A DNA stretch of 64,000 nt from Eledone cirrhosa (taxonomy: Eukaryota), in assembly GCA_964016885.1 (NCBI GenBank), contig OZ024740.1, positions 237,522,001-237,586,000 of the forward strand, given 5' to 3'. The translations under genes and the position numbers were made by a program. Shown here piece after piece: positions 1 through 64,000 of this stretch. The notes below the pieces were generated by a model. The model was not told where the DNA came from. It ran no database searches and saw only the letters and a list, made by a program, of their open reading frames with translations. Position 1 is the first letter of the stretch. Each line of letters opens with the position of its first letter.

Positions 1-21
1 ATATATATATATGTATATATT

Positions 22-205
22 AGAAAGGGTGTGGTAAAATGCCAGGTGGACCATAACGCACCAGAGTACTCGATACTTGGGGTAGTAGAGTGGGTAATAT
101 GAAAAGATTCAGGACCCTGACGGCTGAGCACCGGCCATTTCAACAGCTAGATATAGCTATTGAAATGGCTAAAGCTCAACCGTGGGGGTCCTGAACCTTA
201 TCATA
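22..205. mobile_element. Penelope-like pseudo-LTR 3' remnant in fold-back arrangement inside (TA)n
   Basis: Bases ~30-80 match 3400-3470 (ccaggtggaccataacgcacca...gggtagtagagtgggtaata). 78-205 is an imperfect inverted repeat (ttcaggaccc..gccatttcaa..agcta / tagct..ttgaaatggc..gggtcctgaa). Flanked on both sides by (TA)n. Confidence 0.7.
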
Positions 206-244
<39 letters not shown>

Positions 245-245
<1 letters not shown>

Positions 246-1298
246 TATAGCTCTGGTGCAATAAGTAGCAGCAAGTGCCCACAGGATACTAGCTCCTTCC
301 ATTGCCCAGATGGTTCTATAGAAATAGTGGACAGCTTCCGTTACCTGGGTGACAAAATCAGCAGTGGGGGAGGGTGCTCTGAAAGTACAGTAGCTAGAGT
401 CCGAACTGGATGGAAAAAGTTCAGAGAGCTTATACCACTATTAGCCGCTAAAGGGTTCTCCCTAAAAATGAAAGGCAGGCTGTATGATGCCTGCATACGA
501 ACAGCAATGTTGCATGGCAGTGAGACCTGGGCATTGTGTGCAGAGGATATACGCACACTAGAGAGGAACGAAGCTTGCATGCTCCGCTGGATGTGTAATA
601 GTAATATACGTGAACGGCAAAGCATAAACGAACTAAGGGAAAAATTAGAAATAAGAGGGATCAGATGTTGTTTACTCGAGAGAAGGCTACGTTGGTATGG
701 TCACGTGATGCGCATGAAAGACGACAGCTGTATAAAAAAGTGCAGGGCAATAAAAATAGACGGTAGCCACGGAGTAGGCAGACCCAGAAAAACCTGGGAC
801 GACTTGATAAATTCCGACCTCACACACTTACATCTCTCCAAGACAATGTCACTGGACCGAGATCTTTGGTGCTACACAGTAATACAGAAGACCCGCCTTA
901 CCTAAATACAAAGTAAAACCTACTACAGTCAGTAGGCACTCCTAACAAAATACACCCCCGTCCCACTACCCCCACCCCATCCACACCACCCCTTTCAATG
1001 TAAAGTTATGTTGGTACCACAACATCCAGGCCGAAACAAATGAGGTCGTGAAAGTGTCACGACAAAAAAACACACAGTCCACGCTGTAATGTGGCCGTGT
1101 AGGTAACACGGTAAAAACCTCCCAGACCCACACTGTAAATGTGGTTGGTGTTAGGAAGGGCATCCAGCCGTAGAAAACCCGCCAGACAGTCCTATGCGAG
1201 CAAGACAACCACTCTTGCCTCAAGTGGGAAAACTCCCGTCCAAACCCATGCAAGCGTGGAATATGGACGTTAAACGATGATGATGATGATGATGATGA
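245..1298 (+). mobile_element. 5'-truncated RTE (BovB-like) LINE: RT C-terminal region, 3' UTR and (GAT)n tail
   Basis: ORF 327-905 has FRYLG..., LHGSETW, RRLRWYGHVMR and GRPRKTW, typical of the RTE C-terminus. It ends in gacgttaaac(gat)n. A near-identical 3' part lies on the minus strand at 42556-43081. Confidence 0.85.
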
Positions 1299-1375
1299 TA
1301 GTTAGTTAAGTGTGTTACTACAGTTACAGGCAGTGCACCATTTGAAGTACTCAATACTGTTATGCAGTTCATCTT

Positions 1376-1477
1376 ATGTTGGGTTGTCTGATGAGATGTC
1401 GAGGAAGCGTTGGGCCCCCATCATTATGATTGTACCCTGAGCTGATCAATATTGAAACAATTGTAGTATCCCGATAA
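1376..1477 (+). ncRNA. Degenerate type I hammerhead ribozyme with long stem II
   Basis: CTGATGA at 1388-1394, GAAA at 1454-1457, palindromic stem III ACAATTGT, cleavage triplet GUA (after 1465). Stem I ttgggttgt/gtatcccga pairs with wobbles and one mismatch. Stem II base gatgtcga/tcaatatt is eroded. Confidence 0.6.
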
Positions 1478-1727
1478 AGTTTATATATATGCTGCAACAG
1501 TGACTTTGATCCTACTTACCTTATATATCATCATCATCATCATCATCATGTATTTTTGACCATTGGTCAGTCAATGGTAAACATTGAGGACCAAATGAAT
1601 TCACTGATATAAAAGATACAGAAGCGTAAACCAACCGAACAGTGAGTGTGTTCTGTTATTAATTCTGGCAATATTATTACAACAATATGACCCTCCCCAA
1701 GTATAACAATATATATATATATATAAA

Positions 1728-2013
1728 TATCACAGAAAAAAGAGAATCAGTGTTGCGACGAAAGGAATTTATTGGACATATTACAATTGTTTCTCGGGCG
1801 ACCAGCTCAAGGCAGGATCGATGTGGTGATCAAACCTGACTCTGAAATCGTGCGGTCCTCGGATATGTCTCAATTCTCGATTGTAATATGTCCAATAAAT
1901 TCCTTTCGTCGCAACACTGATTCTCTTTTTTCTGTGATACCATACTCTGCTCTATGAGGGCATGAAGTGCTCATACGGCCTACCGCATACGGACGCTTTA
2001 AGCATCCAACACC

Positions 2014-2017
<4 letters not shown>
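1728..2017. mobile_element. Short Penelope-type fold-back cassette with perfect 60 bp inverted repeat in (TA)n
   Basis: 1728-1787 is the exact reverse complement of 1880-1939. The interval contains a hammerhead on the minus strand. (TA)n on both sides. Confidence 0.7.
1775..1869 (-). ncRNA. Type I hammerhead ribozyme, CCGAGGA core variant, long stem II
   Basis: Minus strand reads gacatat-CCGAGGA-[62 nt stem II region]-GAAA-CAATTG-TA-atatgtc. Perfect 7 bp stem I, palindromic stem III, GUA triplet. Confidence 0.75.
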
Positions 2018-2085
<68 letters not shown>

Positions 2086-2142
2086 AATAGAATGAAACGA
2101 AATTTCATTTCTCACTCTTAGTACAGCACTTACTTAAATGTA

Positions 2143-2205
2143 TACAGGAAGGTATACGATGCTGACGATAGCTAATAAGCTTGAAACTAGTACATCGTTC
2201 CTGTG
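2143..2205 (+). ncRNA. Minimal type I hammerhead ribozyme
   Basis: acgatg-CTGACGA(2162-2168)-t agct aata agct t-GAAA(2183-2186)-CTAG-TA-catcgt. Palindromic stem III ACTAGT, GUA cleavage after 2192. Stem I extends past a bulge (tacagga/tcctgtg). Confidence 0.85.
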
Positions 2206-2421
2206 TCAGTGTTGAACAAAAAGGTGATGTGGTTGCCTAAACACTGTACGGCGTAATTCGGGCTGTTTGTTTGTTTACAAACAAACAAACCGAGCATTAT
2301 AATAAATGTTCGGTAAACCGATACGTGCATATATATATATATGTGTGCGTGTATGTATATATATACATACTACTGTACGTCTGTATACATATATGTATGT
2401 ACGTATACATACATACATACT

Positions 2422-2471
<50 letters not shown>

Positions 2472-2636
2472 TTAGTTACCCATAGGCAGATCGCACACAA
2501 TGCGGCCTCGACAGAAGAATACTGCTTAATTATGGCAGACAATTGATACAACCAGGACACCATAGTGAAATACCAATATATGGAACATTACATTTATGTA
2601 ACATTCTTTCCTTATCTTAATTTATATTCCTTTGAT

Positions 2637-2755
2637 GTTCCAATGAGCCGTTCCATCTTTAACTATGTTAATTATTTTCAACTGAACCAGTTCAATAATG
2701 ATATATAGTCATTTGATCCAGAAATACTATATGGAGTAGCGAAACAATTGTAAAC
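2637..2755 (+). ncRNA. Degenerate hammerhead ribozyme (CCAATGA core, probably inactive)
   Basis: gtt-CCAATGA(2640-2646)-gccgttccat...atggagtagc-GAAA(2741-2744)-CAATTG-TA-aac. Stem II base pairs at 9 of 10 positions including wobbles. Same stem III as the motifs at 1376 and 1775. Confidence 0.55.
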
Positions 2756-2786
2756 GGACATTATTATTATTAATATTATTAATATG

Positions 2787-2985
2787 TGCGGTGAATTGGC
2801 AGTATCGGTAGAGGGTCGGATGCCATGCTTTCTAGCATAGTTACGTCCCTTTACAGCCTGAGTTCAAATCCCGCCGAGGTTAACTTTGCCTTTCATCCTT
2901 ACGGGGTCGATAAAATAAAGTACCAGTAATGTACTGGGTAATTGCTGGCCTTGTGCTTAAAGTAGAAACAATTATTATTAATATT
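2787..2985 (+). mobile_element. tRNA-derived SINE with (ATT)n tail
   Basis: A box tggcagtatcgg, B box gagttcaaatcc, core gcctttcatccttacggggtcgataaaataaagtaccag (recalled as Meta/MESC-like). Near-identical copies at 30190 and 63093. Confidence 0.85.
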
Positions 2986-3279
2986 ATTATTATTATTCTC
3001 TACATTCCTTACATCAAACTAAAATATGTTGACAATCTTTTAATAATGTCTTCCTTGTGAAATTTGTGGTCTTGTTTGGCTTGACTAATAAATATTTCCA
3101 GCTTTGTGCGCCTAACTTCTGCAAGAACCCAGCCACCTAGCTGCTTTATACTGCATATTGCACATTGAGCACATGCCTTTACGCTTTGGCTTCTAACTAA
3201 TTCACCAATCTCTCCTCTCCTATAGCCATCACTCTCTTTAAGATTGGTTACTCTTGAACTGTGTATATATATATATATA

Positions 3280-3394
<115 letters not shown>

Positions 3395-3470
3395 CGGAGG
3401 AAATGTGGTAAGGAACCAGGTGGACCATAACGCACCAAAGTACTCAATACTTAGGGTAGTAGAGTGGGTA

Positions 3471-4294
3471 ATAGGAACGAGTAGGACCCCGACGGTTGAG
3501 CTCAAGCCGTTTCGACGGCTAATTCTGGACTAAATGAAAATTTTTATCCTGGTATATGAATAGCCGAGCTTCTCAGGAGGTAATTCCATATATGGTAAAA
3601 GTGATTGTCACAAGGATTGGTCAAAAGTTTGTTGTTGAGACACATAATTCTATCATGGCAATTTGTGGAGGAAAGGGGTAGCTGAACCTGCCAGTAGAAG
3701 AAAGAGGGAGAGGGGGTGGAGGAAACCCAGTCGTGCGTTGATAGTGCCAACTACAGCTGGGCAGGAGGTCAAGGAAGTATACTAGGGAGGCGGAGGGGGA
3801 GGAAGTTGGAACAATAAGTAAAACAATATGGGGTAAATATATAGAAAAATACCGAGAATGTTAAAAAACAATTAATTATAAAAAAAACAATTTCTGGTTA
3901 CTATAACCTAAAGACAGCTATCAAGTCTCTCACTGGTACTGCTAGACTAAAGAAAGGTTTACTAGGTGGGACGGAATTATAATGAGACCCTTTTAAGAGG
4001 TATTAGTAATCAACCGAGTATATCTTACGGTGACGGGTCAACAAGTGGGGGCCAAAATACTAAAGAAACTACCACGAAATAATAATTCAGAGTCCCGAGA
4101 CTAATACGAAATAAAGGTTTCTACCCCAGGTACAAGGCCAGCAACCATCCAGTGCAAAAAAATAAACTAATACGAAATAATAATTCAGAATCCCGAAAAA
4201 GAATACTGATACTATCTCTAAGGGTGCCGCTACGATACAAAAATTCTAGTGCAAACTACATAAATGCTCGTACGAAGTATATGAAAAATTTGAT
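3471..4294 (-). repeat. Inverted pseudo-LTR copy (pairs with 5896-6698)
   Basis: Identical 68 aa translations at 3544-3750(-) and 6443-6649(+). The reverse-complement match runs from ataggaacgagta to aaaaatttgata. Confidence 0.9.
3486..3581 (-). ncRNA. Hammerhead ribozyme in Penelope pseudo-LTR (CTGAGAA core, G8A; probably impaired)
   Basis: Minus strand: acctc-CTGAGAA-gctcggcta...tagccgtc-GAAA-cggcttgagctcaaccg-TC-ggggt. Stem I 5 bp, stem III contains the palindrome ttgagctcaa, GUC triplet. Confidence 0.65.
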
Positions 4295-4320
4295 ACGGAA
4301 AATTAAATAATATAACTCAC

Positions 4321-5532
4321 CGATATGTTCCCTGCATTCGGCGGTGGATTGTACCGTGATGATGGGCTCCTTACCCTTAAAGGGTACAACCCCAGTAGTA
4401 CAGACCGGGTCCGTAAATCAGCTTCTTCCGCGACTGGGGATTTAAAATAACCCTACAAACGTCCCTGACCCGAGTAAACTTCCTGGACGTTACCCTTGAC
4501 CTCGATAATGATCTGTACTACCCATACAGGAAACCCAACGACAACCTGCACTACATCCACCACCGGTCAAACCATCCTAGGAACATCACCAATAACCTCG
4601 TTAAAAATATCTCCCTCCGCATATCTCGTTTGTCCGCTAATGAGCAGATATTCGAGGAACATGCGCCTTATTACAACCAGGCCCTCAAGCGGAGTGGTTT
4701 CCGGGAGGAAATATCCTACTGTCCAGCTTCCATTAGCGGAACCAGCAGGCGACACCGCCGCTCACGCAATGTAACATGGTTCAATCCTCCCCACAACGCC
4801 AAGGTGACAACTCCTATCGGGAAAATCTTCTTTAGGCTCATTGAAAAACACTTCTCACTACAACACCGCTACCACAACATAATTAACAAAAATACCATCA
4901 AACTCTCCTACAGCACCACACCAAACTTTGCACAAAACATCGTCTCCTCTAACAACAAAAAACTCAACCCCTATGGAAGAAATAACCTAAATAGCAGTGG
5001 AGAGCCGACCAGGAGGTGCAACTGTCCTGATGGATCCATTTTCCCCCTCGACAACAGATTCAGAGATCGTAATGTGATCTACCAGTGCAACGTGAGGACG
5101 GACACCTCCAACAAAGCTTATATAGGATTAACCGCATGTGACTTCAAGACCTGGCTATACCAACACAGACATACCTTCCGAAACCCGGCCCGGCGTCACG
5201 CCACTACACTTTCGGGCCACATATGGGACCTCAAGGATAACAATATTACCTATGATCTCACTTGGAGCTTACTGTTCAGAGCCAACTCTTACATGGGAGG
5301 ACGCCGTCCGTGCAATTTATGCTCGGAGGAAACTTTACAAATGCTGTTTTCGACGGACCAACTCCTAAACAAGAAAGATGAACTGGTAACTGCATGTAAA
5401 CACAAATTGCGTAGGACTTACCTCGCCCTCAAACCCCATAATGACCCGGGGGGGGGGGGGGGGGGGGTAGACAAGGGTTATAACACCCCACTTGCCGACT
5501 TTGTAATGGGTAACCCCTGCTTGCAAAGGTAG
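4321..5532 (+). pseudogene. Penelope RT (C-terminal half) + GIY-YIG endonuclease, frameshifted and 5'-truncated
   Basis: GGLYRDDGL, then a frameshift near 4420, then RVNFLDVTLD..YRKP..SNHP..WFNPP..KLSYS..CNC..VIYQC..YIGLT..CNLC..CKH (ORF 4630-5532). Confidence 0.85.
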
Positions 5533-5895
5533 ACGTAAGATCGTCTTTTATATCTTTTTATCGCTTCCTCTATATTTCCTTCTCCCCCCCCCCAATCCCT
5601 CCCTAGTCCTTCCACCCCAGTCCTCTTTCTTTGTCGTCGTCCTTTTCACTTTCTCGCCCACCCGAGGCAGCCCCTCGGTCCTTTGTAGCCTCAATACCCC
5701 CACCCCCTTCCCCTATTCTATGATAGAATTGGCCGACTCCGCTTTTTATAGCAGATGTGATAGACCCCGGATACTTGCCTTCTTATCCGATGGCTGCCCC
5801 CTTTTCCGTGCTTTCTACATTTCTTTTTGGTATCTTTGCTTTAATTTCTCGTACATAAGTATTGGGGGGGGGGGGGGAGGCTTATGAATTAATTT

Positions 5896-6694
5896 TATCA
5901 AATTTTTCATATACTTCGTACGAGCATTTATGTAGTTTGCACTAGAATTTTTGTATCGTAGCGGCACCCTTAGAGATAGTATTAGTATTCTTTTTCGGGA
6001 TTCTGAATTATTATTTCGTATTAGTTTATTTGTTTGCACTGGGTGGTTGCTGGCCTTGTACCTGGGGTAGAAACCTTTATTTCGTATTAGTCTCGGGACT
6101 CTGAATTATTATTTCGTGGTAGTTTCTTTAGTATTTTGGCCCCCCCACTTGTTGACCCGTCACCGTAAGATATACTCAGTTGATTACTAATACCTCTTAA
6201 AAGGGTCCCATTATAATTCCGTCTCACCTAGTAAACCTTTCTTTAGTCTAGCAGTACCAGTGAGAGACTTGATAGCTGTCTTTAGGTTATAGTAACCAGA
6301 AATTGTTTTTTTTATAATTAATTGTTTTTTAACATTCTCGGTATTTTTCTATATATTTACCCCATATTGTTTTACTTATTGTTCCAACTTCCTCCCCCTC
6401 CGCCTCCCTAGTATACTTCCTTGACCTCCTGCCCAGCTGTAGTTGGCACTATCAACGCACGACTGGGTTTCCTCCACCCCCTCTCCCTCTTTCTTCTACT
6501 GGCAGGTTCAGCTACCCCTTTCCTCCACAAATTGCCATGATAGAATTATGTGTCTCAACAACAAACTTTTGACCAATCCTTGTGACAATCACTTTTACCA
6601 TATATGGAATTACCTCCTGAGAAGCTCGGCTATTCATATACCAGGATAAAAATTTTCATTTAGTCCAGAATTAGCCGTCAGGGTCTTACTCGTT

Positions 6695-6698
<4 letters not shown>
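5896..6698 (+). repeat. Penelope 3' pseudo-LTR (sense copy) with a 23 nt deletion removing the ribozyme GAAA and stem III
   Basis: Reverse complement of 3471-4294, except tagccgtc joins directly to agggtc at about 6679. Confidence 0.85.
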
Positions 6699-6746
<48 letters not shown>

Positions 6747-6747
6747 C

Positions 6748-7060
<313 letters not shown>

Positions 7061-7304
7061 AACTTAATGGTTTTAATGCAAGCTTCGAAAAGTAGCATTT
7101 TAATTCTATTACTTAAAGAACAATTTCAAACAACTAAAGTTATTATTCATGCTAATTAGCATCTTTGTCTGAAAGTAATTACCAATTCTCATTCTGTTAT
7201 ATACTATTAAAGTATAGAAATACTAGCAGAAGAGATAAATGCTGGCCTTACTCATTTACAATTTACATTTGGAGCTCATTTTGCATATAAAAATAAATAA
7301 TGGT

Positions 7305-7520
7305 TTCTAATTTAAGCACAAGGTCAGCAATTTGAGTAATGAGAAGGTTGATTAAATCAACACCAGTACTTTACTGGTACTTTATTTGATCGACTACAGA
7401 AGGATAAAAGGCAAAATTGACATGGGCAAGATTTGAACTCAGAACATAAAGAGCCAGACTGAATAAAACAAAGCATTTGTCTGACACTCTAATGACACCA
7501 CCAATTCACTGCCCTCACAA
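7305..7520 (-). mobile_element. Diverged tRNA-SINE copy
   Basis: ctggtacttttatttgatcgac...gaaggataaaaggcaaaattgac...atttgaactcag is the reverse complement of the SINE core and B box. Confidence 0.7.
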
Positions 7521-7864
7521 AAAATAAATAACGAATGGTTAAATCTGAGTGAGCAAACATTCTCAGTTGATAACATTCTACCTATAGAATGTCTATAAGG
7601 TTAGAAGCTCAAATGCATCACTAGCCACTCTTTTGGAATCTCAAAATTTAGCCAACACAACTTTATTATTTTGGAGGAAATTTGCAAAAGTTAATAATGA
7701 TATAGCCAGATAGTATGGTAGATTTAGTTTAGTGAAGCTGCTGACTTTGCCATAGATCGGGACAATGATGGAAGCAAATTGTTCAGTGGTGAGTGTGCAA
7801 CATATCCTATGTTGTGAACTATCCCTTATGTTACAGTTTTGTGAAATGTTAGCATCTGTGTTTG

Positions 7865-7886
7865 CTATAAGCAAGAGTCTGTACAC
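7865..7886 (-). CDS. Candidate terminal coding exon of an unknown host gene (..RCTDSCL*)
   Basis: Acceptor tctctttcatttggttgatacag at 7887. Phase-compatible with the candidate exon 10621-10732. AATAAA on the minus strand at 7662-7667. No recognised homology. Confidence 0.25.
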
Positions 7887-8027
7887 CTGTATCAACCAAA
7901 TGAAAGAGAGAGAGAGAGAGACAGAGAGAGCTAGAAGATATTGGAATGTACTATCTGACAGGGAGAGAAAGAATAGGTGGTTCGATGGGGAGAGAGGGAG
8001 ATAGACAAAAGAAAGAGAGTAGTGGAG

Positions 8028-8064
<37 letters not shown>

Positions 8065-8224
8065 GAGTAGAGAATTCCAAGTATTATTAAGAAGACTCAT
8101 AAAAATATATGCAAATTATTGTATATAGCAAAGTTAATGACTGATGTAGCATTTATCCATTTATCCATTTAATAGTATCTTGTGTATTTACTACACAAGT
8201 TTGTGCTAATATGTTCTGTATAAA

Positions 8225-10310
8225 ACTGTATATAATAATGAAAATTATTGTGTACAGTGCTCAGGTACACTACAACTAACCAAAGGTGCATGTACGTATA
8301 TAGAATAATGTATAAATGTCAGGAAAGTAAGCAGGGTATAAGTCATGATATACACACAGACACACACACACATGCATGCGTGTGTTTTGGAGGGGAATAT
8401 CAGGCATAGTGTTGGCGAATTTCGGGAAGCATGGAAGTTTGAAGAATGCAGTGTCTTGACAGCTAACAACTGATGCAGGTAATTTGTTCCATGCTTCAGC
8501 AACTCTGAGATGAAAAAATGTTTCTGAAAGTCATTGGAGCTGTATTGTTTCTTGATTTTGTAAGTATATCCATGGGTGTTAGACATGGAATTAAAAAAAG
8601 GTGCTCAGGGTTGTTGTTGGAAAGATGGTTGATAATCTTGTGGGTGTCTACCAAGTCAGTTGCCAGGCATCAGAACTTTAATGTATCCATGCCCAAGGAA
8701 GCAAGGCATTCAGAGTATGGTAGATCCCTAATGGTGGGTATTCGTTTGGTTGCACATCTCTGAACAGTTTCCAGGAGATCAATATTCTGAGCAAAATAGG
8801 GGTTCCAGACTGGTGATGCAAATTCTAAGTATGGACGTACCATATATACAGCTTTAAATAGATAACTGGAGAGTGGCTGACAAAGGTCTTACTGAGTGAT
8901 GCTAAGACACTCTCAGCCTTCTTGACTATTTTGGAGATGTGCTTTGTCCAATGCAATTCGCTGTTGACAATAGTGCCCAGGTCACGTTCACAAGAAGACT
9001 TCTTGAGATTAATGTTGTGGAAGGAGTATGTGAATGCTGGGTTTTTCCTCCAAAATTGCATGGTGGTACACTTGTCCACAGCCAGCTTGAGTTGTCAGAC
9101 CATAATCCATTGCTGCAGTGTGTCCAGGTCGGATTGCAGGAAAGATCTATAGGATACAGGATTTGTCCTTTTTATCTCAAGGTACAGCTTGATGTCATCT
9201 GCATATTTCAGCACTGTGGCATTCTTTAAGTTGGCATCTATGTCATTAATATATGCAACAAACAAAAGGGTACCAAGAACAGATCCCTGTAGTACACGAA
9301 ATGTCATCTCATAAGGTGAGGAATACTGTCCTAGAATCGTGGCTTCCTGTTTTCGACTGAGAATGAAGGACTTCAACTAATTATATAGATCGTCTCTCAC
9401 ACTCATTGCAGAGAGTTTCACCATAAGTTTTTTTTTTATTTTCAGCAGTAAAAATGCCTGCATAGTTCTGCAATAAGTTCTGTGTATTCTTTTGGATCAT
9501 CAGTAATCTGTCTTGTGTGGGGATTGCAAAGAGGGCCAACTGGGGAGTGAGGTCGCCTCTTTGGACGTACATATTCCCAAAATACTTTGCTGTCAGGGTT
9601 GGATGTTATACGCTGTTCAAATTCAAGCACTGCCTATTTGTCACCTGCTTCAGATGGTTAGATGATCTATTGGTCTTTTTTCAACTAACTTCTGATCTAT
9701 GTAGTCTGTATTCCCGTTCAGCATCACAACATTCTTTCCTGGCAAGTTGGACTGCTGCAGTCTCCCAAATTGCACTTTTGGGATGTTTTTTATACTTAGG
9801 TGGTACTGATGTTGCACATGCTATCCATATTGAATTCAGGATGTTCTGAAGTATAGTATTCACATCTCTAGAGTCGTAAAACGTAAACCAGTTTGGGTGT
9901 TGTAGCTCAGTTCAGTAAGAATTCCAGTCTGCTTTATTCCAGTCAAAGCGATCAGTTTGGAGATAGTTTATGTTACTGCCCAAAAGAAACAGATTGGCAA
10001 TGATCATAGCATGATCAGAGTCACCTAGAAGTTCCTCAGTAGTGACACTAATAACCGTTTCAGGAGTAGTGGTAAAGAGCAGATCCAAAGTATTGTCACC
10101 TCTTGTGGGGAAGGTGACAACTTGGGACCAGTTCGATCCAGCACTAACTCAAGGAAATCATTTGCACTTTGAGACCAATTTCAGGGTAATTGAAGTCGCC
10201 TGCAATGAAAACGTAAGTGGCTGTTTTCCTGGCAGCAAATCTGAGGATATCAAAAAGTTATGTGTCTTGATGGTAATTTGGGGAACAGTAAACAACTCCA
10301 AGTAGAAGTC
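8225..10310 (-). mobile_element. Decayed CR1-group LINE (APE + RT, internally deleted)
   Basis: DFNYP and TRGDNTLDLLFT (APE), QGSVLGTLLFVAYINDID..LKYADDIKL (RT), ERDLG, THGYTYKI. Many stops. Confidence 0.8.
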
Positions 10311-10620
10311 TTGACATGATCATATGTATATAGCATAAAAATACTTCTTTAATGAAAAACACTGCTTATGACTTCCAAATAATTTTGAAAGTAACCAAGA
10401 ATTTGGATGGATTTAGTAACATAACTAACTTTCTTATTATGCTAGTGTTTAAAGAAATTTTATAAAAATTCTTACATAAAATAATAATGGATATTTTTTT
10501 AAAATACAAATATAAGCACTTTAAAATAAACAGCTTTGTATCATAGAACCAGGAACAGTTTCAAGCGATTAAGCAAAAAGATTATTACATCCACTATCTT
10601 TACAACAGCTTTACTCTTAC

Positions 10621-10732
10621 CTCAAATACATGACCTGTGTAAAATATTTATGCACGTTTGAGATGTGGTAAACAGAGCCATTCCAGAAATGTCTATAATT
10701 CTCAATGATTCTGTTTCCTTTGTTGAAATATT
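10621..10732 (-). CDS. Candidate internal host exon (YFNKGNRIIENYRHFWNGSVYHISNVHKYFTQVMYL)
   Basis: Acceptor tttctctgctatag, strong donor GAG|gtaaga, 112 nt open in one frame (phase 1 to 2). Lies in sequence not recognisably repetitive. Confidence 0.3.
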
Positions 10733-11359
10733 CTATAGCAGAGAAATGCAGTTATGCATTTTAGCACGTGAGAATCTGAAATAGAATTGAGTTTTATTGA
10801 AATTCCAAGACAATATCTATGCATGTTTAAAGAAATATCCCTGCACATGCTTCTATTAACTACATTTTCAGTCAGGGTAAGAAAAACATTCTTTTCACAT
10901 GTATTTTCAGAATTACTTTCAAAATTAAATGTGAATAATTTAATTTGTTTCTTTCCTTTTTCTTTCTTTTCTTTCTTTATATTTCTGAGTACTGTTGCAA
11001 GATGAAATAAGTTAAAATAGCAAAAGCATAGACATCTTTACTAAGGATACCAATGCTTCTTCCCTTAAACCACAAACATTTTAACCACACAGCCATGCTT
11101 GTATCATCCTCATTCTCATCATTGTTTTTATGTCCATTTTTCCATGCTGTGATGGGTTAAATGGGATATTTTGAAACAATGCCTTACAGATGGATTCCCT
11201 TATTGATGCCAACTCTTACAACATGCAATGATATTCAGTAGACCTGTTCTAAAAACTGGGACAGACAAGGCAGAGAATAACTTAAGGCCTCAGATAACTT
11301 AAGTGAAGGGAGTAGTTACTGGCTAAACTTAGAAGATTACCCCTGTTGGGTTGTTATAC

Positions 11360-11800
11360 TATAAGGAGAGATCAATTTCTGATCATTAGCTTGATGGTAC
11401 TGAATCTATATTATAATAATTGTATACCAACAGAAAAAAAGGGTACAAACTCACACCAGAAAAAGGTGTCAGAGAATGGCAAAGCAACCATACTTTGGTA
11501 TATGCCAATATACACAAACAAGGAGATCTGGATATTATAGTCAACAAGAAAAAGGTGTTTCCCATTTGATGTATCTATCTCCACAAACAACAATATATCT
11601 ATCAAGAATATTGAGAAATTATCCAAATATAAAGATCTGGAGATAGAAATAACTTAGATGTGGATGATGAAACAGAAACAATCTCCATAATAATAGCTGT
11701 TTGTGAATGATAAAAAACACACATATATAACCAAAACCCCAGGACTTACAAATATATACAGTATACAAAAATATTACAAAGAAAACTCTCAATACAATAA
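11360..11800 (+). mobile_element. Old R4-clade LINE 3' remnant (RLE region)
   Basis: ENGKATILW.MPIYTNKEI, followed by sequence resembling KLSKYKDLEIEI. Homologous to 24006-24382. Confidence 0.55.
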
Positions 11801-11867
11801 AAATAACAATACCAAAATCAACACTGCACATAATCAAGGCATTGCTCAATTATGCAGTGATGATAAA

Positions 11868-11910
<43 letters not shown>

Positions 11911-11914
<4 letters not shown>

Positions 11915-12283
11915 GAAACTGGAACACAATAGACCTGACCTGGTGGTTGTGGACAAAGAAAAAAGATCGTGCCTGATTGTAGATGTGGCCTGCCCATTCG
12001 ACACGAGAGTGCAAGAGAAGGAGAGGGAGAAAATTAACCGATACCAGGACTTAAAGTGGGAGGTAAAAAGGATTTGGAACTGCCATGAAGTCAAAGTGAT
12101 CCCGATTGTCATAGGCGCACTAGGGACTATCTCAAAAAGTTTCCAGGGATGGTTAAAGAAAATTGGCCCCTTCACGCTTTTTGGAACGCTTCAAAAGGCA
12201 TGCTTGCTGGGAACAGCAAGAACCCTCCGATACGTCCTGAATATCTGAGGCTGCAGGTAGTGGCTTGATATTAATTTCAACAA
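11911..12283 (+). mobile_element. 5'-truncated R4/Dong LINE fragment in (TAA)n
   Basis: KLEHNRPDLVVVDK..DVACP..RYQDL..LGTARTLRYVLNI, nearly identical to the C-terminus of 19982-23374. Directly follows (aat)n. Confidence 0.9.
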
Positions 12284-12715
12284 TGTTCGACTCAGCGTGA
12301 TTTTATTCCAATTGTGCGCTAACTGACCGAACACAAAAGCTTGTTTTTCATTATATTAGCTGGGCAGGTGAGACCTACCCTGTGTCCGGTCTTTTTAACC
12401 AAGATCTTGGCCTGCTTTATCTCCTCATTGGGGATGTGTACTCGTTCAACATTTTTGCGGATTTAGCGAAAGATGTGGTTGTGGTCTGTTGTGTTGACTC
12501 ATCGCTAGACTTGCCTTTGTTGCTGTTGTTGTTGTTGGTGTTCTTGTTGGCTGTTTTTTCTTCTGTGTTGCTGCTGTTACAGTTGTTGCTCCCTGGGTTC
12601 TTTATGGATGTTGCTTCTTTTATTGTTGTTATTGGGGTGGCGGTAGTGTCTGATCTTTCTAATGATGGAAAGCTTGTGCTGCTGCTGCTACTGTTCCAGT
12701 GGCTGCTGCCGCTGT

Positions 12716-15080
12716 TTTTTTTTTTTTTTTCCTTACCGCAGGCACCTGAGGATTACCCTCAGTAGCACTAGACTGGCATGTGGGAGACGCACGAGTTCAT
12801 CCATGCTGGAGCTGAGTTGGGGGTGATAACAATCTACCATCAAGGCCGAACATCTCATCCAAAGATGTTCAGAGGATTCTTCTTCCTCTCCACAGAGACG
12901 GCATGTGTTGATTTCTGCTTGGCCGATCATATGGAGCCATCTCCTTAATGACGTGTGATGTCCACTGCGGAAGCGGACGAGATCTTCCTATCTGCTTTGG
13001 AGAGAGTTTGCTCACTCTCTTCATTTGGGTGGCGGCTAAAGACTGATTGAAGATGTTGATGCTGGATCGGTGGTGGGCGAAATTCTCGGCGAATGACGGC
13101 GCGTCGGGTGGCGGCATCGATTGAACTTTCCAGTTGAGTAGATGCTGAGCCTTGTTTCGCCTGGGCGTCCGCCAGTTCATTCCCTTTGATGTTGCAGTGC
13201 CCCGGGACCCAGACAGCTGCTAAGCTTCTCCCCTTTGTGATTTTGTTAGCGATCCCTTGCAGCTCGGTAATGAAAGGGTCATGGGGGAAGGGGTTGTTGA
13301 CTGCTTGAACCAGCGAAGAATGTAGCAACGATGTGGTTTCGATCCAACGACTAGAACCCGACTGAAATGAATTGGGACAATCGGAGGCACTGATCGGTGG
13401 TGCTGCAGCCCTTTTTGAAACCAGCTTGCCAGGGACTAAGAATGGAGTGTTCCCCTAGCCACCAAGTTAACCGGTTCGCAATCAAACGCTCTAAGAGCTT
13501 CCCCATCGTTGAGGTTAGTGCAATTGGTCGATAACTCCCCACATCCGCCAGATCTTTCCCTTTTTTAAGAAAGGGAATGATAGTTGCCATTCGCCAATCT
13601 TGTGGGCACCAACTGAAATTTAGTAGGTCTAACAATGTTTTTAAGGCTGTTGGTGGTAGGTGTTTGAGGAGATCTGGTGCTATCTGGTCAGGACCAGCCG
13701 CTTTCCCGGCTTTTATTTGGTTCAATGCTTTCTGTAGTTTGTCGATAGAGAAGGCTGCTTCAATCTTATGTCTTGGTGAGTTTCGAGCACCCTGGATGTT
13801 GAGTCGTAGCTCCCGTACATCTTTCCTAGTGTTTTTATCTGGCTTTCTTCCGCTAACTGCGGCATACTCTTGAATGAAAGCTGCAGCCTTCGATCGGTCA
13901 CTAGCATGGGTCGCCCCTTTGTATAGTATGGACTTGCTGTTGTTAGCGCAGCCTTTTCCTGACAATGATTGAACTATTGACCAGGCCCTTTTACTATCTT
14001 TCGTCTCGGATATCGTCTGTAGGTGTTTCCTCCAGGCCTCCCTCTTGCACTCATCTGTTTTTCTAACCACCTCACGCGAGGTCTCCAAACACTCTATGCG
14101 ATTGTTCTGAAGATCTCGCCTGAGACGATTGCGTATTTTGATCAGACTTTTTAGCTCCGTTGTCATCCATAGGCATTCATTCTTACGGATGGCCTTCAGG
14201 GGAACTGCCACGGCTTCTGCCTTTTTAAGGAATGTGAGAAGTGCTGCCAATTTACTTGAGGGGGAGGCTTCATCGGAGACTTTGTTAATTCCCTCTTCAA
14301 CAAATTCCCGGAATTTTTGCCAGTCTGCTTTTTGATAGTTTCTCTGTGGTTTCTGTCGTGGTCGTTCTACCTGAAGATTGACACCCCAGTGGATAACGAT
14401 TGGAAGATGATCTGAGCCGAGATCATTCATAGTATACCATGAGAATTGGTTGACTGAGTCTAGATCTACTACTGTAAGATCTGGTGCACTTATTCCTGCT
14501 CCCTGTTGGTATCTCACAGCTCGCGTCAGGGTTCCATCATTTAGAATGGATTTAGAGTTGTCTTCAAGCCAGTTGATAATATCTGAACGGCGGGTATCAG
14601 CTTTTGCAAACTGGTCCCACGTCGAATGGTGAGCATTGAGTTCTCCGCAGATAATTTCTCGTTTGTTTGATAGGTTGTTGATCCAGACGTTGTTATTCGA
14701 CGGCTGTTGGGCACGGCCAGATTTCTGCGGGGGCCGTTAGGCGTTTGTGACAGAAAACTAACATCTACTGGTTAGGTGGATGACAATCCGTTGTTGATCC
14801 AGGGGGGTTGTGTTCACATGCGGTGGTACTGAGTACTGTATGCCCTGCCGGATGTAGATCATCAGTCCACCGCCATGGTGGTGTAATGTACCGCTGCCTT
14901 GCCGGTCCTGCCGAATTGCATCATAGCCATCAATTGTTAAGGTTGGATCTTCATGCCCTAATTTGGTTTCTTGGATAGTTGCAACGTCTATATTGTGTTT
15001 CAATACGAACTCTTTTAATTCTATTATCTTGGATGGAAGGGAATCTGCATTCCATTGTAAAAATTGGAGCTTACGTACAG
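12716..15080 (-). mobile_element. I-group (Ingi/Nimb/I-like) LINE: APE, partial RT, RNase H, CCHC; RT core deleted
   Basis: LQWNADSL..IQETKL, GSDHLPI, KAAGPD..SYRPIALTS..QAGF, WVPGHCNIKGNELAD (RNase H), CRLCGEEEESSEHLWMRC, A-rich 3' end. Flanked by CAG/CAA-rich sequence. Confidence 0.8.
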
Positions 15081-15537
15081 TCGTTCTTGGTATTTGTGTA
15101 TATACTGTCGTCGGTGTTGTTGTCATCACCACTGCCACTGTCACTGCTGCTGCTGTTGTTGTGGTGATGACTGCTGCTGTTTCTGTTGTTTTTGCCTTTG
15201 CCTTGTGATTGGACGGAATTGGTTGGTTCTACCCTCTGAACACCCCGCTGTTCCTCCCCGTGGACAATTTTTTACGTCTACCATGAATTTTTTAAACAAA
15301 AATTTACGGCGTATGATTGTAAATAAGTACAAATTCAGCCCTTAAGGGCGAGAGATACAGTTAAAAACGACCTCCTTTGAAAGAGGGCTTCTTTAACTAC
15401 ACACCAATGTAAAAATTACTATATAAAATTTTCGATAAATTCATAAAATTCAACTGACTTACTCCGTCGTAGTTACAATCATCTCGAGAGATTCAGCACA
15501 TAATAATAATAATAATTGTTTCTAAATAATAATAATA

Positions 15538-15950
15538 ATGAAATTAGAACACAATAGGCCTGACCTGGTGGTTTTGGACAAGGAAAAAAGATTGTGCCTG
15601 ATTGTAGATGTAGCCTGCCCATTTGACACGAGAGTGCAAGAAAAGGAGAGGGAGAAAATTAACCGATACCAGGATTTAAAATGGGAGTTAAAAAGGATTT
15701 GGAACTGCCATGAAATCAAGGTCGTCCCGATTGTCATAGGCGCACTAGGTACTATCTCAAAGAGTATCCAAGGATGGTTAAAGAAGATTAGTCCAGCCCC
15801 GCTTTTTGGAATACTTCAAAAGGCATGCTTGTTGGGAACAGCAAGAACCCTCCGATACGTCCTGAATGTCTGAGGCTGCAGGTAGTGGCTTGATATTTAT
15901 TTTAACAAACTTTCCAGTTAACTAACATCAATGACTGAGACTCAAAGAAC
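15538..15950 (+). mobile_element. 5'-truncated R4/Dong LINE fragment in (TAA)n
   Basis: ORF 15538-15873 is the RLE C-terminus. The 3' UTR matches 19906-19981. (AAC)n/(AAT)n tail. Confidence 0.9.
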
Positions 15951-15971
15951 AACAACAACAACAACAACAAC

Positions 15972-16006
<35 letters not shown>

Positions 16007-16011
<5 letters not shown>

Positions 16012-16126
16012 TTTTCTTTATTAACCACAAGGGTTTACATAAAGTAGACATTAAGGACAGTACAGGACAATACAGGACGGTACAAATGGGCATTTCTGCG
16101 TGTAAAAAAAACAGAGGATGTAATAA

Positions 16127-16127
<1 letters not shown>
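16007..16127 (-). mobile_element. 3' tip of the Tx1-like LINE, inserted in the same (TAA)n tract
   Basis: Reverse complement matches ~30075-30189 (tttattacatcctctg...aaacccttgtggttaataaagaaa). Confidence 0.85.
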
Positions 16128-16157
<30 letters not shown>

Positions 16158-17224
16158 CTTTTGAAAAAGATTTTCAGAACTTGCCTTCATTTGGTAAACA
16201 AGACAGCAATATATGTAGCTGTCAATACAACAAGGTGTAGTTTACAAAGATTCCATTAGGTTCAATGTACAGCTGGAGGCATAGATAACGACAACAGGTT
16301 TAGCAAATATAGAAATTATTAAATGAAGTAATTAATTTGTTATCTCTACGATGAGTTTTAATTCAGTCAGCATAGAGCAATAGCACATTTAATTTTGTAG
16401 AGTGTAACATTAGATTTATAAACAACAAAATCAACAGCAACAACAATATTAACACCACCACCACCATCACTACCACTACAGAAACAACAACAGTAAGAAT
16501 AAATATTGATTGGTTGATATCACGCCTTTCACAGAATGTTTTTACTATGGAAATTTTATGTTATGCTAATTCTGTTTGCTGCACACAACACTGCATATCA
16601 AATAGAATGTAATATTGTATGGGGTGTACAGTTGTTATAATAGTAATTTAGACTCAGGGAAGCCTTTGGCAGAGTAGATCTATGATCAAAGGCATTTCAG
16701 TCACAACTGTCTTGAATATTCTTCTTTCTTAAGATGATAAAGTGCAATTTAAAGGAGATATAGCTGCTATTTCCAGTAGAGAAAATGACCACGTAGATAG
16801 TCCCTCATTGGCCTGATAAGGGTAGTGAACAGTGTGCTAGGCATCTCGTGTGTTATGTATAGCTTATTTTTCGCACCAGATTAGACAATACTCAGAAGAT
16901 TAAAGGCATTTCAGACTTGACCATACATAACAGTATAAAACTTTTAAAAACACCATATTTAGGGGAGATATTAATACAAATTTCAAAAACTAGAACCCCT
17001 ATGGATCAAGCTATTTCTACCTGAGCCATTAATCTTCTGTCTACAAAACCACAATAAACAGTAGAAAATACAAAACAGTGCATTACACTGCACAACTAGT
17101 TGTACAGATCACCTACACAACAAAACAAAGAGCTAAAAATAAACATCTTCTTCAACATATAATGGACACTATTTGTTACTGGAGCCAGCTTCAACATCCA
17201 CAGTCCTTATCACTACACAAAAAT

Positions 17225-17500
17225 TCACATCTGAGCACCCAAACACATAAAACACACTAAAGAATTACTGTAGGGCCTGTTAGTTAGGGCATTGGATTTA
17301 CGATAATAATGTAGGTTTAAATCCTGTACCATGTGGTGCATTGTGTTTTTGAACAAAACACTTGATTTCCCATTCACTCTGTTGAAAATTACTACCATCA
17401 GTAGCTGGTGGTTAACCTTGTGATGAACTGGCATCCTGTCCAGGAAGACTTGTACTCATAGTCACTTAATGCCAATGAAACCGAGAAAATGATACTTGGG
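17225..17500 (-). mobile_element. Degenerate tRNA-SINE sequence
   Basis: gttagggcattgg..ggtttaaatcc..tgttttgaacaaaacact resembles the SINE head at 18522. Highly diverged, and the orientation is uncertain. Confidence 0.35.
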
Positions 17501-18521
17501 ACAGACTTTAATATTTTTTTAGAGTACTTTTACAACACCCTAAAAATACTACAACTTCCACAAGCATCAACATAGATAGCTGCAATACAGATAAAAATGA
17601 ACACTGTGTTGGGATGACACCAAGTGCAGAGGAGCAGTAACTGTTTCACAATAATGATGTTCACATTACTCATGTCCATTGTGACCACCAACAGAATTTA
17701 CAGACATGCTGAAATAGACTGGGCAGTGAAGGGTGTCCAATATTCCCAGACTGTCATACTGCACCCAATATGATTTGTCACTGCATATTGGAGTGTTCAG
17801 TATGGTCTTCAGTAAGATAGAGACATGGTATAGCAGGGAATATGGATCTGTGGTTTGTGATTTATCATTTGTCCAACAACCTGCATGACATAGGACTGCA
17901 AAATTAGAACTGACCAGGTGCTACACAACAACATCATTCTATTCTAAACCACACCAACAATAATTTCCCACAGTGTACTATGCTAATTACCTGCCATCTA
18001 CTCATAAAATCAAACTACTTAACATCATAAGAAACAACATGTCAAACCTATATATTATAGAATACAAGAACAACATTTATAAAAATTACAATTTCTCAAA
18101 TGTAGCATCATGAAGATTTGTCCCTTGCTATATGACCTTCCTACACTTCCAAATACATACAGACTGCATCATTCATATTCTGACTTAGATTGTCCCACCA
18201 TTCATTTGACACTACTGTACAACCCCTTCAACCCTACTTAAATCACCCAAATGGAGCATTATAGAAATTTGTCCTCCACAACAAATGGCTTAAAGTAACA
18301 TCAACTAAATCCACTGTCTTCTTACAAAAACACCAGAGGACATCAAGTACAACCAACCATCATACTTAACAACACATGCCTACCACATGTACAGAATACA
18401 AAATGAAACTGTTCCACACATTCACAATACACATAAAAGACAGTAGAGAAAGCTAAATGATGCACAGATACTGCTTTTTGTCAACAGAATGTAACAACAA
18501 TGATGTACAAACCCACCAAGG

Positions 18522-18810
18522 AAAGCACATGGCTTAGTGGTTAGGGTGTTTGGCTTATTAATGCAAGGTCAGGAATTCAGTTCCCAGTGCTTTATTGTGT
18601 TCTTCAGCAAGACACTTTATTTCAATTGGCAAAAATCGGTTGTCCCTGTAATTCACAGAGCCAGCCTCATCATGCATTGTGTAATGCTGAATCTCTCTGA
18701 GAATTGTGTTAAGGGTACATATGCATGTAGAATGCTTAGCCACTTGCATGTTAGTTTCATGAGTAGGCTGTGCTATTGATCAAATAACTGGACCAGTTGT
18801 CATCAGAACC
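18522..18810 (+). mobile_element. tRNA-derived SINE (second family), diverged
   Basis: gcacatggcttagtggttagggtgtttggc...ggaattcagttcccag...cttcagcaagacact. Confidence 0.6.
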
Positions 18811-19139
18811 ACAAGCCTACCTATCTTGAACAACAGAGATCTCTATCTCAGAATATCAATGACTTACTTACAGAGAAGCTTTTGACCACGAGGCACGAAA
18901 AGGATGATACCCTTCACTCAAAAGGAGTAATACTCATGCTGTTTAAGGATGCACAGAGGGCCCCAATTTCCTAGGAGCCAACAGATCTTTATTTCAACAA
19001 TTTCCGAAATAAGCAAAATGGAAAGAATTGGAGTCTATTTGAAATAATTGCACAGGTCAAGAGGGCTTGGAAAACATATATTAATAGTCTGTACTCTCCA
19101 GGAGCTGAAATACAAAATAGAATTTGTACCATTGTATTG

Positions 19140-19370
19140 GGAGCTGGATTGGCAATATCAGTACAGAGTCAGACAACATGCTTTACAGCATAGAGTTACA
19201 TCTTTTTAAGTTCTGAGTTCAAATCCTGCTGAGGTTTAGCTTTGCTTTTCATCTCTGCAGGGTGAATAAAATAAAGTACCAGAAGAGCACTGGGGTCGAT
19301 TTAATCGATTTCCCCTTCCCCCAAAACCGTAAAACTGTTGGCCTTGTACCTAAATCAGAAACCATTATTG
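19140..19370 (+). mobile_element. Diverged tRNA-SINE copy
   Basis: ttggcaatatcag..ctgagttcaaatcc..ctttgcttttcatc..taaaataaagtaccag..ggccttgtacctaaatcagaaaccattatt. Confidence 0.75.
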
Positions 19371-19869
19371 TATTGGGAGATGATTATATAGAATGTGTAG
19401 GTTGTACTATAGAATTGAAAGTGTTTTTATTAGAATGTGTACGGTGTCTAGAAGTGTTATTTTGGTGGGATTTTTTAATGTTTTTGTTCCAATTGTTTTT
19501 AAAGTATACAATTATACATAGTGAACCATTGTTATTGATGTGTAACTACAATGTCATTGCTTATAGGTTTCCAGTGGACCAATTATTGGTTCATAGCATT
19601 TCTAATGGCTAGAGTGACAAAGAAATATCTTACTATTCAGAACAAATACCTCAAGGCCATAAATTGTTTTTTTCTTAATGAATATTGTGTTTGGGATGAA
19701 TGTTCCAGTTGTTTGATCAACAGTACAACAAATGAGTTTGGGATTAAGCAGTCAGCACATGTAGATGGTTATTGTACAGAAATATATGTTAAAGAATGAA
19801 CTCTCAATAAATTTCTTCTTCTGACCAAATCTTCCTGCCTAGTTATTCCTGTTTTTCCTGGTACCATAC

Positions 19870-19901
<32 letters not shown>

Positions 19902-19905
19902 GTTA

Positions 19906-22900
19906 TTCCTTGAATCTCAGTCATTGATGTTGGTTAACTGGAAAGTCCGTTGGATTGAATATCAAGCCACTACCTGCAGCCTCAGATATTCAGGACGTAT
20001 CGGAGGGTTCTTGCTGTTCCAAGCAAGCATGCCTTTTGAAGCGTTCCAAAAAGCGTGAAGGGGCCGATTTTCTTTAACCATCCCTGGAAACCTTTGGAGA
20101 TAGTCCCCAGTGCGCCTATGACAATCGGGATCACTTTGACTTCATGGCAGTTCCAAATCCTTTTCACCTCCCACTTTAGGTCCTGGTATCGGTTAATTTT
20201 CTCCCTCTCCTTCTCTTGCACTCTCGTGTCGAACGGGCAGGCCACATCCACAATCAGGCACGATCTTTTTTCTTTGTCCACAACCACCAGGTCAGGTCTA
20301 TTGTGTTCCAGTTTTTTGTCCGTCTGTATCCTAAAATCCCACAGCATCTTCACCTGACTGTTCTCCATCACCGCCTCTGGCCTATGCTCATACCATTTCT
20401 CAGAATGTGGTAGATTGTTTACTTTGCACAAGTGCCAGTGGATCACCCTGCCCATCACATCGTGTCTCCAGCCCTTATAGTGGGTCTGGGCTAGGTGTTT
20501 ACACTCGGACACAATGTGAGCCACAGTCTCCTCTCTCTCTCCACAGATCCTGCACAGTGGGCTAGCCTCCTCCTTGTAGATATGGTGCTTCAACCACTTC
20601 GTTTTGAGGGCCTGCTCCTGCGCAGCCATTAGCATTCCTTCTGTAGCCTTTTTGAGGTCTCCTCTTCTCAACCAGTTCCATGTCTGTGGATCTCTAAATT
20701 CAGTTTTCTCAAAGAAGGTACTATGAAGGGATTTTCCCTTAAGGCTGCTCTTCCTCCTTGATGTTATTTCCTCCTTGGACATCCCCTGGCCTACTGTCCC
20801 CTCCTTCAGTACAGTTCTGAGCATTGGCTCCTTACTATAGGTCACGTATTTGTATAGGTTGTTTTTCTCCATCTGAACACAGTCCTCTATGCTGATAAGA
20901 CCTCTTCCACCCTCAGATCTCCTTAGGTAGAGTCTATCGACATCACTCCTCTTGTGGAACATGTTGTAGATAGTCAATAGCTTCCTAGTCTTCCTATCCA
21001 TTTCTTTTTGTTCAGCAACATTCCATCTCAGAATTCCCGCACTGTACCTAATAATAGACACAGCTCGGGAATTTACTGCGCTTATGGCATTTCTGCTGTT
21101 CAGATGTGACTTCAATACGCTCCTTACTCTCCGAATGTATTCAGTTCTTAACAATTCCTTCATTTTTTTGTTCTTTATGCCATCAGCCTCCAGAACGCCC
21201 AAATACTTGTATCCTTCCTCAGAGTCAATTTCCTTTATCATCTCACCTGTTGGTATCTGGATCCCGTTACTTCTGCTCAACCTACCCCTCTTCATCACAA
21301 TGACTCCACATTTACCAATACCAAACTGCATACATATATCACTGCTGAAAATACGGACAGTGTCAACAAGCACATCCAACTCCTTCTCACTTTTCCCGAA
21401 GAGCTTAAGATCGTCCATGAAGAGGAGGTGATTGATGGTAAGCTCTCCCCTTCCCAACTTGTATCCTGCTCTCACTTTTCGCAGCATAATGGTCAAGGGC
21501 ATCAGGGCAAGGACAAACAACAGAGGGGACAGGCTATCTCCCTGGAAGATACCTCTCTTGATCTTCACGCTTCCCAAGGATACTCCAGTTGATGTCAACT
21601 CTGTCTCCCAGGACCCCATACTCCTGCCCAGCAACTGTCTGGTGTTATCTGCCACCCTGAAGATCTCCAGGCTTTTGGTGATCCAGGAATGAGGCACCAT
21701 GTCAAATGCCTTTCTGTAGTCTATCCATCCCATGGCAAGATCAGTGTGTCTCCTCCTGCAATTCCACATTACCATCTTATCAATAAGCAACTGGTCCTTT
21801 GTACCACGTGACTTCTTTCGGCATCCTTTCTGTTCGTCCGGTAACAAGTTGTTTGTGTGGAGGTGATGGTAGATTTCCTCAGACACAATGCTCGTCAACA
21901 GTTTCCACATTACGGGCAGACATGTGATAGGTCTATAGTTGGTAACATCATTACCCTTGATTCGGTCTTTCATTATCAGAACTGTGGTACCTTTTGTCAA
22001 CCACTCTGGCACCTCACCCGACACCAAGCAGTCATTGAACATGGCCGTCAGCTTCGGGTGGAGGGATGTTAAATGTTTAATCCAATACCCCTGCACACCA
22101 TCTGGGCCTGGTGATTTCCAGTTGGTTAGTTTTTTGGCTTGCCCCTTAAGAGTTTCAACTGTGATACTCAAATCAGTCTGTTGTTGTGCCTGCTCACCGA
22201 TCTCCCTCTGTACTGTCTCAATCCACCCTGCCTGGGCATTGTGTCTAACATCCTGCTCCCATATTCCTCTCCAGAATGTTTTAGCTTGTTCCGCCCCAGG
22301 GATCAAGTCGTTGCCTCTTTCTTTCCCCTCAAGCTGTCCAAACAGCATCTTCTGGTTGTTGTCGAACATGCGGTTCTGTTTATACTGACTGACTCTGTTC
22401 TCGTATCGCCTGATTTTGGCACTCTTTGCTACAATGCGTTGCTTCAATTCCTCTATGATAATATTTAGCTTTTTACTCCTAGTTTTGTATTTTATTTCCA
22501 GTCTATTTTTAGTGCCTATGTTTTTTAGTGTCCCATTCAGTAGTGACTCAAGCTTTCCTATGTCATTTCTCATTTCCCCGATTTGCCCACTCAGTCGCTT
22601 CTTCCACCACGGTTCTGCTCTTTCTTGTCTGTTGTTTCCTCTCGCTTTTATACCAAGTAGTTTCCTCACCGTATTTGCTGTTGCTTTGAGGATATTGTTG
22701 CACTGGTGAAGGCTCCTCGCCTCAAGGTATGGGATGACTTTGTTTACCTTAGCTGTTGTTTCTTTTAACTTTTTCCTGTCTACAAATCTTAGGTTCATAG
22801 GTCTCCCACTATCATTGTTCAATTCATCTACCACTAAATTTAGGATGTCAACCGAATCTTGTCCTAGCCCGTCAGCATTCATCTCCTCAGTGGCCGTATC

Positions 22901-23815
22901 TCTGTTCCAGGTATTATTTATCTCAGTATTCAGATCATTGTCTGCTTCGGGTGGTTCCTCCGTTCTCAGGACCTCCTCACCTTCATTTCCCACCGGCTCG
23001 CTTGTCTGGCATACTACACCCGCCATCTCCAAGCCATTCTCTCTGCTCAGTTCCTCCAGTTCCAGCTCGCTTATCCACCCATTAGTTCTTATTACCCGAG
23101 CCTGCCCGGCCAATTTTTGTTCATCTAATTTAAATAAACCAATCTCGTTCCAGATGTTATGCATCCGTCTCCTGTAGCCCCTCTCCTTGGGGTTACTTTT
23201 CAGGTAGCATTGCATAACAGTTCTATTCAATACTTTCGTCCAGTTGGTTCTGGCCCCTTTCCTTCTTCTTCTTCCTCCAACATCAGCAGTATTTGGTTGA
23301 CAGTCAGGTTCCTGCTGCTGAGCCAGGGGGCACCTGTTGGGTGAGAGTCTGTCACATGACGTTCTAGTCTCCATTTCACCGTTATTCGAACTGTTTATGT
23401 TCGATATTTAAACACTCTTATCGAGGATTGGCGAATGTATGTTTACATAGCCATCTGTGGATCCGCCATCCCACTTGGCCCTTGTGTGGCATTATCACCA
23501 CGCTGTATACGAACACACATAAACAAACAAACACACGGGCAGAAAGGGCCCCAAAAATGAATAAGCATAAGTTTCATTGTAATGTAGTATTCGAATGTCT
23601 GACTTAGTTTTTGTTTTTTAAGTTTTACTTTTTCCCCCCTCTTCTCTGTCCGTCCGCCTGCTTCTCTCTTCATTCTTATTTTCTTTACGTTTTTGGGGTT
23701 TCTTTTTTTGTTTTTGTTTTTCTCTGTTTGTTTTTCTCGTTTTTGCTGTTGTTGCTGTGCTGCTTTGGTTTTGTTGTTTGTTTCTTCTTTTTTCTTTTGA
23801 GTCTATCTATATATA

Positions 23816-23816
<1 letters not shown>
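19906..23816 (-). mobile_element. Apparently full-length R4/Dong-clade non-LTR retrotransposon in (TAA)n
   Basis: Single uninterrupted ORF, ~440 nt 5' leader, short 3' UTR. (tta)n tracts at 19870-19901 and 23817-23860. Confidence 0.92.
19982..23374 (-). CDS. R4/Dong polyprotein: N-terminal Myb-like region, RT, CCHC knuckle, restriction-like endonuclease (1130 aa)
   Basis: WKSPGPDG, NYRPITCL, DYRKAFD, QGDSLSP, LFMDDLKL, YKYLG, CRICGEREETVAHIVSEC, RHD, NRPD..D..K. No stop or frameshift. Confidence 0.93.
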   Translation of the reverse strand: METRTSCDRLSPNRCPLAQQQEPDCQPNTADVGGRRRRKGARTNWTKVLNRTVMQCYLKSNPKERGYRRRMHNIWNEIGLFKLDEQKLAGQARVIRTNGWISELELEELSRENGLEMAGVVCQTSEPVGNEGEEVLRTEEPPEADNDLNTEINNTWNRDTATEEMNADGLGQDSVDILNLVVDELNNDSGRPMNLRFVDRKKLKETTAKVNKVIPYLEARSLHQCNNILKATANTVRKLLGIKARGNNRQERAEPWWKKRLSGQIGEMRNDIGKLESLLNGTLKNIGTKNRLEIKYKTRSKKLNIIIEELKQRIVAKSAKIRRYENRVSQYKQNRMFDNNQKMLFGQLEGKERGNDLIPGAEQAKTFWRGIWEQDVRHNAQAGWIETVQREIGEQAQQQTDLSITVETLKGQAKKLTNWKSPGPDGVQGYWIKHLTSLHPKLTAMFNDCLVSGEVPEWLTKGTTVLIMKDRIKGNDVTNYRPITCLPVMWKLLTSIVSEEIYHHLHTNNLLPDEQKGCRKKSRGTKDQLLIDKMVMWNCRRRHTDLAMGWIDYRKAFDMVPHSWITKSLEIFRVADNTRQLLGRSMGSWETELTSTGVSLGSVKIKRGIFQGDSLSPLLFVLALMPLTIMLRKVRAGYKLGRGELTINHLLFMDDLKLFGKSEKELDVLVDTVRIFSSDICMQFGIGKCGVIVMKRGRLSRSNGIQIPTGEMIKEIDSEEGYKYLGVLEADGIKNKKMKELLRTEYIRRVRSVLKSHLNSRNAISAVNSRAVSIIRYSAGILRWNVAEQKEMDRKTRKLLTIYNMFHKRSDVDRLYLRRSEGGRGLISIEDCVQMEKNNLYKYVTYSKEPMLRTVLKEGTVGQGMSKEEITSRRKSSLKGKSLHSTFFEKTEFRDPQTWNWLRRGDLKKATEGMLMAAQEQALKTKWLKHHIYKEEASPLCRICGEREETVAHIVSECKHLAQTHYKGWRHDVMGRVIHWHLCKVNNLPHSEKWYEHRPEAVMENSQVKMLWDFRIQTDKKLEHNRPDLVVVDKEKRSCLIVDVACPFDTRVQEKEREKINRYQDLKWEVKRIWNCHEVKVIPIVIGALGTISKGFQGWLKKIGPFTLFGTLQKACLLGTARTLRYVLNI

Positions 23817-23860
<44 letters not shown>

Positions 23861-23862
<2 letters not shown>

Positions 23863-24382
23863 AGTTACATTTATCTTGCTTTATGTTCATACGAGTTATC
23901 ACCAAGTAACAACCAGTGACCTCAAGAGACAACAAGGTCCGCCATGTTCAAGAAAGAACATACATACTCACACATGCATCTTTAGTGTTTAGACTTGTGA
24001 TGTACTTATATTGACAGAATCTTCCTTAGAATATTGGCAGTTCCCATTAATACTATCTTTTGTATTTCTCCTATACGCGGGTTTCCTGGGATTTGCGATA
24101 AGTAATCATTAAACCCCTTAGGTATCATTCCCAGAGCGCCTACAACCACTGGTATTGTTTTAGTTCTCAATTTCCACATTTTTCCAATTTCTATCTTCAG
24201 GTCCTTATACGTGCTCAATTTTTCAAATGCTTTTATAGATACATTCTTGTCTATTGGAATGGACATATCAATTAGCAGGCATACCCTCCTTTGAAAGTCC
24301 TTCAATATTATATCAGGTCTATTTGCATCTATTTTTCGGTCTGTTTGGATGCTAAAGATCCATAAGATTGAGATGTGATCTT
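23861..24382 (-). mobile_element. 3' fragment of a second R4-clade family
   Basis: CLLIDMSIP..KLSTYKDLKIEI..IPVVVGALG..QKIVLMGTA. Its 3' UTR is shared with 25812-25956. Confidence 0.85.
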
Positions 24383-24401
24383 TATTATTATTATTATTAT
24401 T

Positions 24402-25785
24402 GTTCTTTGAGTCTCAGTCATTGATGTTAGTTAACTGGAAAGTTTGTTGAAATGAATATCAAGCCACTACCTGCAGCCTCAGATATTCAGGATGTATCGG
24501 AGGGTTCTTGCTGTTCCCAGCAAGCATGCCTTTTGAAGCGTTCCAAAAAGCGTGAAGGGGCGAATTTTCTTTAGCCAACCCTGGAAACTTTTTGAGATAG
24601 TACCTAGTGCGCCTATGACAATCGGGACCACTTTGACTTCATGGCAGTTCCAAATCCTTTTTACCTCCCACTTTAAGTCCTGAAATCGGTTAATTTTCTC
24701 CCTCTCCTTCTCTTGCACTCTCGTGTCGAATGGGCAGGCAACATCCACAATCAGGCACGATCTTTTTTCTTTGTCCAAAACCACCAGGTCAGGTCTATTG
24801 TGTTCCAGTTTCTTGTCCGTCTGTATCCTAAAATCCCACAACACCTTCACCTGATCGTTTTCTATCACCGACTCTGGCTTATGCTCATACCACTTCTCAA
24901 AATGTGGTAAATTGTTTACTTTGCATAGGTGCCAGTGGATCACCCTGCCCATCACATCATGTCTCCAGCCCTTATAGTGAGTCTGGGCTAGGTGTTTACA
25001 CTCGGATACAATGTGAGCCACAGTCTCCTCTCTCTACAGATCCTGCACAGTGGGCTAGCCTCCTCCTTGTAAATATGGTGTTTCAACCACTTCGTTTTGA
25101 GGGCCTGCTCTTGCGCAGCCATTAACATTCCTTCTGTAGCCTTTTTAAGGTCTCCTCTTTTCAACCAGTTCCATGTCTGTGGATCTCTGAGTTCAGTTTT
25201 CTCAAAGAAGGTACTTTGAAGGGATTTTTCCTGAAGGCTGCTCTTTCTCCTTGTTGTTATTTCCTCCCTGGACATCCCCTGGTCTATTGTCCTCTCCTTT
25301 AGTACAGTTCTGAGCATTGGCTCCTTACTATCAGTCACATATTTGTGTAGGTTGTTTTTCTCCATCTGAACACAGTCCTCTATGCTGATAAGACCTCTTC
25401 CACCTTCAGATCTCCTTAAGTAGAGTCTATCGACATCACTCCTCTTGTGGAACATGTTGTAGATAGTCAATAATTTCCTAGTCTTCCTATCCATTTCTTT
25501 TTGTTCAGCAACATTCCATCTCAGAATTCCCGCACTGTACCTAATAATAGACACAGCTCGGGAATTTACTGCACTTATGGCATTCCTACTGTTCAGATGT
25601 GACTTTAATACGCTCCTTATTCTTCGACTGTATTCAGTTCTTATCAATTCCTTCATTTTTTTGTTCTTGATGTCATCAGCCTCCAGAACACCCAAATACT
25701 TGTATCCTTCTTCAGTGTCAATTTCCTTTATCATCTCACCTGTTGGTACCTGGATTCCGTTGCTTCTGCTCAATTTACCCCTCTA
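24402..25785 (-). mobile_element. 5'-truncated R4/Dong copy with frameshift
   Basis: ORFs 24988-25773 and 24479-25021 match the C-terminal part of the intact ORF. Frameshift in a (ct)n run near 25025. Confidence 0.9.
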
Positions 25786-25811
25786 TTTTATTATTATTAT
25801 TATTATTATTA

Positions 25812-26100
25812 CAGTTGCATTTATCTTGCTTTATGTTCATACGAGTTATCACCAAGTCACAACCAGTGACCTCAAGAGACAACAAGGTCCGCCATGTTCA
25901 AGAAAGAACATACATACTCACACATGCATCTTTAGGTGTTTAGACTTGTGATGTACTTATATTGACAGAATTTTCCTTAGTATATGGGCAGTTCCCATTA
26001 GTACTATCTTTTGTATTTCTCCTATACGCGGGTTTCCTGGGATTTGCGATAAGTAATCATTAGACCCCTTAGGTATCATTCCCAGAGCGCATACAACCAC
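25812..26100 (-). mobile_element. 3' fragment of the second R4-clade family
   Basis: Near-identical to 23861-24150. Bounded by (tta)n on both sides. Confidence 0.85.
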
Positions 26101-26151
<51 letters not shown>

Positions 26152-29100
26152 CACCTCCAACAACACGACAGCAAACACAGAAAACACCAACACCCCAACA
26201 GCAGACACAATACACAGCCATAGACACAGACAACACAAAGCTTTTAAATTACATTCAACACCACACCAATATCACAGAAACAAACTACATACAAACCACC
26301 AAAATTGCACCCCCCCACACACATAAAAATAATAGAAATTACACAAAAAAATTATATAACATTAAAAAAAATGTTCCCCACATCAATTGTAGACTACCGA
26401 GGGAACATCACCAAAAGAATATTCACGGATATTCTCGTGGAGAAACCCACCAATGGTCGGAGGGATAGATCACCCACCCCCTTCCTAAAGAAGAGCCACA
26501 GGTAATTTTTTTTCTCCCCTCTCACTTGTTTTCTTCCTATCCTAGCCAACATGGCTACTCTCAGAATAGGTAGCATAAATGTACATGGCCTGGGGTCGTC
26601 TTGGAAGAAGGTGCACCTGCTGAACGATCTCAGGTCGCTAAACATAGATGTGGTGCCCATCAGCGAGACCAGAATCTCCGAGGCATGGGCCTTCACACCG
26701 ATCTTCGGCGGCTACTATGTGAACGCATCTCCCAGCCGTCCTGGATCAGGGGGTGGAGTTGCTGTGATTTTTTGGAGAGGTTTGGATCTCGCCATACGGG
26801 CCATCTTCCTGGACCCGGAAGGTAAGTTGGTGGTGCTAGACGTGACCAGCGGAGACGGGCAAGCTTTCAGGCTAGTGGCCGTCTATGCCCCGACAGGAGC
26901 TGGGCGGCCTGATTTCTTCCGGCGTCTGGAGACCTTTCTTGGAACGTCCCGCTCTTTAGTGTTAGTGGGCGACTGGAACGGGATCTTAGATGCACGCTGG
27001 GACTGTGTGGGATTAGAGGATAGGGGAGGATGGTGCAAGAGCCTCACCAACATGCTCAGGCGTTTTGAACTGTCTGACAGGTACCGATTGGATTTCCCGA
27101 ATGTGCCAATGTGGACTTGGACAAACCGTATCGGGTCATCCAGATCATATCTAGATAGAGTATTTTGTAGGGAAATAGATAGGTCTAGCATAGGCCGTCC
27201 ACAATTCAAGATAGTCAGCTACACGGACCACAAATTCGTGATCTGTGTGGTTGACTTAGATAGGCTTCATAGACGAGGACCCGGCTACTGAAAGTTAAAC
27301 GCGTCATTACCAGCGCGCAAGGCCTACAGAGACTGGATTAACGAACTAGTTAAGCGGGCGTTGACGGGGGCCATCGTCAACAAGAAGTGGTTATTTGCTC
27401 TGAAAAGAGCAATTAGAACAGTGTCCATTAGGTTTAGCAATAGAGAAAAATAGAGCAGAGGGAGAACTAGTTAGAAAATTAGACGAGGCGCTTAGCAAAG
27501 GCATCACGACCGACGTACTTGCGGCGAAATTGGCCCTTGACCAATTCTTCAATGCAAAGCACGAAGGCTGCGTTGCCAGAGCTAGGGTGCGTGCTCTCAG
27601 ATACGAGGGGACGAAAGCCGTTCAATGGTCCCGAGTGGCGGAGGCGCGTCGTGGCAACAAAGCCACGATCCGGTCTTTGGTGGACCACGATGGGCGCATG
27701 CTACTCGATCCCGGGAAAATGTGTGAAGCTTTTCAGCGACACTTCGCTATTCGGGGGCAGCGGCGGGCCGGATCAAGAAATGGACTTTAGTGTCTACCTC
27801 GGCGACTGCCGCGGCTCTCGGCCACTGAGGCGGAGAGTTGCGAAAAGCCGATAACAGCAGCTGAAGTACGGGAGGCAATCACTGGCTGCACAAGGGGTAA
27901 ATCGCTTGGTTTAGATGGTCTGCCCTATGAACTTTACGTACAGATGCCAGACTTGTTCGGAGGCCTCTTGGTGGATGTCTACTGCAACTTGCAACAGAAC
28001 GGGAGAATTCCCAGCTCTGTGAGCCGAGGAGCGGTGGCACTGCTGAAAAAGGATCCGAACAAGGGGGATAACATAGATAATTTTAGGCCATAACTCTGCT
28101 AAACACAGAGTTCAAGATTTTGGCCAAGGTGCTAGCAAAGAGATTGGCGCTTGTCGTTGGTGGTCTGGTTGGAGAGGCGCAGACAGGCGCCATTCCAGAC
28201 AGATCCATCCATGACAACCTCCACCTCATGTGATACATCGTGGAGAGGGTAGCTAGGGAACCTGGCACGGTGGGTCCTTGATCAATTTAGATCAGTCGAA
28301 AGCTTTCGATAGGGTCGACCATCGTTATCTAGCGGCAGTCCTGAGGGCGGCTGGCTTTGGGCCCGTCTTCAGAGGCTGGATCACTGCCATGCACAGCGAC
28401 ATCTGCTCTGTGGTGAGAGTGAACGGTCACCTTTCAGAACCTTTCAACATCATGCACTCATTCCGCCAAGGATGTCCACTCTCGTCCCTCTTGTATGTAT
28501 TGACTCTCGAGCCATTACTGCACAACCTGGAGACATTGAAGGGGGTCCCGCGCGAACTAGGATCCGGAAGATCCGTGTCAGCATATGCGGACGATGTCAC
28601 CGTAGTGGTGTCGAACGCCAAACACATCAAGGCGACCGGCAACACACTAAGAGAATACAAAGCGGTGACAGGAGCAATGATCAACCAGGAAAAGTCAGTG
28701 GGCCTGCAGATCGGCACCTGGAGAGGCAGGTCCATGCCGTCCAACAGCGTCATCGGGTGCTGGACGGACGGACCGGTTAAATTGCTAGAGGTCTGGTTCG
28801 GTCCGGACCTCCAGACGGACAAAAACTGGGACGAGGTGACGAGCAGGGTGGCTTCTCTCACCCAGAAATGGGCGGAGAGGAAGCTATCCCTGAAGGGTCG
28901 AGCAGAGGTGGATAACGCGTACATCGCGTCCGTCATCTACTACCACCTGACCGTCGTACCTTGTCCTAAGCCCCGCCTGACTGCGCTGGAGCGTTTGCTC
29001 TTTCGCTTTTTGTGGAAGGGACACGCTCCGATGGTCAGGCGGTCCATTTACTGTCAACACCCACTACGTGGAGGGCTGGGCAAGCCGTGGATGATGATGC

Positions 29101-30189
29101 GCAGACACGCGCTCAGGCTACGACATCTCCACCTCGACGGTGATCAGGTGTGGTCGCCGTTTGCTAGACGTGTCTTTCCCCAGCTCGTCTCCTTGACGGA
29201 GCTGCAGTCCTGGGTCAAGCGAAGACCGAGAGGGAGCGCTTGGAGACTGGAATGTCTTCAGGCGCTCACAGCCCTCGACCAATCGGGCAATGTGATCGGT
29301 GGAAACTCCACCTTGGCGTTCTATAGAGGATTAGTGGAGGGGAAGAGCGACGACGTACTTGGGGAAACTCTAGGCGTCGACGAAAAATCAACTAGCCAAT
29401 CTCTTTGGAAGAACTTTCGGGCCGGGGCCTATGGACAACTTCCAGAAATCCCTGGCCTGGCAGTGCTACCGAGGAGCTTTGCCAGTTCGGGATAAACTCT
29501 ACAGGCATGGAAGTGCCGTCAGCCGGGCATGTCCGAGATGCGCGCAGAGCGACAAAACCGTCCTGCATGCACTCGTCCAGTGTCCGAGCATTGCTGACTT
29601 GTGGGTTTATGTCCAACACCTGCTGTCACATGTAGAACGAATCCGACTATCAGCTGAGTCCATCGTGAGGATTGCCCCACCCTTTTCCTTTAGCTGGGAA
29701 GGGCAGGCAGTTTTTATCTGTCTGGTGGCCATGGCGAAAGAGATAGTATGGTGAACACGTCTGAAATGGCTGAAGACGAGCACTTACCTCTTCGGTGATG
29801 CCCTGATTAACTTTTTCAAATTTCATTTGAAAAGGAAAATCAGGGTAGAGAGGGAAGTGCTCTTTTCCCAGCATGTTGTTGAAAGATGGGTGAGAGAGGC
29901 AAGTATGGCCCGAGTGAATGGACTACTCTGAGTATATGCCTGTAAATTGAAGGTGGAAAACTGGGAGAGGACATTTGCCCTGGTGGTCAGGGTCACCGTG
30001 GCTTTTTTTAATGGGCTTTCTCCACGATGGCCCTCGGAAGTCTCCCCCCCTATTGGGGAATTTTTCGTTGTTCTTTTATTACATCCTCTGTTTTGTTTTT
30101 TTACACGCAGAAATGCCCATTTGTACCGTCCTGTATTGACCTTATTGTCTACTTTGTGTAAACCCTTGTGGTTAATAAAGAAAGCATTG
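26152..30189 (+). mobile_element. Tx1/L1-clade LINE: complete but disrupted ORF2 (APE, RT, CCHC), 5' truncated
   Basis: SINVHGL, SETR, VYAP, GDWN, SYLDR, TDHK (APE). NFRP, DQSKAFDRVDH, RQGCPLS, AYADD (RT). CPRC..HALVQC. Several stops and frameshifts. Confidence 0.88.
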
Positions 30190-30380
30190 CGGTGGATTGG
30201 CAGTATCGGTAGAGGGTCGGACGCCATGCTTTCCAGCATAGTTACGTCCCTTTACGATCTGAGTTCAAATCCCGCCGAGGTTGACTTTGCCTTTCATCCT
30301 TACGGGGTCGATAAAATAAAGTACCAGTAATGCACTGGGTAATTGCTGGCCTTGTACCTAAAGTAGAAACAATTATTATT
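30190..30380 (+). mobile_element. tRNA-derived SINE with (ATT)n tail, followed by a degenerate partial copy to ~30497
   Basis: Near-identical to 2787-2985 and 63093-63272. Confidence 0.85.
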
Positions 30381-31299
30381 ATCATTGTTGTTTGGTGGTG
30401 CATTGGCAGTATCAGACGCCATGCTTTGTAGCATAGAGTTACGACCCTTTACCTTCTGAGTTAACTTTGCCTTTCATCCTTACGGGGTCGATAAAATACT
30501 CCTTAAACTTGAAGCTGTTAAGGAGTGTGCCCAAGACCAATAAACAAAGAAATGCCACAGATCAACTACACATACACACCCTTTACTACCTTACCCTGAG
30601 GTCTACATTCCTCACTACACATATACACTTACACCCCCACACCCATACATATATTATACACATATTCACATTAAACTCTAATGTTATCATCCATTCAAAT
30701 TAAATCTATATTCCTCACTACACATACACACTTACACTCACACACACATATATATATCATACACAATTATCACACATTTTCCCCTTATATCATATACATA
30801 TTCACACGTGTGTTTCCCTATACACACTTACACTCACACACACATGCATATATCAAACACATATTCTCACACGTATTTCACTACACACATGCACAAAACT
30901 TTAAATTTTAACGTCTTTTTCATAGATTTAAATAAAATCTGCCACCCAAACAACTCTTCTCCGATTTCTCTTTAAATACCTATACACGGATCCTCTCTCT
31001 TCAGAATAGATTTTAAATCCCAAAATATTTGAGATCAATAAAATTGCTAAGGTAAAATTCTACCATTCTCACTCTTTTATCAGTCTTTTATTCTCTATAA
31101 CTCCTATTACCTGGCAATTTTAATCTTGCATGCATTGTCTGGCTTCCAAATACATTTGAATAAAAATATTTTATTCAAATTACAAATAAAAAAAATATAA
31201 TAATAACATTATACATAAAAGAAATAGAAATATAATACAATGCTTACAGAACGAGAGCACAAACGAATATAATATAAAGGAAGGGGTGGACAACTGAGC

Positions 31300-31570
31300 C
31301 ACTACCAGAGAAAAAGATAGCAGTATCATGAGGAGCACTGGAAAACATCTCTAATAATTTTTTAGGCAAACCAGCACGCTCGCTGCGTTACCTTGAGTGA
31401 TGGCCAGGCTGATGAGTTGGAACAACCAAGCGCTCTCTCGAGATTCACCAGTTACTTCTATTAGGCGAGCTGCCAGTGAAGATAGGAATCTCGCAGTCAT
31501 CAGCCTGAACGTCTCGAATGCCACAAGCTGGAAATTGTAGTTGGCCGACAGATCACAGTATTTTAGAATA
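31300..31570 (-). mobile_element. CRE-clade LINE 3' fragment
   Basis: FQLVAFETF..FLSSLAARL..TGESRESAWLFQLISLAITQGNAASVL matches the CRE-type C-terminal QRxSxAxQRGNA motif. Confidence 0.7.
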
Positions 31571-32979
31571 TTCCACAATGCTTTAAGCAAACTACAGCAC
31601 TTTGTTATATATATATATACAAAGATATATATATAAAAAGATGTAGGAAGCTTAGAGGAAGAAAATAACTGCAATTACTGACACTTGCTATAAAATAGCT
31701 TATGAAAATTGGAAAAAGGCCCCTAGAAATGGAAAAAATGTTGTCATTGGCTGTTACGAAGAATTGAACTCTGTGTTTCACAGATACCAGCTAGATGCTC
31801 TAACAATTGAGCTGAGGGATCCCTGACAACATCTTACCATTTAAATAAGGAAATGAATCAAACAGCTTTTTTAAATATAAACGAACGGCATGTGTGAATC
31901 TTGAACTTTCAAACTTACTAAGCATTGAAGAAATATATTTATAAGAAGATATAGAAAGCTCAGACAGTAATTGCCGTTATTTTCTACATCTGATGATGAT
32001 GATGTGTGACAAGTTTCTACATAAATATCATCTACAAAATTCAACCTACAGGGTATTGGAAAACTTAAGTCTACAGTAGAAGATACTGACTCCAAGTTGT
32101 CACACAATGAAATTGAAACCAAAACTCTTTAGTTATGAAATTAACTTCTTAACCACACAGACATACTTGTACCTTATGTGAATTAATTTTAAAGAATGAT
32201 ACACTGAAATTGTTTCTAATTGTCTCCTCTCAAAAGGTATGATATTAAATATTTGGTATTCATTCCAAACAGACCAGAAAACTCCAGTGCTTAGTAAAAT
32301 ATCCAGAAATACAACATAGAATCTGCATCAGATTTTTAAGCTTACAATATAACTACTGAATGTTTGATATCTTTTCTACTTCACATTACTTCTACAAAAC
32401 AAGTTTTGTAAACATATTGAGATTTCATTATATTTTTGTTTCCACTAACTAATTTTTGTCTTTTTCTTTCCTGTTATATTTGAAGAAAGTCTTATATAAT
32501 GAGAATGATTTATCTTGTCTATTATTTCTTTAAAATGTTTAAACTAGATAATTTCAAAAGATTTTCATTTCATTATATTCCTAATGAGTGTTAAACCACT
32601 TCAGTCATAAGTATTTTTGATTGAGGTAAATTCTATTAGCTCTACTACATGAAGAATTTCTCTTGCAGTAAAAGCTATTTAGCAATTTCAAATTCAGCTT
32701 TCAAAAGTAAAACCAATTCAGCATGTCAAATATGATTTACCATTTAAAAAACTGGATTAAGAAATTGTTTTGTCATGAATGTAATAGATGTAGCTCTGAT
32801 TGATACAAGTGTTTCTTTACCTATGTGGTAAATTTAACAAGCTGAAAAATTTGGCAGATTAAACTTTTTTTCTGTCATTCCTTTGAAATAAAAATTAAGA
32901 AATTTATTGATTCACGGAAGTTAGCTATAAAACAATCTATATTGCTAATTCAACTCATCTAGACTACTAATGCATATAT

Positions 32980-32981
<2 letters not shown>

Positions 32982-33026
<45 letters not shown>

Positions 33027-36000
33027 TTAACATCCACTTTCCATGTTAGCAATAGTTGGATGGGTCTTCCCAGACCGTGTCTGTACTAAAGCAGGTCCAC
33101 TGACCTCCCAAACAGACTGGGAGTTCACATCTCACATACATACAGTTCCACTTTTTACCAAGTGCATTTTGTCATTACACCAGCACTACAGAGGCTGCCA
33201 TGTCTTTGCCATAACTGAAGGGTCTTATCAACCATTTTAGGCATGGTATCTACAGCGGGGTGCCCTTCCCATCACCAAACACATTATGGGGTCTACCGGA
33301 TGCGTTTTTGTGACATCATCACTAGAGAGGTTGTTGGTCATTGTTCTAACTGAAGAGCCCTCTCTGCTCTGGGGAAGGGGTGATAGAGGAGGGAGATAGG
33401 TATGAAGTTATAGGTGTATGTGGTAATTTGGCAGGATGATAAGCAAGGGGACGAGATAGCTGATAGCGTATGGAGGGAGGGGTGGTGTATGTGAGGGTGA
33501 GTGCAAGGATGGAGAGATAGCTAAGTGGTGATAATGAGGGGATGATCAAGGGCTAGAGAAAGTAGCTGCTGAGGTGTAATAGTGAAGGTATCTAAGAGCG
33601 TTAGAGGGGTGAGAACCTAAGGAGTGGTTCTGGAGGGGGCATGGGTGGGCAGTGCAGGGGTGGTGAGGATAGCTGCTGAGTGTGGTAGTGGAAGGGGAGG
33701 CACATAGATGGGTCAGGTCATATTGTATTGTATGCTTATGGTGTAGTCTTCATCATCACAGCATAGCGCCAGCCCTCTCAATCCTTTGTCATATCAGTTG
33801 TGAGGCTTAGTTTCTTAAGGGCCTCTTCACTGCCTCGTTCTAATTCTTCCTGGGTCTGCCTCTTCCATGGGTTCCATCTACTGGGATTTATCTGCATTTC
33901 TTCATGTAGCTGCTATTTTCCATACACATCACATGTCCATACCAGCACAGTTTTCTCTTGCACACTACATCCAATTTTTCTTATACTAAGTTTTTCTCTC
34001 AGTTCACTTATGCTATGTTCATGCACACTAACATTACACATCCATTGGAATATACTCACTTTATTTATTTCCAGTCTTCACAGATCTTCTGCAGTCAAAA
34101 CCCATGTTTTATTGTGATGTAGCATTGCAGTTCACACACAGGCATCATACTGTCTACCTTCCACTCTGAGAGAGAAGCCCTTTGTTGTTAGCAGAAGAAT
34201 CAGCTCTCAAAACTTCTTCCAGCCTGTTCTGATTCTGGCAGTGAATCCTCCTCCATAGCTAATTTGATTACCTATGTAACAAAGTCTGTTGACAACTTCC
34301 AAGGAGCTTCCCTGGTAACTGAAGGAATCTACTTCAAGTATGTTCTTAGTGCTTAGTTCTCCTTGACATCTGCCACATACAAAATCTGTCTTTTCTGTTA
34401 ATCTGCCTGCTATCCCACTACATCTCTTGTGCATCCATAGATTATCCTGTGCACACCTTATAGAATTTCTGCCCACCCCTTTCTGATATATTGAACATGG
34501 TCATTTTCCTGATAGTGTCACCCTACTGTTCTCTTTTCTACTTATTCACACTTTCATCTTTGCTACATTTACTTTTAGACCTTTAAGCTCTAGGTTCTTC
34601 TTCCATGTTCGAAACTTTGTCTTTAATTCTCCTATAGTGACTAGGTCATGAGCATATAAGAGGTCCTGTGGAATGCCAGTTTTAAATTCTTCAGTGAGGG
34701 TCTGAAGAAAAAAGATAAGCAGGAGTGGACTGAAGACTGAGCCCTGGCAGATCCCCACCTGCACTTAAATTTCATCACTGTACTCATCTTAAACTCTTAC
34801 GCCACTGGTTTCTCCTCTAAACATAGCCTGCACGGCCCTCACAAGCCATTTGTCTACACATATGTTCCTAAGTGCCCACCAGATTACAGAGTATGGGACC
34901 CTGTCAAAGGCCTTCTCCAGATCAACAAATGAACAGTGGCTTACTCTTAGCTAAGTACCTCATCTGTAGTTGCCTTACAACAAAAAAGGCATCAATATGC
35001 CCCTACCTGGCATACATCAGAACTGCATCTCATCTAACTTGATTCTGTCCCTAATTAGTTGTGCTATAACTCTTTCAGTAATTCTCATGACCTGGTCCAT
35101 CAACTTGATGCCTAAGTGGTTACTTCTCTCTAGTGCATCTCTTTTTCCTTTGTAACAATTTATAATGACACTGCTACACCAGTTGTTGGATATGACCCCA
35201 TCTTGTACTACTTGATCAATTATGCATCTGACTAGCAGATATCCTACCATGCCAGATGCTTTTAGTATCCCAGTAACTATAGCAGATGGTCCAGCTGCCT
35301 TCCCTACCTTCATTTCTTTAATTGCTTCATCTACCACAACTTTTATAGTTGGTCCCTCAGTTGGATCTGCATGTGTAGACCCTTGTTGTCCCATTTATTC
35401 TCTTCATTTAGCCATCCCTCATATGAAGTCTTCCATGCTTCTTTCTTTTCAGCATCAGGCAGGGCAAGTGCTCCACTATCATATCACATACACTTTTCTC
35501 CAACCGCATCACATTTTTCTCTAGATCCAGAACACTTCACGCCTCTAATCTTCACAGTGCCGAACATGTGCAAATATCTTTTCTGCCTTTGCCCTTGCTA
35601 TGTCTACCTGGTACCTGGTACTTGGCCCCTCTTTTAGCTATTTGTTATTTCTCCCTGTCTCCCCCTTTACTCCAGTTTCTTACTTCCAGGTTTGTGTTTT
35701 TGTTTTTTATTGCTCCATCTACCTTATCATTCCACCACCACATCACCCTCTGTTTTAGTGGGACCTTGCTCCAGCTGCAGACCTACTTTGTGGCTTCCAG
35801 CAGGTTGTCCCATAAGAATTCCCAGTTTTCCTATATGTCATATATCCCCATCTCCTCTTCTTTACTGTCATAGGTGTCATATGGGATTTCTCTGAATTTT
35901 TTTACTGGCAGTAGATTCTTTTAGCTTCCAGATATTCCTTCTCCAGACTGGCTTTTGTCTTTTAGTCCATTTAGTAAATATTCTAAGGTCACTGACAACT

Positions 36001-36430
36001 AGTCTATGTTGGGAGGTACATTATTCCCCAGGAAAGGCTTTGGCATTTACAATCATTTGCCTGTCCCATTTCCTGGTCTGTTTGGCTTGTATGCCCTGCT
36101 GATTGGTAGGTAATCAGGTGGCTGGCTGTTTCATTAAGTCAAGAGATCCACAGAGCTCTAGAAGCCTATTCCCCTCATTTCTTGTGCCATAACTGTAACC
36201 TCCATGTACACCAGGGAATCCAACATGTCCATTGAAGTCACCAGTTGCAATAATGAGATGACTGTCATTGAAGTAGTCTGTAAGAGAGCCTCATAGAAAT
36301 ATGTCCTTTTTTGCTTATCTGTGAGTCCAGCTCATGGGGTGTATCCAGATAGTATAGTAGCTGTAGTATTGTCCAAAACAAGTCTAAGTTTAACTATTCT
36401 ATCACTCAACCTAACTACCTCAATTACCTG
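32982..36430 (-). mobile_element. Decayed near-full-length RTE LINE with (GAT)n tail
   Basis: GKAAGPS..GIKLMDQVM..DEMQF, QGSVFSPLL..LLYAHDL, W.HKRCSG. APE remnants at ~35990-36400. (cat)n tail at 32982-33025. Confidence 0.75.
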
Positions 36431-36629
36431 ATGTACCCATCCCTCTGTGATGCTACCTCAATTACCTGGTGTACCATTTACCTTTCATTGTTCTGATATT
36501 GATAGTGGCAAATCTTAAGTTCCACATTTGATGATAAGAAGGCTATATGTGTGTCTTACTATTTTAATGGGCCTGGGAGATTGGAGGACTGCACAACTGC
36601 TTGATAATAATCAGGGGTATTACATGCAT

Positions 36630-36756
36630 GTTATGTGTGTTTGTGTGTGAGTGTGTATGTATGTGTGTGTGTGAGAGTGTATGTGTGTGTGTGTGTGTTT
36701 GTGTATGAGTGTATGTGTGAGAGTGTGTATGTGTGTGTGTGAGTGAGAGAGAAAGT

Positions 36757-36787
<31 letters not shown>

Positions 36788-36806
36788 CGTGTGTGTGTGA
36801 GAGAGA

Positions 36807-36869
<63 letters not shown>

Positions 36870-36878
36870 TGTGTGTGT
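36630..36878. repeat. Imperfect (TG)n/(GA)n microsatellite
   Basis: Seen directly. One of dozens of (TA)n, (CA)n, (GA)n, (TAA)n and (GAT)n tracts in the window. Confidence 0.95.
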
Positions 36879-38149
36879 TTCTTCATTTATTTATGTCATA
36901 AAAAAGCTACATTGTAAGAGATTTCTCCAGAAAATAAGTTGATATTAACCAAAATAAAATTAAACTAAACTAAAAATAGAATTTGAACGAAAATTCTTTG
37001 CTTATGTAGATTTTTAAATATTATTTCATATTTATGCTAAGATAAAACTAGAATATTGTGTGAATTGAAAAATTGACCTAGAGCAGATTGTTAACTGCAG
37101 GAAAATCTATTCATAAGACTTTCAGGCACTTTAATCTAAAAATATTTCTTGTGAAGACAAGTTTAACTGTTGAAACTATAAGATGGTGGCTTTCTGCTAA
37201 TAAACTGCTTATGGTATCTACTGCTGTTTTGTCTTTGTTATTCATTTTGAAGTCGGTTTAATGTTATTATAGGTTTGAGTTTATGGTAAACATTTTTTCA
37301 TATTTTTTACTATTTTATATCAACTGCCATCATGAGTGAAATCGGCTTTTGAAAATGTGTATGTTTCAGGTATTGTTTGGGTTTCTAGATGCTCGTCTTA
37401 CTACAAACCATCTAAGAATGGTTCTTGTTTATTAGCCAGGCAGTTTGAAGGAAGCAAGATTATCTACTTGAATCAAGAATGCATGCAACATGATAGTTTC
37501 ATTTAGGTTTGAATGAGCCAAAATGGGAGCCTCTATACAATTACAGAACATGCTAGAAAAGGCAATTAAATTTCCTTCAAATGAAACCCTATTATCTCTG
37601 AAAACCAATACACGATGGTCATGACTAGAATATCTTTGAACATAGGTCTGCTTGATCAGAACTAACATAAAGGCTAAGGAACAACAACTAAGGTTTCAAC
37701 ACTTAACCATATAATCAATAATTATAAATTCCATAAGTCAAAGCCTAAAAGCTTTTCTAACTAGATTTTCCTCCAAAACAATCATGGTCAATTATTCAAA
37801 TGGATTAATTTAGCAAAATTGCAAACGTGGGAGATACCAATTATCTGTCAATCAATTGGTGCAACCCTAATAATATATTTATATATTGAATGTCGGCAAT
37901 GCAAATATTGGGATGATCACAAATCATAGAACTTGATGCAGAGTGGGTATATTAATGAGATGGAGGTTCAGCCATGAGCTCAAACAGTAACAACCTCTCC
38001 AAATTCTTTAGGAATAATCATTATTCCAAAAGAAGTTTGGGGAGGTTATTACAAGTTGAAACAGCTCAAACTTGCAGTCAAATTTCTACCTGAATATATA
38101 TATATATATATTTATGTATATATGAATATCTTACTCACCAGATCTCTGT

Positions 38150-38735
38150 TCTATATCTAGCAAGAAAAAACCTTGACATAAAGCCGTTGTGTGGTTTGTG
38201 CCACCATTTCACAGTCAATATTAAGACTAATGCAGGTGGAACATTCCTAGCCCTCCTTGTAAGCTATAAATATCAGCTTATATTCAACTGCCATTCAGTG
38301 AAAATAGGCTACTCTTGTACCAAAAGCATGAAATCCCACATCACCAACAAACGCAAAAGCCTTCCACATTATCGATGTTCATATAGAAGGCCAGAGGCAT
38401 GCCCCCTGATCCAACAGTGCAACACGCCAGCAATGATATATGAAGTAGAAGTGACCTCCACCAACCAGAACCACCAAACAGAAGCCTGGACTTATGCAAG
38501 AATGTCTGAGAGCCGAAAAGGCCTTCAGACATCCTGACAACCCCCCCCCCCCCCCAAAAAAAAAAACCAATCCACATGTGGAACCTCAAAGGTAATGGCA
38601 CAACGTTTTCTATTAAATGGAGGATACTGAGGTGAAATTTTGTCAGCACTGAGAAGTGGAATATACGCCCACAACTGTCTTCAAGGAAACACTGATTAAC
38701 TACACGCCTCAAATGCTTCAATCATTATCCTCACA
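38150..38735 (+). mobile_element. Decayed Penelope (Naiad-type) linker/GIY-YIG fragment
   Basis: IFNCHSVKIGYSC..RCSY..CPL..C..MIYEVEV parallels the ORFs at 4630 and 40500. Confidence 0.7.
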
Positions 38736-38980
38736 AAAAAAAAATTTGTTTTAGACCAGATAAATTTAATCCTTTTTTTTTTTCACTTTTCAACTTTACC
38801 TTTTTATTTACAATATTTAAGGTATTTGTTTACTTATAGGATAATTTCAGGATTACCTGCCTTATACTTTCTAAAGTCTCCATAGATGGAAACCATTTCT
38901 TTTATTATGACAAAGCTGAATGAGCTGGATTAAACAGCCCAATGAACTTTAAGTACCTGTATATGTCACTGTTGTAACTG

Positions 38981-39038
<58 letters not shown>

Positions 39039-39041
<3 letters not shown>

Positions 39042-39331
39042 GGTGAGTAATATTGTAGGACAATAAAACTATGCATATATCAGATAAGTAGCACTCAACA
39101 GTTGGTAGAACTGGAGTATATATAATAAAGAAGAAATTAAAAGATGGTTAAAAGAGTTCCATATATTTTATTATGCGCATTTCGAATACAAAATCCTCCT
39201 TGGACAAAAATTGTGTTCTCATCAGATAAAATAAGGTAACATGATATGAGGCATAATACCACTTGTTTACAGGAAAGTGCTAAGTCTACATAATAAAATA
39301 TATGGAACTCTTTTAATTTCTTCTTTATTAT

Positions 39332-39333
<2 letters not shown>
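39039..39333 (-). mobile_element. Short Penelope-type fold-back cassette (solo pseudo-LTR-like) in (TA)n
   Basis: Inverted repeat 39122-39175 vs 39289-39331 (an 11 nt duplication in the left arm). Contains a hammerhead. agcactcaac..actggagta is shared with ~40235-40258 next to the Penelope ORF at 40500. Confidence 0.75.
39164..39233 (-). ncRNA. Type I hammerhead ribozyme with intact core
   Basis: Minus strand: tattttat-CTGATGA-gaacacaa[19 nt]ttgtattc-GAAA-TGCGCA-TA-ataaaata. Perfect 8 bp stem I, G-C-closed stem II, palindromic stem III ATGCGCAT, AUA triplet. Confidence 0.9.
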
Positions 39334-39394
<61 letters not shown>

Positions 39395-39398
<4 letters not shown>

Positions 39399-39725
39399 CC
39401 CGTCCCACCACCACCACCCCCACCCCATCCACACCACCCCGTTCTATGTAAAGTTATGTTGGTGCCGCGCCATCGAGGCCGAAACAAATGAGATCGTGTA
39501 GGTGTCACGACAAAAAAACACACAGTCCACGCTGTAATGTGGCCGTGTAGGCAACACGGTAAAAACCTCCCAGACCCACACTGTAAATGTGGTTGGTGTT
39601 AGGAAGGGCATCCAACTGTAGAAAACCTGCCAGACAGTCCTATGCGAGCAAGACAATCACTCTTGCCTCAAGTGGGACTACCCCCATCCAAACCCATGCA
39701 AGCGTGGAACACGGACGTTAAACGT

Positions 39726-39762
<37 letters not shown>
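39395..39762 (+). mobile_element. RTE 3' UTR module with (GAT)n tail
   Basis: Near-identical to ~950-1298 (aggaagggcatcca..gtagaaaacc..gacgttaaac(gat)n). Confidence 0.85.
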
Positions 39763-39959
39763 ATATATCATTTCATTTCATTTTACGTCCACTTTTTCCC
39801 TACTTGCAAGGGTGGGATGGGAACTGAATCTGGCTTGATTTCTACAGCTGGATGCCCTTCCTAACACCAACCTCATTTACAGTGAGTGCTGGGTGCTTTT
39901 TTTGCCATGGCGCCTCCACGACCACTTTGCAGTGGAATGATATGGACCCCAGTCCCTAT

Positions 39960-41270
<1,311 letters not shown>

Positions 41271-41274
41271 TTTT

Positions 41275-42545
41275 TAGGGGGCCAACAGTGGAGACGGTGA
41301 CATTGTGTTTTTTAGCAAATGAAAAGAACACTTTGGGGTTGAGTTTGATTTTCTCAATGGCGCACCTCTTTTCAGCTATTCTCTGGTTATTGATGATGGT
41401 CATGCATTGCTGGAGGTTATATTTTTTTTTACTCAAGCAGGGTGATAGCCATTGAATGTGTGTGTTGCTGTTGGCAGTATTTTAGTGTGTTAATTTTTTT
41501 CTTTGTTCTTTTTATTTTTCTGATAATTGTTTTTCTGTTTTGGGAGTAAATTGCTCTTGGTTTTGTTCACAGGTTTTGGTGGGGTGTGTTTTTTACATAT
41601 GTTGTGACAGTGTCTACAAAGATCTGCCAAGATGTTTTGATGTTGGTGGAAGTGTGTGTGTGTGTAAAGGACCAGTCGACATGTGATAGTTCGTTCATAA
41701 TTGCATCCCAGTTGGCATTGTAGAGATCCATGTTATCAAATGGGTGGGCTGGAGAGAGGACCCTGGGATTAGCTTTTGGTTGGTGGAATCTCAGGTTACA
41801 AAGAAGCATGTGATGGTCTGAGAGAAGAGTTTTTTCCACTGTAATATTATGTATAGTGTTAGTGTGGTTACTAAACACTAGATCCAGAATGTTCTTCTGA
41901 TGCCTCGTTGGTGCAAGGACAAGTTGGGACAAGAAAAACTCATTCATAAAGTCAAGAAATGACTCGACAGCCTCTTTGTCAGTGGTTGAGGCTGTGGAGC
42001 CTGGTTTCAAGCTACATGTAGATCTATCGACACAGGGTAGATTAAAGACTCACATCAAAAGTATGTTGCTAGAATGGCACTGTTTAATAAAGCATTTAAT
42101 ACTGTTGAGGCACTCTTTGAAGCAGATTATGGGTGTTTGTGGTGGCCTATAGAGCCCAACTAATGTCAGGTCATTGGCTTTATTGTGTACAGTGACTGAT
42201 TCACAGTATCCATTAGAGAATGTGTTGCCATCTGCCGTAAAGGAATCATGCAGGAAAATGGCAGTTCCACCCTTCCTTCTGCCAACACGATCCACATAGA
42301 TGGTTGTGAAATTTCTCACTCTTACTTCGGCCTCCAAGTGGGAGTTGTCAAAGTGGGTCTCAGTAAGAATGAAGAAGGGGATGTGAAATGGATGGGTACC
42401 AACCCAATCCTCAATGAAATGGATCTTCTATTTCTGTGCATTGATGGATGGGCTGATACCTTGTGTATTGAGTAAGAATGTGGAGGCTAGTGTGGTGGCT
42501 GGTTTTGACTGTTGCAGGGGGCTTGTTTTGTGATTGATTTTGTGA
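41275..42545 (-). mobile_element. CR1/Jockey-group LINE APE fragment
   Basis: DRVGRRKGGTAIF, YRPP, PTRHQKNILDLVF, LSDHH. Confidence 0.75.
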
Positions 42546-42555
42546 GATATATATA

Positions 42556-43079
42556 TCATCATCATCATCATCATCATCGTTTAACGTCCATGTTCCACGC
42601 TTGCATGGGTTTGGACGGGAGTTTTCCCACTTGAGGCAAGAGTGGTTGTCATTGCTCGCATAGGACTGTCTGGCGGGTTTTCTACAGCTGGATGCCCTTC
42701 CTAACACCAACCACATTTACAGTGTGCGGCTGGGAGGTTTTTACCGTGTTGCCTACATGGCCACATTACAGCGTGGACTGTGTGTTTTTTTTTGTCGTGA
42801 CACCTACACGATCTCATTTGTTTCGGCCTGGATGTGGCACCAACATAACTTTACATTGAAAGGGGCGGTGTGGATGGGGTGGGGGAGGTGGGGAAGGGGT
42901 GTATTTTGTTAGAGATGTCTACTGACTGTAGTAGGTTTTACTTTGTATTTAGGTAAGGCGGGTCTTCTCTATTACTGTGTACCGCCAAAGGTCTCGGTCC
43001 AGTGACATTGTCTTGGAGAGGTGTAAGTGTGTGAGGTCGGAATTTATCAGCTCGTCCCAGGTTTTTCTGGGTCTGCCTA

Positions 43080-43081
<2 letters not shown>
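42556..43081 (-). mobile_element. RTE LINE 3' end with (GAT)n tail
   Basis: Reverse complement of ~775-1298. Confidence 0.88.
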
Positions 43082-43137
<56 letters not shown>

Positions 43138-43149
43138 CATTGGTTTTAA

Positions 43150-44720
43150 CACATGGGAAAAAATACTTTTGCTAAATAAAGGTTTTGAATCAGAAAGGCT
43201 AATTGCTCTGTGACACCCATTTCTTCTTGCCATATCCATAATGTTTCATGATCAACACAACCAAAAGCTTTGCTGTAATCCACAAGGCACATGTAGACCT
43301 CCATGAAGTACTCTCTGGGTGTTTCCATTATTCATCTTAGGTTTGTAATTTGCTCTCTGAAACTAACTAATTTTGCAACTCATCAACATCATTATCAACA
43401 TAATCACCATTTAACATCAATTTTTCCACACTAGCATGAGTTAGATGAGTTGTCCCATTGTGAGACATGACAGATCAGATGACTGTGTCTTGCTCATACA
43501 GAACTGATTCTGGTTTTAGTTTCTACAGATGGATGCCCTTCCTAATGCCAACTACATTTAAAGTGTGTAGTGGGTGGTTTTTATCATGACGCCTACATGA
43601 CCACTTTACAAAGTGGACTGGGCACTTTCTTTTATAAAATTTGTTGAAGCCCATTTCGAATCAGTTTCAGAACAATTTTGCTTACATAGGATATGAGGCG
43701 AATTTAAAAATAAAAGAAAGAAATTTACAATTCATTAATATTTGCATATTTAAAAAAAGAAAAGAAAGAGGAAAAAATTAAATGATAAGAAGGGCTATTG
43801 GTGGAAGTGGCCAACTCTAATATGTGGTATAACTCAAGTGTGGCCTATGGTGAAGATGATTTAGGCATTGAAATGAAGAATAACTAACAACACTCATTGC
43901 ATTAGATACTCTACCTCATGGGGTTCCTTCCTCAGATAGGGTACACTTTTCCTGATTTTGTAGAGGAAAATGGCAGATGAAAAGGAAGTCTTGTTATTTA
44001 GCTATTGTCGTCTCCTGTGAGTGATAAGCAGTGGTGCCCAAGTTTGTAGCCAATTTTCTTGTAATTATTGAATTTATGCACATCACCTTCATTTGAAATA
44101 TGAATACATATTTCTTCCAGTCTTTCAATTATCTTCTAGATATTTTATATATAATTTCATGACTTCTTCATCAGCTGCTTTCCACAGTTCAATAGAAATA
44201 CTATCTGAATCTGGTACCTTTTCTCTAACTATTCCAGAAATTCACTAACGTTACTCTGCCTCCATTATATTTTCTTCCTTCTCATATTCCAGGGGTGTCA
44301 ATTCTTTAGAATTCTACTTCTCTTCTGTATAACTATTCTATATATATTCTTTCCATTGTGCTCTAATAGTAACCACTTCCCTTATATCGTTTCCATTTCT
44401 AACCTTTAGAAATATGAATCTAGGGATACACTTCATATAAATTTCTTTTGTATCCTTGAAGTGATTTCTAGTGTTTCATTTCTGTTGATTTTCTGGGTTT
44501 TTTTTTTTTTTGCTATTATCCTTCTTGAAATAATTGTCATTATCTTTTTTTGTTACATGTTGGTATTCACTATCTACTCTTTTGACTTCCTTATTATTTA
44601 CCAAAAGTTGTTCTGCAAATTTTATTATTGTCGTTAAAATCCACTTTTCTCTGCTTTGTTCCTTTTCTCCCGAGAAGCCAATTTCTTGCACCCTCTTGAA
44701 CAATGATTTTCGTTTCTTGC
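43150..44720 (-). mobile_element. Very old RTE-like RT remnants interrupted by other repeats
   Basis: VYMCLVDYSKAFGCVDH at 43146-43328. A degenerate K.PDSD..SIELWK motif near 44170-44220. Confidence 0.45.
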
Positions 44721-44746
44721 AGAAATTCTTCAGGATGTATTACAAT

Positions 44747-44810
<64 letters not shown>

Positions 44811-46720
44811 ATATTTTGGTGGCTCATATTGTTATAATACTGTTGCCAGAAATAATAATAAAACACACTCACTGTTTAGATTGGTTATATATATATATAT
44901 AAATGATGGCTGCCTCCTCGTTGTCAAGTATGGCCATTGCACGAGAAAAAACAAAAGACAATATAACAACAATAACGACAATCTAAACTATAATAAAGGG
45001 AGGAGCGCGGGACTGCGTACGGTTTATAATTTTTTATCCCATTAGTAAAATAAGTTGGATTACTTTGAATAAATAATGAATGAATATTACATAATTTATC
45101 TACTAAATTTCGTGGCTGTTGATTAAATATATTTTGTTTATTTAAAGATTCACTTCTTTAAAATTTCTGAAATATCAACACTTCCAGTTGGCGATCGCTT
45201 AAATAAACATACTAATTTAATTTGCTGTCACTAATTTTTTCCTAATGCAGTTTATATATTATATCGTCTTTTTTAATGTATCATGGATTACGTTACTGAT
45301 TACATAAAACAGTGTAACACAGTCTTCATTCAATTTCTGTGTATATTGTCAATTACGATTTTATTTGATGTATCATATCTACATGTATATATACTTGCAT
45401 ATAATATCAATATACACACTACACATGCTAGCAGAAAACCACCCGCAGGGTGGTTTTTCTGATAGTAACAATAATAATTAAAAAAATTATATATGTATAT
45501 ATATACACACACACACAGACACACATACATACACATACACACATATATATATCTATATATACATATACACATACATATACATACACACACATACATACAC
45601 ATACCCCCCCCCCCCCCACACACACACATACATATACACGCACACAAAATGTCAACTAATGGTGCTGCGATTGAATGTGGCTTTTTACCCAACCAATGAT
45701 CTAAAATGTCTTGTATAGAGTTGGCAACCAAAACATTCACTAGCAATAGCCGGCTGTGGCTGGATTTCATGTACTTATCTACACTCTCTTCCATATGCTT
45801 GACAGGCATGTTGAGTAGCATCTCCAACAGCAGCCTGGTAGTCAACCACTGGTCTCACTTTATGACGATGAAGATGGCTTTTTTTTAGAGTAAAGTGGGG
45901 TAGACTGTAAGGGTCAGAGTGGGAAGTATACTGGTAGGTAGGGGCCGTCCTCATACTCGTTTCATCCTTCTTGCATTGGAGGGAAATTGAATGTTAAATG
46001 AGGATAATGATGATGATGAAGATGAGAATATATCTCTCTCTCTCTATATATATATATATATAGCACTCAGCTGTAGAAACGAGTTGCAATGTCACTGGTA
46101 CCAACTTGTATTGACTTTTGCCTTTCCCTTGGACAACATTGATGGCACAGAGAGAAGAAACTGGTATGCTTGGGTGACAGCTGGTCTTCCACAAAAACAC
46201 CTTGCCTCAGAGAGGAACTTTTTACATACAAAACTAATCCTCATTCATGACTGAAAGGGCCTTTACTCTATATATATTTATAAAAGTTAGAAGCTTCATG
46301 AAATATTCGTTACTAGAGAAAAATAGCTTAAATAACATGGCACATAAGCTTCCTTAATAGAAAAAAAATGGATATTACCTGTTCATTTTTTACATTAAGG
46401 GAGTTTATACACTCTACTATTTAGACTGATTTTCTATAGTCAAAATATTTGATGAAGCATCTAACTTTTTCATAAATTTCAAATTCTGCTCATCATTTCT
46501 AAACACACATTCATATATATATATCATCATCATCATTTTATGTCCGCTTTTCCTTGTTTACAAGGGTGGGATGGGTCCTCTTCAGCATAGCATCTTTCCA
46601 TTCATCTCCTCTGTGAGCTTCAGTGATCTGAGGTCAGCTTTCACCACTTCCACCCATGTTTTTCCTTCCACTGGGATTACTTAGAACCAGTAGTCATCTT
46701 CCATGCACATCACATGACCA

Positions 46721-49700
46721 TGTAGTGCCTGCCCCCTTGGGTCGAGAAGGAGACTGCGCAGTCCGCCGAGAAACGCTTTAGAGCTCTGGTCCATTTAGAG
46801 GATATCGGGGATGGCACTCCATCGGACCTCTTACGTCGGATGAAAGACCTAACAGAGGGGTCGGTAGCGGAAACCGCGATGTTGAAGCAGTTGTTTTTCT
46901 TGCGGCTACCGACCAACGTGCAAGCAATTTTGGCTCCCATTAGGGATACATGTTCTGTGGACCAACTGGCCGCCTCTGCGGACAAGGTTTTTGAGGTCAC
47001 GGATGCTGGAGGCAGCAGGCCCTTGCTGCTGTTTCTACCCCAGCTCAGGCCAAACCTGGCCATGCCACCTGCGTGGCAACTCATGCAGACAGCGCAGCTA
47101 TAATGGCTATGCAAAAAGCTATTCAAGAACTCACCCTGGAGCTAGGGAAGCTGAAGGCCTCTGGTAATGCTCGTTCGCGCTCACGCGGCCGCGGTAGATC
47201 TACCCTTTCAGACACTGCCCCAGGTCACCAGCTTCATCTTTATGCTGGTACCACAAGCTTTTTTCTGAGAATGCGAACCACTGTGTACAGCCTTGTTCTT
47301 TGTGAAGTCAGGAAACGACAGAGAGGTTGGCTGAGGGCGGCAGTTGACCTCAGCGTAAAGCACCCAAACTGCCACTTCTTCATCAAGGACCTCCTGTCTG
47401 GAAGAGCCTTCCTCGTGGATACAGAAGCCTCCTGTAGTATTTGGCCAGTCCCCGTAGAGTCATCCGTTACTCTGCAGGCCGTTAACCACTCGCCTATAAA
47501 GACGTACGGACAAATCTCGCTTCCCCTCAAATTCCCAAATCTTCATATGGATTTTAAATAGATTTTTACGGTTGCTGACTTGCCATACCCAATCTTAGGA
47601 GCGGATTGCCTCCAAAATTTCTCCTTGACTGTGGATGTCCGAGGCCAACGTCTAGTGGATGACATCACTGGTTTCTCAATTCGTGGCCGAAGAGCCGGTG
47701 CTTCAACGGTTAGCCCAATATTCTTCATCACTGCTGCTGGAAACTCCTACCATTCGTTGTTAGAATCGTTCCCGGAGCTCATCGATGGAAATTTTCGAGT
47801 TACCGAGCCAACTCACTCAACCGAACATTTTATTTCCCCAACCGGTGCTCCAGTATTTTCACGTCCACGTCGTTTACTGGCAGACAAGTTAAAGGCAGCA
47901 CGGTCGGAGTTCGACCATATGCTGCAGCCTAGCATTATTTGCCCATCTACGAGTCCTTGGGCTTCCCCAGACTTCTGGCGACTGGAGACCCACTGGGGAT
48001 TATAGGGGATTAAACGTGATGACCGTCCTGGATAGATATCCGATTCCCCACCTCCAGGATTTTGCATCTTCGTTGCAGAGTTGTAAGATTTTCTCCAAAC
48101 TCGATTTAGTACGTGCTTACCACCAAATGCCAGTCAGGAAGGAAGACATTCCGAAAACAGCTATTACGACTCTATTCGGATCCTTTGAGTTTTTGACCAT
48201 GCCCTTTAGACTCAGGAATGGCGCTAGCAGTTTTCAGCGGTTCATAGACGAGGTGAATCATGGTCTGGACTTCGTTTATGCATATATAGATGATTTTCTC
48301 GTCGCTAGTTCCTCTCCAGAAGAGCATATGCGACACCTGAACCTTTTATTTTGCCGACTCCAGGATTACCGCGTTCGAGTGAATCTCGCAAAGTGTATTT
48401 TCGGATCCGTTTCACTGAATTTTTTAGGTCACATCATCGACGCCGAGGGTATTCGACCCCTTCTACAGTGAGTTAAGGCTATACAGGATTTACCTCGGCC
48501 TACCTCATTTCGCCAGTTGCGTCACTTCTTAGGCCTAATCAATTTTTATAGACGTTTCGTGCTTCAATGTGAAAAATTACTGTTTTCCCTTACCGAGATT
48601 TTGAAAGATCGTCGTAAGAAGAATGAGGATATTTCCTTGACACAAGCACAACTCAAAGATTTCCAGACGGCCAAGACAGCACTTGCTAATTCATCTTTGC
48701 TAGCCCACCCAGTACCCGATGCCAAGCTTTTGCTTTGTGTCAATGCATCTGATACCGCTGTGGGAGAAGTTTTACAACAGTATAACGCTGAACACCAACA
48801 ACCTTTGGCATTCTTCTCCAGGAAGCTGAAACCAGCAGAAACTCGTTACAGCACGTTTGGTCGGGAGTTATTAGCCATATATCTGTCGGTGAAACATTTT
48901 TCTCAGAAATTGTACAGTTTTCACTGACCACAAACCTCTGACCTTCGCTTTGAGGGCTAAAGCCGACAGATATTTGCCCAGAGAGACAAGGCACCTCGAT
49001 TACATTTCGCAGTTTACCAATGATATCCAGCATATTTCTGGCTCACTACATACAGCTGCAGATGCCTTGTCACGCTTGCCATTCAACTCGATTTCGTTAT
49101 CCCAGGAGATGGATTTAAGTCGTTTGGAAGCAGATCAACCTGCACTCGAATCGTTGGATACTTCATCAGCCGAATTTGCGACTTGCAGCCTGAAATATCT
49201 GCCCTTGTCGACTACCGACAGACAGATTCTCTGCGATATATTTACGGATTCACAATGACCTATGTTCCCGAGACTTACTGTCGAATTGTGTTCTTTGCTT
49301 TACCCAGTATTTCTCACCCAGGATCTTCAGCCTCAGTAATGCTCATAACGGCTAGATTTTTCTGGCCAAATATGTGGCGCGAAATTATTGCTTGGTACCG
49401 TTCCTGCATACAGTGTCAAAAATCTAAAGTCCACAGACACATCCGGACTCCACTTGGTACTTTCAGTACTCCGGATGCTCGTTTTCGACACATCCACATC
49501 GATATCGTTGGACCTTGGCCATTCAGTAGTGGATATTCTTACCTTTTGACCTGCATTGATCGTTTTTCGCGATGGCCTGAAGCCATCCCCTTAAAGGACA
49601 TTACCGCCGATACAATAGCGCGTGCCCTAGTATCAGGGTAGATTGCACGCTATGGCGTGCCAACTACAATTACTACAGATCGTGTTAGGCAATTCGAATC

Positions 49701-50873
49701 ACATCTTTTCTCAGAGTTAACAAAAATTATTGGCACTCAACGCATTCGGACCACATCTTATCATCCTGCTTCAAACCGAATGGTGGACGTTTTTACCGCC
49801 AATTAAATGCATATCTTCGTGCCTATACGTTGGAGCGAGTACCTTTCTATTGTGTTATTAGAAATTCGGTTTTCAATAAAGGAGGACCTTGGGTTCTCCC
49901 TGGCTGAATTATTGTATGGTGCTCCTCTAGCGTTGCCTGGGCAAATGCTTGCCCCTGTTGATCTTGCTATTCAAGATCCCTTTTCCTACGTATCTCGTTT
50001 GCGCTCGTATTTTCAGGACTTATTGCCTATAGATACCAGGAAACAAACTATTAAAATTGCAGTCCCGAGGGATATTGCCTCGTGGACACATGTCTTTGTC
50101 AGAGAGGACGCTGTTAGACTACCTCTCACACAACCGTATTCTGGACCCTACCGTATGTTAGCACGTGCTGACAAACATTTTACTGTAGACATTAAGGGAT
50201 CCAGAGAGACAATTTCGGTTGACAGACTGAAAAGGGCATACAGAGACGCTCATACACCTGAACCACATATACCTCCCTCTTTCTCTATTGTACATATACC
50301 TGCTCCTTCTGCCTCACCTTCACCTACATACAAGACCTCGACCCATTCCGGTCGAAGAGTCCACTGGCCCAAAAGACTTTGTCAAACAGTTTTCATCTGA
50401 ACTGGCCACCATGGAGCCTTTTTTGTATTGCTTTTCTTTACCTTATTTCTTAACAGTTGAAAGTTTTCTTTAACTATAGAGTTTCTTTTTTATGTATTGT
50501 GTATGCATATACCTTTTTCATACCTTTGCCTTAATCCCATTCTTGCGGGTTCACTACAATTACCTTCGGGTTGTTCGCCTATCGTCTGGAGGAGGGTATT
50601 TTAGTGCCCCCTTAGGTCGAGAAGGAGAGTTAATGAGAGCTACGTCCCATGGAGACTATAAATTGAGAAACTGAAAGTACCCGGTCTTCCAAAGCTAGCC
50701 GTCCAGGAGTTAAGATGTAATTTTGCCTTCTCCCACTTTTCATTTTTCCCACACCATGTGGAGTGAACATATTAAGGGAAACTCTCTCTCAGGCGACTTC
50801 AACTTCGGAACAGAAAACCAATAACACCATGTGGAGACTAACATTTTCTCTCACCTCGTCGCCAATTTTACAA
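46721..50873 (+). mobile_element. Ty3/Gypsy LTR retrotransposon, decayed; 5' LTR reduced to ~33 bp
   Basis: gag (PSDLLRRMK..LP.NVQAIL, CWYH..C..PC), protease FLVDTEAS, RT ([19 protein letters not shown]), RNase H, integrase (HPG..C..C, HIDIVGP, GPY). PPT ggaggagggtat at 50588-50599. 3' LTR from 50600. Confidence 0.9.
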
Positions 50874-51139
50874 CTAATAATTGTTTCTTCTTTAGGCACA
50901 AGGCCAGCAATTACCCAGTGCATTAAACTAATAATACCAATTATACATATTATATTATTTCAAAAGCTATGTCTTATTTCCAAGTTGTAACACTCACTCA
51001 TAACAATAAAGATGAGACAATTATAGACACTCGTGTGAGATATTTCAGCATGTTTCATTTAATTACTTTATTCCTAAATTGATGACCAAATAACGCAAAT
51101 ACTAAATAAAATCGACGAACTTTTATGCTCGTTAAAACC

Positions 51140-52700
51140 ATACCAAAGCAGTCTTCTCTCTTGCACACTACAGTTTATTCCTCTTATACATAGTTTCATT
51201 CTCAACTCGTCCATGCTTGGTCGTTCACGCACATTGACATTGTACATTCATTGGTGCCTGCTTGCTTCATTTCTCTCCAAACTTTGCATATCCTCCACAG
51301 GCATCATACAACCAACCTTTCGTCCATAGAGAGAAACCTTTCATTGTCAACAGAGGAACCAGCTCCCTAAACTTCTTCCATCCTGTCCTTATTCTAGAGA
51401 CTATAGCCTTGGAGCATCCTCCTCCCTTGCTAATTTGAAAACCTAGATATCAGAAGCTATCAACTACCTCTATAGATCCTACCTGCATTTGAAAAATGTG
51501 TCTTATCACTGACACTTCTACTATCAATTTTCCCTGAACATCTACTGCATATGAAGTTTTCCTTTCCTGTTAGTTTGCCTGCTATCCCACTACACCTATT
51601 GTGTACCCAAGATCTGTATTGTGTACATTCTATTGAGTTTATGCCAACTCCTTTTCCACATATCGAGCATGGCCATTTCCCTGATGGAATCAGTCTTGTC
51701 CTTTTTCCTACTTATCAATACTTTAGTTTTAGCTAGGTTCACTCTCAGTCCCCTTGATTCTAATTGCTGTTTTCACAGCCCGAATTTATTCTCTAGCTCC
51801 TCTACTGATTCTGCTATAAGTACCAGATCGTCAGCATAGAGAAGTTCCCATGGGTAGCCAGTCTTAAACTCCTCTGTTATGGCTTGGAGAACTATAATGA
51901 ATAAAAGTGGGCTGAGGACTGAACCCTGATGAACTCATACTTGTATCTGGAATTCCTCACTAAACTCCATTCCTACTCTCACTTTACTGACAGATCTTCT
52001 GTACATAGCTTGCACTGTCCTCACAAGCCATTCCTCTACACTTAGTTTTCTTAAGGGACCACCAGATGACAGATTGGGGTACTCTATCGAAGCCTTCTCT
52101 AGGTCAACAAAAGCAAAATATAGTGGCTTATTCTTCTCTAAGTACCTCTCTTGTAGTTGTCTCACTAAGAAGAGGACATCTGTTGTACTTTTCCCAGGCA
52201 CAAAACCAAACTGCATCTCATCTAATTTGACCCTTTCTCTAATTAGTTGCACTAGTATTCTTTCTGCCACTTTCATAACCTGATCCATCAGTTTTATACC
52301 CCTATAATTGCTCCTCTCCAGAGCATCCCCTTTATCTTTGTAACAATTAACAAGTATACTGCTGCACCAGTCTTTGGGTATGACTCCACCATATATAACT
52401 TGATTGACTATGCATGTAACCAGTTTAGTTCCTACTTCTCCCAATGCCTTCAACATCTCAGCAACTATCCCTGATGGTGCAGCAGCCTTACCACTTTTCA
52501 TTTCCTTAATTGCCTCTTTGACCCTATAGTCGTCAACCTCAAGAGCTGGTCCCTCTGTTGGGTCTATTGGGGGTAGTTTCTCTCTCTCTGATTCATTGCC
52601 TCACATAATGACATTGCCAGGCCTCCTTTTTCCCAAACATCAGTGACGCTAAGTGCACCAGCATCATTTCGGACACATTTATCTCCAACAACATCCTGAT
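51140..52700 (-). mobile_element. RTE LINE RT fragment
   Basis: NYRGIKL, QFGFVPGKSTTD, FVDLEKA, QGSVLSP, LLYADDL. Confidence 0.85.
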
Positions 52701-53710
52701 TTACATGGACACACCGCATTGAAATGCAAAACACCTCACATCTCTGATCCTCTCGTCACTGAGGCACCTCTCTATTTCACCTCTTGCACACAGCACACAT
52801 CCACATGTGTTTTTCTCTAGCATCTCTACTATCCCACCAGATCTACCTCTCAGAGTGTGGCAACTCTGAAATGTGTCATTTTTCGTTGATTTTTCCCTTT
52901 TTTTCTGCAATGAAAAATATGTAAAATTATCATCATCATCATCGTTGGTTGTTGTTGTTGTTGTTGTTGTTGTTCAATTGCTTGATGGCGGTTGGCGGAT
53001 TCTCGCACATGGCCGCACTAGCCACCCCACTACAGTACGTAGCCCTAACATGATTAGTGTTATTACTCTTTATGCAGTTATTGTTATATTTGTATGTTGC
53101 GCTCATAGATTTTAGCATTAATATATTGGTTGGATGCCCTTCCTATTACCAGGATCACTTTACAGCATTGACTGGGTGTTTTTATTCGTGCCACCAGCAC
53201 TAGAGTGGTTGTCTTACTGGACCCAGGGGCCCTCTCCATCCCATACTTTGATAAGGTTTTTAATAGCTGAATGCCACTTCCATTACCTCCATCTTACAGC
53301 CTAGACCGGGTGCTTTTATTCATGCCACCAGTACTAGGGAAGTTGTCTTACTGGACTTAGGGGGCTTCTCCACCTCACACCAAATTATTTGGAGTGGCTG
53401 CTCTCCTAGACGGGGTTGCCTACACTTTGGCTTATGGTGCCTCCACCTGCTCCATGTCTGCTCTGAGTGATCCTGGGCCACTATTCAACTATATTAAAAT
53501 ATTCTTAGTGAGTTTATATTTAGCTGGGGAGGAGAAAGTGATGAAGAGTGGGTTAATATATGAACGAGAAAGTGGCAACATTTTTCTACAACCTTTCCAA
53601 AACCTTACGTACATATATAAACATCTGCATACCAATATAAACATTTACATATAGACACACATACACACACACACACTCACACGCACACATACATATATAT
53701 ATACTCAGAC

Positions 53711-54436
53711 TCAGAAGCTCCCGCGTCTTGCGACGCATGAGGCAATCATAGTGTTCCACCGCGTTCGGTCAGCAGACAGTTGCACAGCGTCCCGCCATTG
53801 TCTGTTTGTCACTCGCAGGTCCCTCTCAACTGTCTGGCGCCAGTTCACATTGGGTCGCCCTCTCCGTCTGCTTCCCTGTGGGTTCCATTTAAGTACTTGG
53901 TTCGCCAGTCTCTCCGGGGGAAGTCTCAAAGCGTGTCCAAACCAGCCCAGGCGTCGCTTGCAGATGGTAGACGAGACTAGCTGCTGGTTGGTGCGGTTCC
54001 TGACTTCCTGGTTTGTTATATGGTCATTCCATTTAATCCCCAGGATCTTTCGCAGACACCTGGAATCGAATGCGTCCAACTTCTTCTCTTGGCTGGTCTT
54101 AAGGTGCCATGTTTCACTTCCGTACAAGAGTGTGGACAGCACATTGCCCTTGTAGAATCTCATCTTTGTTTTGAGGGTGAACTTCCTGCTCTTCCAGATT
54201 TTGACAAGCTGGTTAAATGCTGCTGAAGCCTTTCCCATTCTACATTGCAATTCACTGTCCATGGCGCCCCCATTGTCAATGGAGCTTCCTAGGTAGGTGA
54301 AGTTGTCCACTATCCCCCCCCCCCGTTCAATGAAAACACTAGTTGGTGATGGGTGTGTCCCAGATAACATGCTTTTGGTCTTCTTGGCACTGATATTGAG
54401 ACCTAAGCTTCCTGCTTCGACATTGATATTGTTCAC
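53711..54436 (-). mobile_element. RTE-clade LINE C-terminal fragment (different subfamily)
   Basis: GLNISAKKTK, FTYLGS, LLYGSETW, RRLGWFGH, RRRGRP. Confidence 0.85.
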
Positions 54437-54518
54437 AATGATTTGTTCATAATGATTTCATAATGATATATATATATATGTATATATATAATAAAAACAG
54501 GGTTTGAAAAGTGCACAT

Positions 54519-54553
<35 letters not shown>

Positions 54554-54697
54554 GAGCTTTATAACATGTACAAAAAATGGATGTTAGTGAAGCTTGCTTT
54601 CTCTGTTTTGGATCTCCAAAACATTTGTTATTAGGTTAAATTGTTTTTCGATTACATGGTTTGGGTTGCTTATATATATATTTACTCACACACACAC

Positions 54698-54767
<70 letters not shown>

Positions 54768-55459
54768 CAGATTTTAATAAATATTTTAATAAATATTTGC
54801 TCTATGGTTCTTATATATTTGATATATATTTATCCTTATCGAGCCCTCTTTGGATTTTAGTCTTCAAATTTTTATTATTACTATATATATATATATATAT
54901 ATATATAGTGGTGTATATATAGTGTTACTGCCAATTATATACATATATGTATATATGTATGTAAAGAGTAAATGGGAAAAAAGCAATTAACACAGTATAG
55001 TGAAGAAATATATTAGTTTAAGGCTTGATATAGTAGGAAAAGAGTTTTTATCAGAAAATAAAATGAGAAATAAAAGAAGAAATAGAAAGGATTGGAAAAA
55101 AAATTGTGGGTGCGGAGCATGTATGTATTCTATTAGCTTTTTTGTGTATATATATATATATCATTGTCGTACTGTTCATATTTTTGGCAGGGTTTTTCTG
55201 GCTGGACCCTCTTCCTATCACCAACCAACTTACAGTGTGGACTAGGTGTATTATTCAGCCACTAGCACTAGAACGGTTGTCTTACTGGACTCAAGGTTCC
55301 TCTTCTCCCCGTGTTAGTTTTTATTTAAAGTGTCTGCTCTCCTAGATGGGTTGCCTTCACTATGACTTATAGGGTCCATGTCTACCCCATACAGTTGTTT
55401 TTAATCAGAGTAACTGCTCTGCTAGATGGGTTGCCTTTACTACGACTTATGCGAATTTC

Positions 55460-56090
55460 TCTATTCAGATGATCTGGTCCTTATAGCTGAATCCATTAAA
55501 AACCTAAAACATAAGTTCTGACAATGGAAACAAAATTTAGAATCAAAGGGCCTAAGAGTGAACTTAGCCAAAACTAAAGTGCTAGTGAGTAGGAGAGAAG
55601 ATAAGATCCTGATTCTTTCAGGGAAGTTTCCCTGCCCAATATGTAGAAAGGGAGTAGGCATAAACTCCATACGATGTACACAATGTAAATACTGGGTACA
55701 CAAGAGATGTAATGGGATAACAAGTAAGCTAAACAGGAAGGGAAGACTTTGTAGAGGATGCACAGGAGTAACTGAAGGAAAGATAACCAGTGATGTAAGC
55801 CTATTCCAGTCACAGGAAGGACCCATAGAAATGGTTGATATCTTCTGCTATCTAGGCAATGTAATTAGCAATTGAGGAGTGTGCTCTGAGAGTATAATAG
55901 CTAGAATAAGGATAGGATGGAAACAGTTTAGAGAGCTACGCCCACTGTTGACCAAGAAACACCTGGTCAGAGATTGTGAGAGCTGATCTCAAATCACTGA
56001 AACTCACAGAGGCGGTGACAAAGGCTTGTGACATGGGGTGAGATTCTATGCTGAGAAGGACCCATCCAATCCATTCATGATGATGCTGAT
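55460..56090 (+). mobile_element. RTE LINE fragment, internally deleted
   Basis: DDLVL..GLRVNLAKTK..CPICRKGVG.NSIRC..WVHKRC..FCYLG. (gat)-type tail. Confidence 0.75.
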
Positions 56091-56094
56091 AATA

Positions 56095-56651
56095 TATCAT
56101 CATCATCACCACCACCATCACCGTTTTACGTCCGTTCTTCCACGCTAGCATGCTTTAGATGGGTTGTCCTGTTGTGGGTAGTGTACGGTTGGTTGACCTT
56201 GTCTTGCTCATACTGGAACTGATTCTGGCTTGATTTCTACAGCTGGATGCCCTTCCTAACACCAACCTTATTTACAGTGTGGGCTGGGTGCTTTTTTGCC
56301 ATAGCACCTCCACGACAACTTTGCAGTGGGAGGGTGTGGGGGCATATTGTCTATATGCTTCAGCTTGTACCCGAGGGAAGGCGGGTCTTCTGTATTACTG
56401 CGTGATGCCAGCGGTCACGGTCGTGTGTCATCACCTTTGAGAGGCGCAGTTGGGCAATGTCAGTTTTTATCAGCTCATTCCAGGTCTTCCAAGGTTTCCA
56501 TCGACTTTTAGTGCTCTGCACCTTTTTATGCAACTGACATCCTTCATACGCATCACATGTCCATACCAATGCAGCCTCCTCTCCTGCACACAGCATTTGA
56601 TTCCTCTTATGCTCAGTCTCTCTCTCAATTCGTTTATGCTTTGCCGTTCGC

Positions 56652-56652
<1 letters not shown>
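56095..56652 (-). mobile_element. RTE LINE 3' fragment
   Basis: Homologous to ~610-905 (VIQKTRL), plus the ggatgcccttcctaacacc module and (cat/cac)n tail. Confidence 0.75.
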
Positions 56653-56715
<63 letters not shown>

Positions 56716-56950
56716 ACTTCTCCTTGACTAACCCAAATACGCACGTACATGCACACACATCCATATATGTGTGTGTGTGTGTGTGTGTGTAGATGCATGT
56801 ATACATATATGCATACATAAGAATAAATAAAAAAACAAAGTATCCCTGCTCTGTAACATTGCCTTCTTTTTTATTGTGGATTACTATGATCACCTAATTG
56901 AAACCTATCCACCCCCTCCGCCAACACACACATATATATATCGCCTCACC

Positions 56951-57116
56951 TACCATATTTCCCGGTGCCGAAGACGCTTCGTCCTCGAGGACGCACCCTA
57001 ATTTTGACAACCAAAAATTTGAAAAAAAATAATAAACAACCTTCGGCCTCCAGGACTCATGGTAAATTTTTGAGACTTATTTTATGAAAAAAGTAACATC
57101 TTCGGGAAATACAGTA
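56951..57116. mobile_element. pogo/Tigger-like MITE
   Basis: Imperfect terminal inverted repeats ta-ccatatttcccg ... cgggaaatacag-ta with TA target duplication. Confidence 0.6.
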
Positions 57117-58021
57117 ATTATACAAAATAGTAGGAATTGAATTTTCCGATAAATCTAGTCAGACTAGTTTTTTCTAAATCTTGTTCATTTGTAAGATAGC
57201 AAAACACGCGTCAATTGCATAATAAATGTTGATCCTCTAACTGCGATGTTATCATATTCATGTTACTTATATATACATATACATGTGTGTGTGTGTGTTT
57301 GTTTGTGCATGCATGAATGTGTCTGTGTGTCTCTGTGTGTGTATTTGTATGTTTGCATATTTGTCCACAAATTTAGTCTGTGGAATGAAAGAATTGCCTA
57401 AAGATTCAAGCCGTCTAAAAGATGTGTTCTATATTTTCAATTTATTTTCAATTTTGTTTTCAATGTGTTTTATTTTCAAATTTGTATTTTCAATTATTTC
57501 AATATTTTCAATTATTTCAATATTTTCAATTTCTAGTTAAGTTTTACTGAAATTCTTGTGATAGTGTAGTAAGAAAATGCACTACTTATCGCAGAACAAT
57601 TGGGTTACGCTTGGTCAGTCACCAGGTCAGTAAGTTGGCGGCGTAGAAATACCGAGCAGTGACTTCTGTCCAGAAAAACAATTCTCGCCTCTTTTCACTT
57701 CTAAACAGTTCTAGCTTCATTTTCGTCGAAACAAGATGTTACTAAATCCATTCCCTGGAACAACTGGCAAGATGTAGAACTTACCAAGAAACTTGGGCCC
57801 TGTCGACAAGGGCCCAACAACTAGTTCAACTTAATCATGTGGCATGCCAGCAGCTCTTTGCTCTTTCAGTACATGTAATAATTTATAGAGAAAAATAAAC
57901 CATTGTTTTTATTCCTCACTGTGCTTTCCTATTCGGTTCTTTCCTCACGAAGAAACTTAAACATGCAGCCTTATAACCTAATCTTTAAGGATTCTTTCTC
58001 GCAACCAAAAAAACTTATTTT

Positions 58022-58344
58022 TTTAGAAGAATGGTATTATAACAGATAATTGTTGTTGTAGAAATAACAAGAAATACTTTTTGGTTTATATACAAAGGTT
58101 TACTTCATTGAAGTCAAAGAAAGGACAATAAACATATTACCATAAGTTGTGAAGGTTGAACGATGTAATGGTGTAGTTGATTCATGAGGCTGTTGGTAGT
58201 AAAAAGAGTTGCTCTTAACATGTTCACTTGAGTAGGCTGATATTTGCATCCCACGTGTCGTGGGTGAAGGCTGAAGTGGAGGAGGCGAAGTCGCCTCCGT
58301 TCTCCTGGGGTGCTGCGAGTGGAAGAGAGAGAGAGAGAGAGAGG

Positions 58345-58424
<80 letters not shown>

Positions 58425-58558
58425 TCTGGCTGTCTCTATAGATAGTCCCCATGGGTACGCAACTCCATTTACTTCTGTTGTTGACACTAGGAGTCACTAC
58501 AGTCCCCAAAGGACGTAACTCTCATGAGTTCTGGATTTCATCGCTAGGGGTCACTACA
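58022..58558 (-). repeat. 3' LTR containing an expanded (GA)n
   Basis: Direct repeat of 62201-62651. Begins TGTAGTG on the minus strand. Confidence 0.9.
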
Positions 58559-58570
58559 ATACCCTCCTCC
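58559..58570 (-). promoter_or_regulatory. Polypurine tract
   Basis: Minus strand ggaggagggtat immediately before the 3' LTR. Identical to 50588-50599. Confidence 0.85.
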
Positions 58571-61500
58571 AGACGATAGGCGAAAAGCCCGAAGGTAAAT
58601 GTAGCGAACCCGCAAGAATGGGATCCAAGCAAAGGCATGAAACAATAACAAAAAATAAAAAGATACATGCATACATAATACAAAGAAAAGGAAAAAAGAA
58701 AAGGCTCCATAGTGGCCAGTTCATATAAAAAATGTCTGACAGAGTTTTTGGGCCAGTGGACTCTTCGACCGGGACGGGTCGTGGTCTTGTATGAGGTGAA
58801 GGTGGGGCAAAAGGAGCAGGTGTATGCACAATAGAGAAAGATGGGGGTATTTGTGGCTCAGGTGTATGAGCGTCAGTGTATGCCCTTTTTAGTCTATCCA
58901 TCGAAATTGTCTCTCTGGATCCCTTAATGTCTACTGTGAAATGTTTGTCAGTACGTGCTAACACACGGTAGGGTCCAGAGTACGGTTGTGTGAGAGGTGG
59001 ACTAACCACGTCCTCTCTGACAAAGACATGTGTCCACGAAGCAATATCCCTCGGGACTGCAGTTTTAATAGTTTGTTTCATAGTATCCATAGGCAATAAG
59101 TCCTGAAAATAGGAGCGCAAACGAGATAAGTAGGAAAGAGGATCTTGAATAGCAAGATCAACAGGGGCAAGCATTTGCCCAGGCAACGCTAGAGGAGCAC
59201 CATACAATAATTCGGCCGGAGAGAACCCAAGGTCCTCCTTTATTGAAGACCGAATTTCTAACAACACAATAGGAAGGTACTCGCTCTAACGTAGAGGGTC
59301 TGGATAGGCGCGTAGAGCGGCCTTTAATTGGTGGTAAAATCGTCCACCATTCCGTTTGAAGCAGGATGATAAGATGTGGTCCGAATACGTTGAGCGCCAA
59401 TAATTTTTGTCAGCTCTGAGAAAAGATGAGATTCAAATTGCCTACCACGGTCTGTGGTAATTGTGGTTGGCACGCCATAGCAGGCAATCCACCCTGATAC
59501 TAGGGCACGCGCTATCATTTCGGCGGTAATGTCCTTTAAAGGGATGGCTTCAGGCCATCGCGAAAAACGATCAATGCAGATCAAGAGGTAAGAATATCCA
59601 CTACTGAATGGCCAAGGTCCAACGATATCGATGTGGATGTGTTGAAAACGGGCATCCGGAGTACTGAAAGTATCAAGTGGAGTCTAGGTGTGTCTGTGGA
59701 CTTTAGAATTTTGACGCTGTATGCAGAAACGGCAACAGGCAGTAATTTCTCGCCTCATATTTGGCCAGAAAAATCTAGCTGTTATGAGCTTTACTGTGGC
59801 TGAAGCTACTGGGTGAGAAGTACTGTGCAAAGAAAGGAACATAATTCGACGGTAAGTCTCGGGAACATAAGGACACGGTGAATCCGTAGATACGGCGCAG
59901 AGGATCTGCCTGTCGGTAGTCGACAAGGGCAGATATTTCAGGTTGCAAGTCGCAAATTCGGCTGATGAAGTATCCAACGATTCGAGTGTAGGTTGGTCTG
60001 CTGCCAAACGACTTAAATCTATCTCCTGAGATGACGAAATCGAGCTGATTGGCAAGCGTGAACAAGGCGTCTGCAGCTGTGTTTAGTGAGCCAGCAACGT
60101 GATGTATATCATTGGTAAACTGCGAAATGTAATCAAGGCGCCTTGTTTCTCTGGGCGAATATTTGTCGGCTTTAGCCCTCAAAGCTAAGGTCAGAGGTTT
60201 GTGGTCAGTGAAAACCGTAAAATTTCTTCCCTCAAGAATATGAGAAAAATGTTTCAACGACAGATATATGGCTAATAACTCCCGACCAAACGTGCTGTAA
60301 CGAGTTGCTGCTGGTTTCAGCTTCCTGGAGAAGAATGCCAAAGGTTGTTGGTGTTCAGCGTTATACTGTTGTAAAACTGCTCCCACAGCGGTATCAGATG
60401 CATTGACACAAAGCAAAAGCTTGGCCTCTGGTACTGGGTGGGCTAGCAAAGATGAATTAGCAAGTGCTGTCTTGGTAGTCTGGAAATCTTTGAGTTGTCC
60501 TTGTGTCAAGGAAATATCCCCATTCTTCTTACGACGGTTTTTCAAAATCTCGGTAAGGGAAAACAGTAATTTTGCACATTGAGGAACGAAGCGTCTATAA
60601 AAATTGATTAGGCCTAAGAAGTGACGCAACTGGTGAAGTGTAGTAGGAGGAGGTAAATCCTGTATAGCCTTAACTCGTTGCGGAAGGGGTCGAATACCCT
60701 CGGCGTCACTGATGTGACCTAAAAAATTCAGTGAAGTGGATCCCAAAACACACTTTGCGAGATTCACTCGAACGCGATAATCCTGGAGTCGGCGAAATAA
60801 AAGGTTCAGGCGACGCATATGCTCTTCTGGAGAGGAACTAGCGACGAGAAGATCCTCTATATATGCATAAACGAAGTCCAGACCATGAGTGACCTTGTTT
60901 ATGAACCGCTGAAAGGTGCTAGCAGCATTCCTGAGTGCGAAAGGCATGGTCAAAAGCTCGAAGGATCCGAAAGGAGTCGTAATAGCTGTCTTCGGAATGT
61001 CTTCCTTCATGACCGGAATTTGGTGGTAAGTACGTACTAAATCGAGTTTGGAGAAAATCTTACAACTGCAGAGTTGTAAGTTTTTCTCCAAACTCGATTT
61101 AGTACGAAGATGCGAAATCCTGGAGGTGGGGAATCTGATATCTATCCAGGATGGTCATCGCGTTTACCTCCTATAATCCCCAGTGTGTCTCCAGTCAGCA
61201 GAACTCTTGGGCACCATATGTAACGGTGAAGCCCAAGGACTCGTAGATGGGCGAATAATGCCCAGCTGCAGCATATGGTCGAACTCCGACCGTGCTGCCT
61301 TTAACTTGTCTGCCGGTAAACGACATGGACCTGAAAATACTGGAGCACCGGTTGTGGAAATAAAATGTTCGGTTGAGTGAGTTGACTCAGTAACTCGAAA
61401 ATTTCCATCGATGAGCTCCGGGAACGATTCTAACAACGAATGACAGGCGTTTCAACAGCAGCGATGAAGAATATTGGGCTGATCGTGGGAGCATTGGCTT

Positions 61501-62187
61501 TTTGGCCACGAATTGAGAAACCGGTGATGTCATCCACCAGGCATTGGCTTCGGACGTCCACAGTCAAGGAGAAATTGTGGAGCACCACAAGAGGCCTTCA
61601 GCTTCTGTAGCTCCAGGGTGAGTTCCAGAATGGCTTTCTGCATAGCCATTATAGTTGCGCTGTCTGCATGAGTTGCCGCGCAGGTGGTTTGGCCAGGTGT
61701 GGCCTGAGCTGAGTGAGAAACAACGGCAAGGGCTTTAGAAGAATGAGATGCCATTGGTGCAATCTCAGTAAGCGGCGAAATGCGTCTCCGTATAGAAAAA
61801 TATCTCGGACACAAGGGTAAAAGAAAATAAATCCACTTGTTTTTTTTCTGTCAAACAACCGGACAGGAAAACGAATGCATCCGAAATAACGTGTAAGGGA
61901 GCGACTAATTAAACAATGACATTAACACTACATTTACAGCGAACCTAAAACAAAAAACAACATGGTGCACAGTTTCGCGCCAAAAATACTAATGGGGGAG
62001 AAAGCCGCCATCTTGACATCTTCAAAAATTTTAGCAGGGAAAAGAAGGAAAAAAAAAATTTACATAATTGTTCTTAACAAAGGGTTCAGTTTTCTCTTAT
62101 GTGATCGGTAAATGAAGCCATATCAGAAGAAAAAAGCGTGTTGTTTTCTATGAATTTTTTTTATATAATACCACTTCGTTTTTTTTT

Positions 62188-62199
62188 TCGGGGTCACCA
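62188..62199 (-). promoter_or_regulatory. Primer-binding site (probably tRNA-Trp)
   Basis: Minus strand tggtgaccccga one base after the 5' LTR. Complementary to the ..UCGGGGUCACCA 3' end recalled for animal tRNA-Trp. Confidence 0.75.
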
Positions 62200-62200
62200 C

Positions 62201-62651
62201 TTTAGAAGAATGGTATTATAACAGATAATTGTTGTTGTAGAAATAACAAGAATGGCTTTTTGGTTTATATACAAAGGCTAACTTCATTGAAGTCAAAGAA
62301 AGGACAATAAACATATTACCACAAGTTGTGAAGGTTGAACGATGAAATGGTGTAGTTGATTCATGAGGCTGTTGGTAGTAAAAAGAGTTGCTCTTAACAT
62401 GTTCACTGGAGTAGGCTGATATTTGCATCCCACATGTCGTGGGTGAAGGCTGAAGTGGAGGAGGCGAAGTCGCCTCCGTTCCCCAGGGGTGCTGTGAGTG
62501 GAAAAGAGAGAGAGCCCTCTGGCTGTCTCTCTATATAGTCCCCATGGGGACGTAACTCCATTTACTTCTGTTGTTGACACTAGGGGACACTACAGTCCCC
62601 AAGGGACGTAATTCTCATGAGTTCTGGATTTCATCGCTAGGGGTCACTACA
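62201..62651 (-). repeat. 5' LTR
   Basis: Direct repeat of 58022-58558. Confidence 0.9.
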
Positions 62652-63092
62652 TTTTAAACATTTATCTGCTAAAATAACAACTAAAAATTTGTTAATAAGT
62701 ATCTAGTACATAGAAATCAAAGAATAGTTTGATGGATATATAAAGATTAGTGTATAAACAGAGTACTAACAAACTTGTGATTATTTCCATGTAAACAACA
62801 CCTGAACATTTGTTTTAATATATATTTTTCTATTCTCTATAAAATAAATTGCCAGTCTGCACTGAGGTCAATTTAATGAACTTTTCCCTCTCCCCCAAAT
62901 TGCTGGCCTTGTGCCTAAATAAAAAAACATTATGATAGGACTGGACTCTTATTAAAACATCCAAGAAACCTCCTATGTAATTCAACCTCATAGGAGGCCA
63001 CCTAAACCTATTCAAGTATGAGCTGTAATAATAACAACAAACCCATCCCATGACCTACCATAGCTACTATCCACTACCATTATATGACCACA

Positions 63093-63272
63093 GTGGATTG
63101 GCAGTATCGGTAGAGGGTCGGACGCCATGCTTTCCAGCATAGTTACGTCCCTTTACGGTCTGAGTTCAAATGCCGCCGAGGTTGACTTTGCCTTTCATCC
63201 TTACGGGGTCGATAAAATAAAGTACCAGTAATGCACTGGGTAATTGCTGGCCTTGTGCCTAAAGTAGAAACA
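63093..63272 (+). mobile_element. tRNA-derived SINE with 14 bp target-site duplication
   Basis: attatatgaccaca at 63079-63092 and 63273-63286. The body is near-identical to 30190-30372. Confidence 0.9.
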
Positions 63273-63464
63273 ATTATATGACCACACCATCATCAAATGC
63301 TCTACAGTAGCTATTATCCATTATCATTGCTTAACTGTGACCCATCAGCTACCACTCCCTCATGACCCAAGCCCCCACCTGATCACTGTAGACAATAATT
63401 TTCATTATCATTTTGTCATTATCAAAAAATACAGCTACTATTCATGGTCATAATATGACCATAG

Positions 63465-64000
63465 AACCATCCCCTTTCTCTACAATAGCTACCATCCAGT
63501 ACCATCATATATTCATACTTCCATCATCTCTCTCTCCACTCTCTACCATCCAATACCATCACATATCCATACAACCATCCCCTTTCTCTACAATAGCTAC
63601 CATCCACATCATATATTCATACTTCCATCATCTCTCTCTCCACTCTCTACCATCCAATACCATCACATATGACCATACAACCATCCCCCTTTCTCTACAA
63701 TAGCTACCATCCAGTACCATCATATATTCATACTTCCATCATCTCTCTCTCCACACCCTACCATCCAATACCATCACATATCCATACAACCATCCCCTTT
63801 CTCTACAATAGCTACCATCCAGTACCATCATATATTCATACTTCCATCATCTCTCTCTCCACTCTCTACCATCCAATACCATCACATATGACCATACAAC
63901 CATCCCCCTTTCTCTACAATAGCTACCATCCAGTACCATCATATATTCATACTTCCATCATCTCTCTCTCCACACCCTACCATCCAATACCATCACATAT
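63465..64000. repeat. ~108 bp minisatellite, about 5 units, runs off the window end
   Basis: Unit starts (aaccatcccc) at 63465, 63573, 63679, 63788 and 63898. Confidence 0.92.

Follow-up and report, generated by a model that had tools for sequence, protein, structure and literature searches.

The window, which is the whole stretch of 64,000 nucleotides analysed here, carries on its minus strand at 39233-39164 an intact type I hammerhead core with three helices, of which helix I is open-ended. This hammerhead lies in a 297-bp two-armed insertion in which the ribozyme is predicted to be blocked by one of the arms; the insertion is probably what a double 5' truncation has left of the end of a Hydra-clade Penelope-like element, or of a non-coding derivative of such an element. 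The motif is classed as a type I hammerhead by its core and stems, its self-cleavage being predicted, and the assignment of the cassette to the Hydra clade, which is likely, rests on the (TA)n target, a motif in the tail and the architecture. The locus adds another instance to the known system of hammerheads at Penelope ends; one more such hammerhead has little weight alone. The features concerned, with the basis of each in brackets, are the following.

38983-39038, no strand: (TA)28, left half of the microsatellite that was probably targeted (sequence)
39336-39395, no strand: (TA)30, right half of the microsatellite that was probably targeted (sequence)
39039-39292, minus: long arm, a 5'-truncated family terminus with hammerhead and tail, its 3' end at the left (TA)n (family depth)
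39039-39121, minus: tail of 83 nt, at the long-arm end only (absent from the short arm)
39090-39098, minus: TTGAGTRCT terminal motif, common to other element ends (motif search)
39289-39335, plus: short arm of 47 nt, a sense copy from the cut site onward, without the tail (self-comparison)
39233-39226, minus: stem I, 5' strand (sequence and descriptor)
39225-39219, minus: core C3-U4-G5-A6-U7-G8-A9 (sequence and descriptor)
39218-39184, minus: stem II, long, with 3 bp, one mismatch, 4 bp and a weak distal part (fold, family variants)
39183-39181, minus: core G12-A13-A14 (sequence)
39180-39173, minus: stem III, an 8-nt palindrome (fold; double change in the family)
39172, minus: H17, an A in an AUA triplet, with the predicted scissile bond 3' of the A (sequence, hammerhead numbering)
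39171-39164, minus: stem I, 3' strand (descriptor and fold)
40216-40295 (right boundary approximate), minus: inverted leader of the neighbouring element PLE-B, with a related tail, likely of a different family (alignment)
40323-41054, plus: PLE-B, a 5'-truncated Hydra-clade Penelope-like ORF with RT thumb and GIY-YIG region (motifs)

An intact core, an 8-bp stem I, a stem II closed by a G-C pair and a self-complementary stem III had been described in a first-pass annotation of this DNA, and all of them can be read directly from the minus strand, where G10.1 (39218) and C11.1 (39184) form the closing pair of stem II. Stem I consists of eight Watson-Crick pairs, every one of them A-U, and is predicted to gain 5 bp beyond an internal loop (39156-39160 with 39235-39240). 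Stem II taken alone has a predicted energy of -4.3 kcal/mol, and stem III is predicted to form 2 bp and a tetraloop as a monomer and 8 bp, at -10.5 kcal/mol, as a dimer. A descriptor combining the core and the three stems found a single site, 39233-39164, on both strands of the 64 kb, and among 200 block-wise dinucleotide shuffles it gave a stem I of at least 4 bp in four, of at least 5 bp in one and of at least 6 bp in none. The same site was again the only one in the window when one core mismatch was allowed and a palindromic stem III was required. When the stems are dropped, the core pattern by itself is not significant (23 matches in the window, a number reached by 17 of 100 shuffles), and the 91-nt hammerhead strand shows no greater stability than its shuffles (z of 0.24). 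No hammerhead match was obtained from Rfam for the 39233-39164 motif, either at the gathering score or with E relaxed to 10, and the long stem II may be the reason.

The cassette between the (TA)n runs measures 297 bp, against the 295 bp reported earlier, and is indeed free of ORFs and bounded by (TA)n on both sides. Its long arm (254 nt, minus sense) is the part that reads and contigs of the family span, from 39039 to ~39292, after which depth is near zero (at most 40 in run X1); because family depth collapses at this point, the short arm seems to be specific to this copy. The short arm, 39289-39335, is an inverted copy of 39175-39122 that has lost 11 nt between two short direct repeats; it is predicted to pair over the cut site and stem I. 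Both arms are 5'-truncated and lie head-to-head in inverted orientation, with the tail, for which a small hairpin is predicted at ~39092-39118, on one side only. At the junction 4 nt (39289-39292) belong to both arms, and within the range set by these shared bases the short arm begins 0-4 nt before the predicted scissile bond, while its outer end at the right (TA)n corresponds to an internal TA run of the long arm. There is one copy of the hammerhead and no tandem unit in the window.

An inverted 5'-truncated copy, a one-sided tail, a head-to-head arrangement and a junction overlap have all been described for published Penelope insertions (PMC8557442, PMC3846280), and Hydra elements are known for a (TA)n target and for 3' hammerheads with a near-palindromic stem III (PMC8557442). 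The cassette resembles the Hydra-clade hammerheads of Craig et al. (2021, PMC8557442) in its (TA)n, in a type I motif near the 3' end and in a near-palindromic stem III of 8-10 nt, and it resembles the insertions of that clade in having a similar tail motif, an inverted 5'-truncated copy and a tail at one end. It differs from the Hydra rows of File S2 of that article in its longer stem II region (35 nt), and from Hydra elements in its tail, which is 83 nt long instead of 30-40, and in having no linked ORF in the window (PMC8557442). None of the Hydra hammerheads listed in File S2 matches that of the cassette by eye, and the exact 11-nt string of core plus stem has no match in the supplement of the same article. 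The type I fold, the long helix II (at least 7 bp in the predicted fold of the cassette) and the palindromic helix III are shared with the hammerheads of metazoan Penelope-like pseudo-LTRs (Cervera and de la Pena 2014, PMC4209133), which cut weakly and as dimers, which occur mostly as dispersed single copies in truncated elements, and whose palindromic helix III suits dimer cleavage. Unlike those, the cassette has no unpaired base between A9 and G10.1, a base also missing in some Hydra rows of File S2 (PMC8557442), and its helix I has 8 bp plus the extension, whereas theirs has 4-5 bp.

The architecture could be accounted for by an insertion with two primers, which we infer by analogy with PAc, a Poseidon element of Anolis carolinensis for which RT has been described as starting at two sites and extending on both strands (Frangieh et al. 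2024, PMC11167929). A Penelope RT-endonuclease would nick a (TA)n run on each of its strands, and two cDNAs would be primed on the family RNA. The first would start at the tail end and run for 254 nt through the ribozyme, on a template that was uncut or circular, and the second would start at an internal TA-rich spot and extend for 43-47 nt, as far as the cut site or slightly beyond it; the 5' ends of both cDNAs would then be joined over the four shared bases. The parent RNA would be cleaved as a double hammerhead formed via the 8-nt palindrome, in tandem transcripts or with the help of a protein, and at this locus, which has no second copy, the short arm would emerge first during transcription and would cover the cut site by pairing. 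The PAc scheme of two starts and two strands would yield one tailed and one tail-less arm, as found in the cassette. However, PAc belongs to another clade and in that study used mainly uncleaved RNA as template, whereas the short arm of the cassette begins 0-4 nt from the cut; the PAc hammerhead cuts only with the protein of the element, and in vitro its cleavage is not required for insertion (PMC11167929).

It is possible, and we propose it only tentatively, that the short arm preserves in DNA a trace of ribozyme cleavage in vivo, the long arm having been copied from uncut RNA and the short arm from self-cleaved RNA. If the second cDNA stopped exactly at the cut, the four shared bases are coincidental, and if these bases guided the join, it is the nearness to the cut that is coincidental. 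Should the cleaved-template reading be true, Hydra-type enzymes would, in contrast to the single Penelope element studied in vitro, use cleaved RNA as a template, and such insertions would silence their own ribozyme, and an accumulation of family arms at the scissile bond would be genome evidence for cleaved RNA as a real template. No paper was found in the literature that joins an inverted truncated Penelope insertion, microhomology and a hammerhead.

The family of the cassette was aligned from four of the 12 listed public sequencing runs (X1, X4, X5 and X10), these four falling under three organism codes, with 1877, 3026, 25 and 3508 records aligned, respectively; X6-X9 carry small shares and do not enter the results. 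It is clearly very abundant: summed depth in X1 peaks at ~1.5 million over 39159-39168, a depth that is no copy number. Among the listed public sequencing runs there was no RNA run carrying the cassette, and no ORF-bearing copy of its exact family was seen in the DNA analysed. A metagenome scan with a 20-nt pattern returned 13 loci and no hammerhead, one of the 13 having a 5' core-like word in an unrelated context.

In X4, which comes from a second organism, position 39175 is changed in 246,378 of 251,921 depth and position 39178 in 247,667 of 251,811 (~98%), and stem III is still a perfect palindrome, while in X1 each of these changes is below 1% of depth. At 39192 and 39215 the alignments have loose ends, where by eye stem II is in many copies a longer hairpin whose loops differ while its pairing is kept. 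Among the 40 of 115 difference rows listed, the sole difference in the single-stranded core segments is at N7 (256 of 315 in X4), a position that the hammerhead consensus leaves free. At 11.1 (39184), U dominates the depth in X1 (250,935 of 281,358), X5 (667 of 687) and X10 (911 of 1,298), so that the G10.1-C11.1 pair is the minority state in these three runs, with G10.1-U11.1, a deviation from the canonical pair, as the majority, whereas X4 keeps G-C. The family majority in X1, X5 and X10 also has a pyrimidine mismatch at the fourth position of stem II. CpG decay was considered as the source of U11.1, but in X1 the change stands at 89% and the change on the partner strand is absent among the 40 of 115 difference rows listed, so that U11.1 is more likely a subfamily state.

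On the upstream side of the ribozyme family depth drops steeply, and the sequence of most copies diverges from that of the cassette. This drop, together with the lack of an ORF in the cassette, would also be expected if the family were a non-coding retrozyme that is cleaved to unit length, made circular and copied in trans by Penelope enzymes, with the locus as a less-than-unit fragment; such an origin, which we regard as rather unlikely, is compatible with the two-primer insertion mechanism, and animal retrozymes have been described as non-autonomous Penelope derivatives (10.64898/2026.07.22.740005). Like animal non-LTR retrozymes (PMC7229834; 10.64898/2026.07.22.740005), the cassette is non-coding, AT-rich, high-copy and likely to be moved by Penelope enzymes, and has a type I hammerhead. 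Unlike them (PMC7229834), it is inverted and, at this locus, without tandem units with complete hammerheads; retrozymes are further marked by the expression of linear and circular RNA of unit length. The depth drop is explained by 5' truncation alone, the window holds a single copy and no tandem unit, and the long stem II with the palindromic stem III is nearer to the Penelope type than to the 4-bp helix II of canonical animal hammerheads (PMC4209133), all of which argues against a retrozyme.

PLE-B lies about 1.1 kb from the cassette. Of 842 candidates, nine are longer relatives of its ORF with an E of 0.001 or less, and in the alignment it has a CxCX5C linker, a CxxC before the conserved E and a CxH after the N; RWK and DKT are present in most of its full-length relatives. 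All of these are marks of the Hydra clade (PMC8557442), and on these motifs PLE-B is classed as a Hydra-clade element. An assignment to the Neptune clade was rejected on the definition of Hydra and on the alignment, and Pfam returned nothing in the PLE-B ORF.

The tail of the cassette does share sequence with the leader of this element at 40215, as had been noticed in the first-pass annotation: the alignment score of 49 was reached by none of 300 shuffles. It was further proposed there that the hammerhead is probably the pseudo-LTR ribozyme of the PLE-B family, and of this the Penelope-type terminal hammerhead stands, whereas membership of the same family appears improbable to us. In its favour are the real homology of the tail, the same orientation of both beside (TA)n at a distance of 1.1 kb and the Hydra-clade assignment of PLE-B. 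However, only 45 of 65 tail columns are identical (~70%), with a 6-nt gap, and the last ~35 nt of the cassette have no counterpart in the PLE-B leader, whereas in X1 a similarity of 90% or more to the cassette is reached by 1693 of the 1877 family contigs. No hammerhead was found in the 3' UTR of PLE-B within the window, and the hammerhead region gave no match to this UTR (220 of 300 shuffles score as well), which seems to be truncated near 41270, its true 3' end lying outside the window; the region also gave none in the 3' UTRs of two other Hydra-type pieces of the window.

The shared tail motif is moreover not confined to these two elements. TTGAGTRCT has four matches in the window, all on the minus strand (1346-1354, 3439-3447, 39090-39098 and 40236-40244), three of which lie 20-51 nt from (TA)n, one of them independent (3447) and two being the sites of the cassette tail and the PLE-B leader from which the motif was taken, while the fourth adjoins (ATC)n; ~1.8% of window positions are as near to (TA)n as those three. 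By eye, a similar motif lies 3' of the hammerhead in four of the six Hydra consensi of File S7 of PMC8557442 (Hydra-1_Amil, Hydra-2_Amil, Hydra-2_Ajap and Hydra-1_Crog) and is absent from Hydra-1_Obim and from the 3' end of Hydra-1_Ajap in the same file. Because the motif recurs at other element ends and in Hydra consensi, the shared tail points to the clade and not to the family. Placed shortly before the microsatellite-bounded ends of four elements, TTGAGTRCT may be a recognition site for the protein of the element.

The folding predictions, which are equilibrium values without Mg2+ or tertiary contacts, differ between the motif taken alone and the whole cassette. As a monomer of 70-96 nt, the hammerhead fold lies 5.3 kcal/mol above the minimum (2.5 with stem III open), the competing fold pairs core bases with a U-rich segment that stem II has in this copy, and the pairing probability of stem I is 0.41-0.72. 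The double hammerhead of two molecules is predicted at -32.5 kcal/mol versus -23.2 kcal/mol for two monomers, that is 9.3 lower, and is still 3.4 kcal/mol above the two-molecule minimum. In these models the motif of the cassette behaves as a terminal hammerhead of the Penelope type that acts as a dimer. A 2017 paper reportedly describes the cleavage of Penelope hammerheads as dimers. The papers found on hammerhead ribozymes in cephalopods do not concern this family, to judge by their titles or the opening of their abstracts.

When the short arm is included, its predicted duplex with the target reaches -49.1 kcal/mol, and in the RNA of the whole cassette the ribozyme fold lies 18.9-21.7 kcal/mol above the minimum, with a stem I probability of 0.0. 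In growing transcripts the pairing probability of the arm is at least 0.977 from the moment at which stem I could close. The ribozyme at this locus is therefore predicted, from these models, to be blocked by the inverted arm of the cassette, although a transcript starting inside the cassette would be without the arm. The 96-nt construct proposed in the first-pass annotation omits the arm and therefore tests the family motif, not the locus. That the site is the best candidate for a catalytic RNA in the window holds insofar as it has the only intact core, and is weakened by the predicted occupation of the cut site by the arm; an intact core in such a cassette is no proof that the locus makes an active ribozyme.

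We consider it highly improbable that selection has kept this copy intact as an active ribozyme that serves its own locus. Such a role would fit the intact core, the G10.1-C11.1 pair where most copies from the same organism have G-U, and the stem I probabilities of the 70-96-nt folds. Nevertheless, at 39196 and 39201, in distal stem II, the copy is unlike more than 99% of the aligning depth, one of the two differences replacing a G-U pair, the monomer fold lies 5.3 kcal/mol above its minimum with core bases paired off, and in longer RNA the arm is predicted to block the ribozyme. The window consists mostly of transposon remains, and in one study only one of nine predicted retrozyme dimers was cleaved (10.64898/2026.07.22.740005). 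That AT-rich DNA merely happens to resemble the hammerhead consensus, with which the non-significant loose pattern, the missing Rfam match, the average fold stability and the all-A-U stem I would agree, has a negligible probability in view of the stems (with a stem I of at least 6 bp), which none of 200 shuffles reproduced, the compensatory change in the palindrome and the stem II pairing kept in the family.

Further elements of Hydra type are present in the window. At 3394-6696 there is a Hydra-type Penelope-like element with an ORF remnant at 4316-5532 and an inverted left arm of 801 nt at 98% identity, in which ~120 extra nt occur on the left arm only, the same end asymmetry as in the cassette on a larger scale. 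Its hammerhead (minus, ~3575-3480) has an A at core position 8, and stem III is missing from the copy on the right. A strong fold-back at 22-211, of -87.7 kcal/mol over 190 nt and between TA-rich runs, is 83% like the tail of the 3394 element and resembles an inserted half-hammerhead hairpin. A third, decayed ORF remnant of Hydra type (38156-38632, plus), which adjoins the cassette on the left, has a 3' region that reaches the same (TA)n; no hammerhead was found in this remnant. A link of the cassette to the 38156-38632 remnant or to the 3394-6696 element was rejected, as there was no significant alignment.

PLE-B is flanked by inverted repeats of ~340 bp (39404-39747 and 42555-42898), which are 89-96% complementary, lie ~2.8 kb apart and each end in (GAT)n. 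A tRNA-like sequence at 40016-40073 (minus), just below the Rfam gathering score (28.1 bits, E of 0.0064), is probably a SINE head. Much of the window is occupied by remnants of LINE-type elements (endonuclease, RT, RNase H) and LTR-type elements (RT, RNase H, integrase), at 12945-15228, 19982-23407, 26506-29495, 47893-49641 and 59775-61154.
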